Source: a virus. From it: a stretch of 64,000 nucleotides of DNA. A program made the position numbers and the translations under genes. Shown piece by piece: positions 1 to 64,000 of the stretch (positions within the stretch are counted from its first letter, which is position 1; every line of letters begins with the position of its first letter). The notes below the pieces were generated by a model. It was not told the DNA's origin, did not search any database, and saw nothing but the letters and a program-made list of their open reading frames with translations. Location: the UHGV virus genome UHGV-1378516; one strand, given 5' to 3'.

Positions 1-2413
1 CACCTGTTGTATTCGTTACACCAGACCAGTTTCTTGATGCGTTGAAGTTGACAGGGATACCTTTAGTAAAGTTGTTACCAGTATACCCTTTAGAACCTGC
101 CTGACTACCGAGGTAGAATGCACCACTTGCTGTGTAGAAGCCACTAGCGTCACTTCTGAAGTAACCAAATGAACCAGTAATCTCCATAGTACCTCTGTTG
201 TGGTTGTGGTTACCAGTTGTGCTAGAAGTCTTAGTACCATAGTCAAATGATGAAGTAGTAGCAGAGAAGCTGTGCGTGTGTGAAGGTAAGTTACCAACAG
301 ACAGCGTTACAGAGTCTGAACCACCAGTTGTAGCAACATCTGAACCGTTTGCTGCTGCAATTCTAATAGTTCTACCAACACCATTATTCAGGTACGTCCA
401 AGTTAACCCAGGAAGTGCTGTGTTTGGGTTGACATTACTGTTAAACCACGTCACAATACCTACTGGATAGATTTTATTCAGGTCTGTAGAGTCACTAATT
501 GCTTCTGCAATCTTCTGGTCAGTTTCTGCTTTAGTGTATGCACCAATATCTGAAGGGGTTGGTTTTTGCAAACTTGTGTAGTATTTTGCAATTGTACCCT
601 TCACAATACCTTGTGGAGCATCATCAAATGTCTGTGGGACTTCAAACAACTGTACACTTGCATTACTAGAAGACTGAACCCTTGTCGTTGTGCTGTTTTG
701 ATACGTACCAGCAAGATAGTAAATATCATAGGTGTCTCCAGAAGTATTCACATAACCAATATCCCTGACAATGGTGTTCTCTGATGTTCTCCAAGCAACA
801 ACATTTAAGCCCTTTGGATTGTTATTTGAAGTTCGCAGAACAATTTCACATTTACCTGCTTGGTTTGGTGTATTAATATTAAAACCTGACCCACCAAATA
901 CCTCAATAACAGCAGTGGATGCTGATTGTGGCATCACAACAGTGGCAATTTTAGCCCACTTATCAGTGTTTCCCACATTGAAGCTAGTGCTTCTGATTCT
1001 TAGGTATCTACTATCACTAGCACTTTGCGTAAAGTATCTAGCATCTAAGTTAGAGAAATCTGAAGGTTGAACTTGTCCAGCAATAGTCAATGTTTTGTTA
1101 ATGTATGATGTTGTATTCCCGAGAACCAATTGGGTTCCAGAATAACTGTTATTTAGGGTAACATCATTCGTATCAGCACCACCAACACCAATCCACCATC
1201 TTGATACATTAGCAGTGTCCACACCACGAATATATAATGGTCTATTCTGAGTAGAGTTTTTAACAATCAGACCTTCATTATCAGTAACAACTGTCTGTAC
1301 ACCATTAAAAGTATTCCTTGCATTAGTTCTTGCAATCGTACTTAATGTTGCTACCGGAATATATCTAGAGTCAATGTTAGCCCAATCTGAAGGTTGGACT
1401 TGTCCAGTGATTTGCACAGTTTTATTGATACCAATAGCAGTACCTAGTGAAATCTGTGAACCTGTAAGGTAGTTATAAATATTTAGACGTGTTTCGTCAG
1501 AATCTGTACCAACATACCATTTATTTGTTCCATCAGACTTCTTACCGAGAATGTAAAGTGCTGTACTTGCATCAGTATTCTGCAAAGTAATAGCATTAGC
1601 ATTCTTCTTAACAACAAGGTTAGTGAAAGTGTTAGCACCTGTAAAAGTGTTATTACCAGCTAACTGTGCAAATCTCTGATTAGCAACTGTCTGAGTGAAG
1701 TATCTAGCATCTAAGTTAGAGAAATCTGAAGGTTGAACTTGACCAGTGATTGCTAAAGACTTATTCACAGAGATGTTGCTTGCAATAGTCAAGGCTGAAT
1801 TGTATTTGTTATTATATAACTTCACTTCATCAGAGCCATTACTACCAATACCAACCCACCATCTAGCTGAACCATCTAGGTTTACACCTTCGATATATTG
1901 TGCATTATTTGCATTTTGGTTCCTAAGGCGAAGTAAGTTAGCATCACCTTGAATATTTTGAGTCCCAGAGAATGTGTTTGTGACAGCAAGTCTTGCATAT
2001 CTCGCATCATTCTCTTCATTAGTTCTCATACCAAGTTCATTAGGGCTTGGTTTATTCAAAGTATGATAAACAGTTGCTGACCTTGAAGCATCTGCAATAG
2101 TGAGTTTAAGACCATTTGAGTTAAGTTTAAAAGTCTTTAAAACATCCCCAATAGTAATTTCAGAAGAACCTGTAGGGTCAAATACAGCCTTGCCACCGTA
2201 AAGTAACTTGACAATACCTAAATCACCCGTCATAGTGCTACCAGCAATCTGAACAAACCTTTCTAGTTTGAAGGAAGCTAAGAAGTCTTGATAGGTCATT
2301 CTACGGTCTTCGTCACCCAACATTTCAGGTCTTTTCTTAACTCTGATGTGCAATAGGTCTTCTGAACGAATTGTGTCGATTGAGTTTAATTGACTCAATT
2401 TGTAATCTGCCAT
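1..2413 (-). CDS. tail fibre protein, 5' portion (gene continues past window start)
   Basis: Minus-strand frame open from ATG at 2413 (SD AAGAGGA upstream, in-frame stop at 2438-2440) to position 1; absent from ORF track because it has no in-window stop; hand translation shows internal repeats (..GQVQPSDFSNLDARYF..) and HTHS/NHNHN His motifs near the window start. Confidence 0.6.
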   Translation of the reverse strand, partial: MADYKLSQLNSIDTIRSEDLLHIRVKKRPEMLGDEDRRMTYQDFLASFKLERFVQIAGSTMTGDLGIVKLLYGGKAVFDPTGSSEITIGDVLKTFKLNSNGLKLTIADASRSATVYHTLNKPSPNELGMRTNEENDARYARLAVTNTFSGTQNIQGDANLLRLRNQNANNAQYIEGVNLDGSARWWVGIGSNGSDEVKLYNNKYNSALTIASNISVNKSLAITGQVQPSDFSNLDARYFTQTVANQRFAQLAGNNTFTGANTFTNLVVKKNANAITLQNTDASTALYILGKKSDGTNKWYVGTDSDETRLNIYNYLTGSQISLGTAIGINKTVQITGQVQPSDWANIDSRYIPVATLSTIARTNARNTFNGVQTVVTDNEGLIVKNSTQNRPLYIRGVDTANVSRWWIGVGGADTNDVTLNNSYSGTQLVLGNTTSYINKTLTIAGQVQPSDFSNLDARYFTQSASDSRYLRIRSTSFNVGNTDKWAKIATVVMPQSASTAVIEVFGGSGFNINTPNQAGKCEIVLRTSNNNPKGLNVVAWRTSENTIVRDIGYVNTSGDTYDIYYLAGTYQNSTTTRVQSSSNASVQLFEVPQTFDDAPQGIVKGTIAKYYTSLQKPTPSDIGAYTKAETDQKIAEAISDSTDLNKIYPVGIVTWFNSNVNPNTALPGLTWTYLNNGVGRTIRIAAANGSDVATTGGSDSVTLSVGNLPSHTHSFSATTSSFDYGTKTSSTTGNHNHNRGTMEITGSFGYFRSDASGFYTASGAFYLGSQAGSKGYTGNNFTKGIPVNFNASRNWSGVTNTTG

Positions 2414-2433
2414 TATGAATTTTCCTCTTAAAA

Positions 2434-2449
2434 GGGGCTATAAAGCCCC
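2434..2449 (-). terminator. weak hairpin terminator/attenuator between the two tail fibre genes
   Basis: GGGGC-tttata-GCCCC on minus strand followed by UUUU. Confidence 0.3.
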
Positions 2450-2459
2450 TGTAAAGAAA

Positions 2460-3635
2460 TTAAACTGTTCTCTGCCACACATATACTACAAAAGATGGCT
2501 GCTCAATACTGAAAGCTTGGCCACCACCAACAGAACCAGATGTTCCTGAGTGTGTATGCTCGGAGCTAGAAACAGTAACAGTACCTGTATGGCTGTGTGA
2601 ACCAATATTAACAGTATGACTATGAGCACCAATTGCAACAGTATGACTATGAGCACCAGATGATGCAGTTGTGCCTGAGAAGCTATGGGTGTGAGCACCA
2701 GCTAAATCAGTATACATAGCATTACCAACACCAGCATCAGCAGATGCAGTAATAGCATTTGTACCACCTCTATCATTACCCCTCATAGGTACTCTATGGT
2801 TGTGGTTACCAGCATTGCTTGTTGTGCCACTAAACGTGTGCGTGTGAGCACCAACACTGTTAGTTGTCTTCGTACCATAATCAAAAGTCGATGTACTTTT
2901 TGAACCATAATCAAAGCTAGAGATAGATACGCTTGCAGAGTGTGTATGACCACCACCTGTTAGATAGATAGAGTGAGTATGCGCTGGTAAATTATTATTT
3001 GTTAATGCTACAGTCTGAGAACCAAACATTGAACCAACAGGTCTAGAATCTGTATCATAACCAACTAGTGCTCTACCTTTAGAAACTAACTCCCAAGTAC
3101 CTCCACAAAGTAAGTAAGTGGATGGGTTAGCTGGATTCACAGATAGATGGATTGTCCCTACTGGATATGATGCTTGGATAGCTTTGTACAAGTTATTGAC
3201 TGCTTTTGCTGTAGCATATTTATCAGCATCTTCATTGTACAGATTGGATGTTGTCCAGTTCTGAACATTACTTAAACCGACCTGTGCTTTCGTTGTATTG
3301 TGTGGGTTACTTTTATCGTCAATATGTTTCTGAATTAAATTATTCACTTCCTCTGACGACATAATTTGTAGATTTGCTCTTGCCTCAGCAACACTTACAA
3401 CATCTGACAAGTTATTAGCTGCAACTAATTGAAGAGAGTTAATAACATTATCAAGACCTACTTGTGATTTAGTTACACCATGAGGGTTATTCCTCAAAGA
3501 TGCGTGAGGTGCTAACAACTGCTCAAGCGTACATCTTTTATCCTCAACACCTTGCTTAAGGTGGAAGATATCACTCAAATCAATTGGTAAGGCCGCTTGT
3601 GGCAAGGCACTAATTTGAATTTCACCTACTGCCAT
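2460..3635 (-). CDS. tail fibre protein with His-x-His repeat tip
   Basis: 391 aa; repeated AHTHS/GAHSHTV/NHNH motifs in C-terminal half; N-terminal ..KSQVGLDNV../..KAQVGLSNV.. motifs; last genes of structural operon. Confidence 0.65.
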   Translation of the reverse strand: MAVGEIQISALPQAALPIDLSDIFHLKQGVEDKRCTLEQLLAPHASLRNNPHGVTKSQVGLDNVINSLQLVAANNLSDVVSVAEARANLQIMSSEEVNNLIQKHIDDKSNPHNTTKAQVGLSNVQNWTTSNLYNEDADKYATAKAVNNLYKAIQASYPVGTIHLSVNPANPSTYLLCGGTWELVSKGRALVGYDTDSRPVGSMFGSQTVALTNNNLPAHTHSIYLTGGGHTHSASVSISSFDYGSKSTSTFDYGTKTTNSVGAHTHTFSGTTSNAGNHNHRVPMRGNDRGGTNAITASADAGVGNAMYTDLAGAHTHSFSGTTASSGAHSHTVAIGAHSHTVNIGSHSHTGTVTVSSSEHTHSGTSGSVGGGQAFSIEQPSFVVYVWQRTV

Positions 3636-3637
3636 TA

Positions 3638-3940
3638 TTAAGCTCCTACATATTCATATGTGTAAAGGTTTCTTGTACTTGTTGATGCAGTCCCTGTCTC
3701 AGACTTAATGAGGTTCCAGCCATTAGCCACTAAATCTGGTTGCTCAGTTGCATATGAGCGAACTTCACCAACAGTGCCGTTTACTTTATTCAGCAGGTAG
3801 TTGATAATATAGTTGAACCACTGTCTACCCATAGGCTCACCCTTTAAAAGACCTGTCTCTTGAACTTCCGGTGGTGGTAAAACTTTTAACTGATTACCAT
3901 CAGTATCTACTTCGTTTGTAGACCAATTTAGAACTGCCAT
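3638..3940 (-). CDS. hypothetical protein (tail fibre/baseplate associated by position)
   Basis: 100 aa ORF tightly packed between baseplate and fibre genes. Confidence 0.45.
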
Positions 3941-4794
3941 TAAGAATTTCCTTCTTGTTGTGATTTATCTTTTCTGCCTTTGACAATTTGTGCAACCTCA
4001 GCCATAACTCCGTATGCACCACCTGCAATAGCTTCTTTACCAACGATGAAATAACCACTCTTATTAGACCTATCTACAGTCATATAATCATCGCTCTGTA
4101 AGTTTGCTGTTCTGTCAACCTTAAAGTAACCATCAATAACACCAGCATCTGCAAGGCTACCTACTAAGTTGGACTCCAGAGAGCCACCAGTGTTATTTGT
4201 TACCAGACCTCTGTTAGCATCAGTTACAAACCAGTTCTCTTTATCATCAACAATAGCAAGTGATGAATCAGCAACCTCTACAGGTGTCCAAGCGGTCCCA
4301 TTTAAAGTAACATCTCTTAAGATAACAGCGGAACCAGTGGTTGTTGCAGAAATCTTTGACAGTGTATATGCAGCATCAAGAACGCTTTTTCTAGTATTAA
4401 TACGGATAACGATACCACCAGTCTTAGGAGTAATATGCTCAAAAATCTGAGAGAAAGTTGCACCATACAATGTCATAATTGCTTTTTGCAAGAATGTTGG
4501 AGTAGTGTCAGAACGTCTTAAGAAGATTTGGATATAAAGCATAGCTCTATATGTTTCATCATCAGCACCTAAAGGTCTAGGAACTTTAATCAGTGAGCCA
4601 ATATTATCAAGTTGTTGACCTACTGACGTCCTAATATTTCTCTCTGTGTGCATCTGCCAGCAAACATCTTCTAAGGTTTGTAACTCATCAGTGATTGCTT
4701 TCAAGATGCTTGTATAGATAAACTTATCTTTAAACTGTGTTACAGTCCTTTCATCAAGTGTTTTATAATAAACACTATCAATCTTTTCAAACAT
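3940..4794 (-). CDS. putative baseplate protein (gpI/gp48-like by position)
   Basis: 284 aa, directly downstream of baseplate J-like gene; assignment by synteny only. Confidence 0.4.
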
Positions 4795-4796
4795 TA

Positions 4797-6265
4797 TTAC
4801 TCCTTAGTGATGGTATACTGGCTACTTTCCCAAACAGTATATTGGTCACCGTCAACAGTAATTCTTGCTGTAGTATATTGTCCGTCACTAGGTGGAACTG
4901 ATTGGCTGTTTGATAATGCTACTTTCACCTCATTAATCTCAATACCTTTGATTACGTCATAGATGTACCCATAAATTCTGTTAGGGATAACATCATTACC
5001 AACCTTAAGAGTTCTTCCGTAGGCGTTAATACCTTGCACAATACTATCTCTGATATCTTCTTCAGGGATTGTCAAACTTTCTTCGTCATATAATGAGTAA
5101 GACACCTTAACAAATGCGTATTTTGGTGTTGGTCTGCTAAAATAGATATTATGTGCCAGACCACCTAAATCATAGGCTGTACCAAAAATTGAGCCATAAG
5201 CCCTGATACCAGCAGGTTTTGTATCCCAGATTGCTTGAGCAACATTATCATTTTGACCACCAACTACAACAATCTTAAAAGACTTTGGTGGAAGACCTTC
5301 TGAGTTTGTCTCTTCAGTATCATTTTCAACACCTGAAGCATCTGAGACACCTTGAACTCTTTTAACAGCAGCCACAATTGCATCCAAAGTCCCTACACCA
5401 GTAACTGCTAAGGATTCTAAATATCTCTGTCTAAGTTCTGTGTCAGTTTCTTCGTTTCTACCAGTTGTTAAGTCATACCTGTTATAAATACTGTCAAGAC
5501 CATCAACAGTTGTCTCAATCTCAATAAGCGTACCAGCCAAAGCAGGGGTAGCACCAACCTCTTCAGCTACTACATCTGAAATAGTTGTAATCTTTGTAAA
5601 GGGCAGAAACGTTGTTGCAGTGACAACCATAGGGTTTGTTCTTGCAATGATATCACCTTCGTCTTTATAGACTCTTAATGCGGCTCCATCATTAATGACT
5701 TCTGCTTTTGCTACAATACCACCATTAATAGCTTCTGCTAATTTTGTTAGCAGCGTAGTGATTGTGTCTAATGAGGTTGGTTTATATGAGAAAATGACGT
5801 TATCAATAATAATAACATAATCTGCATCAGTTCGTAAAGAGTTAACTTCAAGTGTAGCTTCAACACAATATGATGGAGTAAGGGTAATGTTATTAACTGG
5901 ATAAAAGATGTTTCCGGCAGTACTTCTTAATCTTGTTGTTGAAGGAATGGTAGCACCAGTAGTTCCAGTAAACTCAACTTGACCTCTTGTTGCCTGAGCA
6001 ACATATCTGTATACAGCATTCAAAGCTGTAATATCATCAAGGTTAAATCCTTCAGCCTTGTCAATTGTCCCGCCGTCATAGATTTCTGATAGAATCTCAT
6101 GTGTATCTGCTAAAGACCTTGCAATTGAAGCTAGGAAGAGACCTAATTGACTGTCTTCAGAGACGTCAAGGTTTGGTGAAATATCTCTAAGAAGTCTTGA
6201 TTTGATATTATCAAAAATTTCCTGATATCTTAGAGTTTGTAATCCTGTTGTAGTTAATCCTGCCA

Positions 6266-6266
<1 letters not shown>
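4797..6266 (-). CDS. putative baseplate J-like protein
   Basis: 489 aa, position between wedge-like and gpI-like genes in P2/Mu-type order; synteny-based. Confidence 0.45.
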
Positions 6267-11650
<5,384 letters not shown>

Positions 11651-11651
<1 letters not shown>

Positions 11652-11890
11652 TACATTTTTCCTGCTCTTCTAAGTTCGTTGTAAGCAATTTCCTCTTTAT
11701 ACGACCTCTGAATCTCAAGAAATTGTCTCAATGATAATAAATCAGAGAATGTCATAGCAAAGAGTTGGTCAAGTGTTTCTTTACACCCTTCCATACCATA
11801 AATAGCAAGCACAAATTTCATCTCGTCTGCTTCTTCATAGGTTGCCTCTACAGCAGCATCAGTTAGTGGTGTCTGTAGAGTGTTACCCAT
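11651..11890 (-). CDS. hypothetical protein (tail assembly chaperone region)
   Basis: 79 aa ORF between chaperone-like gene and tape measure. Confidence 0.35.
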
Positions 11891-11892
11891 GT

Positions 11893-12291
11893 TTACTGAG
11901 AAGTTAGGCTTTTGAAAATGCTTGCTTCGAAAAAACTTCCGAAGTTTGCCTCCAGCGCAAATGCTAAGTAGTCAATAAATTCACCGTAGTTTGCTTGGAA
12001 ATAGGTATCAATATTTAGTGGGAAGTCATCAACAGTCGCCCCTTGAAATAGTAAGGTAGCCATTTCTTCAAGGTTAATTTCTTCAATTCTGTCAAAACAA
12101 GCTTCAACAAGTTCTTTAAATGGAACCATTGGAGCCTCTTTCTTATCTTTATCAGTCAGACTTGACAGCATCTGTGCAAAAGTTGGAACAACAATTTTAC
12201 CCAACTTCATAGACATCTTAATACCATCTCTTGCCCCAAGCAGAACGATATTTACTTTCTTACCATTAATTACTCTAAATTCTGTTTTCAT
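11893..12291 (-). CDS. putative tail assembly chaperone
   Basis: 132 aa ORF between tail tube and tape measure; position-based. Confidence 0.4.
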   Translation of the reverse strand: MKTEFRVINGKKVNIVLLGARDGIKMSMKLGKIVVPTFAQMLSSLTDKDKKEAPMVPFKELVEACFDRIEEINLEEMATLLFQGATVDDFPLNIDTYFQANYGEFIDYLAFALEANFGSFFEASIFKSLTSQ

Positions 12292-12362
12292 TGTGATTCC
12301 TTAATACTTTAAAAGAAACAAAAAGGGGAAGACCTTTTAAAGTCTCCCCCTTATAGGATTTA

Positions 12363-12809
12363 TTAAACACTTGACGCTGGAATTGTAGAAGTGTAGTCTA
12401 GCTTCTCACAACCAAAAATCCAAGTCTTAGAGTTCTGGTCACGACCAAGTTCAATCTGTGGTAATTCCTGCAACCAAGCATTAATACCAGTTGCCAGAAC
12501 AGAGCCTGATGGGTCGTAGATTACGAAGTTAGAAGAGATATCTTCTTCAAGTTCCATGTTGTCTTGTTTAGCTTGAATTGCAGAAAGCATCTGGTTAGAG
12601 AGAGAAGTCTGCATTAACTCAATCTCAATAGTACCTGTCTTGTCTGCATTTCTTGTCAGAGCAACTTGACCACCTGCACCTACAACTGGTGTCACAAGTG
12701 GTGATGTTCTCTGTAGACGTAAAAATGAGTCTGGGGCAAAGCCTTCAATGGCAATACCATTCCAGCTACACACAACGTCTTTAGGGGAATATTGCTGATA
12801 CATAGCCAT
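12363..12809 (-). CDS. tail tube protein
   Basis: 148 aa, immediately downstream of sheath gene. Confidence 0.55.
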   Translation of the reverse strand: MAMYQQYSPKDVVCSWNGIAIEGFAPDSFLRLQRTSPLVTPVVGAGGQVALTRNADKTGTIEIELMQTSLSNQMLSAIQAKQDNMELEEDISSNFVIYDPSGSVLATGINAWLQELPQIELGRDQNSKTWIFGCEKLDYTSTIPASSV

Positions 12810-12824
12810 TCCAATTTACCTCTA

Positions 12825-14177
12825 TTATTCGTAAGCCACTGTACCTTTCAAGTCAACATCCAAGATAGCCCCTGCTAAGATACCTGCGAAGGTAACGTCT
12901 TTCAGGATACGAGCTTTCTTGTCTGCCAAAGCAACTTGAGAGGCTTTAGGAACATTAACTGTGTAAGATGACAGGAAGTTTCTGTTGACTGCTCTTTGCA
13001 GAGAGGTTTCAATGACTTGACGAATACGGGTAATACCAGTATCATCATAAGTAATCTTACCACCCTTCTGATTAATTAGCAAGTCTCTCAGAGAAGTTTT
13101 CAGGTCTGATTCTAACCAGTCAACACCACGGATAATATCAATCCATTCCCCACCAGAAGTAATCCCTCTACGAACCACTGGAACACCACCATCAAGGTCA
13201 ATAAAGTTACAGTGACGTGCATCTAAAGCTGACTTCTGAATACTTGTCAGAGGTCTCTGGTTAGATGGCTGTAGAGAAGCAGCTACACCAGTTAACTGTG
13301 CGTTACCCCAAGCAATTGAACCTGCATCATAAGGAGCACCATAAGCAATGTATGCCATTTCTGGATAATCTTCTGCTGCTGTGTGATGCCACAAGCAAAC
13401 GGTACGAGTGTACTGGCTCTTAGCAAGCTGTGCTGGAACATCATTTGCACTGGCTAATTCTGTACCTTGCAGTGCTGTTACATCAGAGTTAGCTGTAAAG
13501 AAAATCTTCTTGCGAGCTTGAATCTCAGAAGCCATTGCTAAGACAAACTGTTGAGTTCTGTCTTCTGCTGCAATGAAATACCAGTCAGTTGAGTAAGCTT
13601 CAATAGCTGCCAGAGCAGTCGATGCTGTGTCAGCAGTAGTACTTGCAATTGATACTGTTTGTGCTGTAGAAGTCACCTTCACGAAGTCATTGTCACCAGC
13701 TTTGGTGATTACCATTGTTGCTGAACCGCCAGCACCAGTTACATTGACAGTAACAAGGTCTTTTACAGAAGGTTCTGCTTCAATCTGAGTTTTAAGCTGC
13801 TGTAGCACCTTCTCAGCAGTATCTTCTGACTGTGAAGTATACTGGAATGGCTGAGAAACTCCACCGCTCACAGCTACAGTTAAAGAATAGTCGGTGCTCT
13901 CAGTAACCTCATCAGGAATTGATACGGTGTACTGCATAGCACGTCTACCAATATAAAGCTGAGTTACTTTAGGAGTCTGACTCCAAAGTTGTTTAGCAGC
14001 CTTATATGCAGCAGAGTTTTCATCGAAATCTTCAGCAACTTCAGTTAAGGAAGTGTAACCACGCACTCTTTCTTCAAAATTATCTGTTGAAGCTAAAAAT
14101 AGTGGCAGCCCAAAACCTTCTCTTGTAGTTCCTGCGGTGTTCAATGTAATATCTACATTAACAATTGGATTCCACAT
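12825..14177 (-). CDS. contractile tail sheath protein
   Basis: 450 aa; size, position before tube gene and C-terminal ..GGEWIDIIRGVDWLE.. region typical of sheath proteins. Confidence 0.65.
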   Translation of the reverse strand: MWNPIVNVDITLNTAGTTREGFGLPLFLASTDNFEERVRGYTSLTEVAEDFDENSAAYKAAKQLWSQTPKVTQLYIGRRAMQYTVSIPDEVTESTDYSLTVAVSGGVSQPFQYTSQSEDTAEKVLQQLKTQIEAEPSVKDLVTVNVTGAGGSATMVITKAGDNDFVKVTSTAQTVSIASTTADTASTALAAIEAYSTDWYFIAAEDRTQQFVLAMASEIQARKKIFFTANSDVTALQGTELASANDVPAQLAKSQYTRTVCLWHHTAAEDYPEMAYIAYGAPYDAGSIAWGNAQLTGVAASLQPSNQRPLTSIQKSALDARHCNFIDLDGGVPVVRRGITSGGEWIDIIRGVDWLESDLKTSLRDLLINQKGGKITYDDTGITRIRQVIETSLQRAVNRNFLSSYTVNVPKASQVALADKKARILKDVTFAGILAGAILDVDLKGTVAYE

Positions 14178-14777
14178 TTATTTTACCCCTTTGGAGTCTA
14201 CATCTAGATGGATAGTATATTCTGGTGGCTCTTGTCCTTCTTCGTAAACTAATTCACCATCAACAATGACACGCTCAATAATACTTCCACGTTCATCTTT
14301 CAGGACTGAATTTTTTACAAGAGTTACAACAAGAGGCGCAGAATTTTCGAAATCTGTATTAAGATAAGTGTAGTCATTTGGGATAGCTCCAGTGTCTAGA
14401 ACTGTAGCTCCTGTCTCTTCAAGAATTAAATCTCTGACTGAACTCATCTCTAATCGTTGTTTAAGCTCAAGCATGATGCTGTGAGCACCTTTACCATTCA
14501 CCGTAATTAGTACAGGAATCTGAAAAGCAATTCTGTAGCAAACTACATCATCCTCAACAAACTTATCAAGAACCCAACCATAAGGTGTTGCAGCATCTTG
14601 ACAATATACGGTAATAAATGGCTGGTCAGGTTTTAAACCTTTGTCATTTGAGTTATCAGAAGGGTAAGCTCTAATTACGTTTGGTCTATTATTTTTATCA
14701 CGAGCTAGTCTGTGACCAATAACATCCACTAAGGTTCTAACTAGACCTTTTTCAAGTTCTGCTGTTTCTAACTGCAT
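14178..14777 (-). CDS. hypothetical virion protein (tail completion region)
   Basis: 199 aa ORF between head and tail genes. Confidence 0.4.
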   Translation of the reverse strand: MQLETAELEKGLVRTLVDVIGHRLARDKNNRPNVIRAYPSDNSNDKGLKPDQPFITVYCQDAATPYGWVLDKFVEDDVVCYRIAFQIPVLITVNGKGAHSIMLELKQRLEMSSVRDLILEETGATVLDTGAIPNDYTYLNTDFENSAPLVVTLVKNSVLKDERGSIIERVIVDGELVYEEGQEPPEYTIHLDVDSKGVK

Positions 14778-15153
14778 TCATTTTATCCCTTCTAATAATG
14801 ATATATTCATAATGGGACGTATGGGCTAATTGTTGTGACCAATCCATAGTCATAAATACTTCATACTCATGACCATCAATCATAACAATGTCAGACTCAT
14901 TCCACTCTACATCATCTGAAGTTCTAAGTTTATATGTAGTATACAGGATTCTTGTATCGGTAAGCCTGATACCTTCCGGTAAAGCAATCTGTGTACCATT
15001 CTTTACAGAACCTTTGATATATGGCTGGATATTACCTTTGCAGTTAACCTCTACAATATCTTGTGAAGCTACCCAATCACCATCATCATTGTAATAACCG
15101 TCTTCAGAGACTTTACGCTTTACTACAAAGCTGTGTCTGTTTAAGAGTCTCAT
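14752..15153 (-). CDS. hypothetical protein (head-tail joining region)
   Basis: 133 aa ORF. Confidence 0.4.
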   Translation of the reverse strand: MRLLNRHSFVVKRKVSEDGYYNDDGDWVASQDIVEVNCKGNIQPYIKGSVKNGTQIALPEGIRLTDTRILYTTYKLRTSDDVEWNESDIVMIDGHEYEVFMTMDWSQQLAHTSHYEYIIIRRDKMNAVRNSRT

Positions 15154-15632
15154 TTCTTAATACCCTTCTTAGTAGAAATTTTATAAGCAAGGCTATCCCT
15201 TAAGTCACCTGTCTCAACAAGAGGTGCGTTAAAGCCTTTTTTCTTGACTGTGGAAGGTGCGTTAGGAGGGAGTATAGCAGAATTACCAAAACCCCTTTTA
15301 ATTGCCTTCTGAGCATTCTTTGCAAATGCTTCTAAAGTATTTGAAGGGTCTGTGTTGAGACTGCTAAGTTGCTTATATAGATTCTTCTTAGTCTGCTCTA
15401 ACAAGGTCTGTCTGTTTAGCATCATAGTGATTTCAAACAACCTACGATATACTTTACCAGAAGCTGAAGTAACCCCAATAACTTCTTGTAAATACATTAA
15501 AGCAGGATAAGAAAAACCAGAGCTATGTTGACCTTGTTCTTGAAAATACCCAACTTGAGCATTAGCCGTTTGCAAGTTCTTCATAGCCCCGACTAATTTT
15601 GCTCTAGCGGGGTGAATAACCCTTTTAACCAT
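15150..15632 (-). CDS. hypothetical protein (head-tail joining region)
   Basis: 160 aa ORF, overlapping stop/start with neighbours. Confidence 0.4.
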   Translation of the reverse strand: MVKRVIHPARAKLVGAMKNLQTANAQVGYFQEQGQHSSGFSYPALMYLQEVIGVTSASGKVYRRLFEITMMLNRQTLLEQTKKNLYKQLSSLNTDPSNTLEAFAKNAQKAIKRGFGNSAILPPNAPSTVKKKGFNAPLVETGDLRDSLAYKISTKKGIKK

Positions 15633-16081
15633 TATTCATCTCGCTCGATAATAAATACGCCATTAACACGGTTGCAGTAATCTCTGCCTTCGTATCTGGC
15701 AGCATCACCATATTCTGTGTATTTCTTGACAGAGCAAGGATTTTGACGACGCATATCAATGTCGCACTGATTAATACCACCTGCATAGGGTAGTCCTGAA
15801 ACAGAGCTTTTAACAAGGTCGTCATAAACAGCTTTCAGAGATTTGAATCTGGAAGAGTTACGTAAATAAACACCACCAACCTTCTCATCTCCCATCTTGG
15901 CTACTTGAAAGAGTAAATATTTAAGAGCTTTGATGGCTGCTTTCTTTTCATCCTTTCCAGATTCTAGATAGAACCACTCTAGCACAGACTGTTCAATAAG
16001 AATTTCATCATTATTGGTGTCTGTGCAGAGGATTCTTACTCTATCAAGAGGGTTATTGGCTGGGTCGCCTGTATAGCACAT
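15632..16081 (-). CDS. hypothetical protein (head completion region)
   Basis: 149 aa ORF directly after major capsid gene. Confidence 0.4.
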   Translation of the reverse strand: MCYTGDPANNPLDRVRILCTDTNNDEILIEQSVLEWFYLESGKDEKKAAIKALKYLLFQVAKMGDEKVGGVYLRNSSRFKSLKAVYDDLVKSSVSGLPYAGGINQCDIDMRRQNPCSVKKYTEYGDAARYEGRDYCNRVNGVFIIERDE

Positions 16082-16102
16082 TCATAACCCTCCTTAAGAA
16101 TA

Positions 16103-17209
16103 TTAGTCTGGTTTAGCGTCAGAACGAACGTCTACCAGCAACTGAGGACGTGTGCAGTATGGCAGCATGTAAGAGTGAGCTTCAAAGTCAATACCTTCGT
16201 CACGGTCTTTTTCGTATTCGAATACGTACAGTTCCTGACCAAGTGTATTTGCATAACCCATCTTAGGACATGGACCATATGCCACTTCGAAGATGTTGTT
16301 AGCTTCACCCAGCATAGAAACGTTAGGGAAAGCATGACCTACACCAACAGTTGCTGCTACACTATCAATGCTCACCAGAGTGTGAACCTTACCACGCTTG
16401 TCTTTGAACTTACCGTTGTACTGGACAAACTTAACACCACCGTAGTAGAAAGTGTTCATGTGAGCCTGAACGCCGTCAGTACCACCAGTTCTCAGAGAAC
16501 CAGTAATCTGTTGCCAAGCCAGCGGAGTCTGCTGTGCAAGATAAGCGTCACGAATCTTAGGGTGTTTAACCAGTTTGCTGAAGAATAAGCGGTCAACAAC
16601 TACGTGAATTTCTTCACCGTTGATTACAGTGCCAGTCTTAGCTTCGTCTTCCATGTGCATACGCAGTTCTTCAATAGCAGCGTCAATGTCAGCATTAGGG
16701 TTGTCAAGGTCGAAGTAAACAGTCTTCTTCTCAACGTCGAACTGCTTGTACAGGTCAGCATACAGAGTACCACGAGCATCAACAACTTTACCCTTCAGAG
16801 CTTGCATAAACAGGAACTCACGAGTAATATCGAACTTGGTACGAATCTTCATCAGCTTCTTAGCACGTACTACAGCTTCAGTAGTCAGTTCGTTTGCAGT
16901 GCCTGGCTGACGTACACCCTGAATTTCATCAGGAGTAATGCTTTCAACTTCTTTGAAGTACATCATTGGGAAGCTGATTTGACGAACACGCTCAGGTGCG
17001 CTAGTCTCTGCTTTACGGCTATCACGGTCTACCGCATCAAGCAAGCTAACATCCCAATCAGTCAAGTCCATAAGGAAAGTAGTTTGGGTGATTGGTGCTG
17101 AACGGAACAGACCTAAGTTGGAAATATACCCATAAGTATTTGGGATAGACTGGACTTCACCAGTCAGGTCAGCAAGGAAAAATCTGCTTTTTTCAGAATT
17201 AGTCAACAT
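16103..17209 (-). CDS. major capsid protein
   Basis: 368 aa, follows decoration-like and protease genes in canonical head-module order. Confidence 0.65.
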   Translation of the reverse strand: MLTNSEKSRFFLADLTGEVQSIPNTYGYISNLGLFRSAPITQTTFLMDLTDWDVSLLDAVDRDSRKAETSAPERVRQISFPMMYFKEVESITPDEIQGVRQPGTANELTTEAVVRAKKLMKIRTKFDITREFLFMQALKGKVVDARGTLYADLYKQFDVEKKTVYFDLDNPNADIDAAIEELRMHMEDEAKTGTVINGEEIHVVVDRLFFSKLVKHPKIRDAYLAQQTPLAWQQITGSLRTGGTDGVQAHMNTFYYGGVKFVQYNGKFKDKRGKVHTLVSIDSVAATVGVGHAFPNVSMLGEANNIFEVAYGPCPKMGYANTLGQELYVFEYEKDRDEGIDFEAHSYMLPYCTRPQLLVDVRSDAKPD

Positions 17210-17242
17210 TGTAAAATTCTCCAGAATGTCTTATTATTGTTA

Positions 17243-17620
17243 TTACAGGCCAGTTGGTACGAAATCAATACCTTTAGCAGCCAGAGCTTTCTTGACTTCA
17301 GTAGCATCAACGCTTGATTCAAGAGTTAGCAGGTCTTTCAGTTCTGCATCACGGTGGATACCTACTACTTTCAACTGACCATGATAAGACAGTTGCAGGT
17401 CTGCGTAGAAATTAACGATACATACAGAGTCTGCTTGGGCTTCTTCTCCAGCTTGTACCTTAGTACCATCTGCTTTCAGAACTTCACCTACACGATACTC
17501 TGTAGATGCCTGTGGGGTGTACTCTTTACGAGAGTGGCCTGTTGGGGTAATCTGTTCCCAAAGAATGATATCATTCAGAGGTTCTCTGTTACCTAACTTA
17601 GTAAAACCTTGATATGCCAT
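17243..17620 (-). CDS. putative head decoration protein
   Basis: 125 aa between protease/scaffold and capsid genes (lambda D-before-E arrangement). Confidence 0.4.
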   Translation of the reverse strand: MAYQGFTKLGNREPLNDIILWEQITPTGHSRKEYTPQASTEYRVGEVLKADGTKVQAGEEAQADSVCIVNFYADLQLSYHGQLKVVGIHRDAELKDLLTLESSVDATEVKKALAAKGIDFVPTGL

Positions 17621-17631
17621 TATTGTGTTCC

Positions 17632-18978
17632 TTATTTGATAAGAGATTTTAGAGCATTCTGGAGAGCCAGTTTGCGTTGTTCAGCGGTGTCTTCGGAAGC
17701 ATTCTTAGCTGGTTCTTTTTCTTCTTCAACCAAATCAGCTTCACCGTTATTACCCATTTCTTCCATAGCATTAGAATGCTCAAGAACAGCACCAGCAGTT
17801 TCTTTCAGCTTGGTAATTTCTGATTCTTTTTCTTCCATTGCAGAAGCATGGGACGCGATAGTTTCATTAAGTTTCTGGTTAGCACCTTCCATAGCATTCA
17901 TAAACAGAACACTCAGAGGGTTATCAAGACCAGCACCTAAAATAGTCGTTGCAGCTTCTTTTGCATCAAATCCAAAAGCTTCAGCAGAAGCAGAAATCTT
18001 ATTAGTCAAATCTGACAAAGCAGCTTCCTGTTCTTTGGCTTTCATTTGAGCAACCTGAAGACGCAAAGCCTCTAGTTCTTGCTTTTCTTGTTCAGTCATT
18101 TCTTCACCTGAATTGTTAACGTTTAAACTTACAGGAGCCTCTTCAGAACCTTGTAAGTAATTTAAGAAATCATCTTGAGACATGATTGAGTTAATTAAAC
18201 CAAGTTCAAGAGCTTCCTGAGCAGAATAAACATTCGCCTCAGTATTCTTTACAGCTTCTTCAGAGAGATTACGTGATTCAGCTACAAAACCTGTAAAGGT
18301 TGCGTAGGTATCATTAATTCTCTTTTGAAGTCTTTCTTTGCTTTCTTCTGAGAGTGCTTGGAATGGTGAACCCATACCTTTAAACTCACCAGCTTTGATG
18401 ACGTTAATTGTTACGCCATTCTTTTCAAATGCCTTAGTTAATTCCTGATGAACCATAATTACACCAATAGAACCAACATCTGCATCTGGTGATGCAATAA
18501 TTTCTTCAGCAGAAGATGCAAGAGCGTATGCAGCGGAACAAGCGAACTCATCTACATAAGCAATAATTTTCTTTTGGCCTCTTGAAGCCATAATGTGACG
18601 TGCTAATTCAAAGCAACCTGAAGCTTCACCACCACCAGAATCAATATGCAGAACAATAGTCTTGATTGACTCATCTGCTAAAGCTTCGTCAAAGCCTCTA
18701 CGTAAACCCTCATAAGAGCTTAATCCACCTGTACACATTGCATCAATGAACGTCATACGATGAGTTAAACCACCCATAATAGGGATAATAGCAATGTCAT
18801 CTTTTACTTTTAAAAGACTTCTTGCGTCACCTTTGGGTTTATCAAAGTTTACTGCTGCTTGGACATCACCCAGCAATCTGTTATTCACATAAGTTGCTGC
18901 TGAGTGAGCTAATGATTCAGTGGCTAGTAAAGGTTGGTTGAATAATCTATCAGCAAGTCTGAAGATATTCGAACTCAT
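17632..18978 (-). CDS. prohead protease (S49/SppA-like) fused to scaffold-like C-terminal domain
   Basis: 448 aa; ..VLHIDSGGGEASG.. motif in N-terminal half, Glu/Ala/Lys-rich coiled-coil C-terminal half. Confidence 0.6.
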   Translation of the reverse strand: MSSNIFRLADRLFNQPLLATESLAHSAATYVNNRLLGDVQAAVNFDKPKGDARSLLKVKDDIAIIPIMGGLTHRMTFIDAMCTGGLSSYEGLRRGFDEALADESIKTIVLHIDSGGGEASGCFELARHIMASRGQKKIIAYVDEFACSAAYALASSAEEIIASPDADVGSIGVIMVHQELTKAFEKNGVTINVIKAGEFKGMGSPFQALSEESKERLQKRINDTYATFTGFVAESRNLSEEAVKNTEANVYSAQEALELGLINSIMSQDDFLNYLQGSEEAPVSLNVNNSGEEMTEQEKQELEALRLQVAQMKAKEQEAALSDLTNKISASAEAFGFDAKEAATTILGAGLDNPLSVLFMNAMEGANQKLNETIASHASAMEEKESEITKLKETAGAVLEHSNAMEEMGNNGEADLVEEEKEPAKNASEDTAEQRKLALQNALKSLIK

Positions 18979-18989
18979 TTTTACTCACC

Positions 18990-19322
18990 CTATTTGTTTA
19001 AATCTACAGAGACTGAAGAGATAACATAGATACCTTCTTCAGCAAAGAATTGAGGTTTGCTAAGAGCACCAGTTGCCACGCATTTATCGTTAGCATCCCA
19101 CAAGCTATAGTGTGAGACCGTTGCAGAAGCTGGAACAGTAATATTAACTGTGTCTTCTGAGGCAATTAAGCCGTTATCCGGTTCAGAAAAATAAATAGCC
19201 ACTGGCTGAGTAACCTTATTTGCTGTAGGGTCTGCCGTTGGGTCTACATTGTGTAAAATAATAGTCGTTGGGGTTAGCGTGGCGAGGATTTTATTCTTAC
19301 CATCAATAGTTAATGTTCCCAT
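18990..19322 (-). CDS. hypothetical protein
   Basis: 110 aa ORF in head module. Confidence 0.4.
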   Translation of the reverse strand: MGTLTIDGKNKILATLTPTTIILHNVDPTADPTANKVTQPVAIYFSEPDNGLIASEDTVNITVPASATVSHYSLWDANDKCVATGALSKPQFFAEEGIYVISSVSVDLNK

Positions 19323-19822
19323 TAATTAAACCTTACTTTTTGTTTAAGGACTGTTGAATGGTTACCAGATTCATCTACCACATTTACAATCATATCATAT
19401 ACTTTGCCTTTGACAAGTACTTTGTAATCATTTTGTGAAAAAATGTATTCAAGTCTGTTTGTTTCTTTATTAACTGTCATTGGAGATTGAAATGCAGTGT
19501 CGAGGGTAATGAAAGCGGCTTCAATGCTATTAACATTGATACGTTTATTCTCGCAGTTATATAACTTTACACCCAAAAGGCATGAACTGTCAAATGGAAT
19601 TTTAACAATTTCACTACAATTTCCTGAAATAAACGGTTTTCCACTCATTGGAGCATCAAGTAACCTGCAAATAGTGAAAACGTCAGAGGTTTCACCATCA
19701 CTTACATAACCTGAAAGGCTGACCCTTGAGCCAGCCTCTACAGATAATTTGTCAGTGATAATAAGAACACCTCTATACGAATGCACTCGTGTAGCATTTG
19801 AAATAGAGATAACTTCAGCCAT
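19322..19822 (-). CDS. hypothetical protein
   Basis: 166 aa ORF in head module. Confidence 0.4.
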   Translation of the reverse strand: MAEVISISNATRVHSYRGVLIITDKLSVEAGSRVSLSGYVSDGETSDVFTICRLLDAPMSGKPFISGNCSEIVKIPFDSSCLLGVKLYNCENKRINVNSIEAAFITLDTAFQSPMTVNKETNRLEYIFSQNDYKVLVKGKVYDMIVNVVDESGNHSTVLKQKVRFN

Positions 19823-21297
19823 TATTTATTTGCCTTATTTGCTGTGCTTGGGTCTTTCGCTGAAGGTGTCTTTGCAGTACCTTCTCCAGCGGTCTTATAA
19901 CCATCTCCTGAGCGGCTTTGACTATTTGGAGAAAGCTTTTCAGATACTGGCTGAGATTCATCAGCAGGAGGAAGACCAATATGCTCTCTAAGTTTGTTAG
20001 ATAGTTCTTTGTCAACTTCCAAAGCACCTACTGCAACAGTTTTCTGAATATAAGAACCAATTGCTTCAAGGTCTGGAGTTTCGATATCATCATATGTAAT
20101 TTGTACGTGTTCTTCATCATCCCACATATTAAGAGCATAAGTCTGTGCAACTAAATCACGGTTAATTACGTTCTTAATCTGCTTAAGCAGAATATCTACT
20201 GACATTGCTAGTAAGCTTGTCTTAGAATCTGCAAGAGAGAATGAACCGTATTTTGACTGACCCATAGCAAGAACATCTGACATAAATGCCATCATAATCT
20301 GCTTGGAATATCTGTCAATAATAGAACCTGTATCGTATGCTTTAGCACCCTGTCTAGAAACTAATGAGAACTCAAAAATATCCTCTTTAGTATCTGGGTC
20401 GATATATCTAGGCCAGATTAAACCTGCTCTGTCATTAGCAATCATATCATTAACAACAGTTTTGCAGTATTGTACGAAAGCTTTCTTTTCAGGTTCTGCA
20501 TTTTCATCCAAATAATCTGGTGGTAAACCAATCTTTGGCATACCTACCAAGTCTCTTGAAACACCAACAGCTTCGTACTCTTCAATCTGAACTTTATACT
20601 TCCACGGTACATAAGCATTAAGTAATGGTGAACGACCTTCTGGGTTTCCATATTCATCGTCATACTTAAACAGCATGAATTTAGCTCGTGGAAGTTTTCT
20701 TGTTAGTGGTCTTTCTCCGAGATTAATTGCTCCAGCAATATGTGAAACATTTCTCAGATTCTGCCTAACACCTGTAACTTTTCTAAAGTCTTCGTCAAAA
20801 TACCACTTATCAAGTGTTGATTGGTTTCTGATTGGTAATTTAGCCCATCCAATTAGACCATCATCAAATTTAGACTGGTACTTTCCTTTTTTACCCTGAC
20901 GCTTCTTATAAACTTTCTCGTTAACACAGAACCCATAAGTACAGAATGACATTACAGAATTAATAAAATCTGCCCAATCATGCTCCATGTCATCCATTAA
21001 AGAATTAAAGAAGTCTGCTCTTTCAAGCATTTTAGGGTCTTGCTCTTTTCCCTTTGGAGGTACGAATCTCCAGTTGACTTTTCTGACAAACATCTTAATA
21101 ATATTTACAGATGCTGCTACAGCAGGGTCACGCATCATTAATTGGAAAGTTTTAATACTTTCAGGGAATCTTAGTGCCTGACGAGGTTCTTCATAGATTC
21201 TTCCATTCTTAACCTTCAGACCCAAAGAACCTACTTCACCCATTCTAAATGGTGGTAAGCTTTCTTGTGTTTCTGTAATATCTGCCATTCTTCTCAC
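19822..21297 (-). CDS. portal protein
   Basis: 491 aa, immediately downstream of terminase large subunit. Confidence 0.6.
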   Translation of the reverse strand: MRRMADITETQESLPPFRMGEVGSLGLKVKNGRIYEEPRQALRFPESIKTFQLMMRDPAVAASVNIIKMFVRKVNWRFVPPKGKEQDPKMLERADFFNSLMDDMEHDWADFINSVMSFCTYGFCVNEKVYKKRQGKKGKYQSKFDDGLIGWAKLPIRNQSTLDKWYFDEDFRKVTGVRQNLRNVSHIAGAINLGERPLTRKLPRAKFMLFKYDDEYGNPEGRSPLLNAYVPWKYKVQIEEYEAVGVSRDLVGMPKIGLPPDYLDENAEPEKKAFVQYCKTVVNDMIANDRAGLIWPRYIDPDTKEDIFEFSLVSRQGAKAYDTGSIIDRYSKQIMMAFMSDVLAMGQSKYGSFSLADSKTSLLAMSVDILLKQIKNVINRDLVAQTYALNMWDDEEHVQITYDDIETPDLEAIGSYIQKTVAVGALEVDKELSNKLREHIGLPPADESQPVSEKLSPNSQSRSGDGYKTAGEGTAKTPSAKDPSTANKANK

Positions 21298-21304
21298 CTA
21301 GCTA

Positions 21305-22921
21305 TCAACGTCTAAGCCCCTCATATGGGTTTCCTCTCACTAAGTCTGTGTGAGCACCCATTGATGGTGGCTTGAATAATTTAACTTCGTTAAGACTGTT
21401 GAAAGCATCACTGGTAGCATCCACTTGGTCATCTTTAGTTTTGCCATCACCACAAAAGCCTTCAAGCTCTTGAAAATAAGCTTCGTTCCAACTACCTCTC
21501 AAGACTTTTACAAGTCCAGCTTCAGAAGCAGCAGAAAATCCCGCAAAGCGGGTAACTTTATCTTTATTTGTTGGTTTAGCTCTTGCACGATAACCTTTCT
21601 CGGCAAGTTTCCTGATGAGGGATGTTGCGTAGGATTTACCAGCAGCGCCTGGGTCTTGAGGGATAAAAATACCAGTTCGCTTACCGTCACTTTCAGCAGT
21701 CAAATTAATTTGTGTTTCGACTCCAGAGGGTCTATCTCTAAATCTTACTACATCAATGATATAATAGCAACCGTCTTTTTTAGATTTACCCATCTTAACA
21801 CCTGCTGTCCAGTCTGGATTAGGGTTAATCTCAGATGGTAAAGTTGCTGCTAAGTCCCATGCTCTAACATCGAATACATCTTCTGGGAGTGAATCAACAA
21901 TCTCACACCATTGTCTTTGCCAATAGTTTGAACCTTCTGCACGAGCCTTCCAGTTACCGAAACGAAGTCTTGCAACGTTTACAGGGGTGTTGTTTTCCAA
22001 CTTACCACGGTACTTAGGTTCTAAGAAGTCAAGGATTGGGTTATCATCAATCGTACCAGAGATAAAGGTGTATGTTTGAGGAATCTCAAGAGGGAACATT
22101 TCAAGAATCTTGTCTCTCTCCCAATCAGAAACCATCACACCGTCATTCATTACATACCAACGAATACGACCACACTTTTCAGGGTCTGGATAACCTTCTT
22201 CATCTAAGAATGGTTCTACCCAATCATAAATAAAGTGGTCTCTGTCTGGGTTCATGGAAATCTTCATGTATGAATCACCTTCAGCACCAGAACGCAGACG
22301 TGTTTGTAGGTATGAAATCTGTGAAGCAGAGAAGTGTGTACCTTCGTCAAAGTAAATAGCTGAGTATTCAATACCCTGATGACCTTCAGCGTGTTTTTCA
22401 AGTTCTAAATAAGTAAACTTGATAGTTGCCCCAGAAGGGAATGTGATAGTCATCTTCTGCTCGTGAGGAACCCCACCAAACTTACCAAATAGTTTCTTTG
22501 CAGCAGGCCATAAACCACCTTGTAGCTGTGTTGTATTTCGACGGAAATATACAGCATTATAATTAGGGTCTTCAATAAACCTTAAAGAATCCATTAACAA
22601 TGCAGCAGTTTTACCAGCACCAGCAGCACCACCATAGAGAACCAAGTCAGCATTAGTATTTAAAAAGACCTCTTGAGAACCCGGCTGAGGGGCTACATAA
22701 TTCTTATCAGTCATCAATTTGAAGATAAGTCTAACTTGGTCTGGTGTGTATCTTAATAAAGTCAGAATTTGAGTTGGAAGGAATTTAGAGGGGTCTTTAC
22801 CGAATGATTTGATAATTTCTTTTACTTCATCAGAAAGCCCCAACTCTCCAGCTAGGACTTTCCTAACATCTTCCACTCTCTTCTGCTTAACAGCATTTAA
22901 GTCCATTAAGCACCTCCGCAA
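21305..22921 (-). CDS. terminase large subunit
   Basis: 538 aa; Walker A ..YGGAAGAGKT.. near N-terminus, acidic nuclease-like C-terminal half. Confidence 0.85.
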   Translation of the reverse strand: MRRCLMDLNAVKQKRVEDVRKVLAGELGLSDEVKEIIKSFGKDPSKFLPTQILTLLRYTPDQVRLIFKLMTDKNYVAPQPGSQEVFLNTNADLVLYGGAAGAGKTAALLMDSLRFIEDPNYNAVYFRRNTTQLQGGLWPAAKKLFGKFGGVPHEQKMTITFPSGATIKFTYLELEKHAEGHQGIEYSAIYFDEGTHFSASQISYLQTRLRSGAEGDSYMKISMNPDRDHFIYDWVEPFLDEEGYPDPEKCGRIRWYVMNDGVMVSDWERDKILEMFPLEIPQTYTFISGTIDDNPILDFLEPKYRGKLENNTPVNVARLRFGNWKARAEGSNYWQRQWCEIVDSLPEDVFDVRAWDLAATLPSEINPNPDWTAGVKMGKSKKDGCYYIIDVVRFRDRPSGVETQINLTAESDGKRTGIFIPQDPGAAGKSYATSLIRKLAEKGYRARAKPTNKDKVTRFAGFSAASEAGLVKVLRGSWNEAYFQELEGFCGDGKTKDDQVDATSDAFNSLNEVKLFKPPSMGAHTDLVRGNPYEGLRR

Positions 22922-22927
22922 ATAGAA

Positions 22928-23128
22928 TTATTCAGAGTCTGTAGCAGTCTCTTCTTTCTTAACTTCGAACTTTGCATCAACAGCATCAAGAAGTGCATCC
23001 ATAGATGCTTCTTTAATATCAATACCTGTTGCTACAGACAATCTGTCTGCAATTGCCATGATAGTATTCTGCATAAATTCTAGCTTTTTATTAGCTTCAT
23101 AAAGTTCTTTATAAACGGTCTCGCTCAT
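22928..23128 (-). CDS. hypothetical small protein upstream of terminase
   Basis: 66 aa, ATG with SD GGAGAA; first gene after tandem terminators. Confidence 0.4.
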   Translation of the reverse strand: MSETVYKELYEANKKLEFMQNTIMAIADRLSVATGIDIKEASMDALLDAVDAKFEVKKEETATDSE

Positions 23129-23164
23129 TATGTTTTCTCCAAATAGTTAACCATGTTTCCCCTT

Positions 23165-23188
23165 AAAAAAGACGGCACAGAGACCGTC
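23165..23188 (-). terminator. rho-independent terminator
   Basis: Minus-sense GACGG-ucucugug-CCGUC + U6. Confidence 0.6.
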
Positions 23189-23253
23189 AAGGAGAAACCA
23201 CAATGTACGTCAGAGACATACTGTATAAGTCTTCCTATAAAGTATAACTCTGT

Positions 23254-23313
23254 AAAAAAGCCCTGTCTAAAAATACTCTTCGGTAGCGAAAGGAAGAATA
23301 CTTATAGCAGGGC
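23254..23313 (-). terminator. long compound hairpin + U6 (terminator or small structured RNA)
   Basis: Minus-sense GCCCUG..[10-bp inner stem with two G-U pairs]..CAGGGC followed by UUUUUU, just after tRNA-Cys. Confidence 0.5.
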
Positions 23314-23350
23314 ATTATTATTATTTTAATTGAGAGAGAGTAAAATAACT

Positions 23351-23426
23351 TGGAGAATCCGAAGGGACTCGAACCCTTATAAACCTGTTTTGCAGACAGG
23401 CACATAGCCATTTCTGTCACGGATTC
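23351..23426 (-). tRNA. tRNA-Cys (GCA)
   Basis: Hand fold: CCA encoded, T-arm AAGGG-ACTCGAA-CCCTT on plus, 5-bp anticodon stem, loop gives GCA. Confidence 0.7.
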
Positions 23427-23430
23427 AAAT

Positions 23431-23523
23431 TGGAGGAAGATACCAGACTTGAACTGGTACACCGATTTCTCAGCTACTGGCAGTTTAGCAAACTGCTCCC
23501 TTACCTTTTAGGGTTAATCTTCC
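23431..23523 (-). tRNA. tRNA-Ser (GCU), long variable arm
   Basis: 93 nt; T-arm ACCAG-ACTTGAA-CTGGT; perfect anticodon stem GCAGT/ACTGC; matching acceptor. Confidence 0.7.
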
Positions 23524-23525
23524 AT

Positions 23526-24260
23526 TTATTTCTGTAATACGTTCTTCATTTCTGGTGTTGCAATAGTGTCAATTACACCAGTTTTACAAGCATCATCAAA
23601 CCAGTCTGGTAAGATACCTGCTAAGAACCCATTGATATTCGTTTTAAGGTACTCTGCAATAAGAGCAGCTTCTTCTTCAATCATCTGCACAACTTCATCT
23701 GCATAAGCTGTAATTTTTGAAATACCTTCATTAATCTTACTAACAGCTTGGTTAGCTAAATCAGAAATAGTATCAAGACCTTTGTCAATAGCGTCTTGTA
23801 AGTCACTTAATACATCATTAACACCGTCTAGTGCACTGTTAATCGTATCAATAGCTTTTTGACCATACTCTGTAGCAACACCCATAATACCACTAAATGG
23901 TGTACAACCAACTTGTTCACCTGCTGCACCCATAACATTAGAATAGCCTTTTGCTACCTGCATACGTGATGAGAACTCATCAATGGACTTTTGACCGTAA
24001 TCTGTCAGTGTTTTGGTAGTTGATGTAGTGCTTGTCAGACTCGTGGTAAAGCTGTTAAGCAGAACTGTTGTGAGTCCAGCAGCAACAAGCTTATCCTTTA
24101 CTGTAGGGTCTGATACAGAGCTAATAGAGCTTACAAGTGATGTAGAGGCAGCTACGGTTCCGCCGAGAACTGCTGCACCAGTAATAAGGGGGTTAGAAAA
24201 CCCTTTACCAGTTTTTAAGAGATTGAAAATCTCCTTACCTTGTTCTGTCATCTCTTTCAT
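23526..24260 (-). CDS. hypothetical Ser/Thr-rich protein embedded in tRNA array
   Basis: Track ORF 23526..24323 begins with GTG overlapping a tRNA; trimmed to in-frame ATG at 24260. Confidence 0.45.
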   Translation of the reverse strand: MKEMTEQGKEIFNLLKTGKGFSNPLITGAAVLGGTVAASTSLVSSISSVSDPTVKDKLVAAGLTTVLLNSFTTSLTSTTSTTKTLTDYGQKSIDEFSSRMQVAKGYSNVMGAAGEQVGCTPFSGIMGVATEYGQKAIDTINSALDGVNDVLSDLQDAIDKGLDTISDLANQAVSKINEGISKITAYADEVVQMIEEEAALIAEYLKTNINGFLAGILPDWFDDACKTGVIDTIATPEMKNVLQK

Positions 24261-24276
24261 TAAGCACCTTTGAAAT

Positions 24277-24353
24277 TGGTAGTCCAGTGGGATTTGAACC
24301 CTCTTCTCATGTTTTTCAGACACGCGCTTTAACCATATAAGCTACTTGGACTA
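24277..24353 (-). tRNA. tRNA-Phe (GAA), tentative
   Basis: T-loop ATTTGAA; perfect acceptor pairing; anticodon stem has one mismatch. Confidence 0.5.
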
Positions 24354-24358
24354 TAAAT

Positions 24359-24435
24359 TGGGGTGACCTACGGGATTTGAACCCGTATAGACCATGTTCA
24401 CAGCATGGGTCATTACCATTTATGATAAGGCCACA
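24359..24435 (-). tRNA. tRNA-His (GUG)
   Basis: Perfect T-stem ACGGG/CCCGT and anticodon stem CCATG/CATGG; loop gives GUG. Confidence 0.7.
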
Positions 24436-24465
24436 TTTAAGGACTCTCGTAAGAATCCTTAGAAG

Positions 24466-24541
24466 TGGCAGCGGCATAAGGATTTGAACCTTAATAGGAC
24501 AGCTTCAGAGACTGTTGCATTGCCAGTTATGCTATACCGCT
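24466..24541 (-). tRNA. tRNA-Gln (CUG), tentative
   Basis: T-arm TAAGG-ATTTGAA-CCTTA; anticodon loop gives CUG; D-arm GCAT/ATGC. Confidence 0.55.
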
Positions 24542-24546
24542 AAATT

Positions 24547-24618
24547 TGGTACTCCATATCGGATTCGAACCGATACATAACACAGATTTTAAGTCTGGCC
24601 TCTCTGCCAATTGGAGTA
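24547..24618 (-). tRNA. tRNA-like, atypical (short D-arm; anticodon possibly UAA)
   Basis: Clear T-arm ATCGG-ATTCGAA-CCGAT and acceptor pairing but only ~72 nt; anticodon arm ambiguous by eye. Confidence 0.35.
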
Positions 24619-24627
24619 ATGGAGCAT

Positions 24628-24703
24628 TGGCGGGGGATGTTGGAATTGAACCAACTTCTTCGATTTCAAAGACCGAGGTTTTAACCTTGTAAACTAATCC
24701 CCT
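24628..24703 (-). tRNA. tRNA-Gln (UUG), tentative
   Basis: T-arm GTTGG-AATTGAA-CCAAC; anticodon loop gives UUG. Confidence 0.55.
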
Positions 24704-24711
24704 TTAAATCT

Positions 24712-25269
24712 TTACTTTCTTAGTGGATGAATAAAGAATGCCAACATAACTCTTTCCCTTGAGAATGCTCTTTCTTCTGGGACAACGCTTTTAAGTTTCC
24801 ACCCAACATAAATTCTCCAGTAAAATTGTTTACCAAAGATTTTGATTGATGGCACAAAAGCGAATAACCCCCAAGCATTACTGTTCCACATTAGGAGATA
24901 ACCAGTTTGATTATCTTCAGGGTTAGAACTTACGTTGATATTACCTTTCCACTTAGTAACGTCTTTTACATCTCTTCCTAACACATGGTAAGAGAAGTTA
25001 TAAGCTTTGTTTCTCCAGAGCCATCCAACTCTCTGCATGTAGACACCAAGCTTACCAATCTTTCTAATCTTAGCCCATCGTTTGATATGACCTGCATCAC
25101 CATCAATTGGGTTGTCATAAGTCTCCATCCATCTGAACCCGAAAGGCAAGTGTCCTTTCTTCTCACTGTAGAATGGAACTACAAAAGGTGCTAAGATAAC
25201 TGCTAAGATTGCTGCAAATGGCTCTAACAAAGCTAAGAAAATCCATGAAGCATACTTTAAGTATCTCAT
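24712..25269 (-). CDS. hypothetical membrane protein embedded in tRNA array
   Basis: 185 aa, hydrophobic N-terminal segments (..WIFLALLEPFAAILAVILAPFVVPF..). Confidence 0.5.
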   Translation of the reverse strand: MRYLKYASWIFLALLEPFAAILAVILAPFVVPFYSEKKGHLPFGFRWMETYDNPIDGDAGHIKRWAKIRKIGKLGVYMQRVGWLWRNKAYNFSYHVLGRDVKDVTKWKGNINVSSNPEDNQTGYLLMWNSNAWGLFAFVPSIKIFGKQFYWRIYVGWKLKSVVPEERAFSRERVMLAFFIHPLRK

Positions 25270-25508
25270 TGTCTAATCCTCGTAAGGAGGTAAATGTTAT
25301 TATTAGTTTCTAAACCTTCTGGTAAAACTGTCTCAAAAATAACACTCTTCAGATGTCTACCACCAAAACAATCACGTATAAATCTTTCTACTCTAGCGGG
25401 GTCACATAAGTATCCCACTTTTAAGAAAATGTGGTGTTCAACACCAATGACCCTGACAAACTCAATACTCTCACAGTTTTCATGTTCAACTACTGTTAAT
25501 GTTTGCAT
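25266..25508 (-). CDS. hypothetical protein
   Basis: 80 aa, ATG at 25508, stop/start overlap with downstream ORF. Confidence 0.45.
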   Translation of the reverse strand: MQTLTVVEHENCESIEFVRVIGVEHHIFLKVGYLCDPARVERFIRDCFGGRHLKSVIFETVLPEGLETNNNIYLLTRIRQ

Positions 25509-25525
25509 AGTATCACCTTTTTATC

Positions 25526-25601
25526 TGGCGCAGGATAAGGGATTCGAACCCCTATTAACAGCTTCGTAGACTGTTGCTCTTTCCATTTGAACTAATCCTG
25601 C
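25526..25601 (-). tRNA. tRNA-Arg (ACG)
   Basis: T-arm AAGGG-ATTCGAA; anticodon loop gives ACG; perfect acceptor. Confidence 0.65.
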
Positions 25602-25606
25602 AAAAT

Positions 25607-25684
25607 TGGTGTTCCAAGACGGATTCGAACCGTCACTAATACAAGGTTTGAGCTTGCATCCTCTGCCAATTGGGATACTGGAAC
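25607..25684 (-). tRNA. tRNA with anticodon CAA (Leu-type) but short variable arm
   Basis: Perfect T-arm GACGG-ATTCGAA-CCGTC; 5-bp anticodon stem with U33/A37 gives CAA; A73; only ~78 nt. Confidence 0.5.
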
Positions 25685-25685
25685 A

Positions 25686-25760
25686 TGGTACTCACTAAAG
25701 GACTTGAACCTTTTTCTTCATCTTGTAAGGGTGATGTTTTACCATATAAACTAAGCGAGT
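25686..25760 (-). tRNA. tRNA-Val (UAC)
   Basis: T-arm AAAGG-ACTTGAA-CCTTT; anticodon stem TCATC/GGTGA; loop gives UAC. Confidence 0.65.
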
Positions 25761-25856
25761 ATGAAAGAGGTCTGGAGTTGTGCCGCTAACTCAACTCCGT
25801 GGAATTTGTTACGGTCTTCAGTTGACTCAAAGCGGTCTTTCACTTGACCTCTGAAT

Positions 25857-25932
25857 TGGTGCTCCCACAAGGACTCGAACCCTGATAAGTTGCTTACAAG
25901 GCAACCGTAATAACCAATTATACGATAGGAGC
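25857..25932 (-). tRNA. tRNA-Thr (UGU)
   Basis: Perfect anticodon stem GTTGC/GCAAC; loop gives UGU. Confidence 0.7.
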
Positions 25933-25939
25933 ATTAATT

Positions 25940-33607: not shown

Positions 33608-34071
33608 TGCAACTCTCACAGAAAGGTTTAGAAGCTATTAAGTTCTTTGAAGGTCTGAAGCTAGAGGCTTACGAAGATTCTGCTGGAATCCCAACAATTG
33701 GGTATGGGACTATCCGTATTGCTGGTAAGCCTGTTAAGATGGGTATGAGGATTACCGCTGAACAAGCTGAACAGTATCTTCTCGCAGATGTTGAAAAGTT
33801 CGTTGCAGCAGTGAACAAAGCCGTCAAGGTTCCAACTTCTCAGAATGAGTTTGACGCACTTGTAAGTGAAACATACAACATTGGCATCACAGCCATGCAG
33901 GACTCTACATTTATCAAGCGCCACAACGATGGTAATAAGGTAGGTTGTGCAGAAGCTATGCAGTGGTGGAACAAGGTTACAGTCAAAGGTAAGAAGGTCA
34001 CTTCAAACGGCCTGAAAAACAGACGTAGAATGGAAGCTGACATTTATCTTGACAGTGTATACCCAAAGTAA
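33607..34071 (+). CDS. endolysin, T4-type lysozyme (GH24)
   Basis: 154 aa; ..FEGLKLEAYEDSAGIPTIGYG.. catalytic Glu/Asp/Thr pattern; followed by GGCTCC-TTCG-GGAGCC + T6 terminator. Confidence 0.85.
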   Translation: MQLSQKGLEAIKFFEGLKLEAYEDSAGIPTIGYGTIRIAGKPVKMGMRITAEQAEQYLLADVEKFVAAVNKAVKVPTSQNEFDALVSETYNIGITAMQDSTFIKRHNDGNKVGCAEAMQWWNKVTVKGKKVTSNGLKNRRRMEADIYLDSVYPK

Positions 34072-34081
34072 TATCTTCATA

Positions 34082-34103
34082 GGCTCCTTCGGGAGCCTTT
34101 TTT
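34082..34103 (+). terminator. rho-independent terminator after endolysin
   Basis: GGCTCC-TTCG-GGAGCC + T6. Confidence 0.7.
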
Positions 34104-34122
34104 ATTTTCTAAGGAGAAAACT

Positions 34123-34521
34123 ATGAAACTTTGGGCTAGTGACTTTGGAACTTTTAAGTACACTCGTAATGGCTCGCTTGTACGCATTGTCGGGAACAAT
34201 GTGGTTTCAAGAGGTGACAAGGTATATACACGGTTTACTGTAGAGCTTGTTGAACTGTCACCTATTGAGTCTGTGAACAATGGCCTGTTCAAGTTTGAGA
34301 CTTACAATGTCAACGAACATGGACAATTCAACCCTCTTGGTGAAAGTGGACTTGATATTATTTCAGAGCACCCATTGACAAAAGAGCAACTTGCAGGTTA
34401 CTATAAAACTGTTCTGGAAAGGCAGTTAGCAACACATGAACAAGAAGCTAACTACCATTTACAGCATTGCGAAACTTTAAGAGCAAAAATCGAACAAGCA
34501 GAGAGAGGTTTTTATGAATAA
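34123..34521 (+). CDS. hypothetical protein
   Basis: 132 aa; SD AAGGAGA. Confidence 0.5.
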   Translation: MKLWASDFGTFKYTRNGSLVRIVGNNVVSRGDKVYTRFTVELVELSPIESVNNGLFKFETYNVNEHGQFNPLGESGLDIISEHPLTKEQLAGYYKTVLERQLATHEQEANYHLQHCETLRAKIEQAERGFYE

Positions 34522-34903
34522 AGAGATTCAAGTAAAAGTTGACACTTTTGGACATGATGGTCGAGAAGATGCTGGACTTGCCGACGCAGTGATTTTTGAG
34601 TGTAATGGTAATATCAGTCTTCGCTTTACAGGCTCAGGTAGCACCCTTCGCAGAATGCGAGATGATGCAGATGGTTGCCCTGTATTTGGTTGGTATGACA
34701 TGGAGTTCCCACTTTATGCAATCCATTATCCAGATGGTGGGGAAGATTGGACGACTCAATCAATCCGTGATGAGCTTAACGGTATTCCAGTTGAGCAAGA
34801 AGAGCAAGAACCTGTTGAACTCACCTTCACTTTTATCAAAGAAGAGAAAGTTGGTGATTTGTCTGTAACTGAAGCAATTCAAGTCTCACAGGTTATTCGT
34901 TAA
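34514..34903 (+). CDS. hypothetical protein
   Basis: 129 aa, start overlaps upstream stop. Confidence 0.5.
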   Translation: MNKEIQVKVDTFGHDGREDAGLADAVIFECNGNISLRFTGSGSTLRRMRDDADGCPVFGWYDMEFPLYAIHYPDGGEDWTTQSIRDELNGIPVEQEEQEPVELTFTFIKEEKVGDLSVTEAIQVSQVIR

Positions 34904-35196
34904 TGAGTAAAGTACAGGTTGTTTTCCCTATTTGTGACTTCTCACTAGAGCGTGAACTTGACCTGTACGAAGAAATTACTGACGAAATTATCTGGTCTGT
35001 TGTAGAAGAGGCTATCAAGAAGCTGTATGGTGGCCTCTTAAACCCATCAAGTAAGAAGTTAAGCACTAAGCAAGTAGCTGACTCATATGTTTCATATGAT
35101 GCCTACAACAAACCTTTTGAGAATACCTGCTTTGACCTTATGGTAGGTAATAATAAAGTCAACTATTTCTTCGTCAGAGAGTTTAACGATGAGTAA
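34903..35196 (+). CDS. hypothetical protein
   Basis: 97 aa. Confidence 0.45.
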   Translation: MSKVQVVFPICDFSLERELDLYEEITDEIIWSVVEEAIKKLYGGLLNPSSKKLSTKQVADSYVSYDAYNKPFENTCFDLMVGNNKVNYFFVREFNDE

Positions 35197-35533
35197 GCTC
35201 CATGTCACAGTGTACAAAAACTTCTCAGATATCAAAGAGTCTTTAACAAATAAGCTTGACTTACAACGTAAAAGACTCTTTTTAATGTACGACATAGACA
35301 ACTACAACCATCCTAAAGAGTTTAACTACAAAGATGGTACAAAGGTTGTTGAGTTTGAAGATTCTGTGACGGTATATGTCAAGCATGACTTACCAGCAAA
35401 GTACATAGGGATGTTAGAGTACTACATATTCAAACATACTGGTATGCGTGGTGAATCTGTTAAGATATCTTCTATAGAAGTTTTTGAGAAACCTAACACA
35501 CAACTTAAAAAGTATTTAATGAGGAAACTGTAA
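35189..35533 (+). CDS. hypothetical protein
   Basis: 114 aa. Confidence 0.45.
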   Translation: MSKLHVTVYKNFSDIKESLTNKLDLQRKRLFLMYDIDNYNHPKEFNYKDGTKVVEFEDSVTVYVKHDLPAKYIGMLEYYIFKHTGMRGESVKISSIEVFEKPNTQLKKYLMRKL

Positions 35534-36114
35534 TGTCAGAAGAACATGAGCATATCCAACCAGAAGTTACATTAGTAAAACATTTCGGAAATGTAGAAGG
35601 CTGTGTAGCACTTTTTCAGACCAACATCAATTCTCCAGTCAAACTGTGCAAATTGACGATAAACACCAACAACATCAGTGTATGTGTGAATGAAGAAGTC
35701 CAATACTTCAAATTCAATGATAAAGAGGTTGATGCTGCACTGCTGAAATACAGAGCAAATCTTGAAAAAGATATTGACCATAAAGAAGTTGTGAGTCTCT
35801 TTGCAGACCTCCATAAGCTTCTTGATAAGGTTGAAAAAAGAACATATTACATGAATAACGGCTCTATCATCACCACTATGATTTCACCATGTATCTCTGA
35901 GCCAATCTTCACAGATGATGGTGCTTATTATATTGTAGCTTCAGCAGTGTCTGATTGGTGGTTAAAAAATAACGCCCTGAAAACAGTGATTGATGCTATC
36001 AGAGAGCACATCCCTACATTTAGCCCGTGGAAGGGTAAAGGTGATGAATTTATCGCACTGTTGAGTGAAGAGAGCAATAAGCGTAGCGCATTACTGCCTA
36101 AAAAATACTCTTGA
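35533..36114 (+). CDS. hypothetical protein
   Basis: 193 aa; followed by hairpin + T5. Confidence 0.5.
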   Translation: MSEEHEHIQPEVTLVKHFGNVEGCVALFQTNINSPVKLCKLTINTNNISVCVNEEVQYFKFNDKEVDAALLKYRANLEKDIDHKEVVSLFADLHKLLDKVEKRTYYMNNGSIITTMISPCISEPIFTDDGAYYIVASAVSDWWLKNNALKTVIDAIREHIPTFSPWKGKGDEFIALLSEESNKRSALLPKKYS

Positions 36115-36139
36115 CCGAGTATACAATATTGATTATGAT

Positions 36140-36168
36140 GGGAGCTATCGAGAGGTAGTTCCCTTTTT
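36140..36168 (+). terminator. rho-independent terminator
   Basis: GGGAGCT..AGTTCCC hairpin + T5. Confidence 0.5.
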
Positions 36169-36186
36169 AGTTTCTGGAGAATAGAT

Positions 36187-36732
36187 ATGGCTAAAGTGAA
36201 AGAACACGATAAAATTATTTTGTATGTTAAACAGAATCCTTCAAAGAGTGTTGAGGCTGTTGTAACACACATCTCACACAATGGGATAGTTTATTTTCGA
36301 CCACTGAAGAACTTAGACTTTGACACAACACCAAACCATACATTTAGTACTTCTGCAAGACTGTGTGCTGGAACTGTATACTCGACTGCTGAGATTGAGT
36401 CCTTATCTTTCACAGGTGCTTACAAGAACTTTATAGGTATTGCTTTAAAGGACTCTGAGGAATCTTTTAAATTTTTCATGGAGACCAATAAAGGTTGCTA
36501 TGCACATGTTATGCCAGTCTATAAGAAAGTTGACACAGAACTTACAAGCAAGTGCGAAGAGATTAGCAGCGACCTGAAGGAGCGTAAAACAGCTATTCAG
36601 AATGCCATTTACATCATTGAGAGGGACCACTTAGAAGTTCTTTTCAGAGATATGCTAAAAGCAGGGTTTACTCCAAACGAAATTACAAGAGAAACACAAC
36701 GCCAGTTCAGAAATGCTATGGTGAAAGAATGA
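36187..36732 (+). CDS. hypothetical protein
   Basis: 181 aa; SD GGAGAA. Confidence 0.5.
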   Translation: MAKVKEHDKIILYVKQNPSKSVEAVVTHISHNGIVYFRPLKNLDFDTTPNHTFSTSARLCAGTVYSTAEIESLSFTGAYKNFIGIALKDSEESFKFFMETNKGCYAHVMPVYKKVDTELTSKCEEISSDLKERKTAIQNAIYIIERDHLEVLFRDMLKAGFTPNEITRETQRQFRNAMVKE

Positions 36733-36947
36733 AAAAACTAACTACAGTTGAAGATTACTACAAACTGTCCTTGTTAGAACAGTATCGCAGAAGCCAGAAT
36801 ATAAGAAAATGCTATGGTAAGCACGCTGAAGGTGACTTTTACCATTGTTACGATGCAGATTTAAAAGGTGTAACACCTAGAGGAAAAGTTCTGCAAAGAT
36901 TTGTTGACCTTGAATGGAACAAACGATTGAGAGGGGTTGGGAAATGA
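36729..36947 (+). CDS. hypothetical protein
   Basis: 72 aa, start overlaps upstream stop. Confidence 0.4.
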   Translation: MKKLTTVEDYYKLSLLEQYRRSQNIRKCYGKHAEGDFYHCYDADLKGVTPRGKVLQRFVDLEWNKRLRGVGK

Positions 36948-37447
36948 TTTACGAAGAAAGATATAAGATAGACTATCAGGATACTCGCCACCACACTTCT
37001 TTAAGAGTAACCAAACCAAATGGGGATACTGGTATCATAGCACATTTTGGTGGTGATTATTGGTACGGTACAGGTTGCTTTGAAGGCTACACTCAAGAAT
37101 ACTTGAAAGCTTTCTACAGAGACTTTACAAATGACTACAACAGGGTTGTTGAAGAGAAGAATAAGTGCATTAAGCATGAATACCACGCCAGAGGTTGTCT
37201 GAATATTGTTATGATACTGGTTTTCTTCTTAGCAACATTACTAGCCGTATCATCAATCAGCTACATAGCTCAAGACTTGACCATTACACAGATTACTGCA
37301 AAGGTACATGATGTTTGGTACTTGTATGCTGTTCCTTTAGCTGTTATCATCATCTCACTAATGAGGTTCAGAGTTCATAAGAAACGACTTAAGGACTCTG
37401 AGGTTAAACTTGAAGAGGTAAGTAAAGAATGCAACCTACAATTATAG
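36944..37447 (+). CDS. hypothetical membrane protein
   Basis: Track ORF starts 36914; ATG at 36944 has SD GAGAGG and a 4-nt overlap with upstream stop; one hydrophobic helix. Confidence 0.45.
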   Translation: MIYEERYKIDYQDTRHHTSLRVTKPNGDTGIIAHFGGDYWYGTGCFEGYTQEYLKAFYRDFTNDYNRVVEEKNKCIKHEYHARGCLNIVMILVFFLATLLAVSSISYIAQDLTITQITAKVHDVWYLYAVPLAVIIISLMRFRVHKKRLKDSEVKLEEVSKECNLQL

Positions 37448-37523
37448 CCGTATGTGTTCGTTTTGCAATCGCTGAAATGATTAACAAGGCAATCTTGAAA
37501 GATGCCTATGGAGAGACTAAGTA

Positions 37524-37748
37524 ATGATTAAGACACCTGTACCAATTTTTGGATTTCCTTCTATAGAAGAGTTCAAAGTTTATCTTGACAAAAACTTCTA
37601 CAATGAGCAGCCTGTTACTTTACTGAAGAGTGACTTATCAGAGCTTCTTGATATGGTTATCAAGGCAACTTCTGAGAAGGAACCTGAGCAGAAAGCTGAG
37701 AAGAAGACTAGCAAGAAATCCGATAAGAAGACTGAAAAGTCTGAGTAG
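37524..37748 (+). CDS. hypothetical protein, Lys/Glu-rich C-terminus
   Basis: 74 aa. Confidence 0.45.
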   Translation: MIKTPVPIFGFPSIEEFKVYLDKNFYNEQPVTLLKSDLSELLDMVIKATSEKEPEQKAEKKTSKKSDKKTEKSE

Positions 37749-37803
37749 TAACTTGAGGGGGTTACTTGATAGCCCCTTTGTAGAAACTTAGAAGGTAGCG
37801 AAT

Positions 37804-38232
37804 ATGCAAATCATTGCTGGTCAAGAGCTTGACATCATAGATGCAAAAACACAGAAGTATATCGCAACAGTGAAGGTTATAGGGGTTAGGGATTGGAATA
37901 CTGAATACCCCATTCAATGCCTTGTGCTGGAAAAGTTTAAAGCTAATGGTGTACACTTTTATCATGGTGACTACATCAGCTTTAACAAAGACGGCTATTG
38001 GCAAGGTAAGAACCATCCTCAAGCAAATGAGTTTGATATGCGTCTAGTGATACCACAAAAAGGTAATCCACAAAACGTAAAAGATATCCTTGTGGAAGCC
38101 TATGCAGAAGGTATAATAGATGTTGTGCATGATGTTGAAGAAGCTTTAAAACTCATTATGCCACATTTAGAATCTGGAAAGCTGACTTTAGAGATGCTTA
38201 ATAGGGTTATTCGGAGAGCTTATGAAAATTAA
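37804..38232 (+). CDS. hypothetical protein
   Basis: 142 aa. Confidence 0.5.
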   Translation: MQIIAGQELDIIDAKTQKYIATVKVIGVRDWNTEYPIQCLVLEKFKANGVHFYHGDYISFNKDGYWQGKNHPQANEFDMRLVIPQKGNPQNVKDILVEAYAEGIIDVVHDVEEALKLIMPHLESGKLTLEMLNRVIRRAYEN

Positions 38233-38686
38233 AGAAGTAGTTCAAAAAGCAATGCTTAACAATTCAACTAAAGATAAAATGTACAAAGAGATTTGTGATA
38301 AGCTGAGTTGTTCAAGACATGCTGCTAAGGCTCTTGTGCATTGCTTTATCTTGGAATGCTCAGAAGCTTATATGAAACATATAGCTTTTGAAAGTTCTAA
38401 CTTACTAGGTGATGTAGAAGTTGGTGAGAAGCTAAAAGAACCTGAAGTGAAAACAGTTCCTAAAGTTGGTAATGTATACCGACTTAAAGACTTCAAGACT
38501 GGAGAGGTTGTTGCAAAAGGTGTAGTAGAGTCTGTTTATCATGACGGTAAATACCTATTTAAGATATTTGAGTGTGATAGCATCTATTTACATTTGTTTG
38601 GTCTTACATTCTTAGTAACAGAAGAAGACCTCATTAAGAACAACGGCAACAAGTTTGCAGTTCCAGCTTACCAAGTTTTACGATAA
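38222..38686 (+). CDS. hypothetical protein
   Basis: 154 aa. Confidence 0.5.
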   Translation: MKIKEVVQKAMLNNSTKDKMYKEICDKLSCSRHAAKALVHCFILECSEAYMKHIAFESSNLLGDVEVGEKLKEPEVKTVPKVGNVYRLKDFKTGEVVAKGVVESVYHDGKYLFKIFECDSIYLHLFGLTFLVTEEDLIKNNGNKFAVPAYQVLR

Positions 38687-38699
38687 TGGTGTGATAGCT

Positions 38700-39248
38700 A
38701 TGGAAAAAGATAACTTAAAAGATGTTGAAGGTAACTATCTAGTCCTTGATTGGAGTGATGCTCAAGAAGCACTCTCTGAAGAAAGTCTTGACAGATTAAA
38801 ACAGATTGTTTTTGCAGTACGGGGTTACAGAGAAGTTAAAAATGGTAAAGACCCACTTGAAGGAGTCTTTGTAGAGAAATCTTATCCGTTCTATGAAGAC
38901 ACTTTGCAGAAAGTTAAGATGTACTTTAGACAGAAGAACCGTAAAGTGGTCACTATGGTATCTCTTGGTGGACAGAATATGTCTGTGATGGAAGATATTA
39001 ATCCTAAGAGACCGAGTAAAGGTATCTGTATAAAAATCACAGGACATGAAGAGTATATCTCAGTGGATGACTTTAGTGCATTCTGTAATGGCTCTTGCGT
39101 CTTTAATGGTTTTCACTATGATATCCGAGTGTACCCAATTAAGGGTGATGATATCATGATGCAGGTATTCGATAATAACAATGGATTTACTCATTTTTAT
39201 CAGACAACCAAGTCATCATTGAAAACAGTTCTGGAAACACTGATTTAA
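38700..39248 (+). CDS. hypothetical protein
   Basis: Track ORF 38655..39248 starts with TTG inside upstream gene; trimmed to first in-frame ATG; followed by strong terminator. Confidence 0.45.
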   Translation: MEKDNLKDVEGNYLVLDWSDAQEALSEESLDRLKQIVFAVRGYREVKNGKDPLEGVFVEKSYPFYEDTLQKVKMYFRQKNRKVVTMVSLGGQNMSVMEDINPKRPSKGICIKITGHEEYISVDDFSAFCNGSCVFNGFHYDIRVYPIKGDDIMMQVFDNNNGFTHFYQTTKSSLKTVLETLI

Positions 39249-39259
39249 AATATCTTAAG

Positions 39260-39290
39260 AGCCCCCTTAATTGGGGGCTTTTTAATTTTT
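39260..39290 (+). terminator. rho-independent terminator ending plus-strand block
   Basis: AGCCCCC-ttaatt-GGGGGCT + TTTTTAATTTTT. Confidence 0.7.
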
Positions 39291-40876
39291 ATAAAATTTT
39301 ATCGGTTGTTCCAACCTCTGGGTCACCATCATATGTGAATAAAATATCTATCCTTCTTAACAACCTTCTTAATCTTACTCTCTATATAGTTATATAGTAC
39401 TATATAGTATCTTAGTAACTATCTAGTGGTCTTAATAGCCCTCTGTATAACCCTTCTAAATAGCCCTCTAAACACTCTTCTAACAAGCCTTCTTAACAAC
39501 CTATACAATCACCTTAACCATCTCTCTATACCCTCTTAGAAGCCCCTATACACCTCTTAATCTCTAGGTTAGCTATGATACCCTCTATAGGTGTTCACTA
39601 GGTATTACTAAGCCTCTATATAGACTGTTTTAACAAACTTAACAGGAATATCTTCACAGACCTTATCTCACAAGGTCTAACACGGTACTAACAAGGTATC
39701 TTATAAGCCTGTTTCTACCTGTATTTTTAAAAGACTGTCTAGGTAATTATTCAGATTTTTAAAATTTTTATAAAATAGGACTATCAAGTCATTTTTTAGG
39801 GTCTTTGAAGGAACTCAAAAATATCTGTAGGAGATGTATATCTGCTTGGTAGCCCTTAACAGCTCCCTTACAAGTACTTTGCAAAATTTTAAAATATCCT
39901 TAACAATCTCTTAACAGTTCTCACATCTTCTTAACAACTCTTCAAAGGTCTTAACAGTTTCTTAACAGAACTAACAAGGGCTTAACAGTTTTCTAACAAG
40001 TGCTGAATAGGTTTTACAGAATCTTAACAGATGACTAACAAGAGCTAACAAGTTAATTTTAAAGAGTTATTTTGTTAGGGATTGGTAACAATACCAATTA
40101 GATAACTAACAAGTTCCTAATAAGTGTTTAATCTTTTTAACAAGCTATTAACATGGTCACTATCTCTTTTCTTATCGTTCCCTTTCTCTCTTAGTGATTC
40201 TCTAAACATACCTTTTAAAAACTCTCTATAGCTCCTTGTAAGCTCTTTTAAATCTCTTCCTAGTATCTACCCATCAACTGTATGGATAGCTCTTTATAGG
40301 GCTTTACAGGAGCTTTTAAGGCTATGTCAAAGACTCTTACAAGGCTTTTACGTGGTCTTAACAGAGATTTAACAAGGGGCTAACAAGTCTCTAACAAGAA
40401 TAACTATGTAGGGATTGTTAAGAAATTGTTAAGAAAATGTTAAGGGGGCTAGCATTTACGTAACTTTATAGCCTTTTTTACGTTACTTTGAAGTAACTTT
40501 ATAGCCCCTATAACATGCTTTTTAGTGACTATCAAGGGGATTGTTTAGTTATTCACAAGATACTAGCCAGCCTATAAACTTTCACCCTTATAAGATTCTT
40601 TTAAGGCTCTGGGAAGCTCTATAAAGGGCTTTTTAGAGTGGGTTAATATGATTGCTTAAGTTAGGTTGATAAGGCTGTTATAGAGCTTTATAGAGCGTTT
40701 TAGTGGTTGCCCTTCCCTTTCGGATTATGGGCTTGTATTTAAGTTGATTTGATAAAAGGTTATAGAGTAGACTATAGAGTTATTGCTTTTAAGGTATGGG
40801 ATAGATTCTATCGAATTAGTGGGATAGATTCTGGGAAGGAAAGGAAAGGGTTTTAATAGAGGCTATTACATAGACG
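39291..40876. repeat. ORF-free repeat-dense region (candidate origin/iteron or regulatory hub)
   Basis: No ORF of 60 aa or more on either strand; over 30 copies of YTAACAR heptamers with orientation flip near 40400; CTCTATA/TATATAG family; short direct repeats. Confidence 0.6.
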
Positions 40877-40899
40877 TAAAAAGCCCCATTTAAGGGGCT
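40877..40899 (-). terminator. rho-independent terminator ending minus-strand small-gene cluster
   Basis: Minus-sense AGCCCCU-uaaau-GGGGCU + U5. Confidence 0.6.
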
Positions 40900-40937
40900 G
40901 TAAAGGTATCTGGGGCTATTTAGCCCCGTTGCGTCGA

Positions 40938-41186
40938 TTAGTTATGACCGTCTTTATCGTAATAAAGAGAAATAATTTTATCGCCCCAATAGTGCCAATG
41001 TGTACCATCTTTCACCGCTTCTTGAATAGCTGCAATCCAAAAATCCGATTCAGGGTTATAATCCTTGACAATCTGGCTAACAAGGCTTTTCACCATGTCA
41101 AAAGCACTGTCAGTGCCTATAATGTCAAATTTAACGTCCAGAGAGTAGAAGCCAAATTCGTTAACAGTTGCGCGGATAGTAGCCAT
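40938..41186 (-). CDS. hypothetical small protein (cassette-driven)
   Basis: Track ORF 40938..41429 reads through the upstream cassette; real start is ATG at 41186 after SD AGGAGA. Confidence 0.55.
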   Translation of the reverse strand: MATIRATVNEFGFYSLDVKFDIIGTDSAFDMVKSLVSQIVKDYNPESDFWIAAIQEAVKDGTHWHYWGDKIISLYYDKDGHN

Positions 41187-41282
41187 TTTAGAATCTCCTA
41201 GTTTAAGGGTTTTATTTAGTGGGGTGGGGGTTATCTCCTCCCCGTTGATTAGTAATTTACTGCATATTGGCGTATGTTGCAA
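41187..41282 (-). promoter_or_regulatory. type-1 promoter/5' stem-loop cassette, copy 1 (variant stem)
   Basis: Minus strand TTGCAA-17-TAAATT, G-rich stem-loop, conserved ACTAAATAAA..CTAGGAGATTCTAAA, ATG. Confidence 0.6.
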
Positions 41283-41520
41283 GCCTTTTTTCGTTGTATT
41301 TTGTAAGAATCTCACAAGATAAAACATCGAACTTTGTAACCGCGTTGCCTTTGTCGAGGTCAAAAAAGCCAAACGCTTTACCATCTTTGAATCCGACAAC
41401 TTCGTAAGACTCTTTGATGATTTCATCATTGAACAAATCGCTTTCGATACGGTGGAATAATGCTACATCTTCTTTGTCGGTTGCAATTTGTAAAAGTGTG
41501 GTTAATTCTACGTTTTCCAT
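41257..41520 (-). CDS. hypothetical small protein (cassette-driven)
   Basis: 87 aa; ATG directly after cassette. Confidence 0.55.
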   Translation of the reverse strand: MENVELTTLLQIATDKEDVALFHRIESDLFNDEIIKESYEVVGFKDGKAFGFFDLDKGNAVTKFDVLSCEILTKYNEKRLATYANMQ

Positions 41521-41612
41521 CTTGATAACTCCAGTTTAGGACTTTATTTAGTGGGGAAGGTCATTCCCTCCCCGTTGATTGACAATTTACAGACTTTTGA
41601 TTGTTTCGTCAA
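41521..41612 (-). promoter_or_regulatory. type-1 promoter/5' stem-loop cassette, copy 2
   Basis: TTGACG-17-TAAATT; stem GGGGAGGG-aatga-CCTTCCCC (G-U wobble only in minus-sense RNA); SD; ATG 41520. Confidence 0.65.
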
Positions 41613-42117
41613 TATCTTTTTCAATATCTTTTAAAGTTTTTTCTAAGTTCTTGATATTGAAAGATAAACCTTCACCGAGAGTCTTAGAGTAACCGCTAGG
41701 ACGTAAATCATAAAGGCTAATTTGTTCTACATTAGAGAGGCTGACCATTTCACCGCTTACATCATAAGCTATTGATACAGTATTTTCAGGGGCTTTATAG
41801 AACTTGTTTAGTGACTTGATAGAACGTTCATAAGCCATTTTATAACCGTTTAAAAGGTTTTTAACATGGTTGTAAACGTTTTTACACTCATCCAAGTAAA
41901 TCCCTAAGAATAGCGGTAATAATTCTGCTACAGCTTGCATAAAGTGAGAGACTACAACGGTTGCAGCATTACGACGATGAACGTAATAAGCTCCGTTTTC
42001 TGATTTAGTGATGGTTGCAAAGTGTACCCCATTGCAGCGAAATTCGTAGGTATCTTTGACAGGCTTTGACATTACAGCACTTGAGCGGATGTAATTGATG
42101 GCTTTGAACTTGTTCAT
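41587..42117 (-). CDS. hypothetical protein (cassette-driven)
   Basis: Track ORF 41587..42210 trimmed to ATG at 42117 downstream of cassette SD. Confidence 0.55.
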   Translation of the reverse strand: MNKFKAINYIRSSAVMSKPVKDTYEFRCNGVHFATITKSENGAYYVHRRNAATVVVSHFMQAVAELLPLFLGIYLDECKNVYNHVKNLLNGYKMAYERSIKSLNKFYKAPENTVSIAYDVSGEMVSLSNVEQISLYDLRPSGYSKTLGEGLSFNIKNLEKTLKDIEKDIDETIKSL

Positions 42118-42210
42118 TTTAGAGTCTCCTAGTTTAAGGATTTTGTTTAGTGGGAAGGTCATTCCCTCCCCGTTGATTAGTAATTTACTTGCTTTGATAG
42201 CTGATTGCAA
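42118..42210 (-). promoter_or_regulatory. type-1 promoter/5' stem-loop cassette, copy 3
   Basis: TTGCAA-17-TAAATT; same stem-loop and SD; ATG 42117. Confidence 0.65.
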
Positions 42211-42338
42211 GCAATTTTTTAAGCTTATCTATAAAGAATCTTTTAAGTGAATCCTTTTAGATAAACCCCCTCGAACAAAGTTACCAATGTCAAGGGGTAT
42301 TGTCAACACTTTTTTAAAAGTTTTTTGTAAGTTATTGA

Positions 42339-42680
42339 TTAACTGATGAATATTTTTTCAGGTTTTACATAGCTGATACGCTGACTTTTTAGCAGGTCAT
42401 CCCAGATTAACGCGGCGATATGGGCATAACCGGATTCACGTAAAAGTTTCATTGTTTTACTTCTCGTTTCAAAACGGCTTGCGTAGTACTCACTATTTAA
42501 AACCGTTTTATTCCCTTCGTTATCTACATGGATAACCTGCATCACTTGAAAGGGGCTTGTGTCCTCGCCTTTATTCCACTGTTCAAAGTATTTTAGGCAC
42601 TGCATAGGTGACATCTTATCACTAACCTGAGTTGACCAAGATGAACCCTCTTTATCGGTAATTACGGTTACATAAGCCAT
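42339..42680 (-). CDS. hypothetical protein (cassette-driven)
   Basis: 113 aa. Confidence 0.55.
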   Translation of the reverse strand: MAYVTVITDKEGSSWSTQVSDKMSPMQCLKYFEQWNKGEDTSPFQVMQVIHVDNEGNKTVLNSEYYASRFETRSKTMKLLRESGYAHIAALIWDDLLKSQRISYVKPEKIFIS

Positions 42681-42775
42681 TTTTAGAATCTCCTAGTTTA
42701 AGGACTTTATTTAGTGGGGAAGGTCATTCCCTCCCCGTTGATGTGTAATTTAATCTATCTAAAAAACAGTGTCAA
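42681..42775 (-). promoter_or_regulatory. type-1 promoter/5' stem-loop cassette, copy 4
   Basis: TTGACA-17-TAAATT; same stem-loop and SD; ATG 42680. Confidence 0.65.
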
Positions 42776-42784
42776 CAAAATTTT

Positions 42785-43189
42785 TTAGAGTTCTGCATAA
42801 ATTGCGTCGCAGATGTCACGAAAGTCATGATTTGCCAAATTACGTTGTAACCAAGTGGCAAAGAAATCAGCGATTGCAAAATTTGCGTCATACTCGACAG
42901 ATAGCCACACTTTAACAGCAAATCTAAACATTTTCAAGTCTAACTCTTTATTCATTACCTTAGATTTGCCTAACATGTCGGCCATTTCATATTGTGCGCC
43001 ATCTAGTGTGATACCTGCTGCAACGTCAGCCAATGAACTTTTTACGTTTTCAACGTCTAAGATAACGCTTTGAATCTTTCCGATAATGTTGTGCAATGTT
43101 TCATCAGGCGCTGATGATGTCAGAACATTAATCCGGTTGACGGTCAAACGTGCTTTTAAGATTGATAATTCACGGTTATTAATGGTCAT
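42785..43189 (-). CDS. hypothetical protein (operator-cassette-driven)
   Basis: 134 aa. Confidence 0.55.
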   Translation of the reverse strand: MTINNRELSILKARLTVNRINVLTSSAPDETLHNIIGKIQSVILDVENVKSSLADVAAGITLDGAQYEMADMLGKSKVMNKELDLKMFRFAVKVWLSVEYDANFAIADFFATWLQRNLANHDFRDICDAIYAEL

Positions 43190-43277
43190 TTTAGAATCTC
43201 CAATTTAGGATTGAGTGGTAAAGCTCTTTATCTGGGGCTATCTTATCAGCTTGATAACCCCCTGTAAAGTACTTTAC
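43190..43277 (-). promoter_or_regulatory. type-2 cassette with palindromic operators, copy 1
   Basis: Perfect palindrome GTAAAGTACTTTAC overlapping -35-like TTTACA; second half-site pair TAAAG-ctc-TTTA downstream; SD; ATG 43189. Confidence 0.6.
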
Positions 43278-43546
43278 ACTAAATGCAGTTTTTTACCTTT
43301 TACTATAATGTAACTCGATGCACTATTGCTTTGCACATCCTGATAAATTCTGCGCAAACGGCCTTCGTAGTGTACTTTCCAACTGGTTGGAATCTTTTTA
43401 CCGTATCCCGTAGCAGTTTTTTGGAGTCCTGCGACTTGCCAATCTAAGATATGTTGTTCAGCTTGTAAGTCTTCAAAGTGCATGACACCATCTACATAGT
43501 GACGTAGTGTGACATTTAAAGTGCGACCGTTGTTAGTAGTATACAT
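43274..43546 (-). CDS. hypothetical protein (cassette-driven)
   Basis: 90 aa. Confidence 0.5.
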   Translation of the reverse strand: MYTTNNGRTLNVTLRHYVDGVMHFEDLQAEQHILDWQVAGLQKTATGYGKKIPTSWKVHYEGRLRRIYQDVQSNSASSYIIVKGKKLHLV

Positions 43547-43640
43547 TTTAGAATCTCCTAGTTTAAGGATTTTATTTAGTGGGGAAGGTCATTCCCTCCC
43601 CGTTGATGTGTAATTTAATCTATCTAAAAAACAGTGTCAA
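43547..43640 (-). promoter_or_regulatory. type-1 promoter/5' stem-loop cassette, copy 5
   Basis: Near-identical to copy 4; ATG 43546. Confidence 0.65.
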
Positions 43641-43969
43641 CAGTTTTGTTTTCGTTTGCTCAATTCTTGAACAATTACAGCGTAGTAGTCTTTTAAGTCA
43701 CTGATATTTAAAGCATTTATTAGTGAATTATAATCATCGATTAACTGAAAATCATCTTTGAAAATGTCGCTAATCTGATACGTTCTCGCTTTAAATCTGA
43801 AGCTCATTTCTAACCGCTTTATTTGCTCATCACTGAGACGCCCTAGAAAGCTTTCTACAAGGTTATTGCTAACCTGCTGTGTGATTGCCTTATTTGCTAG
43901 ATTATAGGCTTTATATGCCTTATATAGCGCGAAAATGGCAATGATTGCAGTGATACCAGTCATTAACAT
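43637..43969 (-). CDS. hypothetical membrane-anchored protein
   Basis: 110 aa; N-terminal hydrophobic segment. Confidence 0.5.
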   Translation of the reverse strand: MLMTGITAIIAIFALYKAYKAYNLANKAITQQVSNNLVESFLGRLSDEQIKRLEMSFRFKARTYQISDIFKDDFQLIDDYNSLINALNISDLKDYYAVIVQELSKRKQNC

Positions 43970-44259
43970 GGTGTTTCCTCTTTACGTGATACTTTGCCAT
44001 TTACAGTTATCTCATAGGATTCTAATAAATCGCTTTTAGACTTTACAGGGCTTTTAAAAGTATCATCATAGATATTGACTTGCAATACAGGTTTTTTATA
44101 TTCCCTGCAACTATTCCATAAGCAAATCACTACACGACGGCCTTTGATTTTTCCGTGCAACCATTCCATAACATCATGCCTATTCCTTGATGTTTCAATG
44201 AAATCAATTTTATTAAGTAACTTGCTTAGATTTTCACGGACTTTATTTGATAGTTTCAT
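43963..44259 (-). CDS. hypothetical protein (operator-cassette-driven)
   Basis: 98 aa. Confidence 0.5.
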   Translation of the reverse strand: MKLSNKVRENLSKLLNKIDFIETSRNRHDVMEWLHGKIKGRRVVICLWNSCREYKKPVLQVNIYDDTFKSPVKSKSDLLESYEITVNGKVSRKEETPC

Positions 44260-44348
44260 TTTAGAATCTCCAGTTTAGGATTTAGTTGTAAAGCTCTTTA
44301 TCTGGGGCTTAAGATATCAACTTTTAAACCCCCTGTAAAGTACTTTAT
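44260..44348 (-). promoter_or_regulatory. type-2 cassette with palindromic operators, copy 2
   Basis: GTAAAGTACTTTA palindrome plus TAAAGCTCTTTA element; ATG 44259. Confidence 0.6.
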
Positions 44349-44638
44349 TTGTTAATTTTCAGCTTTGCATAACCTCTCATTGTACGAATTGGAGATGTTA
44401 AGGCTACGCGTCTAATATATGCCTTTTTCGTGTATACATTTGTCTTCCCGATAGTGTTTACACATGTAAAAAGATTTATTGGTGAATTTTTTAACTTCAA
44501 CTGTTTATCAGCCTTCACACCCCATCTTACAGCAGATTGTTTTCCGTTGTCAACCACTTTCCCGCCTAACTTTTTCGCCATGATGCGAGCGTCATCGCGA
44601 GTTTTTGCAGTAATTACAACGTTTTTAATAATAGCCAT
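44345..44638 (-). CDS. hypothetical basic protein (operator-cassette-driven)
   Basis: Track ORF begins with TTG at 44653 inside cassette; trimmed to ATG at 44638 after SD GGAGAA. Confidence 0.5.
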   Translation of the reverse strand: MAIIKNVVITAKTRDDARIMAKKLGGKVVDNGKQSAVRWGVKADKQLKLKNSPINLFTCVNTIGKTNVYTKKAYIRRVALTSPIRTMRGYAKLKINK

Positions 44639-44728
44639 TTTTAAGTTCTCCAATTTAGGATTTAGTGGTAAAGCTCTTTATCTGGGGCTTACTTTATCGA
44701 ACTATAAGCCCCCTGTAAAGTACTTTAT
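44639..44728 (-). promoter_or_regulatory. type-2 cassette with palindromic operators, copy 3
   Basis: Same architecture; ATG 44638. Confidence 0.6.
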
Positions 44729-45105
44729 TTAATTTTGAAGATTGTTACATAACCATCACTCCCGATGATTTGTGATACTCCAGCCTTTTCTACTTGATAG
44801 CCCATATTTTCAAGATGATAAATAGCATCATCATAACCATATGCGCCACCCTGATAACGTCTCTTATCACATCTTATCAGGTTTTTTCCACGTCCAGCAA
44901 GTGCATGGAGAATGGTTTTTTCACTTGAAAGAGTGCCATCTAACATGGTTGCCGTGTAATGGTTGATTTTATTCCCGTTGATATCATACTTGAAATTGAA
45001 CGAGTGAACAACAATCACATTACCTTTGAAATTTTCATCAAGTGACTTCTCCAGTACGCTACGAAAGTTGTCTTTGTTGATGAATTTAGGCGCACGATAT
45101 TTCAT
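44725..45105 (-). CDS. hypothetical protein (first gene of cassette cluster)
   Basis: 126 aa. Confidence 0.55.
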   Translation of the reverse strand: MKYRAPKFINKDNFRSVLEKSLDENFKGNVIVVHSFNFKYDINGNKINHYTATMLDGTLSSEKTILHALAGRGKNLIRCDKRRYQGGAYGYDDAIYHLENMGYQVEKAGVSQIIGSDGYVTIFKIK

Positions 45106-45200
45106 TTTCTGAATCTCCTAGTTTAAGGACTTTATTTAGTGTGGAAGGTCATTCCCTCCCCGTTGATGCAAATACTAGATAACCACGTTCAAAGAGTCAA
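45106..45200 (-). promoter_or_regulatory. type-1 promoter/5' stem-loop cassette, copy 6
   Basis: TTGACT-17-TAGTAT; same stem-loop and SD; ATG 45105. Confidence 0.65.
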
Positions 45201-45319
45201 GAAAAATTTTAAAAATATTTTTGACAAAACTGTAATGAAACGGGCGCACACGACTACCACAAAACAGAACACAAATCAAGAATTATTTTTCAATCCGCTA
45301 CAAATTTTTCCCTTGACTT

Positions 45320-45352
45320 TTGGGGAGAGGGGGAGTAAGAGGGGGAGAGGGG
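45320..45352 (+). other. G-run tract with G-quadruplex potential
   Basis: GGGGAGAGGGGGAGTAAGAGGGGGAGAGGGG: four runs of four or more G in an AT-rich genome. Confidence 0.45.
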
Positions 45353-45379
45353 TTGGTCTGGCTCTCTATAAAAACCTAC

Positions 45380-45556
45380 CTGCACGATTCTAAAATGATT
45401 TTTCTTGCCCGACCTGAGCGGGGTCTGCACGTTTTGAAAATGAAAAATCTCTTTGGAGATTACCTGCACAGTTTGAAAATGAATTTCCTCTTTGGAGTTC
45501 AAAATTTCCTCTACAGATTTCTCTATAGAAATATACCTGCACAATTCTGAAATGAA
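45380..45556. repeat. four direct repeats of a 20-bp motif
   Basis: CTGCAC(G/A)NTT(C/T)T(A/G)AAAATGA at about 45380, 45425, 45464, 45537. Confidence 0.6.
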
Positions 45557-45628
45557 AAAGCCCTCCTTACCTGAAAAATTTACCAGATAAGAAAGGCTTA
45601 GTCTATTGTGAATATCCTACGAAGTTTC

Positions 45629-46414
45629 TTAGTTCTTTGCGTCTAAGAAGGTAACTTCTGGCGAAGAGAAAACTGTCTCAATATCCTCATCAGTTCTTGC
45701 ATAGATGTAAGTGTCTGCATCACTGCCAAATGTTACTGCAATCCTGTGATTGCTCTTCGACAGGTGGGTAACTAGAGCGTTACTTAGAGACATCTTTTCA
45801 ACCGGAGGGTTACTTTGATGTATCTTACCTTTTCTTCGTCTGAAGAGGGTAACTGCATTATCCGTGAACACAACTACACCTGCGAAGTATTCTGGTTCAC
45901 AGTAGTTCTTCCAACCTGAGCGTAACTTGTGGTACATCTCTCCTTCATAGACATATAGATAAACATCTACACTCTTCATTGCCTGATTGATGATAACTGT
46001 GACGGCTTGAGGGTCCAACCCACCGATACCTGCACCAATCATAGGTAAACCAACTTTCTTCAACTGATTAACTTCACAGTATCTGTTAAGCTGTTTCAAA
46101 GATGACTCTAAAGCACTGTATCGGGCATCTTTACCAGTCTTAAGCTGAGTGTAAAGGTTAGCTATACGGCCTTGTTTTACACGTGCTACAGAGAAATTAC
46201 CCAGTAAATTTTCACAGGGTTTGTGTCCTATACCACCTGCATATAGATAAACTTCTGTATCGGTCTCATATGCTTTTGGGTAAAGTTTAGAAATCTTGTC
46301 AGCGATACCTGCACCCATTAAATTCATACAGTTGCAACCGTGACCGATGATGTCAAACTTACCTTTATCAAATGCGGAAAAGATATCACCGTTGATAATT
46401 TTTACAATACCCAT
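45629..46414 (-). CDS. macro domain-containing protein (ADP-ribose binding/processing family) with C-terminal extension
   Basis: 261 aa; N-terminal ..IINGDIF..DIIGHGCNCMNLMGAGIA.. matches macro-domain core in register. Confidence 0.55.
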   Translation of the reverse strand: MGIVKIINGDIFSAFDKGKFDIIGHGCNCMNLMGAGIADKISKLYPKAYETDTEVYLYAGGIGHKPCENLLGNFSVARVKQGRIANLYTQLKTGKDARYSALESSLKQLNRYCEVNQLKKVGLPMIGAGIGGLDPQAVTVIINQAMKSVDVYLYVYEGEMYHKLRSGWKNYCEPEYFAGVVVFTDNAVTLFRRRKGKIHQSNPPVEKMSLSNALVTHLSKSNHRIAVTFGSDADTYIYARTDEDIETVFSSPEVTFLDAKN

Positions 46415-46415
46415 A

Positions 46416-46616
46416 CTAATAATGCTCCCAACGTTGCATGTCTTCGGATGGTTTTACACGGTTACCCTCATGGTCTACATAACCTGCACCACAACCTTCA
46501 CAGATAACTGGCATAGCTGAACCAGCTTCAAACTCTTCTTTGGTGAAGAGACCTTTCAAGTCCCCTGTATCAACACCAAAATGTTCTATTGCACACTTCT
46601 TGCAGAAATCAGCCAT
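46416..46616 (-). CDS. hypothetical Cys-rich (zinc-ribbon-like) small protein
   Basis: 66 aa; CxxC ... CxxC spacing (..CKKC....CEGC..). Confidence 0.45.
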   Translation of the reverse strand: MADFCKKCAIEHFGVDTGDLKGLFTKEEFEAGSAMPVICEGCGAGYVDHEGNRVKPSEDMQRWEHY

Positions 46617-46836
46617 GAATAATTACCTCTTGAATGATGATACCTTTACCACAACGGCTTTTAAAGTCTTCCAATGGTTGGGAGATGAAGCCACGCAAGC
46701 AATCACTAAATACTAAGTTTTTCCTGTAGGCTATCACATCGTTTGCTGTAAACGGGATGACTTCATTTCTTCCAATGAATACTGCTGACCGGATGAGTTT
46801 CCGTGTCTTTTTATCTCTGGCTAGAATTACTCTCAT
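46609..46836 (-). CDS. hypothetical protein
   Basis: 75 aa. Confidence 0.4.
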   Translation of the reverse strand: MRVILARDKKTRKLIRSAVFIGRNEVIPFTANDVIAYRKNLVFSDCLRGFISQPLEDFKSRCGKGIIIQEVIIHG

Positions 46837-47137
46837 AATTTACCTTCTCAGTTAGCTCATATAAATCAACATGCTCAATACTATCAATGTTGATATCAAT
46901 CTTTTTGAAGCGTTCTATCACTTCGTTGTCAGTCATCCATATCAGACACCAATGATTCTGAATGGATTCTTCAAGAAGGTCAACACAATCTTTAAAAGTT
47001 TTTGTATCACTTCTCGTTCCAACTACTGCGATTGTTCCATATAGCCACCCACCATTGCCATAAGATACTTGCGCTACGCCAACTTCTTTATCTTTCTCGT
47101 AGTAAACGGCTACAAAGTCTCTTCCATTAATCTGCAT
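46811..47137 (-). CDS. hypothetical protein
   Basis: 108 aa. Confidence 0.45.
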   Translation of the reverse strand: MQINGRDFVAVYYEKDKEVGVAQVSYGNGGWLYGTIAVVGTRSDTKTFKDCVDLLEESIQNHWCLIWMTDNEVIERFKKIDINIDSIEHVDLYELTEKVNYESNSSQR

Positions 47138-47139
47138 AG

Positions 47140-47409
47140 TTACTTCCTCGTTTTAAGAACTGCTAAGATTTCTTTAGAGTCTGGTAAGAACCATGTGTAG
47201 TGATTCTCTTTGATTTCTGGATGAGTGTCAACCTTTATTTTGCACTCTTTACCAACATGCTTAAGCTGTGCTGTGACACCCTGCATAAAGATATGACACA
47301 TCACATTATCCATAATGGTTGGTATAAAGTCAATTCGCATATAAGTTTCTTTTGGTCGCGGTAACAGTAAGTACCCTTCTACGTAAAAAGTATCTTCATT
47401 CTCTGTCAT
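47140..47409 (-). CDS. hypothetical protein
   Basis: 89 aa. Confidence 0.45.
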   Translation of the reverse strand: MTENEDTFYVEGYLLLPRPKETYMRIDFIPTIMDNVMCHIFMQGVTAQLKHVGKECKIKVDTHPEIKENHYTWFLPDSKEILAVLKTRK

Positions 47410-47675
47410 TGCTGTTTATTTCCTAATAAAATCATATCAATAAGGTTATTAGCTTTGATTGTGCACTGGTAAAATCCATCACGATAGAACTCAAGGGCTG
47501 CTGCCACATCACTACCAGTATTGCCTTTGATAGTGAATCTTGAATCTTCTTGAGTGTACTTATCACTCTCACTTACTTGGGAGTTTTTGAATGTACTGCT
47601 CACTTTGTTCGTTGAACACCCTGACATAATTATCAGTAACACAAACATTATAAAACTCTGGCTTAGTTTTTTCAT
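47406..47675 (-). CDS. lipoprotein, possible o-spanin
   Basis: 89 aa; signal peptide + lipobox ..IMSGC..; SD AAGAGG; start embedded in 3' end of upstream ORF in another frame. Confidence 0.4.
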   Translation of the reverse strand: MKKLSQSFIMFVLLIIMSGCSTNKVSSTFKNSQVSESDKYTQEDSRFTIKGNTGSDVAAALEFYRDGFYQCTIKANNLIDMILLGNKQQ

Positions 47676-47916
47676 ATGTTAGTACCTCTTTTGTGTGCTT
47701 ATTCTTAGCAAGCACATCTTTCAAATCATTTTTGTAATTGGTGCTCAGTGTAGCTAATCCTTCCTGATAAGCGTCTTTAGCTACACTTATCAGCTTCTCA
47801 TTGTTTAGCTCAGTTTCAGCAACTTGGTAGTCTCTGTAAGAGTATCCTCCCCAGACACCTGCCCCAACTAAGAAAACAATTATGAAAGTAGCTTGACAGA
47901 ACTCTTTAAATGTCAT
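47569..47916 (-). CDS. membrane-anchored protein, possible i-spanin
   Basis: 115 aa; N-terminal TM helix then charged region; overlaps lipoprotein gene by ~107 nt (Rz/Rz1-like arrangement). Confidence 0.35.
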   Translation of the reverse strand: MTFKEFCQATFIIVFLVGAGVWGGYSYRDYQVAETELNNEKLISVAKDAYQEGLATLSTNYKNDLKDVLAKNKHTKEVLTYEKTKPEFYNVCVTDNYVRVFNEQSEQYIQKLPSK

Positions 47917-47935
47917 TTAACAATCTCCTGAAATG

Positions 47936-47956
47936 AAAAAGGCTCCCGAAGGAGCC
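47936..47956 (-). terminator. rho-independent terminator
   Basis: Minus-sense GGCUCC-UUCG-GGAGCC + U5. Confidence 0.65.
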
Positions 47957-47968
47957 TGTATCTTAACC

Positions 47969-48433
47969 TTAACCGAGGACTTTAGCAAGGATATTTGCAG
48001 CCATCGAAGAAGCTTTTGCAGCAGCAACTACGCCAGCTTTGACAGTGCTATCCTTAATAGCAGATACCGTTGCAGCATCAGTAAAGAGATAAGTGATTGT
48101 TTTGGAACCACTTGTAAAGGAAAGCATAAGAGTAGTTTCCAGATTGAAAGAGCGATACGGAGCACCTTCTTTAACGATACCTTCAGCACCTAACTCTGAA
48201 GCCTTACCCATATCATAGATAGTCATCAGGTTTTCTTTGTGTGCAGTCGTTGAACCAACACCTTTTACGTGCTTCTTAACGTTCAACAATGCACGATATT
48301 CACGAATGCTGCCATCAGCTTTTACATTAACAGCACGGAAAATTTTACCTTCAAAGTTACCTTGAATCATTTTACGAACTACTTCAGATTTGTTTGCCGT
48401 ATCATCCAGTGCTACCGTAATGATATTGTTCAT
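47969..48433 (-). CDS. hypothetical protein
   Basis: Track ORF 47969..48448 begins with TTG; trimmed to ATG at 48433; followed by UUCG-loop terminator. Confidence 0.45.
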   Translation of the reverse strand: MNNIITVALDDTANKSEVVRKMIQGNFEGKIFRAVNVKADGSIREYRALLNVKKHVKGVGSTTAHKENLMTIYDMGKASELGAEGIVKEGAPYRSFNLETTLMLSFTSGSKTITYLFTDAATVSAIKDSTVKAGVVAAAKASSMAANILAKVLG

Positions 48434-48444
48434 AAGTTTTTCTC

Positions 48445-49140
48445 TCAATGTTTAACTAACATGGTTTTAATGTGTGGAAGGATTCTGTTTACCTTCTGAA
48501 CATTCTTCTCTGTATCTTCTATAAAGCATACTATATTAAAGTAAGGAAGAATGCAAGACTGAATCATCCTCACTTTCAAACTTTCTGCACTTATAGAGTT
48601 AGTTCCAAAACCACGCATAAAAAGCAAGTAATCATGCTCTATATTGTGCCTTAAAAACATCTCAGTAGGTATTCTCTGAGATTCACCTCTTGCTGTCAAG
48701 AGTCCAACTGCTGCATGATTTGCAATTGCATCAATAATGTTGAAAACATATGTTGGTTTTGCTCTTACAGAATCAAGAAGATTAGTGTACTGTGAGAATG
48801 ACCCATCAGTCAATTCCGTTGAGCAATCTTCGTGATTAAAATTTGTAAGAACACCATCAATATCTGCTAAGATGAGGTTACCTTTTTCTACAAGGTCTTT
48901 ATTGACTATCACTAAACTATCACGCCTTACACCTATAGCTTGTCCAGTCTCTTTGTCCACAACGTTCACAATGGGTTCTGATGTGTGGAACTCTTCAAGT
49001 GAACATACAACCTCTCTTGCAGTGTCTTCAAAATCTCTGCACTGTTCTGGAGTCCATACACAGGAATCAAGACCTAACTCATGAGGATGCAAGTCATAAG
49101 CGTGGCACAGGACTTCATCAGACTTTCTTAATTTTTTCAT
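48445..49140 (-). CDS. HAD-superfamily hydrolase (phosphatase-like)
   Basis: 231 aa; HAD motif I ..LILADIDGVLTNF.. Confidence 0.5.
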   Translation of the reverse strand: MKKLRKSDEVLCHAYDLHPHELGLDSCVWTPEQCRDFEDTAREVVCSLEEFHTSEPIVNVVDKETGQAIGVRRDSLVIVNKDLVEKGNLILADIDGVLTNFNHEDCSTELTDGSFSQYTNLLDSVRAKPTYVFNIIDAIANHAAVGLLTARGESQRIPTEMFLRHNIEHDYLLFMRGFGTNSISAESLKVRMIQSCILPYFNIVCFIEDTEKNVQKVNRILPHIKTMLVKH

Positions 49141-49666
49141 GATTTACCTTAGAAATGTTTGTTGCAAATTCACATTGAGCGATAACTTTCATATTGTTAT
49201 AGACATCTTGAGAGTATTTCTTAGCTTTAGGGATTTTGTACGAATACCCAGCATTATATGATGCTAAAACTTTTTGTAAAGTCTTCTTTGACTTTGGGTG
49301 ACCATGTACCTTCGTCCAAAACTCAAGCTCTTTATGTGTTTCTTTTGCGGCATAGTCAAAATCTTTTAAGAGTTTCTTTTTAGCAACATTAGGACTAATT
49401 TTGTTACGCTTTACAACAGTCTTCAAGTGATTCTGGAAGATACCGTAGTCATGGGTCTTTTTATTTTCTACCTTCAGACCTAACTCTGACTCTTGTAAGG
49501 CTATAGCTGCTAGAGTGATACCCCAACCTTTACCCATGTTATTCTCACCATACTGGTAAGCTTTTAACATGTTCACTTTTTGGCTAATTGATAGCTCTGG
49601 GCAGTCAACTGCATAAGATAAGTGTGCTGTAAACATTAAGCACAAACCTAGAATCAATTTCTTCAT
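49118..49666 (-). CDS. secreted lytic transglycosylase-like protein
   Basis: 182 aa; signal peptide; ..LQESELG..DYGIFQ.. resembles SLT catalytic-Glu region; SD AGGAGA. Confidence 0.4.
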   Translation of the reverse strand: MKKLILGLCLMFTAHLSYAVDCPELSISQKVNMLKAYQYGENNMGKGWGITLAAIALQESELGLKVENKKTHDYGIFQNHLKTVVKRNKISPNVAKKKLLKDFDYAAKETHKELEFWTKVHGHPKSKKTLQKVLASYNAGYSYKIPKAKKYSQDVYNNMKVIAQCEFATNISKVNHEKIKKV

Positions 49667-49727
49667 TGGTTCTCCTGTTTAGTTTATCGTGACAACAATT
49701 ATACAGCACTCTGCACAAAATACAAAT

Positions 49728-49749
49728 AAAAAAGGCCGCCGAAGCAGCC
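49728..49749 (-). terminator. rho-independent terminator after rIIB-like gene
   Basis: Minus-sense GGCUGC-UUCG-GCGGCC + U6. Confidence 0.65.
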
Positions 49750-49766
49750 TTTTAAGAAATTACTTA

Positions 49767-50876
49767 TTAGATTTCACGTTTACGTTGAGAGATAAGTTCA
49801 CCAGCAGTGCCAACGATGACATGCAAAGCTTCAGTCTTACCGTCCCATGCTTCCAGCACTTTACGTTGATTATCAACGATTGCTGCAACTTCATAACGAG
49901 AGGAACGCATCTTCATATCGTTGTAATCAGTTGGAACAGATACAACATCTCGTGGGTGGACACGAACTTTCAGGATTGTATCACCTGAGAAGCTGCGAAC
50001 ATAATCCCAAGCACCAACATGAAGACCTTGAGAGCAAGTCACGTTACGGTTATTATCAACCATCCAACGTGGCATCTCTACAATGTTACCCAAATCGTTA
50101 GGAACTTTGTAGGTGTGGGAGTCAACCAGCTTACCTTCACGAGTAGAGACTTTCTTCCAACCAATGATGTAGCCTTCTTCATCAATCTCAACATCGAGAT
50201 GAGATACGAATCCCCAAAGCTGTTCTACAGAGTCTTTTGATGGGTTTTCCATCAGTTTTTCGAAGAACATTACAAGTCGTTCAAAACCTTTATCACCAGT
50301 CTTCATCATGTGAAGAATACGGTCAACCAGAGTAGAACGCATCTCAACAGCACCGTAGAAGAGCTTGTCACCTTTGATTGTGATAGCACCCTGAGTGAAG
50401 TTTTCGATAGACTTACGAATGTTCATCAGTTCAAATGCTTTCTTGAACTCACCTTTCACAACATGAACTACAATCTCTTGATAGTTTGGATGAGTAGACT
50501 CAACAATTTCAGATTCTGAACCATAAGTCATAATTACAGAATCACCAGTAATCATGTACTCAATCTTGTCATCTTTCTGCATAGCTTCGTGCAGTTTATT
50601 TACTGGAGCTTTCTGTACAGTGTCTTTAACGACCTTTTCAACTGGTTTGCCAGCTTTCTTTTTAAAAGTCTTAGCAACTTGTTTCAAAGTCTTCGTAGCT
50701 GGTGTAGAAGTTACCTTTTTATTCCCTTTTAGGGTTGCTTCATGACGCTCTACAGCACGACCAACTGAACGGGTTGAAGTGTTAAATTTCTGTGCAATAG
50801 CTGTTTTGGTCAGCTTACCTTCTTTAACCAGTTTGTAAATTTCTGCGTCAATCTGTGCTTTAGTTTTAGTAGTCAT
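49767..50876 (-). CDS. rIIB: rIIB-like protein (by position after rIIA-like gene)
   Basis: 369 aa; no motif recognised; synteny only. Confidence 0.35.
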   Translation of the reverse strand: MTTKTKAQIDAEIYKLVKEGKLTKTAIAQKFNTSTRSVGRAVERHEATLKGNKKVTSTPATKTLKQVAKTFKKKAGKPVEKVVKDTVQKAPVNKLHEAMQKDDKIEYMITGDSVIMTYGSESEIVESTHPNYQEIVVHVVKGEFKKAFELMNIRKSIENFTQGAITIKGDKLFYGAVEMRSTLVDRILHMMKTGDKGFERLVMFFEKLMENPSKDSVEQLWGFVSHLDVEIDEEGYIIGWKKVSTREGKLVDSHTYKVPNDLGNIVEMPRWMVDNNRNVTCSQGLHVGAWDYVRSFSGDTILKVRVHPRDVVSVPTDYNDMKMRSSRYEVAAIVDNQRKVLEAWDGKTEALHVIVGTAGELISQRKREI

Positions 50877-50955
50877 CTTATTACTCTCTCTTGTTAGTTA
50901 ATCAATCAATTTGTGAGGCTATTTTAAGGGGCTTTGAAGCCCCTTGTCAAACACT

Positions 50956-53322
50956 TTAATCGTAAATTGTAGTCCCTTCTGGAACACACTTCACATCAAA
51001 GCCTAAAAACTTACTCACTTCGATAGGTGATACTTTATTCCAATCTAAGTGTGAAAGCAAGAAGTTTTCTTGTTTTCTTTTTGAAAGATAGTTTGTCAGC
51101 TTAATAACCATGCGGTCACCAGCTTTCTTAATCTTTTTGTACAGTTTTGTGTCATTATCAAGGCATGACTTCAAATCCTGAAGAACACTGATAGTGTAAG
51201 TGTATGCAAACGGTGCAGCCACATACTGAATCTTACCGAACATTGCCTCAACAGCATCTTCATTCCCTTCTAAGAAGATTGTCTTAATAGTATCCCTTGA
51301 ATAACAATACCCACGAGAAATCTTCCTGTTATTAAACGTAAAGTTTCTGGCAATAATCCAACTGCTTGTAAGGTCAAGGACACCATTCATATAGATACGT
51401 GTCATATATCTGTTATGGTTAATCCAGTGAACATCAGTTAAGCTGTCATTCAAGAGTTTCTCATCTACTTCAATCCAATCTTCTGGTATCTTTTTCCAAT
51501 TTGCTTTTCGGAAAACATAGACTGTCTTACCTGTAACATTAGCAACTGACTTAGCTACATCTTCTGGAGATGAGCAAAAACATCTACCATCAACTGTGTC
51601 ACCAACTGCCTTAATGTAAAGTTGAGGTTCTTCAATTGTGTCTAAGTCTTCTGACACCTCTTTGTATGAAGCTACAGATTCTGCTGGAACAGCTTTCCAT
51701 AGTTTTACAACACCTCTCACAGCCTCTTTACGCTGATAATGATGCTCCTTATCAGACATTTTCACAATCTTTAACAAGCTTTTATCAAGTTTGTGTAGAT
51801 TGATTAAATCATCTAACTCTTTTTCAGTCGAGAATACAAACACAATACCATTGTATCTGTGGAACAGGCCTGACTCGTTAGCGTAGTCTCGACATGCACC
51901 ACGCAAGATTTGATTTCGTCCTACAGTCTTCTCAGTACCGTTTTTATTGCGACGGTCATTAATCACGAACAAAAACTGTTCAATTTGGCTTTTACGCATT
52001 GCACCAAAGATATTGAACATGCTTGCCTCTTGAGTGTAGGAAAGTGCTGTTGCACGAATCTTACTCTCTAAAGAGTTGAACTTGACATAAGCAACTGGGT
52101 CATAAAGATAATCTACTTTAGGGATATTGTTCCCGTTCCTATCAACCTTAATATTGCCTTTACCGTCACGTTCATAAATGACTGAGCCGTCTTCTGCGTA
52201 GATAATTCCACGACGAATGTTTAACAATTCTTCTTCCAGAGAATCAAGCTTAACGCCTCCCCACTCTAGCTTTGGACACACAGCATTAAACATCTCTCGT
52301 GAGTTCAAACGTAACTCTGCATAAGCCTGTGCAGCATCCATGAGTGTAGGTTGGCTATTAACTTTCTTGATAACATCCTTTGTAATTGCTTCAGTTATCT
52401 TTTTGGTAGCCTCGATGATAACATTTTTTGTCGTATCATTCATCTGCAATGCTTCACGAGAAGCTGCTATAGCAACTGAACCAATAGGCATGTAGATGTT
52501 TACAAGGTCTACGCTCCTACGGAAAAACTCTGGCAAGACTTTGAAGAAATCATCACCAAGTAACGCTTCCATGTTCACTGGATAGGCAATATTACCCATC
52601 ACCACATTAAACTCTGTCCTGTTACCACTAGAACGCCAGCTTTGCTTATGAATCATGGCATCATAAACACCTTCTTCACGGGCAATGACGTTCATATCTG
52701 CTAATACATCGTCGTACTCAATATTACTTTCTGGTTTTACAGTGAAGTATGAGTACACATTCCCAGCTTCTTCAAAGAACTTTGAGATACGGTGGTCAGC
52801 AACTGCCACACGTACAGCTAAACCATTAGGCTCTTTTGTTGGGTTAGTTGTCAGCTTAGTTACTTGAGGGATGCCATTCTCAAGATAAACAGAGTACTTA
52901 TTAACAACACCGTCAACATAGCTAGACACTGTGAATGACTGAGCAATTGCAAATGGGGATTTTGAGCCGATACCCATTGCACCAATGTAGTCATTAGAGT
53001 CATTCTTCGTAGAAGCCCCGTAGTTTAGGTACAAACTCATAACTTTATCATGAGTCAATCCAGTTCCAAAATCACGAACTTCAAAGTAAGGCTCAAAACG
53101 AGTAGGTAAATGCACATGGAACGGAATGTTCTCTTTTCCAGCTTCTTTCTGAGCATCTACTGCGTTACATGACAGTTCACGAATCACTGCCCTTTCTTTA
53201 AAGGTATATACACCAGAACTCAAAAGGCTGAACATCTCAGGTGTCATTGTAATCTGTGCTTGAGACGTCTCTAAAGAAGTTGAACTCTTAATCACTTCTG
53301 CGTGGTCATTTACCATGCGCAT
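50956..53322 (-). CDS. rIIA: rIIA-like protein with GHKL-type ATPase fold
   Basis: 788 aa; Bergerat-fold motifs ..ELSCNAVDA.. (N box), ..DFGTGL.. (G1), ..GAMGIGSKS.. (G2). Confidence 0.5.
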   Translation of the reverse strand: MRMVNDHAEVIKSSTSLETSQAQITMTPEMFSLLSSGVYTFKERAVIRELSCNAVDAQKEAGKENIPFHVHLPTRFEPYFEVRDFGTGLTHDKVMSLYLNYGASTKNDSNDYIGAMGIGSKSPFAIAQSFTVSSYVDGVVNKYSVYLENGIPQVTKLTTNPTKEPNGLAVRVAVADHRISKFFEEAGNVYSYFTVKPESNIEYDDVLADMNVIAREEGVYDAMIHKQSWRSSGNRTEFNVVMGNIAYPVNMEALLGDDFFKVLPEFFRRSVDLVNIYMPIGSVAIAASREALQMNDTTKNVIIEATKKITEAITKDVIKKVNSQPTLMDAAQAYAELRLNSREMFNAVCPKLEWGGVKLDSLEEELLNIRRGIIYAEDGSVIYERDGKGNIKVDRNGNNIPKVDYLYDPVAYVKFNSLESKIRATALSYTQEASMFNIFGAMRKSQIEQFLFVINDRRNKNGTEKTVGRNQILRGACRDYANESGLFHRYNGIVFVFSTEKELDDLINLHKLDKSLLKIVKMSDKEHHYQRKEAVRGVVKLWKAVPAESVASYKEVSEDLDTIEEPQLYIKAVGDTVDGRCFCSSPEDVAKSVANVTGKTVYVFRKANWKKIPEDWIEVDEKLLNDSLTDVHWINHNRYMTRIYMNGVLDLTSSWIIARNFTFNNRKISRGYCYSRDTIKTIFLEGNEDAVEAMFGKIQYVAAPFAYTYTISVLQDLKSCLDNDTKLYKKIKKAGDRMVIKLTNYLSKRKQENFLLSHLDWNKVSPIEVSKFLGFDVKCVPEGTTIYD

Positions 53323-53350
53323 AATACTTTCCTCTTAGTTTACTGTTAAA

Positions 53351-53527
53351 TTACTTATTAAACATTTTACCAGAACCGCCACACATAGGGCAACAACCTG
53401 CTCTTGTATAGCCTTCTCCATTACAGTAGTCACATTTTTTGTGCTCTGCATAGTACTTGCAAAGAAGGTAAACAAACACTGCTACACTACCAAGTGACAG
53501 TAAAATTTCTATCCAATATGCTTGCAT
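53351..53527 (-). CDS. small membrane protein with C-terminal zinc-ribbon-like Cys cluster (not in ORF track)
   Basis: 58 codons hand-translated: MQAYWIEILLSLGSVAVFVYLLCKYYAEHKKCDYCNGEGYTRAGCCPMCGGSGKMFNK; SD GAGG ~7 nt upstream; 19-nt overlap with upstream ORF end. Confidence 0.4.
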   Translation of the reverse strand: MQAYWIEILLSLGSVAVFVYLLCKYYAEHKKCDYCNGEGYTRAGCCPMCGGSGKMFNK

Positions 53528-53844
53528 GACTCACCTCTCATATTCTTGTAAAGGATAAAGCTTCTGTCATGGACGATACTTGTAGATACTGCAAAGTTAC
53601 TTTCAAGCATCTGTTTGTTTGGATTGTAGAAGCTTTCTTTAAACTCGTCAAGTGCAAATTGGTGATTGTCTGGAAGACCTTTTACACACACCTTTATTGT
53701 GATTGCTGCTGCAATCTTGCCAGTCAGTTCTTCTTTAGCTGCTACTAAGATTTTATTGAGGAACTTATGACCATTTTCAGGTTTCTTGATGTTCTCCCAA
53801 CGCTCTTCTAAGACAATGTTGATGTTCATCTCTTTGATTTTCAT
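53509..53844 (-). CDS. hypothetical protein
   Basis: 111 aa; SD GGAGAA. Confidence 0.5.
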   Translation of the reverse strand: MKIKEMNINIVLEERWENIKKPENGHKFLNKILVAAKEELTGKIAAAITIKVCVKGLPDNHQFALDEFKESFYNPNKQMLESNFAVSTSIVHDRSFILYKNMRGESCKHIG

Positions 53845-53861
53845 AATTTTCTCCAGAAATT

Positions 53862-53882
53862 AAAAAGGCTCCCGTAGGAGCC
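53862..53882 (-). terminator. rho-independent terminator after NAMPT-like gene
   Basis: Minus-sense GGCUCC-UACG-GGAGCC + U5. Confidence 0.6.
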
Positions 53883-53897
53883 TCTTATCATATACTT

Positions 53898-55679
53898 TTA
53901 AAGTTGCTTGTCAATATTATTTCGAATATCACCAAGAGTTGTGTAGCCGAACTGCTCAGAGTCGCTAAAGACTAAACGTAAAGCACAAGCTGGATGCTCA
54001 AGTGCATCTGCAAAACTCTGGAATCCATAGCCATCTACAGCTTTCAGGTTCTCACCATCCCACATAGGGGCTACACCACCAAAAGCAGACTTCTTAATAC
54101 CACTGTCTGTTTTAGGGTCTTTTGCAAGCATAATCTCTTTACCACCAATACTTGCAAGAGTTGCTTTGACAGCAAATGCAAAGGTGTCACGAGTCATGTA
54201 CTGGTAAGTGTAAGAACCTACACCAAACACTACGTTAGAGCTTGCAAAACCCATTTCATACAAACGCTTCAGGATTTCGTTTGCACGTTCCAACGTGATA
54301 GAGTCACCATAGATAAGGCCAATGTGCTCATCCAGTACCTTAAACCCTTTAGAGTTGATAGTTCCTCCAAAGATGTTATACAGTGTCTTGATAGCTCCAT
54401 CAATCTCCGCTACAGGACGTGTTACAACGTTTGCAGAACCAACCATATAAGCATTTTTCAACATCACTGTATCAGCAACTTCAAAGTCTTCTCTGTCAAC
54501 AACCATTTCGTAACCTTCTGACAGTAGCCATCCAGCAATACCATAATTGATGTTTTCAAGCTTCATGTTCAGAACAGCATTCAGCATTGTGTCGCTGGCT
54601 TCCAGCTTACTTAGGTGTTCGTAATAAGCCTTTTTAGCACACTCTAAATGGATTGCTTTGTATCCTGTGACAATATGTACAGGGTCTCCAGAATCAGGAC
54701 GAATTACCAGTTTGCCATCACGTTCCATAATCTCTTTACGGAGTTCTGGCAATATGACTGATACAGTTCTCCAGAAGTTATAAGTATCTGAAACAACACT
54801 TGCAATACCAGTTGGGTAAGTTTCTGTTAAGAAACGACGGAAGGTTTGTAACTCACCTTTAAAGCGTCTTTCTTCTTCAATCAACTCGTTACCACCTTCC
54901 CAAGCAATGTTTGCACACATTACAGAATGTTCAGTGGCTGGTACAGAACTACCAATATCAGAGATTTGGTAGGACTGTCCATAGATGCGTTTAGCTGTAT
55001 ACACAGCAGGGAAGCTATCAGTCCCTTTAAAGCTTGTTAAGTGACCTACAGCGTTAAATGCGTCATCAGTAAAGCCGGACATACCACGCATAGCAAAATC
55101 ATGGCACTGATAAGGTAAATGTAAGTCATTGTCACAAGTAAGGTCAGCCCACTTCTTACAGATGCGTTTGTAATGCAATGCAATAGTTGCAATGGTGCAA
55201 GCCTTCCAAATTTCAGCAGAGAAAGCATCTTCCAGATAACCTGCTACCCAATGAAAACCTGAAACAGTGTTCTGAAAGACAATCATCGGGACACGCATTG
55301 GAACAACTGTGCCTTCTTCTACAGCGTATACTTCAACTGGTAGATAACCTAAGTCGTGAAGTGCTTCCCAATGCTCTCGACCGATAGCATCTTTACCCAG
55401 AACACCATTCATGACTTCTAAGATTTCATCAATGGCTTCTTTTTTATCACGTTCAAAGAAAGTGGCATTCCAGTGGTCTATCAAGTAATCTTTAACAAAA
55501 CGTTGAATACCAAAAGCCACTACACCGTCAATTGCTAAAGGGCTGTTAAACCATTTATCACTACGTGGTGTTAGGTTGAACATCAAGTACTCTGTTGCGC
55601 TAGGATACTGGTAAACATGACCAGATTTGTAAGCATCTGCATTTAAACCTGCTGGTACTGCATAAAGTGATTTAGTCAT
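53898..55679 (-). CDS. nicotinamide phosphoribosyltransferase-family enzyme (NadV/NAMPT-like; possibly Namat-type)
   Basis: 593 aa; N-terminal ..YKSGHVYQYP.. and overall size/organisation of NAMPT family; adjacent to PRPP-synthetase-like gene. Confidence 0.65.
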   Translation of the reverse strand: MTKSLYAVPAGLNADAYKSGHVYQYPSATEYLMFNLTPRSDKWFNSPLAIDGVVAFGIQRFVKDYLIDHWNATFFERDKKEAIDEILEVMNGVLGKDAIGREHWEALHDLGYLPVEVYAVEEGTVVPMRVPMIVFQNTVSGFHWVAGYLEDAFSAEIWKACTIATIALHYKRICKKWADLTCDNDLHLPYQCHDFAMRGMSGFTDDAFNAVGHLTSFKGTDSFPAVYTAKRIYGQSYQISDIGSSVPATEHSVMCANIAWEGGNELIEEERRFKGELQTFRRFLTETYPTGIASVVSDTYNFWRTVSVILPELRKEIMERDGKLVIRPDSGDPVHIVTGYKAIHLECAKKAYYEHLSKLEASDTMLNAVLNMKLENINYGIAGWLLSEGYEMVVDREDFEVADTVMLKNAYMVGSANVVTRPVAEIDGAIKTLYNIFGGTINSKGFKVLDEHIGLIYGDSITLERANEILKRLYEMGFASSNVVFGVGSYTYQYMTRDTFAFAVKATLASIGGKEIMLAKDPKTDSGIKKSAFGGVAPMWDGENLKAVDGYGFQSFADALEHPACALRLVFSDSEQFGYTTLGDIRNNIDKQL

Positions 55680-55724
55680 CTTTTAATCTCTCTCAAAATG
55701 GGGCTTGGAAGCCCCTATAAAGTT

Positions 55725-56621
55725 TTAATCAAGGTTTGCTACAGTAACTTGGCTATAATGTGTTAAGCCACGGTCTTTAGCTTCCCCTAAAGAGTTTGTA
55801 GTGTAGATATGGTCAATGCCATTGTCAAGCAAGTTTTCAACATCTTTAGAGAAGATACCATGTGTTACATAGAGTTCCACACGTTTTGCACCTGCTTCAC
55901 GAAGATGCTTAGCTGCTTCTATGAAGGTTCGACCACCATCACAGATATCATCCAGAATCATGACGGTTTTATCTGTCAAATCAACATCATCAAGGATTCG
56001 CATACCAGTAATTTCACCAGTCTTAAGGTTACGCACCTTAGACATTGTGATATATGGTTTATCCACCTCTTTAGCGGTCTCTGCAACCTTCTTAGCAGCA
56101 CCTGCATCTGGGGCTACTAAGTAATCAACCAGTGGGTCATTTGCATAGTGGACTGCAATTTCCTTTTGAGGAATACTCTGGAAGCAGTTAAACAGGTTAT
56201 CTGGAACGTAACTGTGAGGGTCAACTGCACAGACTGCACCAAATCCCATTGCATTTACCTGTTTAGCAAAAACCTTCAAAGCTGCTGCGTCGCCTTTAAA
56301 CATGTGACGGTCATAACGTGCATTTGGTAAGTAGTAAAAGATGACAGTCTTTAAAGCATAATCATGAGGAATTAAATCATCAATTGCTTCTTTAGCAAGT
56401 GCCACAGCAAACAATGTATCCTTATCATAACCTTTTACAATCATAATCACATTGTTTATGGATGATGCTGCATAAGCAGTGAAATCAACAAACTCTGGCG
56501 AAAAGTGTCCACCAATCTCACCAGAAGGAAATTGGATGATGTTAAACTCCTCTTCATGAGTTCCTTTAGTTGGTGAATGAACTGTAACACGGATAGATGT
56601 TTTCATAGTTTTCTCTCTCAA
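55725..56621 (-). CDS. ribose-phosphate pyrophosphokinase-family enzyme (Prs-like; possibly Adps-type)
   Basis: 298 aa; PRPP-binding-loop-like ..VMILDDICDGGRT..; first ATG may be at Met6. Confidence 0.65.
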   Translation of the reverse strand: MREKTMKTSIRVTVHSPTKGTHEEEFNIIQFPSGEIGGHFSPEFVDFTAYAASSINNVIMIVKGYDKDTLFAVALAKEAIDDLIPHDYALKTVIFYYLPNARYDRHMFKGDAAALKVFAKQVNAMGFGAVCAVDPHSYVPDNLFNCFQSIPQKEIAVHYANDPLVDYLVAPDAGAAKKVAETAKEVDKPYITMSKVRNLKTGEITGMRILDDVDLTDKTVMILDDICDGGRTFIEAAKHLREAGAKRVELYVTHGIFSKDVENLLDNGIDHIYTTNSLGEAKDRGLTHYSQVTVANLD

Positions 56622-56896
56622 TCAAAAGTTACGTTTGTTACTGCCATTGCAGATTTGCATTTTGCAGGGTCTACAACGTGATAAAGTACACTACAGTTAC
56701 CTGTGCTGTCTGGTACAGGTTTAACCCATTGTTGCTTGACAGTTGGTTCGCCTAAGTCTTTGTAAGAACCATCTGTAAAGTTGTTTACCATCTCAAGTGC
56801 GATTGGCTCTGGAACATGACCACGTATCATGTACATTTCACAACCATTGCCTCCTTCACTGACTAATGGTAAAATCTCCCACTTTTCTTTAGCCAT
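56618..56896 (-). CDS. hypothetical protein
   Basis: 92 aa. Confidence 0.45.
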   Translation of the reverse strand: MAKEKWEILPLVSEGGNGCEMYMIRGHVPEPIALEMVNNFTDGSYKDLGEPTVKQQWVKPVPDSTGNCSVLYHVVDPAKCKSAMAVTNVTFD

Positions 56897-57404
56897 TATA
56901 AGTTGCCCTATAAACTATCTCGAACTTCAACAGGAGAGATATTGCCAAATCTGTATAGTTGTTGTCAAGCACATCTGGCATATTATTTTTGATATATCTC
57001 TCTTGCTCTTCATAGGTCATCTTAGGGGCACTTAAAAGGCTATCTCCTTGCTTCTGGTTATCAGCTTTAGTCTGAATAAACCAGTTTGCACAGTGATGTT
57101 CACCACCTTTTGTAACAGGTTTGTGGTGGCCTAATGTGAAGGATTGACTGCCTGTGTATCTGCAAAGTTTATTGAGTACTGTAATGGTGTTCTTCACAAC
57201 AAAACATTCATACAGGTTGTCTATGGTGTAGTGTGGATAATATCGAAATAATGCTCTTTCACGAGTACTCTCACGATTCCAGAGAATCATGTGATTGGAG
57301 TTGGAAGGGTCGTATTGGTGGGAGTCAATGAACTCTTGACGTTCCTCAAAACTGAGTCTTAACACTGACATTGCAGCAGAACGTTTCAGATTTGACAGAT
57401 ACAT
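56889..57404 (-). CDS. HNH-family endonuclease (putative homing endonuclease)
   Basis: 171 aa; ..GHHKPVTKGGEHHCANWFIQTKADNQ.. His/Asn pattern. Confidence 0.5.
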   Translation of the reverse strand: MYLSNLKRSAAMSVLRLSFEERQEFIDSHQYDPSNSNHMILWNRESTRERALFRYYPHYTIDNLYECFVVKNTITVLNKLCRYTGSQSFTLGHHKPVTKGGEHHCANWFIQTKADNQKQGDSLLSAPKMTYEEQERYIKNNMPDVLDNNYTDLAISLLLKFEIVYRATYNG

Positions 57405-57455
57405 ATTATCTCCAAAATAAAAAGGGAACCTTTACAGTTCCCTTATAGTATCTGC

Positions 57456-57776
57456 TTACTGAGCTACTTTCAAGATTCTTGTGAATGGAATTTCACTTTC
57501 TTCCATTAACTCTTTAGTTTCTTTGGTAACTTTCACAAAGTTATCTAGGCAGATAATCTTCTTATCTTTCTTACTATAGGTTAATTTAACCTTTTCAATA
57601 TCTTTCTCAGAGCTTTTCTCTTCATTGAAGAGTTTTACAGCCTCTTTGAATGGGAGATATGAGCCATCATTATCACTAATGAATCCTGTACCACAATAGT
57701 AGGAGTTATGCTCTCTAGCCATAAACTGGCACAGTAAGAAAATCTGTAATTTACGAGTGTTATAAACTTTGCTCAT
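57456..57776 (-). CDS. hypothetical protein
   Basis: 106 aa. Confidence 0.45.
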   Translation of the reverse strand: MSKVYNTRKLQIFLLCQFMAREHNSYYCGTGFISDNDGSYLPFKEAVKLFNEEKSSEKDIEKVKLTYSKKDKKIICLDNFVKVTKETKELMEESEIPFTRILKVAQ

Positions 57777-57778
57777 GA

Positions 57779-58045
57779 TTATTTAGCCTTCTTATTACGT
57801 TTACGGTTACGAGCTTTCTTAGCTGCTCGTTTAATAGCTGCTGCACCAGACGGACGATGGGCTTGTTTCTTACCACCTTTGCCACGGCCTACATAGATGT
57901 AAGGCTGCTGTTCAATTTGGCTTGTAAGAACCTGTGCAACCGCTGAAGCATCTACACCGACCTGCTTTCCAGTCATAGAAACAATTGCTGCTGCTTTTGC
58001 CAGTGCCTTCAAGAATCCAGCTTTCATATTACCTAAAATTCCCAT
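57779..58045 (-). CDS. hypothetical protein, strongly basic C-terminus
   Basis: 88 aa; ..KRAAKKARNRKRNKKAK. Confidence 0.45.
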   Translation of the reverse strand: MGILGNMKAGFLKALAKAAAIVSMTGKQVGVDASAVAQVLTSQIEQQPYIYVGRGKGGKKQAHRPSGAAAIKRAAKKARNRKRNKKAK

Positions 58046-58141
58046 TTTTAGTCTCTCTCATTAAAGTTTAATACAGAACTTATGAAGTTCTTCTTCAGTG
58101 ATACCAATTGGAGTTATACCTTAGCCCATTTGCCAGAATAA

Positions 58142-58642
58142 TCACTCTGCTCTCCACTGACAATCACCTTGCCACCCATACTCTTTTCTCCAGAGGTTTT
58201 GGTTATCAGAACCACGATATGGTTTAACTGTTGGTTTAGATGAATCATACTTACCATCAATCACCACGTCAACATATTTCATCACATCAAGGTGAATTTT
58301 TTCATGTAACTGAAAACCTGTCCAGAGCCAGATAGATTTCTCTGGATAGATTGATTTAACCTTCTGACAAATCTTAGTGACTTCTCCAATGTTACGGTCA
58401 TCCAATGGTTCTCCACCGAGGATAGACAGCCCACTTAAAGAGTCATCTTCCAAAAGTCTTAGAATGCCATAAAGGTTTGCATAAGTGAACTCTTTACCAG
58501 CATTAAACTTCCAAGACTCCCTGTTAAAGCAACCTTCACAGTGATGTTTGCAGCCAGCTACGAAGAGACTTACACGGACCCCTTCACCATTAGCTGTGTC
58601 AAATGGCCTAATCTCCATGTAATTCATTAGTTTAACCTCCAA
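58142..58642 (-). CDS. nrdG: anaerobic ribonucleotide reductase activating protein (radical SAM)
   Basis: 166 aa; radical-SAM Cys cluster ..CKHHCEGC..; same operon as NrdD. Confidence 0.75.
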   Translation of the reverse strand: MEVKLMNYMEIRPFDTANGEGVRVSLFVAGCKHHCEGCFNRESWKFNAGKEFTYANLYGILRLLEDDSLSGLSILGGEPLDDRNIGEVTKICQKVKSIYPEKSIWLWTGFQLHEKIHLDVMKYVDVVIDGKYDSSKPTVKPYRGSDNQNLWRKEYGWQGDCQWRAE

Positions 58643-58749
58643 ATCAAAGGGTTTGGTAATCCAATTACTGACGCTACTAATGTATATACAAATGCCACCA
58701 TTAAGAAAATGACAAACGCACCTATAACCCTATACATTCACAAATTACC

Positions 58750-59049
58750 TCACCAATACATATAGACGTTCTTTGCAGCTTTCTTTGGAGACTTGCTATC
58801 AATGTCAAAGTCTTCATCTAAGAAGGATGTCTTAGAAAGCTGTCTTATTTGTGTTCTTGTAATACGTTTAGTAGCCTTCTTAATCTCTCTACAAGGTTGA
58901 CTTGTAAAGTCATAAGAGCCACCTTTTCTGGACATCATATCAGAATGGAAGTAGATATCTGAAGCGTTCTCTCTGTTACGCGCTTCATTTCTCCACTCAT
59001 AGAATCCGTGAACGTTCTTTAAACCTTTTCTTCGAATTGTTTTACTCAT
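58750..59049 (-). CDS. hypothetical protein
   Basis: 99 aa. Confidence 0.45.
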   Translation of the reverse strand: MSKTIRRKGLKNVHGFYEWRNEARNRENASDIYFHSDMMSRKGGSYDFTSQPCREIKKATKRITRTQIRQLSKTSFLDEDFDIDSKSPKKAAKNVYMYW

Positions 59050-59441
59050 TCAAATACCACCTGACAAGGTACATGCTTAGTAATAAACTCTTCGCAGTGT
59101 TTCTTGATGAAATCCTGCAAGATTACACAGTCTTGTGCACAGGTCATTAGTGCAATATACTCTGGGTTCATAATATTTTCAAGACTATAGAAGACAACAT
59201 TGTTAGATAGTTCATGACCGTCTTCTTCAGACCAAGTTCCAGTGACTACAGCTAATTTGTCAAGCAATCCATTAGGCAATGCTACACCATCTTCTACAGA
59301 ATCACTTAGAACGTTGTCGCTGATGTACAATGTGAAGGTCGTATGGAATGTTGAATATCTTACGTGATTCTTTTCGCAAGAGCCACACTCTGAGGCATAA
59401 TCTTTAATCCACTCTAACTGTTTTTTGTTCAACTTAATCAT
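59046..59441 (-). CDS. hypothetical protein
   Basis: 131 aa. Confidence 0.45.
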   Translation of the reverse strand: MIKLNKKQLEWIKDYASECGSCEKNHVRYSTFHTTFTLYISDNVLSDSVEDGVALPNGLLDKLAVVTGTWSEEDGHELSNNVVFYSLENIMNPEYIALMTCAQDCVILQDFIKKHCEEFITKHVPCQVVFE

Positions 59442-59638
59442 AATTTCACCTTAGTTGGTAATGCACTGAATGCTATGACTAACCCTAAAAATGGTTTGAA
59501 GCATGACCATAAATCCATCTGACCCTGATATGCGAAACTCCATTGTGGGTCTGAAAAACCCCATACCATAACACTAACCCCAAAGAAGAAGATTAGAATG
59601 TGGAGAATGTATATCAATGCTTTTGATATTTTAAACAT
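59438..59638 (-). CDS. hypothetical small membrane protein
   Basis: 66 aa, two hydrophobic segments. Confidence 0.4.
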   Translation of the reverse strand: MFKISKALIYILHILIFFFGVSVMVWGFSDPQWSFAYQGQMDLWSCFKPFLGLVIAFSALPTKVKL

Positions 59639-59791
59639 TTTAACTTGCCTCTTAATTCACAATAAGAGAGTCCTAAAAAGAACCCTAGTAAGACAGAACC
59701 TATGAACAACCCAATAATACTCTCTGCCATATCTAACATCCAATAAAAAGGTGATGTAAGCCTATCAAGACTCACACCACCATGTCAAGTT

Positions 59792-61936
59792 TTACATAGA
59801 AACTCTGTCACGAATCTCAGCGATTTTTGCATCGTTCATTCGGGATTCACCTTTAATCTTAGTCCATCCAAGATACCCACACACTCTGTTAATCACAGAG
59901 ATATCATGTGAGTGACAAACTTCACACTCTTCAACATCTGATTTTGGTCTGTTACCACAATGCTCACAGATTGCTAAGTCAAAGTTAAGTCCCTGATAGA
60001 AACCTTTCAACATACCTCTGGTAATACAACTTTTAAGTGCTGATAAGTTTTCTGGGTTAGCTACTCTTACATACTGGATTCTACCGCCTCTACAGATATG
60101 GAAGTATGGCTCTTCTAAGTCCTGCTTCTCAAATGGCGAGATGTCTGCTGCAACATTCATATGGAAACTGTTTGTAAAGTATTCCTTATCGGAAACACCT
60201 TTGATAACCCCAAACATATCTCTGAACTGTTTTAGCTGAGTCCCACATAGTGATTCTGCTGGAGTACCATAGACGGCATATAAGAAGCCATCTTCATTTT
60301 TAAACTCTTCGGTTTTCATGTTGATGTATGCCAGAACATCATATGCAAAACTATAGCTTCCAACTTCATGAAGTCGTTTACCTTCAGCAAGAACAGACAA
60401 CTCATCAAGCGCAGTAACACCAAAAGAAGCTGTGAAGGACTTCACAATATCCCAACCAACCTTGTCAGTAGGTTTCTTAGTTCCTTTGTACAGACCACCT
60501 TGTGTGAATGCAAGAGGGTTAGAACTTGCTGGCATATTAGCAATCATTTCGTAGCGTTTCTTATGGAAACTACGAATCATCTCTAGGTACTTATCAAGCT
60601 CTTTCCAGAAATCTAAACCATTCTCTTTAGAATACTGGTAAATCATTGGTAAGTTCAAAGATACAGCACCAATGTTAGCACGACCAACGTAGAACTCTTC
60701 TCCACCCTCATTAAGATATGGAGATAAGAAAGCTCTACAACCCATCGGTGAAATTACCTTACCAGAACGCTCAAAAGCCTCTGCTACAGCACCATGACCA
60801 GACACACTTAAGAAATCTGGGTACATTGCTTTAGAGCAACACTCAATAGCTTTACTGTACAGGTGACCTTGACAGATATTTTCATCATGTCTCTTCTGGT
60901 CATAAATATAAACCAGTTTAGGGAATACAACAGGTTTTTTGCTCTTGCCTTGTCCATTCATACGAACATCTAGGAGAGTACTTGCAATCATGTATTGTAG
61001 TCGATTATCCTCATTAGACATATCTGAGTCAAGTAAACCAAATGTTAAAGTTGTGAATGCAAAATCACCACGGCTACAAGGTACGGTATTTAGTTTCATC
61101 TCAAGTGACTGAAAACCTTGAGTCAGTTCAATTTGTAACTGCTCCATTACATAATTGTGGTAATGCTCTTTAGGAATACCATAAGATGATGCTTTCTCAG
61201 CATGATAGCGTAGAGACTTCTTAGCATACGGTACAAGTACCTTATCAATCTCTGCTAAAGTAAAACCACCAAATTGCTGTGCAGTTGCTGAAAGTACTAC
61301 GTCACCAATAACCTGCAACGCTGACAGTACAGATTTAGGTTCACAGTACTCAATGCCGGACATTTCAAAGCCACCTTTTAGTACTTTACCAATGTCAAAC
61401 AGGCAACAGTTAATACCACCAAAAATCAGGTCTCTCAAATCGTGGATATAGATAAAGCCTTTCTCAATGGCTTCAAGTTCCTCTGGTGTTAGATGATACT
61501 GTTTAAAGATTTCTTTAGTCAGGTAACCACGGATAATTGAACCTTTCGTAGAAATTAAACTGCTGTCAAAGTTAGCATTTTCACGGTCACCTAAGAAGAG
61601 TGTGTCTCTAGTCTTTTGGTAAAGTTCATCCCAATTTTGAGCAACCTCTTTACGGTAATTTCTGTATGTTGAGTAAGACTCGTAAATCTCGTGATTAACT
61701 TCTGCCAAAGCACCCTCAACAATACTGTGAATATCATTTACTGAAATGAGCAAATTATTCTGCTTAGTGGACTTTACCAGAATCCTCATGAATGCTGACT
61801 CAAGAGCTTGGGTAACATCTGGTGGCAGTTCTTTATATCCAACCCTGTTAGCTGACTTTGTTACTGCCGCTAAAACTTTTTTGATATCAGGTTCTTCAAG
61901 TGAGCCATTCTTTTTAATAATCTGTACTTTGTTCAT
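59792..61936 (-). CDS. nrdD: anaerobic ribonucleoside-triphosphate reductase
   Basis: 714 aa; C-terminal glycyl-radical motif ..RVCGYLG.. and Zn-ribbon cysteines ..CEHCG..CEVCHS.. Confidence 0.85.
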   Translation of the reverse strand: MNKVQIIKKNGSLEEPDIKKVLAAVTKSANRVGYKELPPDVTQALESAFMRILVKSTKQNNLLISVNDIHSIVEGALAEVNHEIYESYSTYRNYRKEVAQNWDELYQKTRDTLFLGDRENANFDSSLISTKGSIIRGYLTKEIFKQYHLTPEELEAIEKGFIYIHDLRDLIFGGINCCLFDIGKVLKGGFEMSGIEYCEPKSVLSALQVIGDVVLSATAQQFGGFTLAEIDKVLVPYAKKSLRYHAEKASSYGIPKEHYHNYVMEQLQIELTQGFQSLEMKLNTVPCSRGDFAFTTLTFGLLDSDMSNEDNRLQYMIASTLLDVRMNGQGKSKKPVVFPKLVYIYDQKRHDENICQGHLYSKAIECCSKAMYPDFLSVSGHGAVAEAFERSGKVISPMGCRAFLSPYLNEGGEEFYVGRANIGAVSLNLPMIYQYSKENGLDFWKELDKYLEMIRSFHKKRYEMIANMPASSNPLAFTQGGLYKGTKKPTDKVGWDIVKSFTASFGVTALDELSVLAEGKRLHEVGSYSFAYDVLAYINMKTEEFKNEDGFLYAVYGTPAESLCGTQLKQFRDMFGVIKGVSDKEYFTNSFHMNVAADISPFEKQDLEEPYFHICRGGRIQYVRVANPENLSALKSCITRGMLKGFYQGLNFDLAICEHCGNRPKSDVEECEVCHSHDISVINRVCGYLGWTKIKGESRMNDAKIAEIRDRVSM

Positions 61937-61955
61937 TATTGCCCCTTTACATGCT

Positions 61956-61976
61956 AAAAAGGTCTCCGAAGAGACC
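61956..61976 (-). terminator. rho-independent terminator upstream of nrdD
   Basis: Minus-sense GGUCUC-UUCG-GAGACC + U5. Confidence 0.6.
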
Positions 61977-61984
61977 CTTTCATT

Positions 61985-62191
61985 TTAAATCTTTTTAGAA
62001 AACTTCGAAACGAGTTTTCTTAGTTTTTCAGTGATGCCTAACTGTATCTCTAATATTTCAAAGATAACCCATAGTAACATGGCCCCAAACAATGAACCTT
62101 GTTCAAAATCAGTAAATAGGTTAACAATCAGCATACCAATCACAATAGCTGGTGCATCAACAACCAAACCTTCCCAAATGCGTTTAAGCAT
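61985..62191 (-). CDS. hypothetical small membrane protein
   Basis: 68 aa; followed by terminator. Confidence 0.4.
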   Translation of the reverse strand: MLKRIWEGLVVDAPAIVIGMLIVNLFTDFEQGSLFGAMLLWVIFEILEIQLGITEKLRKLVSKFSKKI

Positions 62192-62426
62192 TATTCACCT
62201 CTGCCATAAAATTCTGTAGCGTCCCAACAGGCTTTAGGTTTTGTCCATCAGTTTTCATGATGAATGGCATCTGACGAACTGGCATCTGTGCAATATCCAT
62301 CAGGTCTGACAGTTCATAATCCTGCCCTAACATTCTCACAACATGGTCAATACCACGAGCTTTTGCAAAATTCTTTGCAGTCTCACACTGAGGGCATCCA
62401 GTTTTGGAGTAAATCACATAAGTCAT
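62184..62426 (-). CDS. glutaredoxin/NrdH-like redoxin
   Basis: 80 aa; CPQC active-site motif near N-terminus. Confidence 0.7.
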   Translation of the reverse strand: MTYVIYSKTGCPQCETAKNFAKARGIDHVVRMLGQDYELSDLMDIAQMPVRQMPFIMKTDGQNLKPVGTLQNFMAEVNNA

Positions 62427-63499
62427 TAAGGAACCTCTAAAAATCCACTATTCAAATCATCTACAACAGTATTCAACAGGTACGCACCGTTCTGTTGCTC
62501 CTGATTAGCATTCTGCTCTTTATCAATTTCCATCTTCTTAATCATATACTTCAAAGGTGGTTCTTTAGGAGCTACAAAATCTCTGGGAATGCCAAACATA
62601 TCATACAGTGGGGCAGCATTATAGTAAACCCACTCATGAAGAAGTTTTGTATTTAAGCCAACTACAGCACGTCCTTCGGAGAAGATATAATACGACCATT
62701 TCTCTTCACTTTCAACTACTTCATCTAAGATTACTTTAATCTCTGGAAGAATTTGTTGAAAAGCTTTCTGCCACTCATCATCTCTTAAAGTTTCTTTTAA
62801 AACTTCAATATCAATTTTGGTGTGAAGGATTTCATCAAGCATAATCTTCTGGACAGCTTGAGCAATACCCTGAAATTTATCCTGAGCATCAAGTGCAAAG
62901 GTACATGCAAAAGATGCCATGAAGGAAATACCTTCAAGTGCAGTCACTGCAAACAGCCCTTTCAGAATCACTTTATGGAAGTGTAAAGGGTCTTTGTCCA
63001 GAAGTGAATCACGGACATAACTCAGGCGATAGTTTATACCTTCATCCAGTAATTCTTCAAGAACACGATTCACAGTTTTTAATCGGTCTTGTACAGCAAC
63101 ATTCTGGTTAATCTCATCTAAGATTGTTTCAGGGTTTTTAATACATTGCCTTACAATCTCTGAGTAAGTAAGAGCATGTAGGTTTTCAATCTCAGACTGC
63201 TTCATAATTGCAGTTGCATAGATGTCATCAGAGATGAATGGTGCAAAGGCGAATGCCAAGCTCTTAGCAACTTGGGTATCTGCTTCCCACTGCCACTTAA
63301 GAATCTCAAGCATTACACCTGACATTGATGCTGGCACACTCTCAAAATCAAGACGTGATTGTTCAAAAGGAAACTCATCTTCTGACCAGTCTTGCGCTTT
63401 TTGTTGTTTATATAGCTCAAAGATTTTTGGGTAGTGTTTATTAAGTGAGTCAAATGTCTTTCTCTCACCACCTAAAAAGATTGGGTGTTGGTTAATCAT
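62426..63499 (-). CDS. nrdB: ribonucleotide reductase class Ia small subunit
   Basis: Track ORF 62426..63559 trimmed to ATG at 63499 (SD AGGAGA); di-iron ligand region ..DEILH.. and ..LEGISF.. Confidence 0.8.
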   Translation of the reverse strand: MINQHPIFLGGERKTFDSLNKHYPKIFELYKQQKAQDWSEDEFPFEQSRLDFESVPASMSGVMLEILKWQWEADTQVAKSLAFAFAPFISDDIYATAIMKQSEIENLHALTYSEIVRQCIKNPETILDEINQNVAVQDRLKTVNRVLEELLDEGINYRLSYVRDSLLDKDPLHFHKVILKGLFAVTALEGISFMASFACTFALDAQDKFQGIAQAVQKIMLDEILHTKIDIEVLKETLRDDEWQKAFQQILPEIKVILDEVVESEEKWSYYIFSEGRAVVGLNTKLLHEWVYYNAAPLYDMFGIPRDFVAPKEPPLKYMIKKMEIDKEQNANQEQQNGAYLLNTVVDDLNSGFLEVP

Positions 63500-63753
63500 A
63501 GTGTGATTTCTCCTTTCTTTATCATCTCTAAGGCTTGTTTTCTGTCTAAAACTTCCCAATTTTCTTTGTTAAACATGTCATAAGGTCTTGCATATATTTT
63601 ACCATCTGCTGTAGAGATGTAAGAGACACCAGCGACCCATGAGTCATCATTCTGTTTTATCATCATATATGTGCTACTCACATAGTACAGCGTTTTCCGA
63701 GGTTTGTGGAGCAAGTATATAGGCCACTCGTGATTTGCTATTAAATCTTTCAT
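63496..63753 (-). CDS. hypothetical protein between nrdA and nrdB
   Basis: Track ORF 63496..63837 overlaps NrdA 3' end; trimmed to internal ATG at 63753 with SD GGAGAG. Confidence 0.4.
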   Translation of the reverse strand: MKDLIANHEWPIYLLHKPRKTLYYVSSTYMMIKQNDDSWVAGVSYISTADGKIYARPYDMFNKENWEVLDRKQALEMIKKGEITL

Positions 63754-63808
63754 AGTCTCTCCAAAGTTAATTTTAGAGGGTCTTTTACGACCCTCATAGT
63801 TATTAAAA

Positions 63809-64000
63809 CTAAACACCACAACCCTCGCAATAAGCATCTTGCAGTGCAGATTTACCTACACCAATGCGACTGTTAAGGTAGTACATGGTTTTCATACCTA
63901 CCGAGTTGGCATAAATCATGTACTTCAAAGCTTGAGCCAATGATACCTTCTTAGCTTTTGCGTAGTCAACATAGAAATCTGAAGAGATAGCTTGACCAGT
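63809..64000 (-). CDS. nrdA: ribonucleotide reductase class Ia large subunit, 3' end only
   Basis: Hand translation of last codons: ..MKTMYYLNSRIGVGKSALQDAYCEGCGV*; Tyr-Tyr pair and C-terminal Cys pair match NrdA tail; stop at 63809-63811. Confidence 0.7.
   Translation of the reverse strand, partial: TGQAISSDFYVDYAKAKKVSLAQALKYMIYANSVGMKTMYYLNSRIGVGKSALQDAYCEGCGV

Follow-up and report, generated by a model that had tools for sequence, protein, structure and literature searches.

The paralogy of the two Felix O1-type tail fibres and their similarity to T4 gp37 have been in print since 2010, and the fibre architecture since 2025. In Felix O1, gp76 and gp77 share common repeats and C-terminal similarity to T4 gp37, and mass spectrometry of virions identified gp77 (PMC3185647). 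Felixounaviruses depend on lipopolysaccharide (LPS) (PMC8594841). Cryo-EM of Bas63 (JohannRWettstein; Sci Adv 2025) revealed virions bearing both fibres, and each fibre ends in a tip of collar, His-x-His (HxH) needle and head (PMC12609058). The Shigella phage Sf14 (Mooglevirus; Commun Biol 2025) has two fibres on its tail, one of 391 amino acids (aa) and one of 792 aa (PMC11821841). In the T4 gp37 tip (PDB 2XGF, Bartual et al. 2010), the HxH motifs of three chains coordinate one metal ion per level, and this metal coordination rigidifies the six-stranded needle. That the two fibres give dual receptor specificity has been proposed in print for these phages (PMC11821841, PMC12609058).

The window, a 64,000-nt stretch of virus genome UHGV-1378516, is from a Felixounavirus and shares 97% DNA identity with Escherichia phage wV8. 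Its first part holds an arrangement that is genuine but ordinary, having already been described in the literature: very probably the pair of fibres with which a wV8-like Felixounavirus recognises its host, each fibre with a gp37-type tip, in a locus of cassette exchange. The short tail fibre gene (STF, 2460..3635) is a complete ORF of 391 aa. It is orthologous to wV8 gp82, Felix O1 gp76, Bas63 gp26 and Sf14 gp52, matches phrog_2097 (tail fiber; E = 6e-138) and is 97% identical in DNA to its annotated wV8 counterpart; the identical 391-aa protein is present on three public contigs. The long tail fibre gene (LTF, 1..2413) begins with an ATG at 2413 and has 804 of its 848 codons inside the window. 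Its orthologues are wV8 gp83, Felix O1 gp77, Bas63 gp27 and Sf14 gp53, and it matches phrog_4277 with 1254 bits. The wV8 pair has the same gene order and the same lengths (391 and 848 aa), and only a few substitutions separate the two pairs (97% DNA identity to the wV8 fibres; 98.3% amino-acid identity for LTF). Together with the Pfam domains gp37_trimer and Gp10_C, the wV8 and PHROG matches confirm that these are tail fibres, as a preliminary description had proposed. Both genes are carried on the minus strand, which corrects that description, whose ORF coordinates stand; all features below are on this strand.

Directly upstream of STF, 3638..3940 encodes a 100-aa protein of phrog_4141 (E = 1.5e-60), a family without assigned function. 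It is likely the long-fibre platform, equivalent to Bas63 gp25, because gene order and protein sizes (489-aa wedge 2, 284-aa wedge 1, 100 aa, STF, LTF) parallel Bas63 gp23-gp27.

The short fibre opens with a putative baseplate-binding domain (residues 1-45; 3501..3635), assigned by comparison with Bas63 cryo-EM (PMC12609058) and 91-98% conserved across Ounavirinae. In the shaft (residues 46-140; 3216..3500), NPHxxTKxQVGLxNVxN occurs twice (residues 50-66 and 110-126), and many PHROG tail families match residues ~96-140; this segment may form the 'triple alpha-helix and turn' of PMC12609058. The collar domain (YPVGT...NNNLPA; residues 141-218; 2982..3215) scores 64.1 bits against Pfam Gp10_C (PF21939; cut-off 27) and aligns with T4 gp10 and the gp37 collar. 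The descending needle strand (residues 219-282; 2790..2981) has HxH at 219, 230, 264 and 278, contains an FDYGxK duplication and aligns with the T4 gp37 needle in 2XGF. A drop in identity then marks the hypervariable head, a putative receptor-contact loop (residues 283-312; 2700..2789): it is 97-100% identical to the heads of the O157 phages wV8 and HY02 and 23-30% identical to those of Felix O1, VpaE1 and SUSP2, with 53-98% identity in the flanking regions in the same comparison. The ascending needle strand and C-terminus (residues 313-391; 2463..2699; HxH at 315, 329, 338, 347 and 360) lead back to the collar. The Bas63 short fibre gp26 has seven HxH by its authors' count versus nine here, although the counting convention may differ (PMC12609058).

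In the long fibre, the N-terminal baseplate-binding and proximal region (residues 1-133; 2015..2413) is 95-100% conserved within Felixounavirus and has no match in a Pfam search. Three tandem ~110-aa shaft modules follow (residues 134-463; 1025..2014), delimited by repeats and Pfam gp37_trimer: (i) module 1, residues 134-241 (1691-2014); (ii) module 2, residues 242-354 (1352-1690); (iii) module 3, residues 355-463 (1025-1351). These are the internal repeats noticed earlier in the larger gene, and they are 34-44% identical in pairs (BLASTP E 1e-16 to 1e-26). Every module closes with the linker GQVQPSD(F/W)xN(L/I)DxRY; GQVQPSDFSNLDARYF is found at residues 224 and 446, and its variant GQVQPSDWANIDSRYI at 337. 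At the DNA level, a 74-nt core recurs at intervals of 327 and 339 nt, its copies being 72-84% identical. Against Pfam gp37_trimer (PF20744) the modules score 252 bits in three stretches, and a profile built from them hits the pyramid domain of T7 gp17 (E = 3.7e-8) as well as fibre protein S of Mu (E = 7e-4). The T7 pyramid (4A0T/7BOZ), Mu protein S (5YVQ) and gp37_trimer are of the same domain family as the modules. The domain is single before the tip in T7, whereas here three tandem copies occupy the shaft, each with a conserved alpha-helical linker. Sf14 shaft domains are T7 gp17-like and Mu gp49-like, as here (PMC11821841), and Bas63 gp27 likewise has repeated shaft domains, with variability concentrated in tips and shaft repeats (PMC12609058).

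Beyond the modules lies a knob cassette (residues 464-640; 494..1024), made up of a beta-sandwich at about residues 485-612 and the conserved junction KPTPSDIGAYTKAETDQKIAEAIS. The knob region spans 177 aa here versus 118 aa in Felix O1; Sf14, judged from its close relative Silverhawkium (118-aa version), is without the wV8-type knob. Long fibres have been described as free of large indel differences (PMC12609058), yet the knob domain is longer by 59 aa in the wV8 type. The collar domain (residues 641-711; 281..493) is 97-100% conserved in Felixounavirus, aligns to the STF collar and scores 28.7 bits against Gp10_C (cut-off 27). A descending needle strand (residues 712-740; 194..280; HTH at 712, HNH at 736) leads into a wV8-type head of ~65 aa, the putative receptor-binding tip (residues 741-804; 2..193). 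The window edge cuts off the ascending His-box strands, which carry HSH at 806 and 815, together with the C-terminus. The Bas63 long fibre is reported to have six HxH (one HHxH) and five beta-helix repeat domains (PMC12609058); this one differs in having four HxH, a larger head and a T-even-like knob that replaces the last domain. Felix O1 has six HxH versus four here, and other versions of repeat module 2, knob and head. The LTF head shares 97% identity with those of wV8 and HY02; the figure falls to 62-65% for JN01 and Silverhawkium and to 14-19% for Felix O1-type fibres. This head type recurs in Ounavirinae of E. coli O157, Shigella and Citrobacter, and in Salmonella in one phage record only. 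Sf14 shares it at 59% identity over head and flanks; that phage belongs to a different genus, and identity elsewhere is 40-70%.

The fibre locus was compared with those of seven relatives: wV8, HY02, JN01, Silverhawkium, Felix O1, VpaE1 and SUSP2. Such a comparison had been called for in the preliminary description, which suspected a recombination hot spot, and the suspicion is supported: repeat modules, the knob in mid-fibre and the two heads have each been exchanged on their own among the relatives, with breakpoints at conserved junctions. JN01 DNA departs from the window sequence beyond LTF residue 263. In HY02 the divergent stretch covers residues 146-466, interrupted by an island of similarity at 217-263. 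Felix O1 DNA retains similarity in just three places, residues 445-466, 617-734 and 808 to the end, and the breaks at 734 and 808 fall exactly at the His-box strands. Taken together across eight phages, both heads are 97-100% identical to wV8 and HY02, 62-73% to JN01 and Silverhawkium, and 14-30% to Felix O1, VpaE1 and SUSP2. JN01 is an O157 phage too, and Silverhawkium a Shigella phage. This locus evolves through exchange of cassettes, and the conserved junctions used are the GxHxH strands, the GQVQPSD...RY linkers and the KPTPSDIGAYTKAETD segment. For T-even phages, 'His box' recombination in gp37/gp38 was reportedly described by Tetart, Krisch and co-workers in 1996-1998. There, as in LTF, GxHxH segments flank hypervariable receptor-binding parts and mark exchange boundaries. 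The present phages are of another group, however, and exchange here also occurs at non-His linkers (GQVQPSD...RY and KPTPSDIGAYTKAETD).

By homology to T4 gp37, each fibre would be a homotrimer with a C-terminal, probably metal-binding tip of collar, needle and head. The chain would run down the needle, through a small head and back up to the collar, with the HxH of both strands pointing inward. The 391-aa short fibre combines a long needle of nine HxH with a hypervariable head of ~30 aa. In the 848-aa long fibre the needle is short (2 + 2 HxH) and the head, at ~65 aa, larger; inserted between its ends are three shaft modules resembling the T7 gp17 pyramid and a knob of beta-sandwich type. Several features depart from T4: each fibre here is a single baseplate-attached protein, whereas gp37 is the distal quarter of a four-protein fibre; HxH number nine (STF) and four (LTF) versus seven; the heads differ; and there is no gp38-like gene adjacent to the fibre genes. 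The genes are adjacent on one strand, and by analogy with solved relatives both fibres would sit on the virion simultaneously, as six trimers each. The heads would be the receptor-contact sites, and the receptor is most likely LPS sugars. If binding proceeds as in T4 and as the Bas63 authors discuss, the first, reversible contact probably falls to the long fibre, after which the short fibre would bind and commit the baseplate.

Alternatively, each fibre could act as a primary adhesin in its own right, the two recognising different LPS or O-antigen structures, a parallel rather than sequential dual specificity. Their tips are alike gp37-type, not gp12-type, and both heads are hypervariable, falling into parallel identity classes across eight phages; the Sf14 authors propose different receptors (PMC11821841). 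In Bas63, however, the short fibres are present at full occupancy and stay folded on the sheath, mobility being a feature of the long ones, and its authors invoke T4-like sequential use (PMC12609058). We regard parallel use as a real possibility, if on the doubtful side, and prefer long-then-short binding.

Between the two genes, which are 46 nt apart, lies a stem-loop (GGGGC-TTTATA-GCCCC, then TTTT; 2430..2449), followed by the LTF ribosome-binding site AAGAGGAAA (2421-2429). It folds at -16.5 kcal/mol (z = -3.2), the matching stem-loop in wV8 is annotated as a rho-independent terminator, and the stem is kept with variable loops in eight Ounavirinae. A conserved terminator-like hairpin at this position could modulate LTF expression. 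It would suit a scheme like that of phage Mu, in which either fibre set, but not both, is expressed or mounted on a given particle, yielding two host ranges instead of two-step adsorption; the Sf14 authors draw the Mu analogy (PMC11821841), and Bas63 3D classes have 0-6 long fibres in the retracted position (PMC12609058). Such alternation is very unlikely. The genes share a strand, and cryo-EM of Bas63 and Sf14 places both fibre types on the same particles at different baseplate sites (PMC12609058, PMC11821841), the short fibre attaching at wedge 2A and the long fibre at the platform. Simultaneous display remains the preferred reading.

The HxH motifs themselves are strongly enriched. STF has 24 His and nine HxH; its shuffles average 1.4 with a maximum of seven, and 0 of 20,000 reach nine. 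The in-window part of LTF has two HxH against a shuffle mean of 0.04 (10 of 20,000 reach two), and full-length wV8 LTF has four versus 0.11 expected. The earlier view that both genes are HxH-rich thus holds for STF as it stands, but for LTF only if the 44 codons outside the window are counted in. GAHSHTV is likewise present in STF but not in the in-window LTF: its counterpart there, GDHSHTVGIGAHSHTV (residues 804-819), is beyond the edge, on the identical ENA contig k141_9616 (L002) only. STF matches 2XGF with E = 9e-27, HxH aligned to HxH, and a profile of LTF tips does so with E = 2.5e-13. Judged by these alignments, the likeness to T4 fibre tips that had been noticed is homology, beyond resemblance. 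The two genes are also paralogues, as suggested: STF and LTF match in BLASTP (E = 9e-9), and their tips align end to end (z = 17 versus shuffles), with a weak alignment of the N-termini (z = 4.1). The tips are repetitive and biased in composition, and HMMER bias scores are high for the 2XGF alignments, so that HxH might be a by-product of low-complexity Gly/Ser/Thr/His-rich sequence, unrelated to the T4 metal-binding motifs. This is highly improbable, since composition-keeping shuffles never attain the STF count, the STF motifs match those of gp37 position by position in an alignment that continues through the non-repetitive collar, and, of the eight Ounavirinae compared, all but SUSP2 (seven HxH) keep all nine positions. 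Descent from a gp37-type tip is the reading we keep.

The truncation of LTF is a contig end, in keeping with the earlier remark that the larger gene is cut by the window edge. The window starts exactly where JGI contig Ga0495776_019280 ends (0 mismatches over 9,635 nt), and contig L002, also with 0 mismatches to the window over 9,635 nt, carries an uninterrupted 848-aa LTF gene. On L002 the 44 codons missing here, in which a stop or frameshift would have marked a pseudogene, are intact. The ORF does leave the window at codon 804, with its stop codon and ascending needle strand outside, but given that contig end, the unbroken gene on L002, the equal length and 98% identity of wV8 gp83 and the mass-spectrometric detection of the Felix O1 orthologue gp77 in virions (PMC3185647), it is scarcely credible that LTF is a decayed or truncated pseudogene and the 391-aa fibre alone functional.

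Two intact, adjacent tail fibre genes lie at the start of the window. They encode paralogues, both homologous to the receptor-binding tip of T4 gp37, and they have undergone modular exchange. The short tail fibre gene (2460..3635, minus strand) is complete at 391 codons. The long tail fibre gene (1..2413, minus strand) follows after a spacing of 46 nt, with an ATG at 2413 and a frame that stays open for 804 codons to window position 1. A plus-strand reading of positions 1-2420 was rejected because all three frames are full of stops, and the fibre genes were therefore assigned to the minus strand. The preliminary description had recognized a real tail fibre locus and read it correctly, save for two corrections that concern the strand and the location of the motifs.

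The fibre region is 97.2% identical at the DNA level to Escherichia phage wV8, a Felixounavirus, and equally to several E. coli O157 typing phages. The wV8 annotation gives gp82 (391 aa) and gp83 (848 aa) as tail fibre proteins and places a rho-independent terminator between their genes. The short fibre protein falls in the PHROG tail fibre family phrog_2097 (E = 6e-138) and the long fibre in phrog_4277 (1254 bits). At least 95% identity to the short fibre was found in 29 phage records. Eight felixounaviruses among the matches listed and a relative, Shigella phage Sf19, are 75.6-77.7% identical; AYO145A, REP8 and VpaE1_ev78 belong to this group. The long fibre protein is 98.3% identical to that of wV8 and ∼80% identical to that of Felix O1 over the shared parts. 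Upstream of the short fibre gene lie ORFs of 100 aa (3638..3940), 284 aa (3940..4794) and 489 aa (4797..6266), all on the minus strand, with more baseplate genes beyond. Downstream of the long fibre gene, the identical contig k141_9616 and wV8 carry genes for a 65-aa and a 123-aa protein, the latter annotated as a holin in JN01, Silverhawkium and SUSP2. We checked gene order in the window ORFs, k141_9616, wV8, Felix O1, JN01, HY02, VpaE1, Silverhawkium and SUSP2. The Ounavirinae order is kept: wedge 2, wedge 1, 100-aa protein, short fibre, long fibre, small protein and holin, after which td and frd lie on the other strand. By full-length similarity and gene order, the two genes are the short and long fibre pair of the Ounavirinae, known as gp76/gp77 in Felix O1, gp82/gp83 in wV8, gp26/gp27 in Bas63 and gp52/gp53 in Sf14.

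The larger gene had been described as truncated by the window edge, and public contigs explain why. The exact 391-aa short fibre protein occurs on three of them. JGI contig Ga0495776_019280 (86,617 bp) matches the window without a difference over 9,635 nt and stops at the very same base, which makes the window edge a contig end. Over the same 9,635 nt, ENA contig k141_9616 (86,597 bp) is identical too, and it then continues into an uninterrupted 848-aa long fibre gene; a pseudogene was rejected on this ground. The last 44 residues of this gene product contain the ascending His boxes absent from the window, GDHSHTVGIGAHSHTV, together with the conserved C-terminus. The JGI contig has roughly the length of a genome, and its break falls in the long fibre gene a few dozen bases before a repeated segment coding for GxHSHTV. 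The missing 44 codons probably lie at its other end, which fits a genome assembled as a circle and then opened at a point that was arbitrary or induced by a repeat.

That the two fibres are paralogues, as had been proposed, is borne out at both ends of the proteins. BLASTP aligns them over the collar and the first His boxes (E = 9e-9), and when the full-length long fibre is used, the two tips align over their whole length (z = 17 relative to shuffled sequences). Similarity between the N-terminal ∼45 residues is weak but greater than chance (z = 4.1; 5 of 2,000 shuffles). We found no long DNA repeats common to the two genes: the best match covers 55 nt at 76% identity, and no exact word in common exceeds 16 nt. 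Repeats of this length are too short for efficient homologous exchange between the paralogues within this genome.

The tips of both fibres can be placed on the crystal structure of the T4 gp37 receptor-binding tip (2XGF). Residues 145-362 of the short fibre match chain positions 17-227, a span that takes in the collar and both needle strands (E = 9.3e-27), and this fibre also matches the T4 gp10 C-terminal domain. The long fibre alone, searched by phmmer against the PDB, gave only a marginal match to T7 gp17 (E = 0.056), so profiles were needed for structure matches; a long fibre tip profile from seven phages matched 2XGF at E = 2.5e-13. A collar of the Pfam family Gp10_C (PF21939) lies directly N-terminal to the needle in both proteins, scoring 64.1 bits in the short fibre and 28.7 bits in the long (cut-off 27). 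With this homology, the collar and His-x-His motifs on both needle strands, both fibres carry gp37-type tips.

The claim that both tips are rich in His-x-His motifs holds for the short fibre, which has nine, four before the head and five after it. Composition-preserving shuffles contain 1.4 ± 1.1, and none of 20,000 reached nine. Seven of the nine align with the seven of gp37, with one extra at each collar-proximal end (219 and 360). Among the eight Ounavirinae short fibres compared, all but that of SUSP2, which has seven, show nine motifs at conserved positions. A count of seven is given for the Bas63 short fibre in the paper on that phage (PMC12609058); either Bas63 differs or the collar-proximal motifs at 219 and 360 were left uncounted. 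Within the window the long fibre has just two, HTH at 712 and HNH at 736, a number that is nonetheless unusual for a stretch with six histidines (10 of 20,000 shuffles). Two more follow the head at residues 806 and 815 and are visible only in k141_9616. The segment GAHSHTV had been quoted for both fibres; within the window it belongs to the small protein and not to the large.

The full-length long fibre consists of a conserved proximal part (residues 1-133), three pyramid-like modules each closed by a GQVQPSD(F/W)xN(L/I)DxRY linker (134-463), a knob and the junction KPTPSDIGAYTKAETDQKIAEAIS (464-640), a collar (641-711), a descending strand with two His-x-His motifs (712-740), a head (741-803) and an ascending strand with two more, plus the C-terminus (804-848). 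The internal repeats reported for the larger fibre correspond to the three modules of ∼110 aa (134-241, 242-354 and 355-463), which are 34-44% identical (BLASTP E = 1e-16 to 1e-26). Self-BLAST of the whole protein gave the identity match alone, and the modules were found by BLAST of segments against the whole and by a module HMM. In the DNA, good conservation among them is limited to the linker core, with 72-84% identity over 74 nt and, for modules 1 and 3, 94.5% over 55 nt. The module HMM found no further copies in the rest of the long fibre or in the short fibre, where matches had E ≥ 0.18. All three modules match Pfam gp37_trimer (PF20744; 252.3 bits in three stretches, cut-off 21.7). A profile of 21 shaft modules from the same seven phages as the tip profile matches the T7 gp17 pyramid domain (4A0U, 4A0T and 7BOZ; E = 3.7e-8) and the Mu fibre protein S (5YVQ; E = 7e-4).

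The knob sets the wV8-type long fibre apart. In Felix O1-type long fibres a gp37_C domain (PF12604) precedes the collar, whereas the wV8 type has a different knob there, 59 aa longer and only 22% identical. Assignment of this knob to gp37_C was rejected: the profile scores 19.0 bits over the whole protein and 15.7 bits over residues 464-640, below the curated threshold of 22.5, and covers just its last ∼25 positions, in contrast to 116 bits for the equivalent Felix O1 domain. Relatives at 35-50% identity occur in T-even gp37 shafts, such as T2 gp37 at about residues 823-964, and also in Salmonella phages and prophages. The homologue search returned 27 proteins, mostly partial. An AF2 model built on 24 sequences predicts a nine-strand beta-sandwich at residues ∼485-612 (window ∼578-961, minus strand) with moderate confidence overall (mean pLDDT 68, pTM 0.69) and ends that are not confident. 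The N-terminal module of WceF, a tailspike-like enzyme, is similar to the model, as are, more distantly, carbohydrate-binding modules and galectins. These likenesses hint, as a long shot, that the wV8-type knob might be a second, lateral glycan-binding site instead of a passive shaft spacer. Were this so, the knob and the head of a single fibre would be two separate carbohydrate-recognition cassettes, each swappable independently of the other.

Comparison of the fibres of the window, wV8, JN01, HY02, Felix O1, VpaE1, Silverhawkium and SUSP2 revealed where the two genes vary. The proximal part and the collar of the long fibre are 95-100% conserved within the genus, while the three shaft modules vary independently among the phages compared. 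Relative to the window, modules 1, 2 and 3 are respectively 98%, 54% and 71% identical in JN01, 55%, 54% and 32% in HY02, and 93%, 52% and 78% in Felix O1. Two versions of the knob occur. For the head, identity is 97% to wV8 and HY02, 62-65% to JN01 and to Silverhawkium, a Mooglevirus, and 14-19% to the Felix O1 type, whose tip has six His-x-His motifs and a head of ∼30 aa. The short fibre is hypervariable only in its head (283-312), at 23-30% identity to the Felix O1 type between flanks at 53-98%.

Segments of high DNA identity end at conserved junctions. Similarity to JN01 runs to long fibre residue 263, and that to HY02 extends up to residue 146, resumes at 217-263 and again from 466 to the end. 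With Felix O1, similarity is confined to 445-466, 617-734 and the stretch from 808 to the end, so that the linker motif, the KPTP junction and the His-box strands mark the exact limits of the knob and head cassettes. Among Ounavirinae, the wV8-type head is found in phages of E. coli O157, Shigella and Citrobacter, Sf14 among them, and in only one Salmonella phage record, whereas the wV8-type knob is present in Salmonella felixounaviruses too; the two cassettes therefore assort independently. With modules exchanged independently and breakpoints at conserved junctions, the suggestion of a recombination hot spot gains support. Tetart and Krisch reportedly described exchanges mediated by His boxes in T-even adhesins, which the cassette exchange in the long fibre parallels. 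The known cassette limits (shaft modules, knob and the two heads) offer practical cut sites for host-range engineering.

The two-fibre arrangement itself is ordinary biology, and each of its elements has been published for the genus. According to the 2010 Felix O1 genome paper, nucleotide repeats common to genes 76 and 77 give rise to similar protein segments, both products resemble T4 gp37 C-terminally and gp77 is a virion protein by mass spectrometry (PMC3185647). In 2025, 391-aa and 792-aa fibres with T7 gp17-like, Mu gp49-like and gp10_C-like domains were described on the tail of Sf14 (PMC11821841). The 2025 study of Bas63 explicitly compared the collar, His-x-His needle and head tip of short and long Felixounavirus fibres with 2XGF, likened repeated shaft domains of the long fibre to T4 gp34, and found separate baseplate attachment sites and sequence variation concentrated in the tips and shaft repeats (PMC12609058). 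Cryo-EM shows both fibre types on the virion at distinct baseplate sites in Bas63 (PMC12609058) and Sf14 (PMC11821841). PMC6669636 uses T4 gene names that are hard to map onto the two fibres. Our only additions to this literature are the breakpoint map of the long fibre and the recognition of a wV8-type long fibre that differs from the Felix O1/Bas63 type in its swapped knob, shorter needle and larger head.

The two fibres decide which bacteria the phage can attack, and wV8-like phages serve in E. coli O157:H7 typing and biocontrol. By analogy with T4, Bas63 and Sf14, each fibre would be a homotrimer whose needle has metal ions coordinated along its axis by His pairs from all three chains, and the heads would contact LPS sugars. 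Felixounaviruses are LPS-dependent (PMC8594841). A receptor-prediction preprint lists the genus among LPS-targeting clades with no assigned receptor, and the accessible portion of PMC13419801 makes no mention of it. As in relatives, both fibres would be mounted on one virion, the short fibre on wedge 2 and the long fibre on a platform, for which the 100-aa product of the ORF at 3638..3940 (minus strand) is the most likely candidate. How the two heads would share the work is finely balanced. Parallel dual specificity, suggested in the preliminary description, would give each fibre its own receptor, and the Sf14 authors propose different receptors for their two fibres (PMC11821841); it has a roughly even chance. 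We favour sequential use, likewise at about even chances, in which the mobile long fibre would engage first and the short fibre second.

Expression of the two fibres could also be tuned. A stem-loop (GGGGC-TTTATA-GCCCC followed by TTTT; 2430-2449, minus strand) separates the two genes, directly ahead of the ribosome-binding site of the long fibre gene, AAGAGGAAA. It folds at -16.5 kcal/mol (z = -3.2), and its stem is kept with varying loops in eight Ounavirinae, with a terminator annotated in wV8. A consensus terminator scan missed the hairpin, whose T-run is 4 and not 5, and it was found by reading the sequence. The proportion of short to long fibre transcripts could be set by this hairpin.

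Several smaller features accompany the fibre locus. The short fibre shaft contains two copies of NPHxxTKxQVGLxNVxN, at residues 50-66 and 110-126 (window 3438-3488 and 3258-3308, minus strand). Many unrelated PHROG tail families match this segment, which marks the motif as a widespread fibre linker. A third trimeric protein of the module with a His-x-His motif is the 207-aa central baseplate spike (6685-7308, minus strand), with HTH at 188-190 near its end, at the same positions as the iron-binding H188 and H190 reported for the Bas63 puncturing apparatus. Elsewhere in the window, ARAGORN detected 26 tRNA genes clustered at 23351-28562 (minus strand) that cover all 20 amino acids except Trp, a cluster typical of Felix O1-like phages (22 in Felix O1 and 26 in Pr103Blw).

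Follow-up and report, generated by a model that had tools for sequence, protein, structure and literature searches.

The gene-free interval 39291-40876 of the window (the whole 64-kb stretch of DNA that was analysed) very probably forms the terminal region of a Felixounavirus genome that is linear and non-permuted; its arrays of oriented heptamers and the sequences at two fixed boundaries would guide cutting by the terminase. Homology identifies 39848-40449 as the short direct terminal repeat (DTR), with ends that we infer from orthologues, and 39291-39847 (flank L) and 40450-40876 (flank R) as the unique non-coding stretches that adjoin the DTR at its two ends. A first reading, made from the sequence alone, had favoured a replication origin or a partition site and had kept a packaging or terminal-repeat boundary in reserve. 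It is this fallback that proved correct, since 39848-40449 corresponds to the DTR found at both ends of four GenBank relatives, and the element sits at the physical ends of the DNA; the origin or partition-site reading gained no specific support. The features of the interval and its borders are collected in Table 1.

Location and boundaries of the direct terminal repeat

The interval matches 256 phage records at 76-94% identity, nearly all of them Felixounavirus or close relatives, with Escherichia, Salmonella, Shigella and Citrobacter as hosts. On the strength of these matches the window is a Felixounavirus genome, i.e. that of a Felix O1-like phage. It carries 26 tRNA genes, a large terminase gene (21305-22921) and a portal gene (19822-21297), the latter two on the minus strand; no small terminase is recognised in the Felix O1-like group (PMC3185647). 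In nearly all of the 256 records the interval is unannotated. Alignment with relatives, a check suggested by the sequence-only reading, brought to light no conserved proteins across it: only a few records have small, unsupported CDS calls there, and the two that were checked had no PHROG family. The absence of any open reading frame of 60 aa or more was likewise borne out, the largest in any frame being 37 aa, and terminator-like hairpins were indeed found on both sides. The gene blocks to the left and right are transcribed toward the physical genome ends and stop at these terminators.

To place the boundaries we turned to the GenBank records that start or stop inside the interval, for which both ends were fetched. 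Four relatives have an exact repeat at both ends: D4 (PP886228, 581 bp), ZX4221 (OR498728, 591 bp), Pr103Blw (MW481326, 581 bp) and the Mooglevirus HP1 (OK539913, 570 bp). All of these repeats, 570-591 bp in length, map to 39848-40449; they begin at the base aligned with 39848 (GGTAGCCCTTAACA...) and stop at the base aligned with 40449 (...AATGTTAAGGGGGC). The boundary nucleotides are thus the same in four independent isolates, and a fifth record, EcSzw_1 (MH791413), which includes no repeat, opens at window position 39849. The record of BPS15Q2 opens near, not at, a boundary (about 40463 and 40505) and was not counted as boundary evidence.

The DTR as such is already known and annotated in the genus. 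It is marked as a repeat_region in HP1 and as a 'short direct terminal repeat region' in Pr103Blw, and PhageTerm analyses have been published that assign DTR packaging to Pr103Blw (581 bp; PMC8303462), to D4 (PMC11737134) and to the Felix O1-like phage Ro111lw (613 bp; PMC6454146). From the size of the genome, the authors of the Felix O1 sequence had already deduced 'short terminal repeats'; the direct repeats that they listed are all of at least 24 bp and lie elsewhere in the genome (PMC3185647). Short-read assemblers often put DTRs mid-contig (PMC10438801), and the interval is seen in the middle of the present contig since this assembly starts at another point of the genome and contains the terminal repeat as one collapsed copy.

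Table 1. Features of the terminal region and its borders (positions in the window; a dot marks features without a strand).
Feature	Position	Strand	Description
Intrinsic terminator ending the plus-strand gene block	39257-39282	+	10-pair stem with 6 G-C pairs, then a T run
Flank L, unique non-coding	39291-39847	.	C-rich; CTCTATA x4 on +, CTTCTAA-type repeats, 6 YTAACAR
TGTATATCTGCTT, then G at 39848	39835-39847	+	Adjoins the left DTR boundary from outside
DTR, single copy in the assembly	39848-40449	.	602 bp; GGTAGCCCTTAACAG...AATGTTAAGGGGGC; base-for-base match to relatives' DTRs
Left CCCTTAACA	39853-39861	+	Starts 5 nt inside the left DTR boundary
Array A	39855-40153	+	14 exact YTAACAR plus degenerate copies; spacings 9-11, 20, 31, 44 bp
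Dyad-symmetric mini-element GGGATTGGTAACAATACCAATT	40078-40099	.	22 bp; insertion relative to most relatives
Array B	40358-40397	+	Four YTAACAR at exact 11-bp spacing
Inverted heptamers TTGTTAA, TTGTTAA, ATGTTAAGGG	40415-40446	-	11-bp spacing
Right CCCTTAACA	40438-40446	-	3 nt inside the right DTR boundary
Flank R, unique non-coding	40450-40876	.	G-rich; TTTACGTAACTTTATAGCC x2, TATAGAG x4 (minus orientation), TGGGATAGATTCT x2
TTTACGTAACTTTATAGCC x2 (family D11)	40455-40506		In flank R
TGGGATAGATTCT x2 (family D16)	40797-40832		In flank R
Intrinsic terminator ending the minus-strand gene block	40882-40899	-	From hairpin scan

Heptamer arrays, boundary elements and repeat length

The sequence-only reading had put the number of YTAACAR heptamers at more than 30, mostly in one orientation. 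By exact count there are 27, and the higher figure holds only for the looser TAACA core (33 copies, 28 on the plus strand and 5 on the minus strand); the orientation bias is clear, with 24 exact copies on the plus strand and 3 on the minus strand. The count is far above expectation, as the remaining 62.4 kb contain 73 copies, corresponding to 1.86 expected in the interval (Poisson P = 3e-22), and the densest 600-bp bin holds 19 copies inside the interval vs. 4 outside. Placement is uneven, 21 of the 27 lying in the DTR and 6 in flank L. Arrays with an 11-bp period are reported by Tandem Repeats Finder. In array A the phasing reaches R = 0.87 at 10.4 bp (null 99.9th percentile, 0.78), which puts the heptamers on one helical face. 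Array B is followed, after a 17-bp gap, by three inverted copies spaced by 11 bp (TTGTTAA at 40415 and at 40426, ATGTTAAGG at 40437); the flip in orientation reported near 40400-40440 is therefore real.

What had been taken for an origin-like switch is located exactly at the right DTR boundary. The 9-mer CCCTTAACA has only two copies in 64 kb, inverted relative to each other, one just inside each boundary, the second being contained in the last of the inverted heptamers (ATGTTAAGGG). This inverted arrangement explains the orientation flip, and both 5′ ends of the virion DNA would consequently read 5′-G..CCCTTAACA. It should be noted that the offsets of the two copies from their boundaries (5 nt and 3 nt, respectively) differ by 2 nt. 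Directly outside the left boundary, TGTATATCTGCTTG is unique in the 64-kb window and invariant in 13 out of 13 aligned relatives, and we regard TGTATATCTGCTT, which adjoins the DTR here, as a candidate cleavage-recognition sequence. A direct G(G/C)TAGC is common to both DTR boundaries and might allow a different recognition model.

Flank R is the mirror image of flank L in both composition and motif orientation. The GC skew has opposite signs in the two flanks (L, -0.29; R, +0.28), and the CTCTATA/TATAGAG family, which is real, has all its CTCTATA copies on the plus strand in flank L (4:0) and TATAGAG in a 4 vs. 1 ratio in flank R. Both short direct repeats picked out by the sequence-only reading, TGGGATAGATTCT and TTTACGTAACTTTATAGCC, were also recovered, each in two copies. 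In virion DNA, flank L would lie just inward of the DTR copy at one end. The mirrored flanks read alike inward from either end, which fits an end-acting factor better than an origin or a centromere.

The heptamer arrays of the DTR are under purifying selection. Among 36 unique DTR sequences from GenBank and IMG/VR, heptamer columns are more often identical than the spacers between them (0.935 vs. 0.817, respectively; Mann-Whitney P = 7e-11), and TAACA cores at aligned positions are kept in 22-35 of 35 relatives; for array A the figure is 26-35. At the boundaries, the sequence does not vary among 13 relatives belonging to three genera, and mean identity is 0.92-0.96 in 40400-40449. For Mooglevirus and Suspvirus-labelled relatives, identity in the non-coding DNA is 0.71-0.83, compared to mostly 0.60-0.65 in the adjacent genes at 38700-39248 and 40938-41186; for flank L and the neighbouring gene 38700-39248 the values are 0.75-0.82 vs. 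0.60-0.65. The exception is gene 40938-41186 in EP1 and EcSzw_1, with 0.91 identity. The idea that the terminal region forms a low-GC island in Suspvirus (genome GC 47%, from a preprint) was dropped, the neighbouring genes having just 36-39% GC.

The same design can be followed further still. The Erwinia phage phiEa21-4 (Kolesnikvirus) is not among the BLAST matches to the interval; a sensitive BLAST gives weak similarity of 60-66%, and the comparison relies on synteny, on the motifs present and on short islands of conservation. The syntenic ORF-free gap of this phage contains 11 copies of TGTTAAG, TTAACA on both strands and an orientation switch. It also keeps TGTATATCTGCTTAG, the counterpart of TGTATATCTGCTT, and a right boundary resembling ...AAATGTAAAAGTGGC/TAAC (the slash marking the boundary). 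A DTR of about 458 bp is predicted for this phage. Judged by these features, the heptamer and boundary design recurs in four Ounavirinae genera, phiEa21-4 included.

DTR length in relatives ranges from 567 to 658 bp and is quantised. Lengths from 36 relatives cluster at about 570, 580, 591, 602, 613, 623 and 633 bp, giving a period of 11.0 bp (R = 0.79, a value reached by 0 of 5000 random sets), whereas the flanks of the same genomes show no quantisation (R = 0.38 and 0.47, respectively, for flank L and flank R). Two kinds of event contribute to the changes in DTR length. Units of 11 bp are gained or lost, and a palindromic mini-element of 22 bp is present in some relatives and absent from others, at six or more different sites within the terminal region. 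Relatives also differ often by indels of 10-48 bp. The 11-bp quantisation could result from unit slippage alone or from selection for rotational register. On the latter side, a speculative and rather unlikely proposal is that the phased CTTAACA array acts as a nucleoprotein 'ruler': a single complex, wrapped or looped, would keep the two CCCTTAACA sites on one face of the helix and nick opposite strands about 57 helical turns apart. A ruler of this kind would explain why the DTR changes in length only by multiples of about 11 bp, with no such restriction on the adjacent flanks, and insertion of the 22-bp mini-element (2 x 11 bp) would be acceptable since it keeps the register.

A probable packaging role and its alternatives

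We infer that the heptamer arrays most likely act in cis, as a platform on which the terminase cuts the DNA and the DTR is duplicated. By analogy with T7, the DTR would be present once in replicative concatemers. A phage protein, either the terminase or a recognition partner, would coat the phased heptamers on one face of the helix and direct a nuclease to the motif at either boundary. Opposite strands would then be nicked about 600 bp apart, and subsequent strand-displacement synthesis would leave each packaged genome with a DTR at both ends. We know of no protein that binds CTTAACA. No earlier account of the heptamers in Felix O1-like phages came up in a literature search, nor any of what the T7 arrays do.

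The same anatomy (placement within the DTR, helical phasing, conservation and a mirror-image layout about the ends) would also suit a function in some other aspect of end biology, which we consider possible but doubtful. Here, the phased heptamers would bind a phage or host protein, and the cut sites would be set by the boundary sequences alone; variants include protection from a RecBCD-type nuclease, synapsis of DTRs for recombination into concatemers and control of DNA ejection. Consistent with such a division of labour, a genome-wide insertion screen in T7 found most terminal loci to be individually dispensable and the repeat-boundary positions to be critical (10.1101/2024.10.10.617714). 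The general tolerance of single insertions near the T7 ends also suggests that individual heptamers may be redundant or dispensable. Folding points the same way: although z-scores are modest, the single-stranded DTR folds unusually well, its plus strand having the strongest value (z = -3.5), a result of pairing between array A and the inverted copies near the right boundary; the arms that pair are the conserved motifs themselves. No candidate protein is known, however, and a scan of the region for host-factor motifs found no IHF consensus, no Chi (GCTGGTGG) and no GATC. In addition, the only CCCTTAACA copies are located right at the two boundaries, and this links the heptamer family to the sites of cutting.

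A replication origin, possibly in addition to a terminal function, is quite improbable. The heptamers would in this case be initiator iterons beside an AT-rich unwinding element, and several properties of this non-coding and strongly conserved region are compatible with the idea: the repeats are phased and oriented, a 40-mer at 39745-39784 is 87.5% A+T, and two DnaA-box consensus matches occur in the flanks, at 39334 (minus strand) and 40549 (plus strand), vs. 0.22 expected. Direct, helically phased repeats adjoining an AT-rich stretch are indeed what iteron origins look like. The iterons of the lambda origin and of plasmids, however, are units of 17-22 bp beside or inside the initiator gene, whereas the present repeats have a 7-bp core spaced by 11 bp, have no initiator or replication gene next to them and belong to an element at the ends of the DNA. 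The four flanking gene products scanned matched only PHROGs of unknown function, with no initiator among them, and promoters that might prime or activate replication are at chance level (10 sigma-70 sites in the interval vs. 9.3 expected). The DnaA boxes are poorly conserved and not retained in the Suspvirus relative. Lastly, it is at the DTR boundaries, and not at an unwinding element, that the orientation switch and the rarest variant of the motif are found.

Two further explanations are highly improbable. If the interval were a functionless spacer in which slippage-prone simple repeats accumulate without gene constraint, the shifts in copy number by whole 11-bp units between relatives and the spread of DTR lengths would follow naturally, but motif positions are better conserved than spacers, the heptamers and boundary elements persist in phiEa21-4 beyond the reach of the BLAST matches, and the non-coding DNA is better conserved than the two adjacent genes in most of the distant relatives. 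Equally remote is the possibility that the interval encodes small RNAs or small proteins missed by annotation, or that it is a partition site of the plasmid type. Some annotators call CDS of 30-55 aa here and the minus strand of flank R has a folding z of -3.1, but Rfam at permissive E-values returned for the interval only sub-threshold leader-like matches on the terminator hairpin, at chance level, there is no promoter excess, the CDS calls that were checked belong to no PHROG family and indels of the sizes given above are frequent; as for partition, no Par protein is annotated among the four flanking products scanned, and related phages are reported to be lytic or without lysogeny genes (PMC11737134, PMC8303462).

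Relation to known terminal repeats and implications

The DTRs of the Felixounavirus and Mooglevirus phages Pr103Blw, Ro111lw, HP1 and D4 are orthologous to the one described here, with identical boundary sequences, flanking genes and non-coding flanks. The window DTR differs in its length of 602 bp, due in part to the 22-bp palindromic insertion, and in being present once, mid-contig. The published reports on these phages that were examined give DTR length and packaging class only, and do not mention the internal heptamer architecture (PMC8303462, PMC6454146, PMC11737134).

The closest analogue is the terminal repetition of T7 with its CCTAAAG arrays. In both phages a short, exact, non-coding direct repeat, which in the window phage would likewise be present in single copy at the concatemer junction, is accompanied by oriented 7-bp repeats, in and beside the terminal repeat. 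We checked the T7 sequence and found CCTAAAG three times in the 160-bp repeat and eight times in an adjacent array at 13-bp spacing; the T7 arrays were reportedly named SRL and SRR by Dunn and Studier in 1983. The motif here is CTTAACA, and the two systems are analogous, not homologous. They also differ in repeat length (160 vs. about 600 bp, respectively, in T7 and the window phage), in heptamer spacing (13 vs. 11 bp) and in the placement of the arrays, which are mostly outside the repeat in T7 and mostly inside it in the window phage. T7 has no inverted heptamer copies, and its left end bears early promoters, whereas both neighbouring gene blocks of the window phage read toward the ends. Moreover, T7 is a podovirus of a different family and has a different terminase.

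Looser parallels exist among other packaging signals. In P1 pac, TGATCA/G hexamers flank the cut, and the R sites of lambda cosB and pacL/pacR of SPP1 are likewise short repeated elements. In these sites several short protein-binding repeats of mixed orientation flank a terminase cut site, as they would at the window DTR. The phages concerned, however, package by the headful or the cohesive-end route, their small terminase is identified and they carry far fewer repeats. The herpesvirus 'a' sequence, organised as DR1-Ub-DR2 array-Uc-DR1, is also a direct repeat at the termini, a few hundred bp long, with tandem short-repeat arrays and a length that varies with copy number, and has cleavage signals near each boundary, the cut being made at a set distance from them. 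It belongs, however, to a eukaryotic virus, is built of GC-rich 12-bp units, has inverted internal copies as well and bears no sequence relation to the DTR of the window phage.

The heptamer arrays, the inverted boundary 9-mers, the mirror flanks, the conservation across four genera and the 11-bp quantisation appear to be undescribed in the literature searched. For annotation, the true genome ends are placed at about 39848 and 40449, and the terminal region accounts for the 'empty' 1.6 kb that is unannotated or filled with spurious small CDS in most Felix O1-like GenBank records. The boundary elements, the phased heptamers and the 11-bp quantisation provide mutable targets for studying how a DTR is generated in a myovirus; the ruler, if true, would be a previously undescribed way to define a terminal repeat, in a myovirus group without a recognisable small terminase. 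Typing, biocontrol and therapy directed at Salmonella and E. coli all make wide use of Felix O1-like phages, and when these are engineered, insertions or rebooted genomes must retain the terminal cis elements.

Direct terminal repeat length and folding

The length of the direct terminal repeat (DTR) varies in steps of about 11 bp in 36 relatives (loci L001-L050), over a range of 567-658 bp (R = 0.79); the lengths of the flanks beside the DTR in the same relatives show no such quantisation. A long-range inverted repeat of 38 nt, 79% complementary, links the start of heptamer array A to the inverted heptamers of the right DTR boundary. The DTR in single-stranded form could therefore fold into a panhandle; the fold z-score of the single-stranded DTR was -3.5.

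Coordinates of features (window positions unless stated)
Feature	Position	Strand or remark
tRNA genes, 26, clustered	23351-28562	-
RNA-binding (Ro60-like) gene, phrog_850	28728-30143	just upstream of tRNA cluster
Inverted repeat, 38 nt	39889-39926 with 40406-40443	
Mini-element, 22 bp, dyad-symmetric, GGGATTGGTAACAATACCAATT	40078-40099	layout ATTGGTA-N4-TACCAAT
Mechanical ORF, 163 aa	40938-41429	-
Probable true gene	40938-41186	-
Terminal-type stretch of Erwinia phage phiEa21-4	L053 8473-9913	NC_011811 16.4-17.9 kb

A 22-bp element in the terminal region

The mini-element, with a TAACAA heptamer at its centre, is present in some relatives and absent from others, at 0-3 copies per phage. It occupies at least six different positions, inverted in one case, and among the relatives' loci compared was confined to the terminal non-coding region. 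Three copies were seen in L013 (at offsets of 206, 255 and 723 relative to the start of the DTR), and the element was also found in the loci L035, L017, L006 and L023. Where examined, the insertion points lay within or adjoining TAAC/TTAA heptamers. The mini-element resembles an operator-like unit that is mobile or duplicates.

Annotations and database records

In phiEa21-4, the annotated gp32 (222 nt) sits within a TGTTAAG/GGTTAAG-rich stretch that extends the terminal-region design; gp32 is possibly not a genuine gene. Homology predicts a DTR of about 458 bp for this phage. In the window, the mechanical ORF beside the terminal region is over-extended, its match to phrog_4559 (an 82-aa family) being limited to residues 82-163, and the true gene is probably the shorter homologue of wV8 gene 27. 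In GenBank record GU169904.1 (hit H108; 147 kb, named 'Staphylococcus phage SA1') there is a Felix O1-like gene that shares 89% identity with the protein of window 38700-39248; the record additionally matches the terminal region. This record is probably chimeric or contaminated.

Genome-wide features

A preprint has speculated that some tRNA genes of the cluster are Y RNAs. Across the whole window (1-64000), GATC was absent, against about 181-208 sites expected, as were CTGCAG (24.6 expected), CAGCTG (14), ATGCAT (13.8), GGTACC (9.9), GAATTC (8.3), CCATGG (7.6) and GAGCTC (5.2). GATC is not mentioned in the Felix O1 genome paper (PMC3185647). The absence of GATC and of these 6-bp palindromes suggests that restriction and Dam sites are strongly avoided in this genome.

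What the first reader, a model, noticed from the sequence alone, without database searches (positions are those of the whole stretch)
40938..45200. Ten small ORFs each preceded by one of two conserved promoter cassettes
Every gene from 44725..45105 down to 40938..41186 is preceded by a ~70-95 bp conserved element. Six are type 1: sigma70-like promoter (-35 TTGACA/TTGCAA/TTGACG/TTGACT, 17 nt, -10 TAAATT or TAGTAT), then an 8-bp G-rich stem-loop GGGGAGGG-aatga-CCUUCCCC, a conserved spacer with SD AGGAGA, and the ATG. The stem has a G-U pair only in the minus-sense transcript (A-C mismatch on the other strand), which argues it works as RNA at the mRNA 5' end. The arrangement recalls promoter-plus-stem-loop (PeSL) cassettes reported in hyperplastic regions of T4-type phages; here nearly every gene carries its own unit. 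Several track ORFs are artefactually extended through the cassettes.
Basis: partly seen in the sequence, partly recalled or inferred. Interest (0 to 1): 0.75.

Follow-up and report, generated by a model that had tools for sequence, protein, structure and literature searches.

The report
Promoter-hairpin gene cassettes, Felix O1-like phage
A Felix O1-type phage keeps a row of small genes of unknown function as self-contained units, each with a predicted host-type promoter, a conserved hairpin and a shared ribosome-binding leader, and related phages have swapped, gained and lost these units by recombining within the shared sequences.

Summary
On the minus strand of 40938-45217, nine of ten small genes are preceded by one of two conserved cassettes. 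The tenth, g4, overlaps g3 and has none. The window is a Felix O1-like myovirus (Ounavirinae).

Type 1 (six copies) is a sigma70-like promoter with a 17-bp spacer, 'CAAC', a G-rich hairpin, an A-rich leader and a GGAG ribosome-binding site. It starts at the upstream stop codon and embeds TTTACA-17-TAnnnT.

Across 15 genomes (80 type-1 and 77 type-2 copies) the hexamers and spacing are conserved while the spacers vary. Both hairpins covary, and G.U pairs place the fold on the sense strand.

Gene content between cassettes differs among relatives, and chimeric cassettes locate crossovers inside the shared leader. This is the design reported for promoter-stem-loop (PeSL) cassettes of T4-type phages, here in another phage subfamily and without sequence similarity to them. 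Earlier work listed these sequences only as unexplained direct repeats.

Promoter activity, transcript starts and the hairpins' roles are inferred, not measured. I file it as a new member of a known kind, of moderate interest.

The parts
45106..45217 (-). Type-1 cassette before g1, the first of the array. -35 TTGACT 45200-45195; -10 TAGTAT 45177-45172; hairpin 45161-45141 (one mismatch); SD 45119-45114.
   Evidence: nhmmer E = 1e-25; fold z-score -2.2; picked up by the consensus scan
44725..45105 (-). g1, 126 aa, family F02, unknown function
44639..44727 (-). Type-2 cassette before g2. The long three-helix hairpin 44727-44669 begins with the g1 stop codon. -35 TTTACA 44719-44714; -10 TAAAGT 44696-44691; SD 44652-44647.
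   Evidence: (MFE -20.7 kcal/mol, z-score -4.75)
44345..44638 (-). g2, 97 aa, F03, unknown function
44260..44347 (-). Type-2 cassette before g3. Long hairpin 44347-44289; -35 44339-44334; -10 TATCTT 44316-44311 preceded by TG (extended -10); SD 44272-44267.
   Evidence: (z-score -3.11); chimeric relative to Sl26
43963..44259 (-). g3, 98 aa, F04, unknown function
43637..43969 (-). g4, 110 aa, F05. It has no cassette. Its ATG overlaps the end of g3 (inferred translational coupling). F04-F05 travel together in all eight Felixounavirus genomes and in KMM4; F05 was not called in Mordin, SUSP1 or mistaenkt.
43547..43657 (-). Type-1 cassette before g5. -35 TTGACA 43640-43635 contains the g4 stop codon TGA. 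-10 TAAATT 43617-43612; hairpin 43601-43581; SD 43559-43554.
   Evidence: (MFE -15.2 kcal/mol, z-score -3.9)
43274..43546 (-). g5, 90 aa, F06, unknown function
43190..43276 (-). Type-2 cassette before g6. Long hairpin 43276-43219 (the TTATC/GATAG stem variant); -35 43268-43263; -10 TAAGAT 43245-43240 preceded by TG; SD 43202-43197.
   Evidence: (z-score -3.93)
42785..43189 (-). g6, 134 aa, F07, unknown function
42681..42792 (-). Type-1 cassette before g7. -35 TTGACA 42775-42770; -10 TAAATT 42752-42747; hairpin 42736-42716; SD 42694-42689. It is a chimera: the left part matches the F07|F13 cassette of Pr103Blw and the right part matches its F14|F08 cassette.
42339..42680 (-). g7, 113 aa, F08, unknown function. 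Preceded by type 1 in some relatives and type 2 in others.
42118..42227 (-). Type-1 cassette before g8. -35 TTGCAA 42210-42205; -10 TAAATT 42187-42182; hairpin 42171-42152 (7 bp); SD 42130-42125.
41587..42117 (-). g8, 176 aa, F09, unknown function
41521..41629 (-). Type-1 cassette before g9. The promoter lies inside the 3' end of g8: -35 TTGACG 41612-41607, and -10 TAAATT 41589-41584 whose TAA is the g8 stop codon. Hairpin 41573-41553; SD TGGAGT 41533-41528.
41257..41520 (-). g9, 87 aa, F10, unknown function. Absent from Felix O1 and SP116.
41187..41299 (-). Type-1 cassette before g10. -35 TTGCAA 41282-41277; -10 TAAATT 41259-41254, whose TAA is the g9 stop codon. Degenerate hairpin 41243-41221; SD 41199-41194.
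   Evidence: (z-score -1.0)
40938..41186 (-). g10, 82 aa, F11, unknown function
45558..45599 (-). Intrinsic terminator at the upstream border of the array (equivalent to Felix O1 t13)
40882..40899 (-). Intrinsic terminator at the downstream border (equivalent to Felix O1 t23), preceded at 40905-40935 by a relic half-cassette
50877..50958 (-). Compact relative of type 2 at the rIIA/rIIB junction, outside the flagged interval: stop TAAAGTGT, -35 TTGACA 50950-50945, hairpin GGGGCTTCAAAGCCCC lying wholly between the hexamers, -10 TAAAAT 50926-50921

Best explanation
This is the variable block of small orphan genes (probably early genes) of a Felix O1-like myovirus. It lies between two intrinsic terminators and next to the probable genome end. 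It is organised as a row of plug-in expression modules. Each module ends in a shared, genus-specific translation leader (A-rich, GGAG, about 8 nt, ATG) and begins with one of two promoter-plus-hairpin designs.

Type 1. Host sigma70 RNA polymerase starts at about the 'CAAC' that follows the -10. The transcript therefore opens, after 2-4 free bases, with a stable G-rich stem-loop. I infer that this stem-loop protects the mRNA from 5'-end-dependent decay.

Type 2. A 59-nt, three-helix imperfect hairpin runs from the stop codon of the upstream gene to about +15 of the next transcript. The -35 (TTTACA) is the 5' strand of the middle helix. The -10 (TAnnnT, often with an upstream TG) sits in the loop and 3' strand of the top helix. 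Only RNA read through from the upstream gene contains both arms. I infer that the hairpin acts on that upstream RNA as a 3' end-forming, attenuating or double-strand-specific processing site, while the embedded promoter re-initiates transcription for the next gene.

Shuffling. The 5' half of each cassette is tied to the upstream gene, sometimes lying inside its coding sequence. The 3' half is shared by all cassettes. Homologous recombination in the shared part therefore deletes, inserts or reorders whole genes without breaking expression.

Shown here: the elements, their promoter-like conservation pattern, the covarying sense-strand structures, the restriction to one locus, and the chimeric junctions.

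Inferred: promoter activity, transcription start sites, early timing, and what the hairpins do.
For: Identity and distribution. The region is 90-96 % identical to Felix O1-like phages. The cores occur at about 1410 and 1447 places in 245 and 288 phage records, and all well-supported records are Ounavirinae. Within genomes they occur only in this locus (window; the whole Felix O1 genome).

Promoter signature.
- Type 1: spacer of 17 bp in 78 of 78 copies, 48 distinct spacers, hexamers 1.39 and 1.53 bits per position against 0.42 for the spacer, and 76 % A+T upstream.
- Type 2: TTTACA is invariant (75 of 75). The spacer is 17 bp in 69 copies and 18 bp in 6. Thirteen different TAnnnT hexamers occur, and T1, A2 and T6 are invariant although the surrounding loop and the stem register change. 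TG sits at -15/-14 in 40 of 75 copies.
- Compact variants use a full TTGACA.
- The consensus scan finds 7 of the 9 sites.

Structure.
- The type-2 three-helix fold is the minimum-free-energy structure in 58-61 of 61 unique cores, with a median of -22.5 kcal/mol. The window copies have z-scores of -3.1 to -4.75.
- 96.9 % of cells are paired, against 33-55 % in slid registers. The covariation score is 0.241 against 0.037 or less. Six pairs show compensatory changes, including GGGG/CCCC to GGTG/CACC in Erwinia phages. U.G occurs at two pairs in 37 and 49 of 59 sequences, so the sense strand is the one that folds.
- The type-1 hairpin is present in 78 of 78 copies. The stems are GGGGAGGG/CCUUCCCC, GGGGC/GCCCC, GGGC/GCCC, GGGA/UCCC and GGGAGG/CCUCCC. 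Cells paired are 84.7 % against 56-72 % slid, with 19 against 4 or fewer double changes.

No terminators inside. Intrinsic terminators occur only at the two borders.

Shuffling.
- Family F08 has seven different upstream neighbours in 13 genomes.
- F08, F02, F14, F21 and F24 are each preceded by type 1 in some genomes and type 2 in others.
- Modules F15, F13-F14-F17 and F10 are present or absent.
- Chimeric cassettes show crossovers in the shared segment.
- Cassette-to-cassette fusions occur in SP116 and Mordin.
- The two leader alleles occur behind both cassette types, and leaders carry genus-specific signatures.

Orphan genes. All ten proteins fall in PHROG families of unknown function and none has a Pfam domain.

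Timing. Felix O1 ORFs 16, 20, 21 and 22 of this block peak at 5 min.
Against: - No transcript 5' ends, reporter data or RNA-seq exist for any member; none was found in the searchable literature.
- The -10 hexamers are imperfect (TAAATT matches TATAAT at 4 of 6 positions), and two of the six type-1 sites fall below the scan threshold.
- In Felix O1 the genes behind identical 39-bp promoter repeats (ORF19 and ORF21) were scored as peaking at 25 min and 5 min respectively. Either timing is not set by the cassette alone or the end-point RT-PCR is too crude to tell.
- G.T wobbles are also tolerated in single-stranded DNA, so sense-strand folding does not strictly prove an RNA function.
- The type-1 hairpin alignment was anchored on each sequence's own predicted fold, which inflates pairing.
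- The 3' strand of the type-2 hairpin (AGATAAAGAGCTTTA) is more conserved than its pairing partner. Pairing alone therefore does not explain it.
- The window's g10 hairpin is barely better than shuffled sequence.
Confidence: 0.7

Rival explanations
1. The hairpins are transcription terminators or insulators, as proposed and partly shown for T4-type PeSLs. On this view each gene is a transcriptionally isolated unit, and the hairpins do not act as RNA stabilisers or processing sites. The promoter and shuffling parts of the best explanation are unchanged.
For: In RB49, a PeSL stem-loop placed between a promoter and lacZ reduced expression about as much as the rrnB T1 terminator. Here the hairpins sit in every intergenic space, are G+C-rich, and the type-2 hairpin starts right at the stop codon.
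Against: None of the nine hairpins is followed by a T-run, and the terminator scan finds only the two border terminators. The type-1 hairpin lies downstream of its own promoter, so an efficient terminator there would also stop its own transcript. The outer helices of type 2 are A.U-rich and interrupted, unlike intrinsic terminators.
Confidence: 0.3
2. The conserved sequences are DNA sites for a phage or host protein. They could be operators for shutting off the block (the palindromes TAAAGnnCTTTA flank the type-2 promoter). They could also be recombination sites folded in single-stranded DNA, like integron attC sites.
For: Each half of type 2 contains a near-palindromic 12-mer. AGATAAAGAGCTTTA at about +1 to +15 is nearly invariant from Escherichia phages to Erwinia phages and is more conserved than its pairing partner. 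Cassettes are clearly recombination points. The PeSL authors also speculated about a protein that binds the stem-loop.
Against: Compensatory changes link the left half of the upstream 12-mer to the right half of the downstream one (G-C to U-A at pair 5-50 in 7 unique sequences, U-A to A-U at pair 1-54 in 5). These changes break each palindrome's own symmetry. Wobble pairs exist on one strand only. Crossover points lie in the leader, not at a fixed site, which fits general homologous recombination. The proteins examined here (the ten array genes and six neighbours upstream) show no recombinase domain. The rest of the genome was not screened.
Confidence: 0.1
3. Type 2 is not a plain sigma70 promoter. 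It would be a phage-specific (middle-type, activator-dependent) promoter, with (A/G)CTTTA acting like the T4 MotA box TGCTTTA.
For: Many copies read GTGCTTTACA, which contains the T4 MotA-box core (own knowledge of the T4 consensus). Some genes behind type-2 cassettes were scored as peaking at 25 min in Felix O1 (ORF17).
Against: The box ends 19 bp before the -10, against about 12 bp in T4 middle promoters (own knowledge). About half the copies read GTACTTTA instead. [quoted passage not shown] Compact relatives carry a canonical TTGACA at that position. ORFs 16 and 20, which also follow type-2 cassettes, peak at 5 min.
Confidence: 0.07
4. The repeats are selfish or neutral intergenic repeat elements (REP/MITE-like) that spread by recombination, and expression does not depend on them.
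For: There are many near-identical copies per genome, they are homogenised within genera, and they have palindromic structure.
Against: Every copy is in one orientation and in exact register with an upstream stop codon and a downstream SD-ATG. Functional positions (hexamers, 17-bp spacing, pairing) are conserved while other positions drift. Copies are absent from the rest of the genome. The design persists from Escherichia phages to Erwinia phages although the sequence has diverged.
Confidence: 0.03

Closest known systems
PeSL (promoter-early stem-loop) cassettes of T4-type phages RB49/phi1, PST/T4 and nt-1/KVP40 (Arbiol et al. 2010, PMC2839356; Comeau et al. 2014, PMC4122927)
   Same: Both are composite sigma70-like promoter plus GGGG...CCCC stem-loop plus SD, and both fill the space from stop codon to ATG. 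Both have an A/T-rich stretch upstream of the -35. The stem-loop can lie between or over the hexamers (as in type 2 and the compact form) or after the -10 (type 1). Both cluster in a variable region next to small orphan genes. Both carry indels and replacements between relatives with crossovers inside the cassettes.
   Different: The host lineage differs (Ounavirinae, not T4-like). There is no detectable sequence similarity: blastn with both cores hits only Ounavirinae and two evidently mis-assigned records. Type 2 is a much longer three-helix hairpin that swallows the stop codon, both promoter hexamers and the start region, and its pairing is supported by covariation. The type-1 hairpin is predicted to lie inside the transcript. 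All cassettes sit in one array rather than several regions. No reporter, terminator or mini-circle data exist here.
RNase III processing hairpins between early genes of phage T7 (own knowledge)
   Same: Both are intercistronic, roughly 20-bp imperfect hairpins with internal loops between small early genes transcribed by host polymerase. Cleavage in T7 leaves a protective 3' hairpin on the upstream mRNA.
   Different: T7 sites do not contain promoters. Cleavage at the type-2 hairpin is untested. No sequence relationship is known.
5'-terminal stem-loop mRNA stabilisers such as the ompA 5' UTR hairpin (Emory, Bouvet and Belasco 1992; own knowledge)
   Same: In both, a stable hairpin lies within a few unpaired bases of the 5' end, followed by an unstructured leader and an SD. 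The type-1 hairpin is predicted to start 2-4 nt from the transcription start.
   Different: The start site and half-life have not been measured here. The hairpin is also present in read-through RNA.
Host-takeover modules next to genome ends, e.g. the Bacillus phage SPO1 terminal-repeat module and the T5 pre-early region (own knowledge)
   Same: Both are dense rows of small genes of unknown function, with many strong host-type promoters, next to a terminal repeat. In Pr103Blw the terminal repeat lies about 450 bp beyond the last gene of the array.
   Different: There is no homology. A takeover function for these proteins is untested. The SPO1 units have proper terminators.
Integron gene cassettes with attC sites (own knowledge; the comparison is also drawn in PMC2839356)
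   Same: Both are arrays of small ORFs separated by imperfect hairpin-forming repeats that act as exchange points.
   Different: Integron cassettes usually lack their own promoter and need an IntI integrase acting on folded single-stranded attC. Here each unit has a promoter, no integrase was seen in the 16 proteins examined, and crossover points are spread over the shared leader.

Membership tests
PeSL-type composite promoter/stem-loop cassettes (definition from PMC2839356) | sigma70-like early promoter (-35, about 17 bp, -10) | tested here: met
   Type 1: 17-bp spacer in 78 of 78 copies, with hexamers conserved over variable spacers. Type 2: TTTACA-17/18-TAnnnT in 75 of 75 copies, with TG extension in 40. 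The scan tool recovers 7 of 9. This is sequence evidence only.
PeSL-type composite promoter/stem-loop cassettes (definition from PMC2839356) | Adjacent or overlapping stable stem-loop, typically poly-G/poly-C, in one of several positions relative to the promoter | tested here: met
   A hairpin is present in all copies. Covariation is shown, and fold z-scores are -2.2 to -4.75 for eight of the nine window copies, with g10 at -1.0. Positions: after the -10 (type 1), spanning -35 to +15 (type 2), and exactly between the hexamers (compact form).
PeSL-type composite promoter/stem-loop cassettes (definition from PMC2839356) | [quoted passage not shown] | tested here: met
   76 % A+T in the 14 nt upstream of the type-1 -35. 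Stop codons lie inside or at the edge of the cassettes, and SD plus ATG at the 3' end.
PeSL-type composite promoter/stem-loop cassettes (definition from PMC2839356) | Concentrated in a hyperplastic region next to orphan genes | tested here: met
   Found only in this locus, in the window and in the whole Felix O1 genome. All ten proteins are of unknown function. Gene content varies among 15 genomes.
PeSL-type composite promoter/stem-loop cassettes (definition from PMC2839356) | Recombination between cassettes produces indels and replacements (comparative evidence) | tested here: met
   Chimeric cassettes; the same gene behind different cassette types; cassette-cassette fusions.
PeSL-type composite promoter/stem-loop cassettes (definition from PMC2839356) | Measured promoter strength, terminator activity and circular excision products | not testable with these tools
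   These need reporter fusions, 5'/3' end mapping and inverse PCR on infected cells.
PeSL-type composite promoter/stem-loop cassettes (definition from PMC2839356) | Sequence homology to the T4-type PeSLs (common descent) | tested here: not met
   blastn (word size 11) with both cores against 50,697 phage records hits only Ounavirinae and two evidently mis-assigned records. It therefore works like a PeSL but is not a sequence relative.
Intrinsic (Rho-independent) terminators | G+C-rich hairpin immediately followed by a T-run | tested here: not met
   No cassette hairpin passes; only 45558-45599 and 40882-40899 do. The KhF2 record labels the type-1 hairpin as a terminator on the opposite strand, where no T-run follows either.
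Known RNA families (Rfam 15) | Match to a curated covariance model | tested here: not met
   0 matches at E <= 1 over 40600-45700, both strands.
T4 MotA-dependent middle promoters | MotA box about 12 bp upstream of the -10, and MotA/AsiA encoded by the phage | tested here: not met
   The TGCTTTA-like box ends 19 bp before the -10 and is TACTTTA in about half the copies. The Felix O1 authors report no T4-type proteins that modify polymerase specificity. The MotA consensus and spacing are from my own knowledge.

The most novel reading that the evidence does not exclude
The type-2 element may be a true dual-use sequence. The same 59 nt would be read as double-stranded DNA (a promoter) and as RNA (a long processing or 3'-end hairpin). 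Read-through from the upstream gene and re-initiation for the downstream gene would then be mechanically coupled. For example, cleavage of read-through RNA by a double-strand-specific RNase would produce about the same 5' end as the embedded promoter, so each gene would yield a uniform monocistronic mRNA whichever polymerase made it. Alternatively, the near-invariant AGATAAAGAGCTTTA at the start of every such transcript may be the handle for a still unknown phage factor that switches the whole block off together.
Probability: 0.15. Interest if true: 0.7.

Novelty: new member of a known kind. Interest (0 to 1): 0.45.

Why it matters
Felix O1 is a classic Salmonella typing and biocontrol phage, and its relatives are common in therapy collections. 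Its 2010 genome paper states that how its transcription is organised and timed is unknown, and it lists these sequences only as unexplained direct repeats.

Reading them as promoter-hairpin-leader modules has four consequences:
1. It gives testable start sites for about ten genes per genome.
2. It explains why automatic gene calls in this block are often too long, or label the hairpins as terminators on the wrong strand.
3. It explains how this block gains and loses orphan genes, which are candidates for host-takeover or anti-defence functions.
4. It shows that the PeSL design, so far tied to T4-type phages, arose or persists in an unrelated sequence form in another myovirus subfamily. That points to a general solution for plug-in gene expression in lytic phages.

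The modules are also ready-made, compact expression parts for phage engineering.

Tried and rejected
- Leader peptide. The type-1 hairpin contains ATG ACC TTC CCC ACT AAA TAA (six codens and a stop). The ATG is lost in the GATAAC and GAAA loop variants, so this was rejected.
- RegB-type shut-off. Every cassette uses GGAG, and some relatives annotate an 'endoribonuclease' near the array. The window's homologue falls in a PHROG of unknown function with only a sub-threshold SLT hit, so there is no support.
- Intrinsic terminators at the hairpins. None has a T-run.
- MotA-box reading of type 2. The spacing is wrong.
- Known RNA families. There are no Rfam hits.
- Function of the ten proteins. Pfam gave nothing and PHROGs gave only families of unknown function.
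- Counting pairs directly on the MAFFT alignment of type-2 cores (A1). MAFFT put the 1-nt gap of the TTATC/GATAG variants on one arm only, so I re-anchored both arms at the stem base and cut out the loop centre (A2) before counting.
- Type-1 pair count. This had to be anchored on each sequence's own predicted fold, so it leans towards the structure. I treat it as supporting evidence only.
- Literature. Searches for transcriptomes or start-site maps of Felixounavirus, and for any link between PeSLs and Felix O1-like phages, found nothing. The wV8 paper does not mention the repeats that its GenBank record annotates. The rV5 paper was irrelevant. PhageMaP on Bas63 mentions only interspersed small hypothetical genes of varying essentiality.
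- One alignment used slightly wrong coordinates for one Sl26 junction. The informative part, loop identity and the 3' join, is still readable.

Full report
WHAT IS THERE

Read on the minus strand, window 40938-45217 holds ten intact small ORFs of 82-176 aa. Nine are preceded by a conserved 87-112-nt element.

Six genes (g1, g5, g7, g8, g9, g10) have 'type 1'. It consists of an A/T-rich stretch, a -35 (TTGACT, TTGACA, TTGCAA or TTGACG), exactly 17 nt, and a -10 (TAAATT five times, TAGTAT once). Then come 10 nt ending in ATCAAC, the hairpin GGGGAGGG-AAUGA-CCUUCCCC, ACTAAATAAAGTCCTTAAACT, AGGAGA, 8-9 nt and ATG.

Three genes (g2, g3, g6) have 'type 2': TAAAGTACTTTACAGGGGG...GCCCCAGATAAAGAGCTTTAC, followed by a leader closely related to that of type 1.

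g4 has no element, and its ATG overlaps the end of g3.

Chance is excluded. A core pattern matched 4 times against 0.00 expected. nhmmer profiles find the nine copies at E = 1e-23 to 1e-31 and nothing comparable elsewhere in the 64-kb window.

WHERE IT COMES FROM

The region is 90-96 % identical to Felix O1-like myoviruses (Ounavirinae). In Felix O1 it corresponds to genes 14-23. These lie between terminators t13 and t23, downstream of rIIA/rIIB and a macro-domain phosphatase gene.

blastn with the two cores finds about 1410 and 1447 places in 245 and 288 phage records. All are Ounavirinae except two evidently mis-assigned records. Type 2 reaches the Erwinia phiEa21-4 group.

In the complete Felix O1 genome the profiles hit only this locus. 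One compact relative sits at the rIIA/rIIB junction, and the window has the same element at 50877-50958.

WHAT WAS KNOWN

The Felix O1 genome paper lists a 57-bp and a 39-bp 'direct repeat' between genes 15/16, 19/20, 18/19 and 20/21. These are parts of type 2 and type 1. The paper does not count them among its promoters and says temporal regulation is unknown.

The wV8 GenBank record tags them DR_1 to DR_9, but the wV8 paper is silent on them. The Mordin record tags a 14-bp repeat before each SD. The KhF2 record calls the type-1 hairpin a terminator on the wrong strand.

I found no paper linking these phages to PeSL-type cassettes, and no start-site map.

PROMOTER SIGNATURE

I collected 80 type-1 and 77 type-2 copies from the window and 14 relatives in four genera.

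Type 1:
- 78 copies parse, and the spacer is 17 bp in all 78, with 48 different spacer sequences.
- The -35 is TTGCAA (26), TTGACA (21), TTGACG (12), TTGACT (9), TAGACA (5), TTGATT (3) or TTGACC (2).
- The -10 is TAAATT (41), TAAAGT (17), TAGTAT (8), TAATAT (7) or another TAnnnT.
- Information content is 1.39 and 1.53 bits per position in the hexamers against 0.42 in the spacer.
- The 14 nt upstream are 76 % A+T.

Type 2:
- TTTACA is invariant.
- The spacer is 17 bp in 69 copies and 18 bp in 6.
- Thirteen different TAnnnT hexamers occur.
- TG precedes the -10 in 40 of 75 copies.
- The T, A and T of the -10 stay at a fixed distance from TTTACA even in variants whose stem register shifts by one base. 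Pairing alone does not explain that constraint.
- Compact relatives have a full TTGACA at the same place.

A generic consensus scan recovers all three type-2 sites and four of six type-1 sites.

All of this is sequence evidence. Activity is inferred.

STRUCTURES

Type 2 folds into a three-helix hairpin of about 20 bp. The outer helix (TAAAG/CTTTA) starts with the upstream stop codon. The middle helix (CUUUA/UAAAG) has the -35 as its 5' strand. A 3x3 internal loop separates it from a 9-13-bp G+C-rich top helix, which carries the -10 in its loop and 3' strand.

This is the minimum-free-energy fold in 58-61 of 61 unique cores, with a median of -22.5 kcal/mol. The window copies fold at -17.8 to -20.7 kcal/mol, with z-scores of -3.1 to -4.75.

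I counted pairs on an alignment with both arms anchored at the stem base:
- 96.9 % of cells pair, against 33-55 % in slid registers and 87.8 % in shuffles.
- The covariation score is 0.241, against 0.037 or less.
- Six pairs show compensatory changes, including G-C to U-A in all Erwinia-phage copies and G-C to U-A in the outer helix.
- U.G occurs at two pairs in 37 and 49 of 59 sequences. These would be C.A mismatches on the other strand, so the sense strand is the one that folds.

Type 1 has a hairpin starting 0-1 nt after CAAC in 78 of 78 copies, at -5 to -17 kcal/mol. It uses at least five stem sequences, and Mooglevirus copies have a GAAA tetraloop. On a fold-anchored alignment, which leans towards the structure, 84.7 % of cells pair against 56-72 % slid, with 19 against 4 or fewer double changes.

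None of the hairpins is followed by a T-run, and intrinsic terminators occur only at the two borders. No Rfam family matches.

WHAT THE GEOMETRY IMPLIES (INFERENCE)

With a start 7-9 nt after the -10, type-1 transcripts begin at about (C)AAC. They therefore carry the hairpin 2-4 nt from the 5' end, followed by an A-rich leader. That is the layout of known 5' stabilisers (own knowledge).

Type-2 transcripts would begin at the A of CCCC-A-GAUAAAG, inside the 3' arm. Only RNA coming from the upstream gene can form the whole hairpin. The hairpin must therefore act on that upstream RNA. It could form 3' ends, attenuate transcription, or serve as a double-strand-specific processing site like the T7 early RNase III sites (own knowledge).

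SHUFFLING

I clustered the ORFs of the 15 arrays. They share a backbone order but differ by whole modules. F15 is present in 7 of 13 enterobacterial arrays (and in both Erwinia phages), F13-F14-F17 in 5, and F10 is missing in 2. F19, F20, F21 and F24 change place.

F08 (the window's g7) has seven different upstream neighbours. F08, F02, F14, F21 and F24 are each preceded by type 1 in some genomes and type 2 in others.

Three-way alignments locate the crossovers:
- The window's cassette before g7 equals the Pr103Blw F07|F13 cassette on the left and its F14|F08 cassette on the right. The switch lies inside the shared hairpin-leader segment.
- The window's cassette before g3 has the loop of the Sl26 F03|F15 cassette joined to the 3' part of its F15|F04 cassette.

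SP116 and Mordin carry cassette-to-cassette fusions left by deletions.

The 5' halves are physically tied to the upstream gene. The g4 stop lies inside the -35 of the next cassette. The g8 and g9 stops are the TAA of the next -10. The type-2 outer helix starts with the stop codon.

The 3' leaders are shared. Two leader alleles occur behind both cassette types, and each genus has its own leader signature.

GENES AND TIMING

All ten proteins fall in PHROG families of unknown function and have no Pfam domain.

In Felix O1, end-point RT-PCR scored ORFs 16, 20, 21 and 22 as peaking at 5 min, and 14, 17, 19 and 23 at 25 min. This shows early expression of part of the block. But ORF19 and ORF21 sit behind identical promoter repeats, so the data do not fit a simple picture.

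In Pr103Blw the terminal repeat lies about 450 bp beyond the last gene, so the array abuts the genome end.

COMPARISON AND VERDICT

Every feature that Arbiol et al. used to define PeSLs and that can be tested on sequence is met. These are a sigma70-like promoter, a G/C stem-loop in variable position, an A/T-rich upstream region, a stop-to-ATG span with an SD, clustering next to orphan genes in a plastic region, and recombination between cassettes.

There is no sequence similarity to T4-type phages. This works like a PeSL system but is not a sequence relative of it.

The distinctive points are the long, covariation-supported type-2 hairpin that contains the whole promoter, the predicted 5'-terminal position of the type-1 hairpin, and the single-array arrangement.

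I rate it a new member of a known kind. Promoter activity, start sites and hairpin function remain to be measured.

Noticed in passing
window 45380-45570: Four ~34-nt direct repeats (minus-strand reading TCATTTTnnAAnnGTGCAG), spaced 39-73 nt, lie between the border terminator and the first cassette. A polypyrimidine run follows at about 45325-45355. The same motif occurs four times in the equivalent leader of Erwinia phage phiEa21-4 (L008, about 4600-4800), so it is conserved across the subfamily. It could be a regulator-binding array or an origin-like array.
   Followed up: partly
window 39300-40880: About 1.6 kb without ORFs lies downstream of g10. It is packed with short repeats of the CTTGTTAG/CTGTTAAG and CTATAAAG/CTATAGAG kinds. 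In Pr103Blw the 581-bp terminal repeat lies just beyond the array, so the physical genome ends (and perhaps packaging or replication signals) probably lie here.
   Followed up: no
window 40905-40935: A relic half-cassette, CAACGGGGCTAAATAGCCCCAGATACCTTTAC, mixes the type-1 'CAAC + hairpin' with the type-2 'AGATA..CTTTAC' flank. It sits right after the g10 stop and before the true terminator.
   Followed up: no
window 42230-42335: Between g7 and the g8 cassette lies an extra TTGACA-17-TAACTT promoter-like site overlapping a hairpin of reversed polarity (ACCCC...GGGGGU). Mooglevirus genomes have a 46-aa ORF (F25) at this position, so this may be a decayed module.
   Followed up: no
window 50877-50958: A compact cassette lies at the rIIA/rIIB junction: stop TAAAGTGT, TTGACA, hairpin GGGGCTTCAAAGCCCC exactly between the hexamers, then TAAAAT. 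The same form occurs in Felix O1 (L001:2271-2386) and KMM4 (L011:11259-11362).
   Followed up: partly
window, every cassette leader (e.g. 43568-43555): The SD is predicted to pair weakly with an upstream UCC(U) across a constant UAAACU loop. The two alleles CCT..GGAG (108 copies) and CCTT..AGGAG (38) never occur in mixed form (0 of 146). Erwinia phages have CCUU-AUA-AAGG instead. This could be a mild SD-masking hairpin, or simply tight linkage of two nearby insertions.
   Followed up: partly
window 43640-43635, 41589-41584, 41259-41254: Stop codons are built into promoter elements. The g4 TGA lies inside the -35 TTGACA, and the g8 and g9 TAA are the first three bases of the -10 TAAATT. For g9 and g10 the -35 and spacer are coding sequence of the upstream gene.
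   Followed up: yes
GenBank GU169904.1 (Staphylococcus phage SA1) and MG065664.1 (Campylobacter phage A132): Both records contain Felix O1-type cassettes at 92-93 % identity. SA1 has seven places. This looks like contamination or a mis-assigned host rather than real distribution.
   Followed up: no
L003 (KhF2), L006 (wV8), L005 (Pr103Blw), L010 (mistaenkt): Several public annotations of this block look wrong. KhF2 and wV8 tag type-1 hairpins as Rho-independent terminators on the strand opposite the genes. Pr103Blw labels small array ORFs 'tail sheath monomer' and 'prohead assembly scaffold protein'. mistaenkt labels the Felix ORF3 homologue 'endoribonuclease', which Pfam and PHROGs do not support for the window's copy.
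   Followed up: partly

What the first reader, a model, noticed from the sequence alone, without database searches (positions are those of the whole stretch)
43190..44728. Three cassettes carry tandem palindromic operator-like sites over the promoter
The type-2 element (43190-43277, 44260-44348, 44639-44728) contains the perfect palindrome GTAAAGTACTTTAC overlapping a -35-like TTTACA, and a second site with the same half-sites (TAAAG-ctc-TTTA) about 35 bp downstream near the predicted start. Two operators with shared half-sites bracketing a promoter is the classic repressor-controlled layout; three genes (42785..43189, 43963..44259, 44345..44638) would form a regulon. No regulator is identifiable by eye.
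Basis: seen in the sequence. Interest (0 to 1): 0.7.

Follow-up and report, generated by a model that had tools for sequence, protein, structure and literature searches.

The report
Promoter-plus-hairpin cassette boundaries in a phage
The three repeats are copies of a boundary element, conserved across Felix O1-like phages, that places a host-type early promoter inside a conserved RNA hairpin. The two "operator" palindromes are best read as the two arms of that hairpin's lower stem, which makes this a new example of a known kind of phage regulatory cassette, not a repressor regulon.

Summary
Three ~92-bp repeats lie on the minus (gene) strand directly upstream of three small genes. Each carries TAAAGTACTTTA over a TTTACA -35 box and TAAAGAGCTTTA 46-47 bp downstream.

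The window is a Felixounavirus (Felix O1/wV8-like). The element occurs 3-10 times per genome in 288 phage records across Ounavirinae.

In 164 unique copies:
- CTTTACA is invariant.
- TAnnnT follows at 17-18 bp in 163, so a sigma-70 promoter is well supported.
- The promoter lies inside a 20-bp interrupted hairpin that folds in all 138 copies tested.
- The 9-bp upper stem covaries (GGGG/CCCC becomes GGTG/CACC; five pair types at position 9).
- G·U-type cells outnumber A·C-type 239 to 7, which points to sense-strand RNA.

The two 12-mers form the lower stem. Where they vary, both dyads break but the inter-site pairing is kept.

The flanked genes are ORFans, and cassette content differs between relatives with breakpoints inside the elements. 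This anatomy matches the PeSL (promoter-early stem-loop) elements of T4-type phages.

A repressor-operator reading is not excluded, but nothing supports it: no regulator was found, the dyads are not conserved, and the phasing is poor. It is a new member of a known kind, of moderate interest.

The parts
43187..43282 (-). Type-2 element, copy A: from the stop codon of the upstream gene 43274..43546 to the ATG of gene 42785..43189
43265..43276 (-). Copy A site 1, TAAAGTACTTTA: 5' arm of the lower stem. It contains the upstream stop codon TAA (43274-43276) and overlaps the -35 box
43263..43268 (-). Copy A -35-like hexamer TTTACA
43240..43245 (-). Copy A -10-like hexamer TAAGAT (17-bp spacer, TGn just upstream)
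43234..43261 (-). Copy A upper stem-loop: GGGGTTATC, 10-nt loop, GATAGCCCC
43219..43230 (-). Copy A site 2, TAAAGAGCTTTA: 3' arm of the lower stem. If the promoter fires at the A or G of CCCC-AGA (43233/43232), it spans about +3/+4 to +14/+15
   Evidence: the start site is inferred
44257..44353 (-). Type-2 element, copy B: from the stop of gene 44345..44638 to the ATG of gene 43963..44259. Site 1 44336-44347; -35 44334-44339; -10 TATCTT 44311-44316; upper stem 44304-44332; site 2 44289-44300; GGAG 44268-44271
44636..44733 (-). Type-2 element, copy C: from the stop of gene 44725..45105 to the ATG of gene 44345..44638. Site 1 44716-44727; -35 44714-44719; -10 TAAAGT 44691-44696; upper stem 44684-44712; site 2 44669-44680; GGAG 44648-44651
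42785..43189 (-). Cassette gene (134 aa): ORFan with no Pfam domain, PHROG 4327 of unknown function
43963..44259 (-). Cassette gene (98 aa): ORFan, PHROG 4401. It is followed by the overlapping gene 43637..43969
44345..44638 (-). Cassette gene (97 aa): ORFan, PHROG 5089
42681..42786 (-). Sister 'type-1' element: TTGACA-17-TAAATT promoter, then the hairpin GGGGAGGGAATGACCTTCCCC in the 5' leader, then a related GGAG leader. One of five copies (also 41518-41623, 42116-42221, 43546-43651, 45106-45211). It alternates with type-2 elements and recombines with them

Best explanation
Each type-2 element is a composite boundary of an early-gene cassette, of the PeSL (promoter-early stem-loop) kind.

DNA level: it is a host sigma-70 promoter. 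An A-rich stretch holds the upstream stop codon, followed by -35 CTTTACA, a 17-18 bp spacer, often TGn, and TAnnnT. The inferred start is at the A or G of CCCC-AGA. This promoter drives the ORFan gene downstream immediately after infection.

RNA level: no terminator separates the cassettes, so transcripts arriving from the upstream cassette must contain the whole element. In them it folds into a 20-bp interrupted hairpin:
- a 9-bp GC-clamped upper stem that spans the promoter spacer and the -10 box;
- a 3x3 internal loop (CAN/AGA);
- a lower stem of 5 + 6 bp made by the two 'operator' 12-mers (CUUUA:UAAAG and UAAAGU:GCUUUA).

I take the hairpin to insulate cassettes at the RNA level. The most likely mode is an RNase III-type processing and 3'-end-stabilising site, which would leave a downstream mRNA with nearly the same 5' end as the promoter-initiated one. 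Termination is less likely because no U-tract follows the stem.

Evolutionary level: the ~90-bp conserved element supplies homology for recombination that adds, deletes, duplicates and reorders ORFan cassettes.

Shown here: the conservation pattern of the promoter, covariation and strand asymmetry of the hairpin, and cassette breakpoints inside elements. Inferred: promoter activity, the start site, and which RNA-level activity the hairpin has.
For: Identity and spread:
- The window is a Felixounavirus.
- The element is found in 288 phage records at 1493 places: Felixounavirus, Mooglevirus and Kolesnikvirus.

Promoter:
- CTTTACA is invariant in 139 of 139 copies.
- TAnnnT lies at 17 bp (154 copies) or 18 bp (9 copies) in 163 of 164. 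At any other spacing it occurs 0-5 times. Fifteen different hexamers are used, and TGn is present in 82.
- In loci that were not selected through that pattern, the figure is 40 of 40.
- In Felix O1, ORF16 and ORF20 sit directly behind the element and are maximally expressed 5 min after infection (PMC3185647).

Hairpin:
- All three window copies fold the same way, with dG -19.5 to -25.4 kcal/mol and z -4.4 to -6.1.
- RNAalifold finds the same consensus structure.
- All 138 unique copies fold the upper stem; 137 fold the middle stem and 132 the outer stem.
- Upper-stem positions 1-9 are paired in at least 130 of 138 copies, against 24 and 45 for positions 10 and 11. Pair types: GC/UA at position 3, CG/UG at 5, UA/AU at 7, AU/UA at 8, and five types at 9.
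- On alignment A1, 97.3% of cells are paired against 95.0% in shuffles (0 of 500 shuffles reach it). There are 17 double-change cells against 3.7 expected (0 of 500).
- There are 239 G·U-type cells against 7 A·C-type cells, so the structure exists only on the gene-sense strand.

Cassette behaviour:
- The flanked genes have no Pfam domain and fall in PHROGs of unknown function.
- The window has g10-[T1]-g13 where wV8 has g10-[T1]-g24-[T2]-g11-g18-g46-[T2]-g13, and the junction lies inside the shared leader.
- Michonne has a duplicated cassette and an empty element. Mordin has two elements fused at CTTTAC.
- Chimeras of a type-2 promoter with a type-1 leader exist.

Precedent:
- PeSLs have the same parts in the same order. 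The stem-loop often has a G-tract followed by a C-tract and most often lies between -35 and -10 or over the -10 box.
- Promoter and attenuator activity were shown with lacZ fusions (PMC2839356).
- The T4/PST PeSL promoter consensus is TTTACW-N17-TAYWAT (PMC4122927).
Against: - No transcription start site, processing or termination data exist for any Felix O1-like phage in the searchable literature. Every functional step is therefore inferred.
- The lower-stem covariation rests on about two independent lineages (the TAAATTG/ATAGATTT families and the Erwinia-phage AAAAAG...CTTTT family). Some copies are uncompensated (3 G/A, 3 T/C). The shuffle control does not correct for relatedness.
- A simple hairpin does not need each arm to be a palindrome in itself. 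That extra symmetry is only loosely explained, by the -35 box on one side and the A-rich/stop region on the other.
- No U-tract follows the stem and the terminator scan finds nothing there, so the terminator function documented for PeSLs may not carry over.
- RNase III cleavage is proposed from architecture alone.
- The copies were collected with a model and a pattern derived from the element, which inflates the apparent conservation.
Confidence: 0.6

Rival explanations
1. Operator model. The two TAAAG-NN-CTTTA dyads are duplex-DNA binding sites for a dimeric repressor, phage- or host-encoded. The repressor occludes the -35 box and the start site and switches off all cassette promoters together.
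For: - Both 12-mers are dyad-symmetric with the same 5+2+5 layout, and they bracket the promoter.
- Site 2 (AGATAAAGAGCTTTAC) is nearly invariant from E. coli phages to Erwinia phages. The AAAG of site 1 is also highly conserved.
- Self-palindromic arms are not required by a hairpin.
- How early transcription is shut off in Felix O1 is stated to be unknown.
Against: - Within each site there is no compensation. When a half-site changes, the dyad simply breaks (10 and 11 of 69 sequences at the G:C position). In 6 of those the change is mirrored in the other site, so that inter-site pairing is kept.
- In the ATAGATTT family, site 1 loses 2 of its 5 left-half bases, yet every change stays compatible with RNA pairing, including A-to-G giving G·U.
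- The start-to-start distance is 46-47 bp, about 4.4 helical turns, which is out of phase for cooperative binding.
- No DNA-binding domain was found in 58 window ORFs. Seven weaker families were not displayed, and about 24 kb of the genome lies outside the window.
- The right half of site 1 is the -35 box itself, so its conservation needs no operator.
Confidence: 0.12
2. RNA-only element. There is no internal promoter. The cassettes are transcribed from the strong type-1 (TTGACA) promoters upstream, and the element is purely an intercistronic processing or stability hairpin. The TTTACA and TAnnnT matches would then come from stem and loop constraints.
For: - CTTTA is also one strand of the middle stem, so its invariance has a second possible cause.
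- The last 2-3 bases of the -10-like hexamer belong to the 3' arm of the stem.
- The window copies match the consensus hexamers only 9 of 12.
Against: - TA at the start of the hexamer lies in the otherwise variable loop, is invariant, and stays exactly 17-18 bp from CTTTACA in 163 of 164 copies although loop length varies from 5 to 21 nt.
- TGn is present in half the copies.
- C and A of TTTACA are unpaired in the fold yet invariant.
- In Mordin and Michonne, long runs of cassettes carry only type-2 elements.
- The T4/PST early-promoter consensus is the same, TTTACW-N17-TAYWAT.
Confidence: 0.08
3. Promoter plus recombination homology only. The stem-loop has no RNA function. It would be a DNA-level feature (a single-strand hairpin used in recombination or replication, in the manner of an integron attC site) or a passenger kept by gene conversion among copies.
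For: - Cassette gain, loss and duplication occur with breakpoints inside elements.
- PeSL mini-circles and an explicit comparison with integrons appear in Arbiol 2010.
- G·T is the best-tolerated mismatch in single-stranded DNA as well, so strand asymmetry alone does not prove RNA.
Against: - A passenger sequence would not show a sharply bounded 9-bp stem with four covarying positions across three genera.
- No integrase or other site-specific recombinase was seen in the scanned ORFs.
- The element always has the same orientation and the same distance to a start codon. That fits an expression signal.
Confidence: 0.1

Closest known systems
PeSL (promoter-early stem-loop) elements of T4-type phages (Arbiol et al. 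2010, PMC2839356; Comeau et al. 2014, PMC4122927)
   Same: - Same parts in the same order: upstream stop codon in an AT-rich stretch, a sigma-70-type -35/-10 promoter (TTTACW-N17-TAYWAT in T4/PST), and a stem-loop with a G-tract and a C-tract lying between -35 and -10 or over the -10 box.
- Shine-Dalgarno sequence and ATG at the 3' end.
- Many copies clustered in a variable early region between ORFans.
- Indels, duplications and degraded or tandem copies at the elements between close relatives.
   Different: - The host lineage is Ounavirinae, not T4-type, and no sequence homology to PeSLs was shown.
- This hairpin is extended by a conserved lower stem formed by two near-palindromic 12-mers.
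- The hairpin has no U-tract.
- Promoter activity, attenuator activity and mini-circles are untested here.
- Structural covariation, shown here, was not part of the PeSL description.
Classical repressor-operator promoters (lambda OR/OL, lac O1-type occlusion); established knowledge
   Same: Dyad-symmetric sites overlap the -35 box and the start site of a sigma-70 promoter.
   Different: - The dyads are not maintained when they vary.
- The two sites are complementary to each other and covary.
- No cognate regulator was found.
- The sites lie about 4.4 helical turns apart.
- There are 3-10 copies per genome in front of unrelated ORFans.
RNase III processing sites of the phage T7 early region (R0.3-R1.3); established knowledge, recalled and not tested
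   Same: - An intercistronic hairpin of about 20 bp, with an upper stem, an internal loop and a lower stem, between early genes transcribed by host RNA polymerase.
- It lies 25-45 nt upstream of the next ribosome-binding site.
   Different: - No cleavage data exist.
- The internal loop here is symmetric (3x3).
- A promoter is embedded in the same sequence, which T7 sites lack.
Start-associated sequences (SAS/ESAS) of cluster K mycobacteriophages, the comparison made for the 26-bp leader repeat in the Mordin genome announcement (PMC4611695)
   Same: - A conserved sequence lies immediately upstream of many start codons.
- ESAS are inverted repeats with a variable spacer further upstream (recalled from memory).
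   Different: - Different hosts and different sequences.
- The function of SAS is itself unknown.
- The Mordin note covered only the leader, not the promoter or the hairpin.
Intrinsic (Rho-independent) terminators
   Same: A GC-clamped stem-loop directly after a stop codon. The wV8 record labels one copy as a terminator, on the opposite strand.
   Different: - No U-tract follows the stem; the sequence is AGAUAAAG.
- The scan finds no terminator at any copy.
- On the opposite strand the G·U pairs become A·C mismatches.

Membership tests
PeSL-type composite promoter/stem-loop cassette element | Sigma-70-like -35 and -10 boxes at about 17 bp | tested here: met
   TTTACA-17/18-TAnnnT in 163 of 164 unique copies, in 40 of 40 copies from unbiased loci, and in all 3 window copies. 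This is sequence evidence only.
PeSL-type composite promoter/stem-loop cassette element | AT-rich stretch upstream of -35 that holds the stop codon of the upstream gene | tested here: met
   The stop TAA lies inside site 1 in all three window copies. The region upstream is A/T-rich in 139 copies.
PeSL-type composite promoter/stem-loop cassette element | Stable stem-loop, often a G-tract followed by a C-tract, between -35 and -10 or overlapping -10 | tested here: met
   A 9-bp GGGG.../...CCCC stem starts 2 nt after the -35 box and overlaps the last 2-3 bases of the -10 box.
PeSL-type composite promoter/stem-loop cassette element | Shine-Dalgarno sequence and start codon at the 3' end | tested here: met
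   GGAG, then 8-9 nt, then ATG in all window copies, and the same in relatives.
PeSL-type composite promoter/stem-loop cassette element | Clustered in a variable region between ORFans, with indels and exchanges between close relatives at the elements | tested here: met
   No Pfam domains and PHROGs of unknown function. Cassette maps and the window/wV8 junction.
PeSL-type composite promoter/stem-loop cassette element | Demonstrated promoter and attenuator/terminator activity; mini-circle formation | not testable with these tools
   This needs reporter fusions and inverse PCR as in PMC2839356. The only indirect support is early (5 min) expression of Felix O1 ORF16 and ORF20.
PeSL-type composite promoter/stem-loop cassette element | Resident in a T4-type phage genome (as originally defined) | tested here: not met
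   The window and all relatives are Ounavirinae. It is therefore an analogue in another subfamily, not a member by descent.
Repressor operator pair | Dyad-symmetric sites overlapping the core promoter | tested here: met
   TAAAG-NN-CTTTA occurs twice per element, over the -35 box and at about +3 to +15.
Repressor operator pair | Dyad symmetry maintained in evolution | tested here: not met
   Within-site pairs equal the shuffled expectation and show no compensation. Variant half-sites are instead mirrored in the other site.
Repressor operator pair | A cognate DNA-binding regulator | tested here: inconclusive
   No helix-turn-helix or other DNA-binding Pfam family among 58 window ORFs. ORFans, 7 undisplayed families, the rest of the genome and host factors were not excluded.
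RNase III processing site (T7 early type) | Hairpin of about two helical turns of dsRNA with an internal loop, in an intercistronic position | tested here: met
   9 + 5 + 6 bp with a 3x3 loop and an A·A mismatch, between a stop codon and the next ribosome-binding site.
RNase III processing site (T7 early type) | Cleavage by RNase III | not testable with these tools
   No RNA-end data exist for these phages.
Intrinsic terminator | U-tract immediately after a GC-rich stem | tested here: not met
   The stem is followed by AGAUAAAGAG, and no terminator-like site is reported at the elements.
Any curated RNA family (Rfam 15) | Match to a covariance model | tested here: not met
   No match at the elements, even at E up to 1.

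The most novel reading that the evidence does not exclude
The element could carry three overlapping codes in about 60 bp. Besides the promoter and the RNA hairpin, the two TAAAG-NN-CTTTA dyads would be bound as duplex DNA by an as-yet unrecognised small phage (ORFan) or host protein. That protein would shut off every cassette promoter at the early-to-middle switch. This would be the missing temporal regulator of Felix O1-like phages. It would also explain why each stem arm is a palindrome in itself, which the hairpin model does not require.
Probability: 0.1. Interest if true: 0.6.

Novelty: new member of a known kind. Interest (0 to 1): 0.38.

Why it matters
Felix O1-like phages are widely used for Salmonella and E. 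coli typing, biocontrol and therapy. Yet how they time and organise early transcription is stated to be unknown (PMC3185647). Their genome papers list these sequences only as 'direct repeats' or as a 'start-associated-like' repeat.

Reading them as promoter-in-hairpin cassette boundaries has several consequences:
- It supplies a candidate early-promoter set for the whole subfamily, with TTTACA-17-TAnnnT start sites that can be tested.
- It predicts where the polycistronic early RNA is cut or insulated.
- It explains why the ORFan block differs between otherwise near-identical phages.
- It extends the PeSL idea beyond T4-type phages, which suggests that large virulent myoviruses arrive at this design repeatedly.
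- For phage engineering, the elements are natural insertion and exchange points for payload genes.

Tried and rejected
- Rfam scan of 38-50 kb at E up to 1: nothing at the elements.
- Terminator scan: none at the elements on either strand. The 'Rho-independent terminator' label on the opposite strand in the wV8 record is rejected. No gene runs that way, no U-tract follows, and the G·U pairs become A·C mismatches on that strand.
- The seventh TAAAG-NN-CTTTA, at 23100, is an isolated match with no hairpin.
- The pattern hit in a 223-kb IMG/VR contig (L054) is a chance match.
- Literature searches for start-site or transcriptome data on Felix O1-like phages found none. One broad search was uninformative. 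The wV8 paper does not discuss the repeats.
- Resemblances recalled from memory were rejected on geometry. The TyrR box TGTAAA-N6-TTTACA needs N6, whereas here the spacing is N4 and only copy 1 has TGTAAA. A T4 MotA box (TGCTTtA) occurs in the GTGCTTTAC variants but lies 19 bp from the -10 box instead of 11-13 bp, and these phages are reported to lack T4-type RNA polymerase modifiers.
- A miniature transposon with terminal inverted repeats was considered. It is rejected because there are no target-site duplications, and the orientation and distance to start codons are fixed.
- A DNA cruciform in the promoter spacer was considered. It is unlikely given the 10-11-nt loop and the strand-asymmetric G·T pairs.
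- The search for a regulator found no DNA-binding Pfam family in 10 cassette ORFs or in 48 other window ORFs.
Full report
**1. What is there.**
The window is a Felix O1/wV8-like myophage (Felixounavirus). A 3-kb query around the finding matches 254 phage records at 80-96% identity. All genes between 40.9 and 64 kb lie on the minus strand, so the elements must be read on that strand.

The three 'type-2' repeats are at 43189-43280, 44259-44350 and 44639-44730. Read 5' to 3' on the gene strand, each has the following layout:
- TAAAGTACTTTA (site 1), which contains the TAA stop codon of the upstream gene.
- CA, then G.
- A 9-bp arm that starts with GGGG.
- A 10-11-nt loop.
- The complementary arm, ending in CCCC.
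- AGA.
- TAAAGAGCTTTA (site 2).
- About 20 nt, then GGAG, then 8-9 nt, then ATG.

TAAAG-NN-CTTTA occurs 7 times in 64 kb against 0.18 expected. Six of those are in the three elements. The seventh, at 23100, is an isolated chance match.

The perfect 14-mer is present only in copy 1. The shared perfect palindrome is the 12-mer. The sites start 46-47 bp apart.

**2. Distribution.**
A 98-nt query finds the element in 288 phage records at 1493 places. These include E. coli, Salmonella, Shigella and Citrobacter phages and, with the 5' two-thirds conserved, Erwinia and Hafnia phages of the genus Kolesnikvirus.

I collected 57 loci. A profile search then extracted 164 unique copies.

Earlier papers saw parts of the element without assigning a function:
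- The Felix O1 paper lists a 57-bp direct repeat that is this element.
- The wV8 record annotates it as DR_7, DR_9 and DR_1.
- The Mordin announcement calls the leader part 'reminiscent of start-associated sequences'.

**3. The promoter is well supported.**
- CTTTACA is invariant in 139 of 139 copies.
- TAnnnT lies 17 bp (154 copies) or 18 bp (9 copies) downstream in 163 of 164. At every other spacing it occurs 0-5 times.
- Fifteen different hexamers are used, all of the form TAnnnT. Half the copies carry TGn just upstream.
- In loci that were not selected through that pattern, the figure is 40 of 40.
- The TA of the hexamer sits in the otherwise variable loop.
- The C and A of TTTACA are unpaired in the fold yet invariant. 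The hairpin therefore cannot explain these signals.

The inferred start is the A or G of CCCC-AGA, which puts site 2 at about +3 to +15.

In Felix O1, ORF16 and ORF20, both directly behind the repeat, are maximally expressed 5 min after infection. The T4/PST PeSL promoter consensus is the same, TTTACW-N17-TAYWAT.

**4. The promoter lies inside a conserved hairpin.**
As RNA, all three window copies fold into the same structure:
- Six pairs, UAAAGU:GCUUUA.
- An A·A mismatch.
- Five pairs, CUUUA:UAAAG.
- A 3x3 internal loop, CAG/AGA.
- A 9-bp upper stem.

Free energies are -19.5 to -25.4 kcal/mol and z-scores are -4.4 to -6.1. RNAalifold predicts the same consensus on 69 diverse copies. All 138 unique copies fold the upper stem in their minimum-energy structure, 137 fold the middle stem and 132 the outer stem.

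The upper stem is sharply bounded. Positions 1-9 pair in at least 130 of 138 copies, whereas positions 10 and 11 pair in only 24 and 45. It also covaries:
- Position 3: G-C becomes U-A in the Erwinia phages (GGGG/CCCC to GGTG/CACC).
- Position 5: C-G or U·G.
- Position 7: U-A or A-U.
- Position 8: A-U or U-A.
- Position 9: five pair types.

On alignment A1 the whole structure is 97.3% paired against 95.0% in shuffles (0 of 500 shuffles reach it). It has 17 double-change cells against 3.7 expected (0 of 500), and it collapses when one arm is slid by a single column.

G·U-type cells number 239 against 7 A·C-type cells. The structure therefore exists only on the gene-sense strand, which points to sense RNA. 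A single-stranded DNA form of that strand cannot be excluded. No Rfam family matches.

**5. What the two 'operators' are.**
They are the two arms of the lower stem. The discriminating cases are the copies in which a half-site differs from TAAAG/CTTTA.

Within each site nothing compensates. The dyad breaks in 10 and 11 of 69 sequences at the G:C position, and the counts equal the shuffled expectation.

Between the sites, the changes are mirrored:
- Site 1 G-to-T goes with site 2 C-to-A in 13 of 16 cases. Only 3 of 119 G copies carry the A.
- In the Erwinia phages, site 1 T-to-A goes with site 2 A-to-T.
- In the ATAGATTT family, site 1 loses two of its five left-half bases. Every change stays pairing-compatible, including A-to-G giving G·U and A-to-U closing the former A·A mismatch.

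The limits are real, however:
- Only about two independent lineages carry these changes.
- Some copies are uncompensated.
- The shuffle control ignores relatedness.
- A hairpin does not explain why each arm is a palindrome in itself. My explanation is partial. The 5' arm must hold the -35 box (CTTTAC) and an A-rich stretch with the stop codon. The 3' arm must complement both.

**6. Cassette behaviour.**
The ten genes flanked by type-1 and type-2 elements have no Pfam domain and fall in PHROGs of unknown function. Gene-order maps differ between relatives exactly at the elements:
- The window has g10-[T1]-g13 where wV8 has g10-[T1]-g24-[T2]-g11-g18-g46-[T2]-g13. The junction lies in the leader shared by the two element types.
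- Michonne has a duplicated cassette and an element whose ATG runs directly into the next CTTTACA.
- Mordin has two elements fused at CTTTAC.
- One gene family sits at a different place in Erwinia phages than in coli phages.
- Chimeras of a type-2 promoter with a type-1 leader exist.

**7. Comparison with known systems.**
The anatomy matches the PeSL elements of T4-type phages point by point:
- The upstream stop codon lies in an AT-rich stretch.
- A sigma-70 promoter follows.
- The stem-loop has a G-tract and a C-tract. [quoted passage not shown]
- A Shine-Dalgarno sequence and ATG lie at the 3' end.
- The elements are clustered between ORFans in hyperplastic regions.
- Recombination between elements shuffles the cassettes.
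- Promoter and attenuator activity were shown by lacZ fusions.

The differences are these:
- The lineage is Ounavirinae, not T4-type.
- A conserved lower stem is added.
- There is no U-tract, so termination is doubtful.
- None of the activities is tested here.

The 9 + 5 + 6 bp duplex with an internal loop, placed between cistrons, resembles the RNase III sites of the T7 early region. That comparison rests on my own knowledge and was not tested.

**8. Mechanism I commit to (confidence about 0.6 overall).**
- The element is a host-RNA-polymerase early promoter (about 0.8).
- It is embedded in a selected sense-RNA hairpin (about 0.8).
- The two 12-mers are primarily stem arms plus the -35 box and A-rich region, not operators (about 0.65).
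- The hairpin acts on read-through transcripts as a cassette insulator. The most likely mode is RNase III-type processing and 3'-end stabilisation (about 0.35). Next comes attenuation (about 0.25). The remaining probability goes to some other RNA function.
- The conserved element also serves as a recombination substrate for cassette turnover. This is shown comparatively.

The operator model keeps about 0.12. No DNA-binding regulator was recognised among 58 window ORFs, and the sites lie about 4.4 helical turns apart. An unrecognised ORFan protein or a host protein cannot be ruled out.

**9. Verdict.**
The feature is real and strongly conserved. The promoter reading is right. The operator and regulon reading is probably wrong. 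It is a new member, in a different phage subfamily, of the known PeSL kind of composite promoter/stem-loop cassette element, and it comes with unusually clear structural covariation.

Interest is moderate. The design would not surprise a specialist. It does provide a testable map of early promoters and RNA boundaries for a phage group whose transcription programme is undescribed.

Noticed in passing
window 39357-40432: About 28 YTAACAR heptamers (CTTAACAG/CTAACAAG) are packed into 1.1 kb of non-coding DNA beside the cassette block. Nearly all are on the plus strand, and many are 10-11 bp apart (tandem-repeat periods of 11 and 31). This looks like a phased protein-binding or iteron array, possibly an origin (D5/D6, 61, 62).
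   Followed up: partly
window 41518-41623, 42116-42221, 42681-42786, 43546-43651, 45106-45211: A second repeat family ('type-1') has a near-consensus TTGACA-17-TAAATT promoter. It is followed, in the transcribed leader, by the hairpin GGGGAGGGAATGACCTTCCCC and a GGAG leader related to that of type-2. It alternates with type-2 elements and forms chimeras with them in relatives.
   Followed up: partly
window 45290-45600: Three copies of a 34-39-nt unit (CTGCACnnTTTGAAAATGAA...CTCTTTGGAG) and a 36-nt pair lie between the macro-domain gene and the first cassette. Next to them is a 17-bp terminator-like hairpin at 45599..45558, which equals Felix O1 terminator t13. Their function is unknown (D7/D10, 9, 11).
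   Followed up: no
L002 (Mordin) 3412-3960; L003 (Panisse) 1-101: Relatives annotate a T4 RegB-like endoribonuclease next to rIIB and polynucleotide kinase. All coli-, Salmonella- and Citrobacter-phage cassette leaders use GGAG as the Shine-Dalgarno sequence, which is the motif T4 RegB cuts. The Erwinia-phage leaders use AAGGAA/AGAGGAA instead.
   Followed up: no
L002 8635-8786; L005 7349-7523: Footprints of cassette loss or slippage. In Mordin, two type-2 elements lie in tandem, joined at CTTTAC, with no ORF between them. In Michonne, an element's ATG is fused directly to the CTTTACA of the next element, and the g7 cassette is duplicated.
   Followed up: partly
window 42681-43189 compared with L001 (wV8) 1445-3512: Relative to wV8, the window lacks four ORFan genes (g24, g11, g18, g46) and two type-2 elements. 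The deletion junction lies inside the conserved leader.
   Followed up: yes
L007 9458-9548: One degenerate type-2 copy in Shigella phage vB_SflM_004 (CTCTACA, a GTGG..loop..ACCC stem, AACAAAGAGCTTTAC) keeps site 2 and the leader but has a decayed -35 box and stem. It may be a dying element.
   Followed up: no
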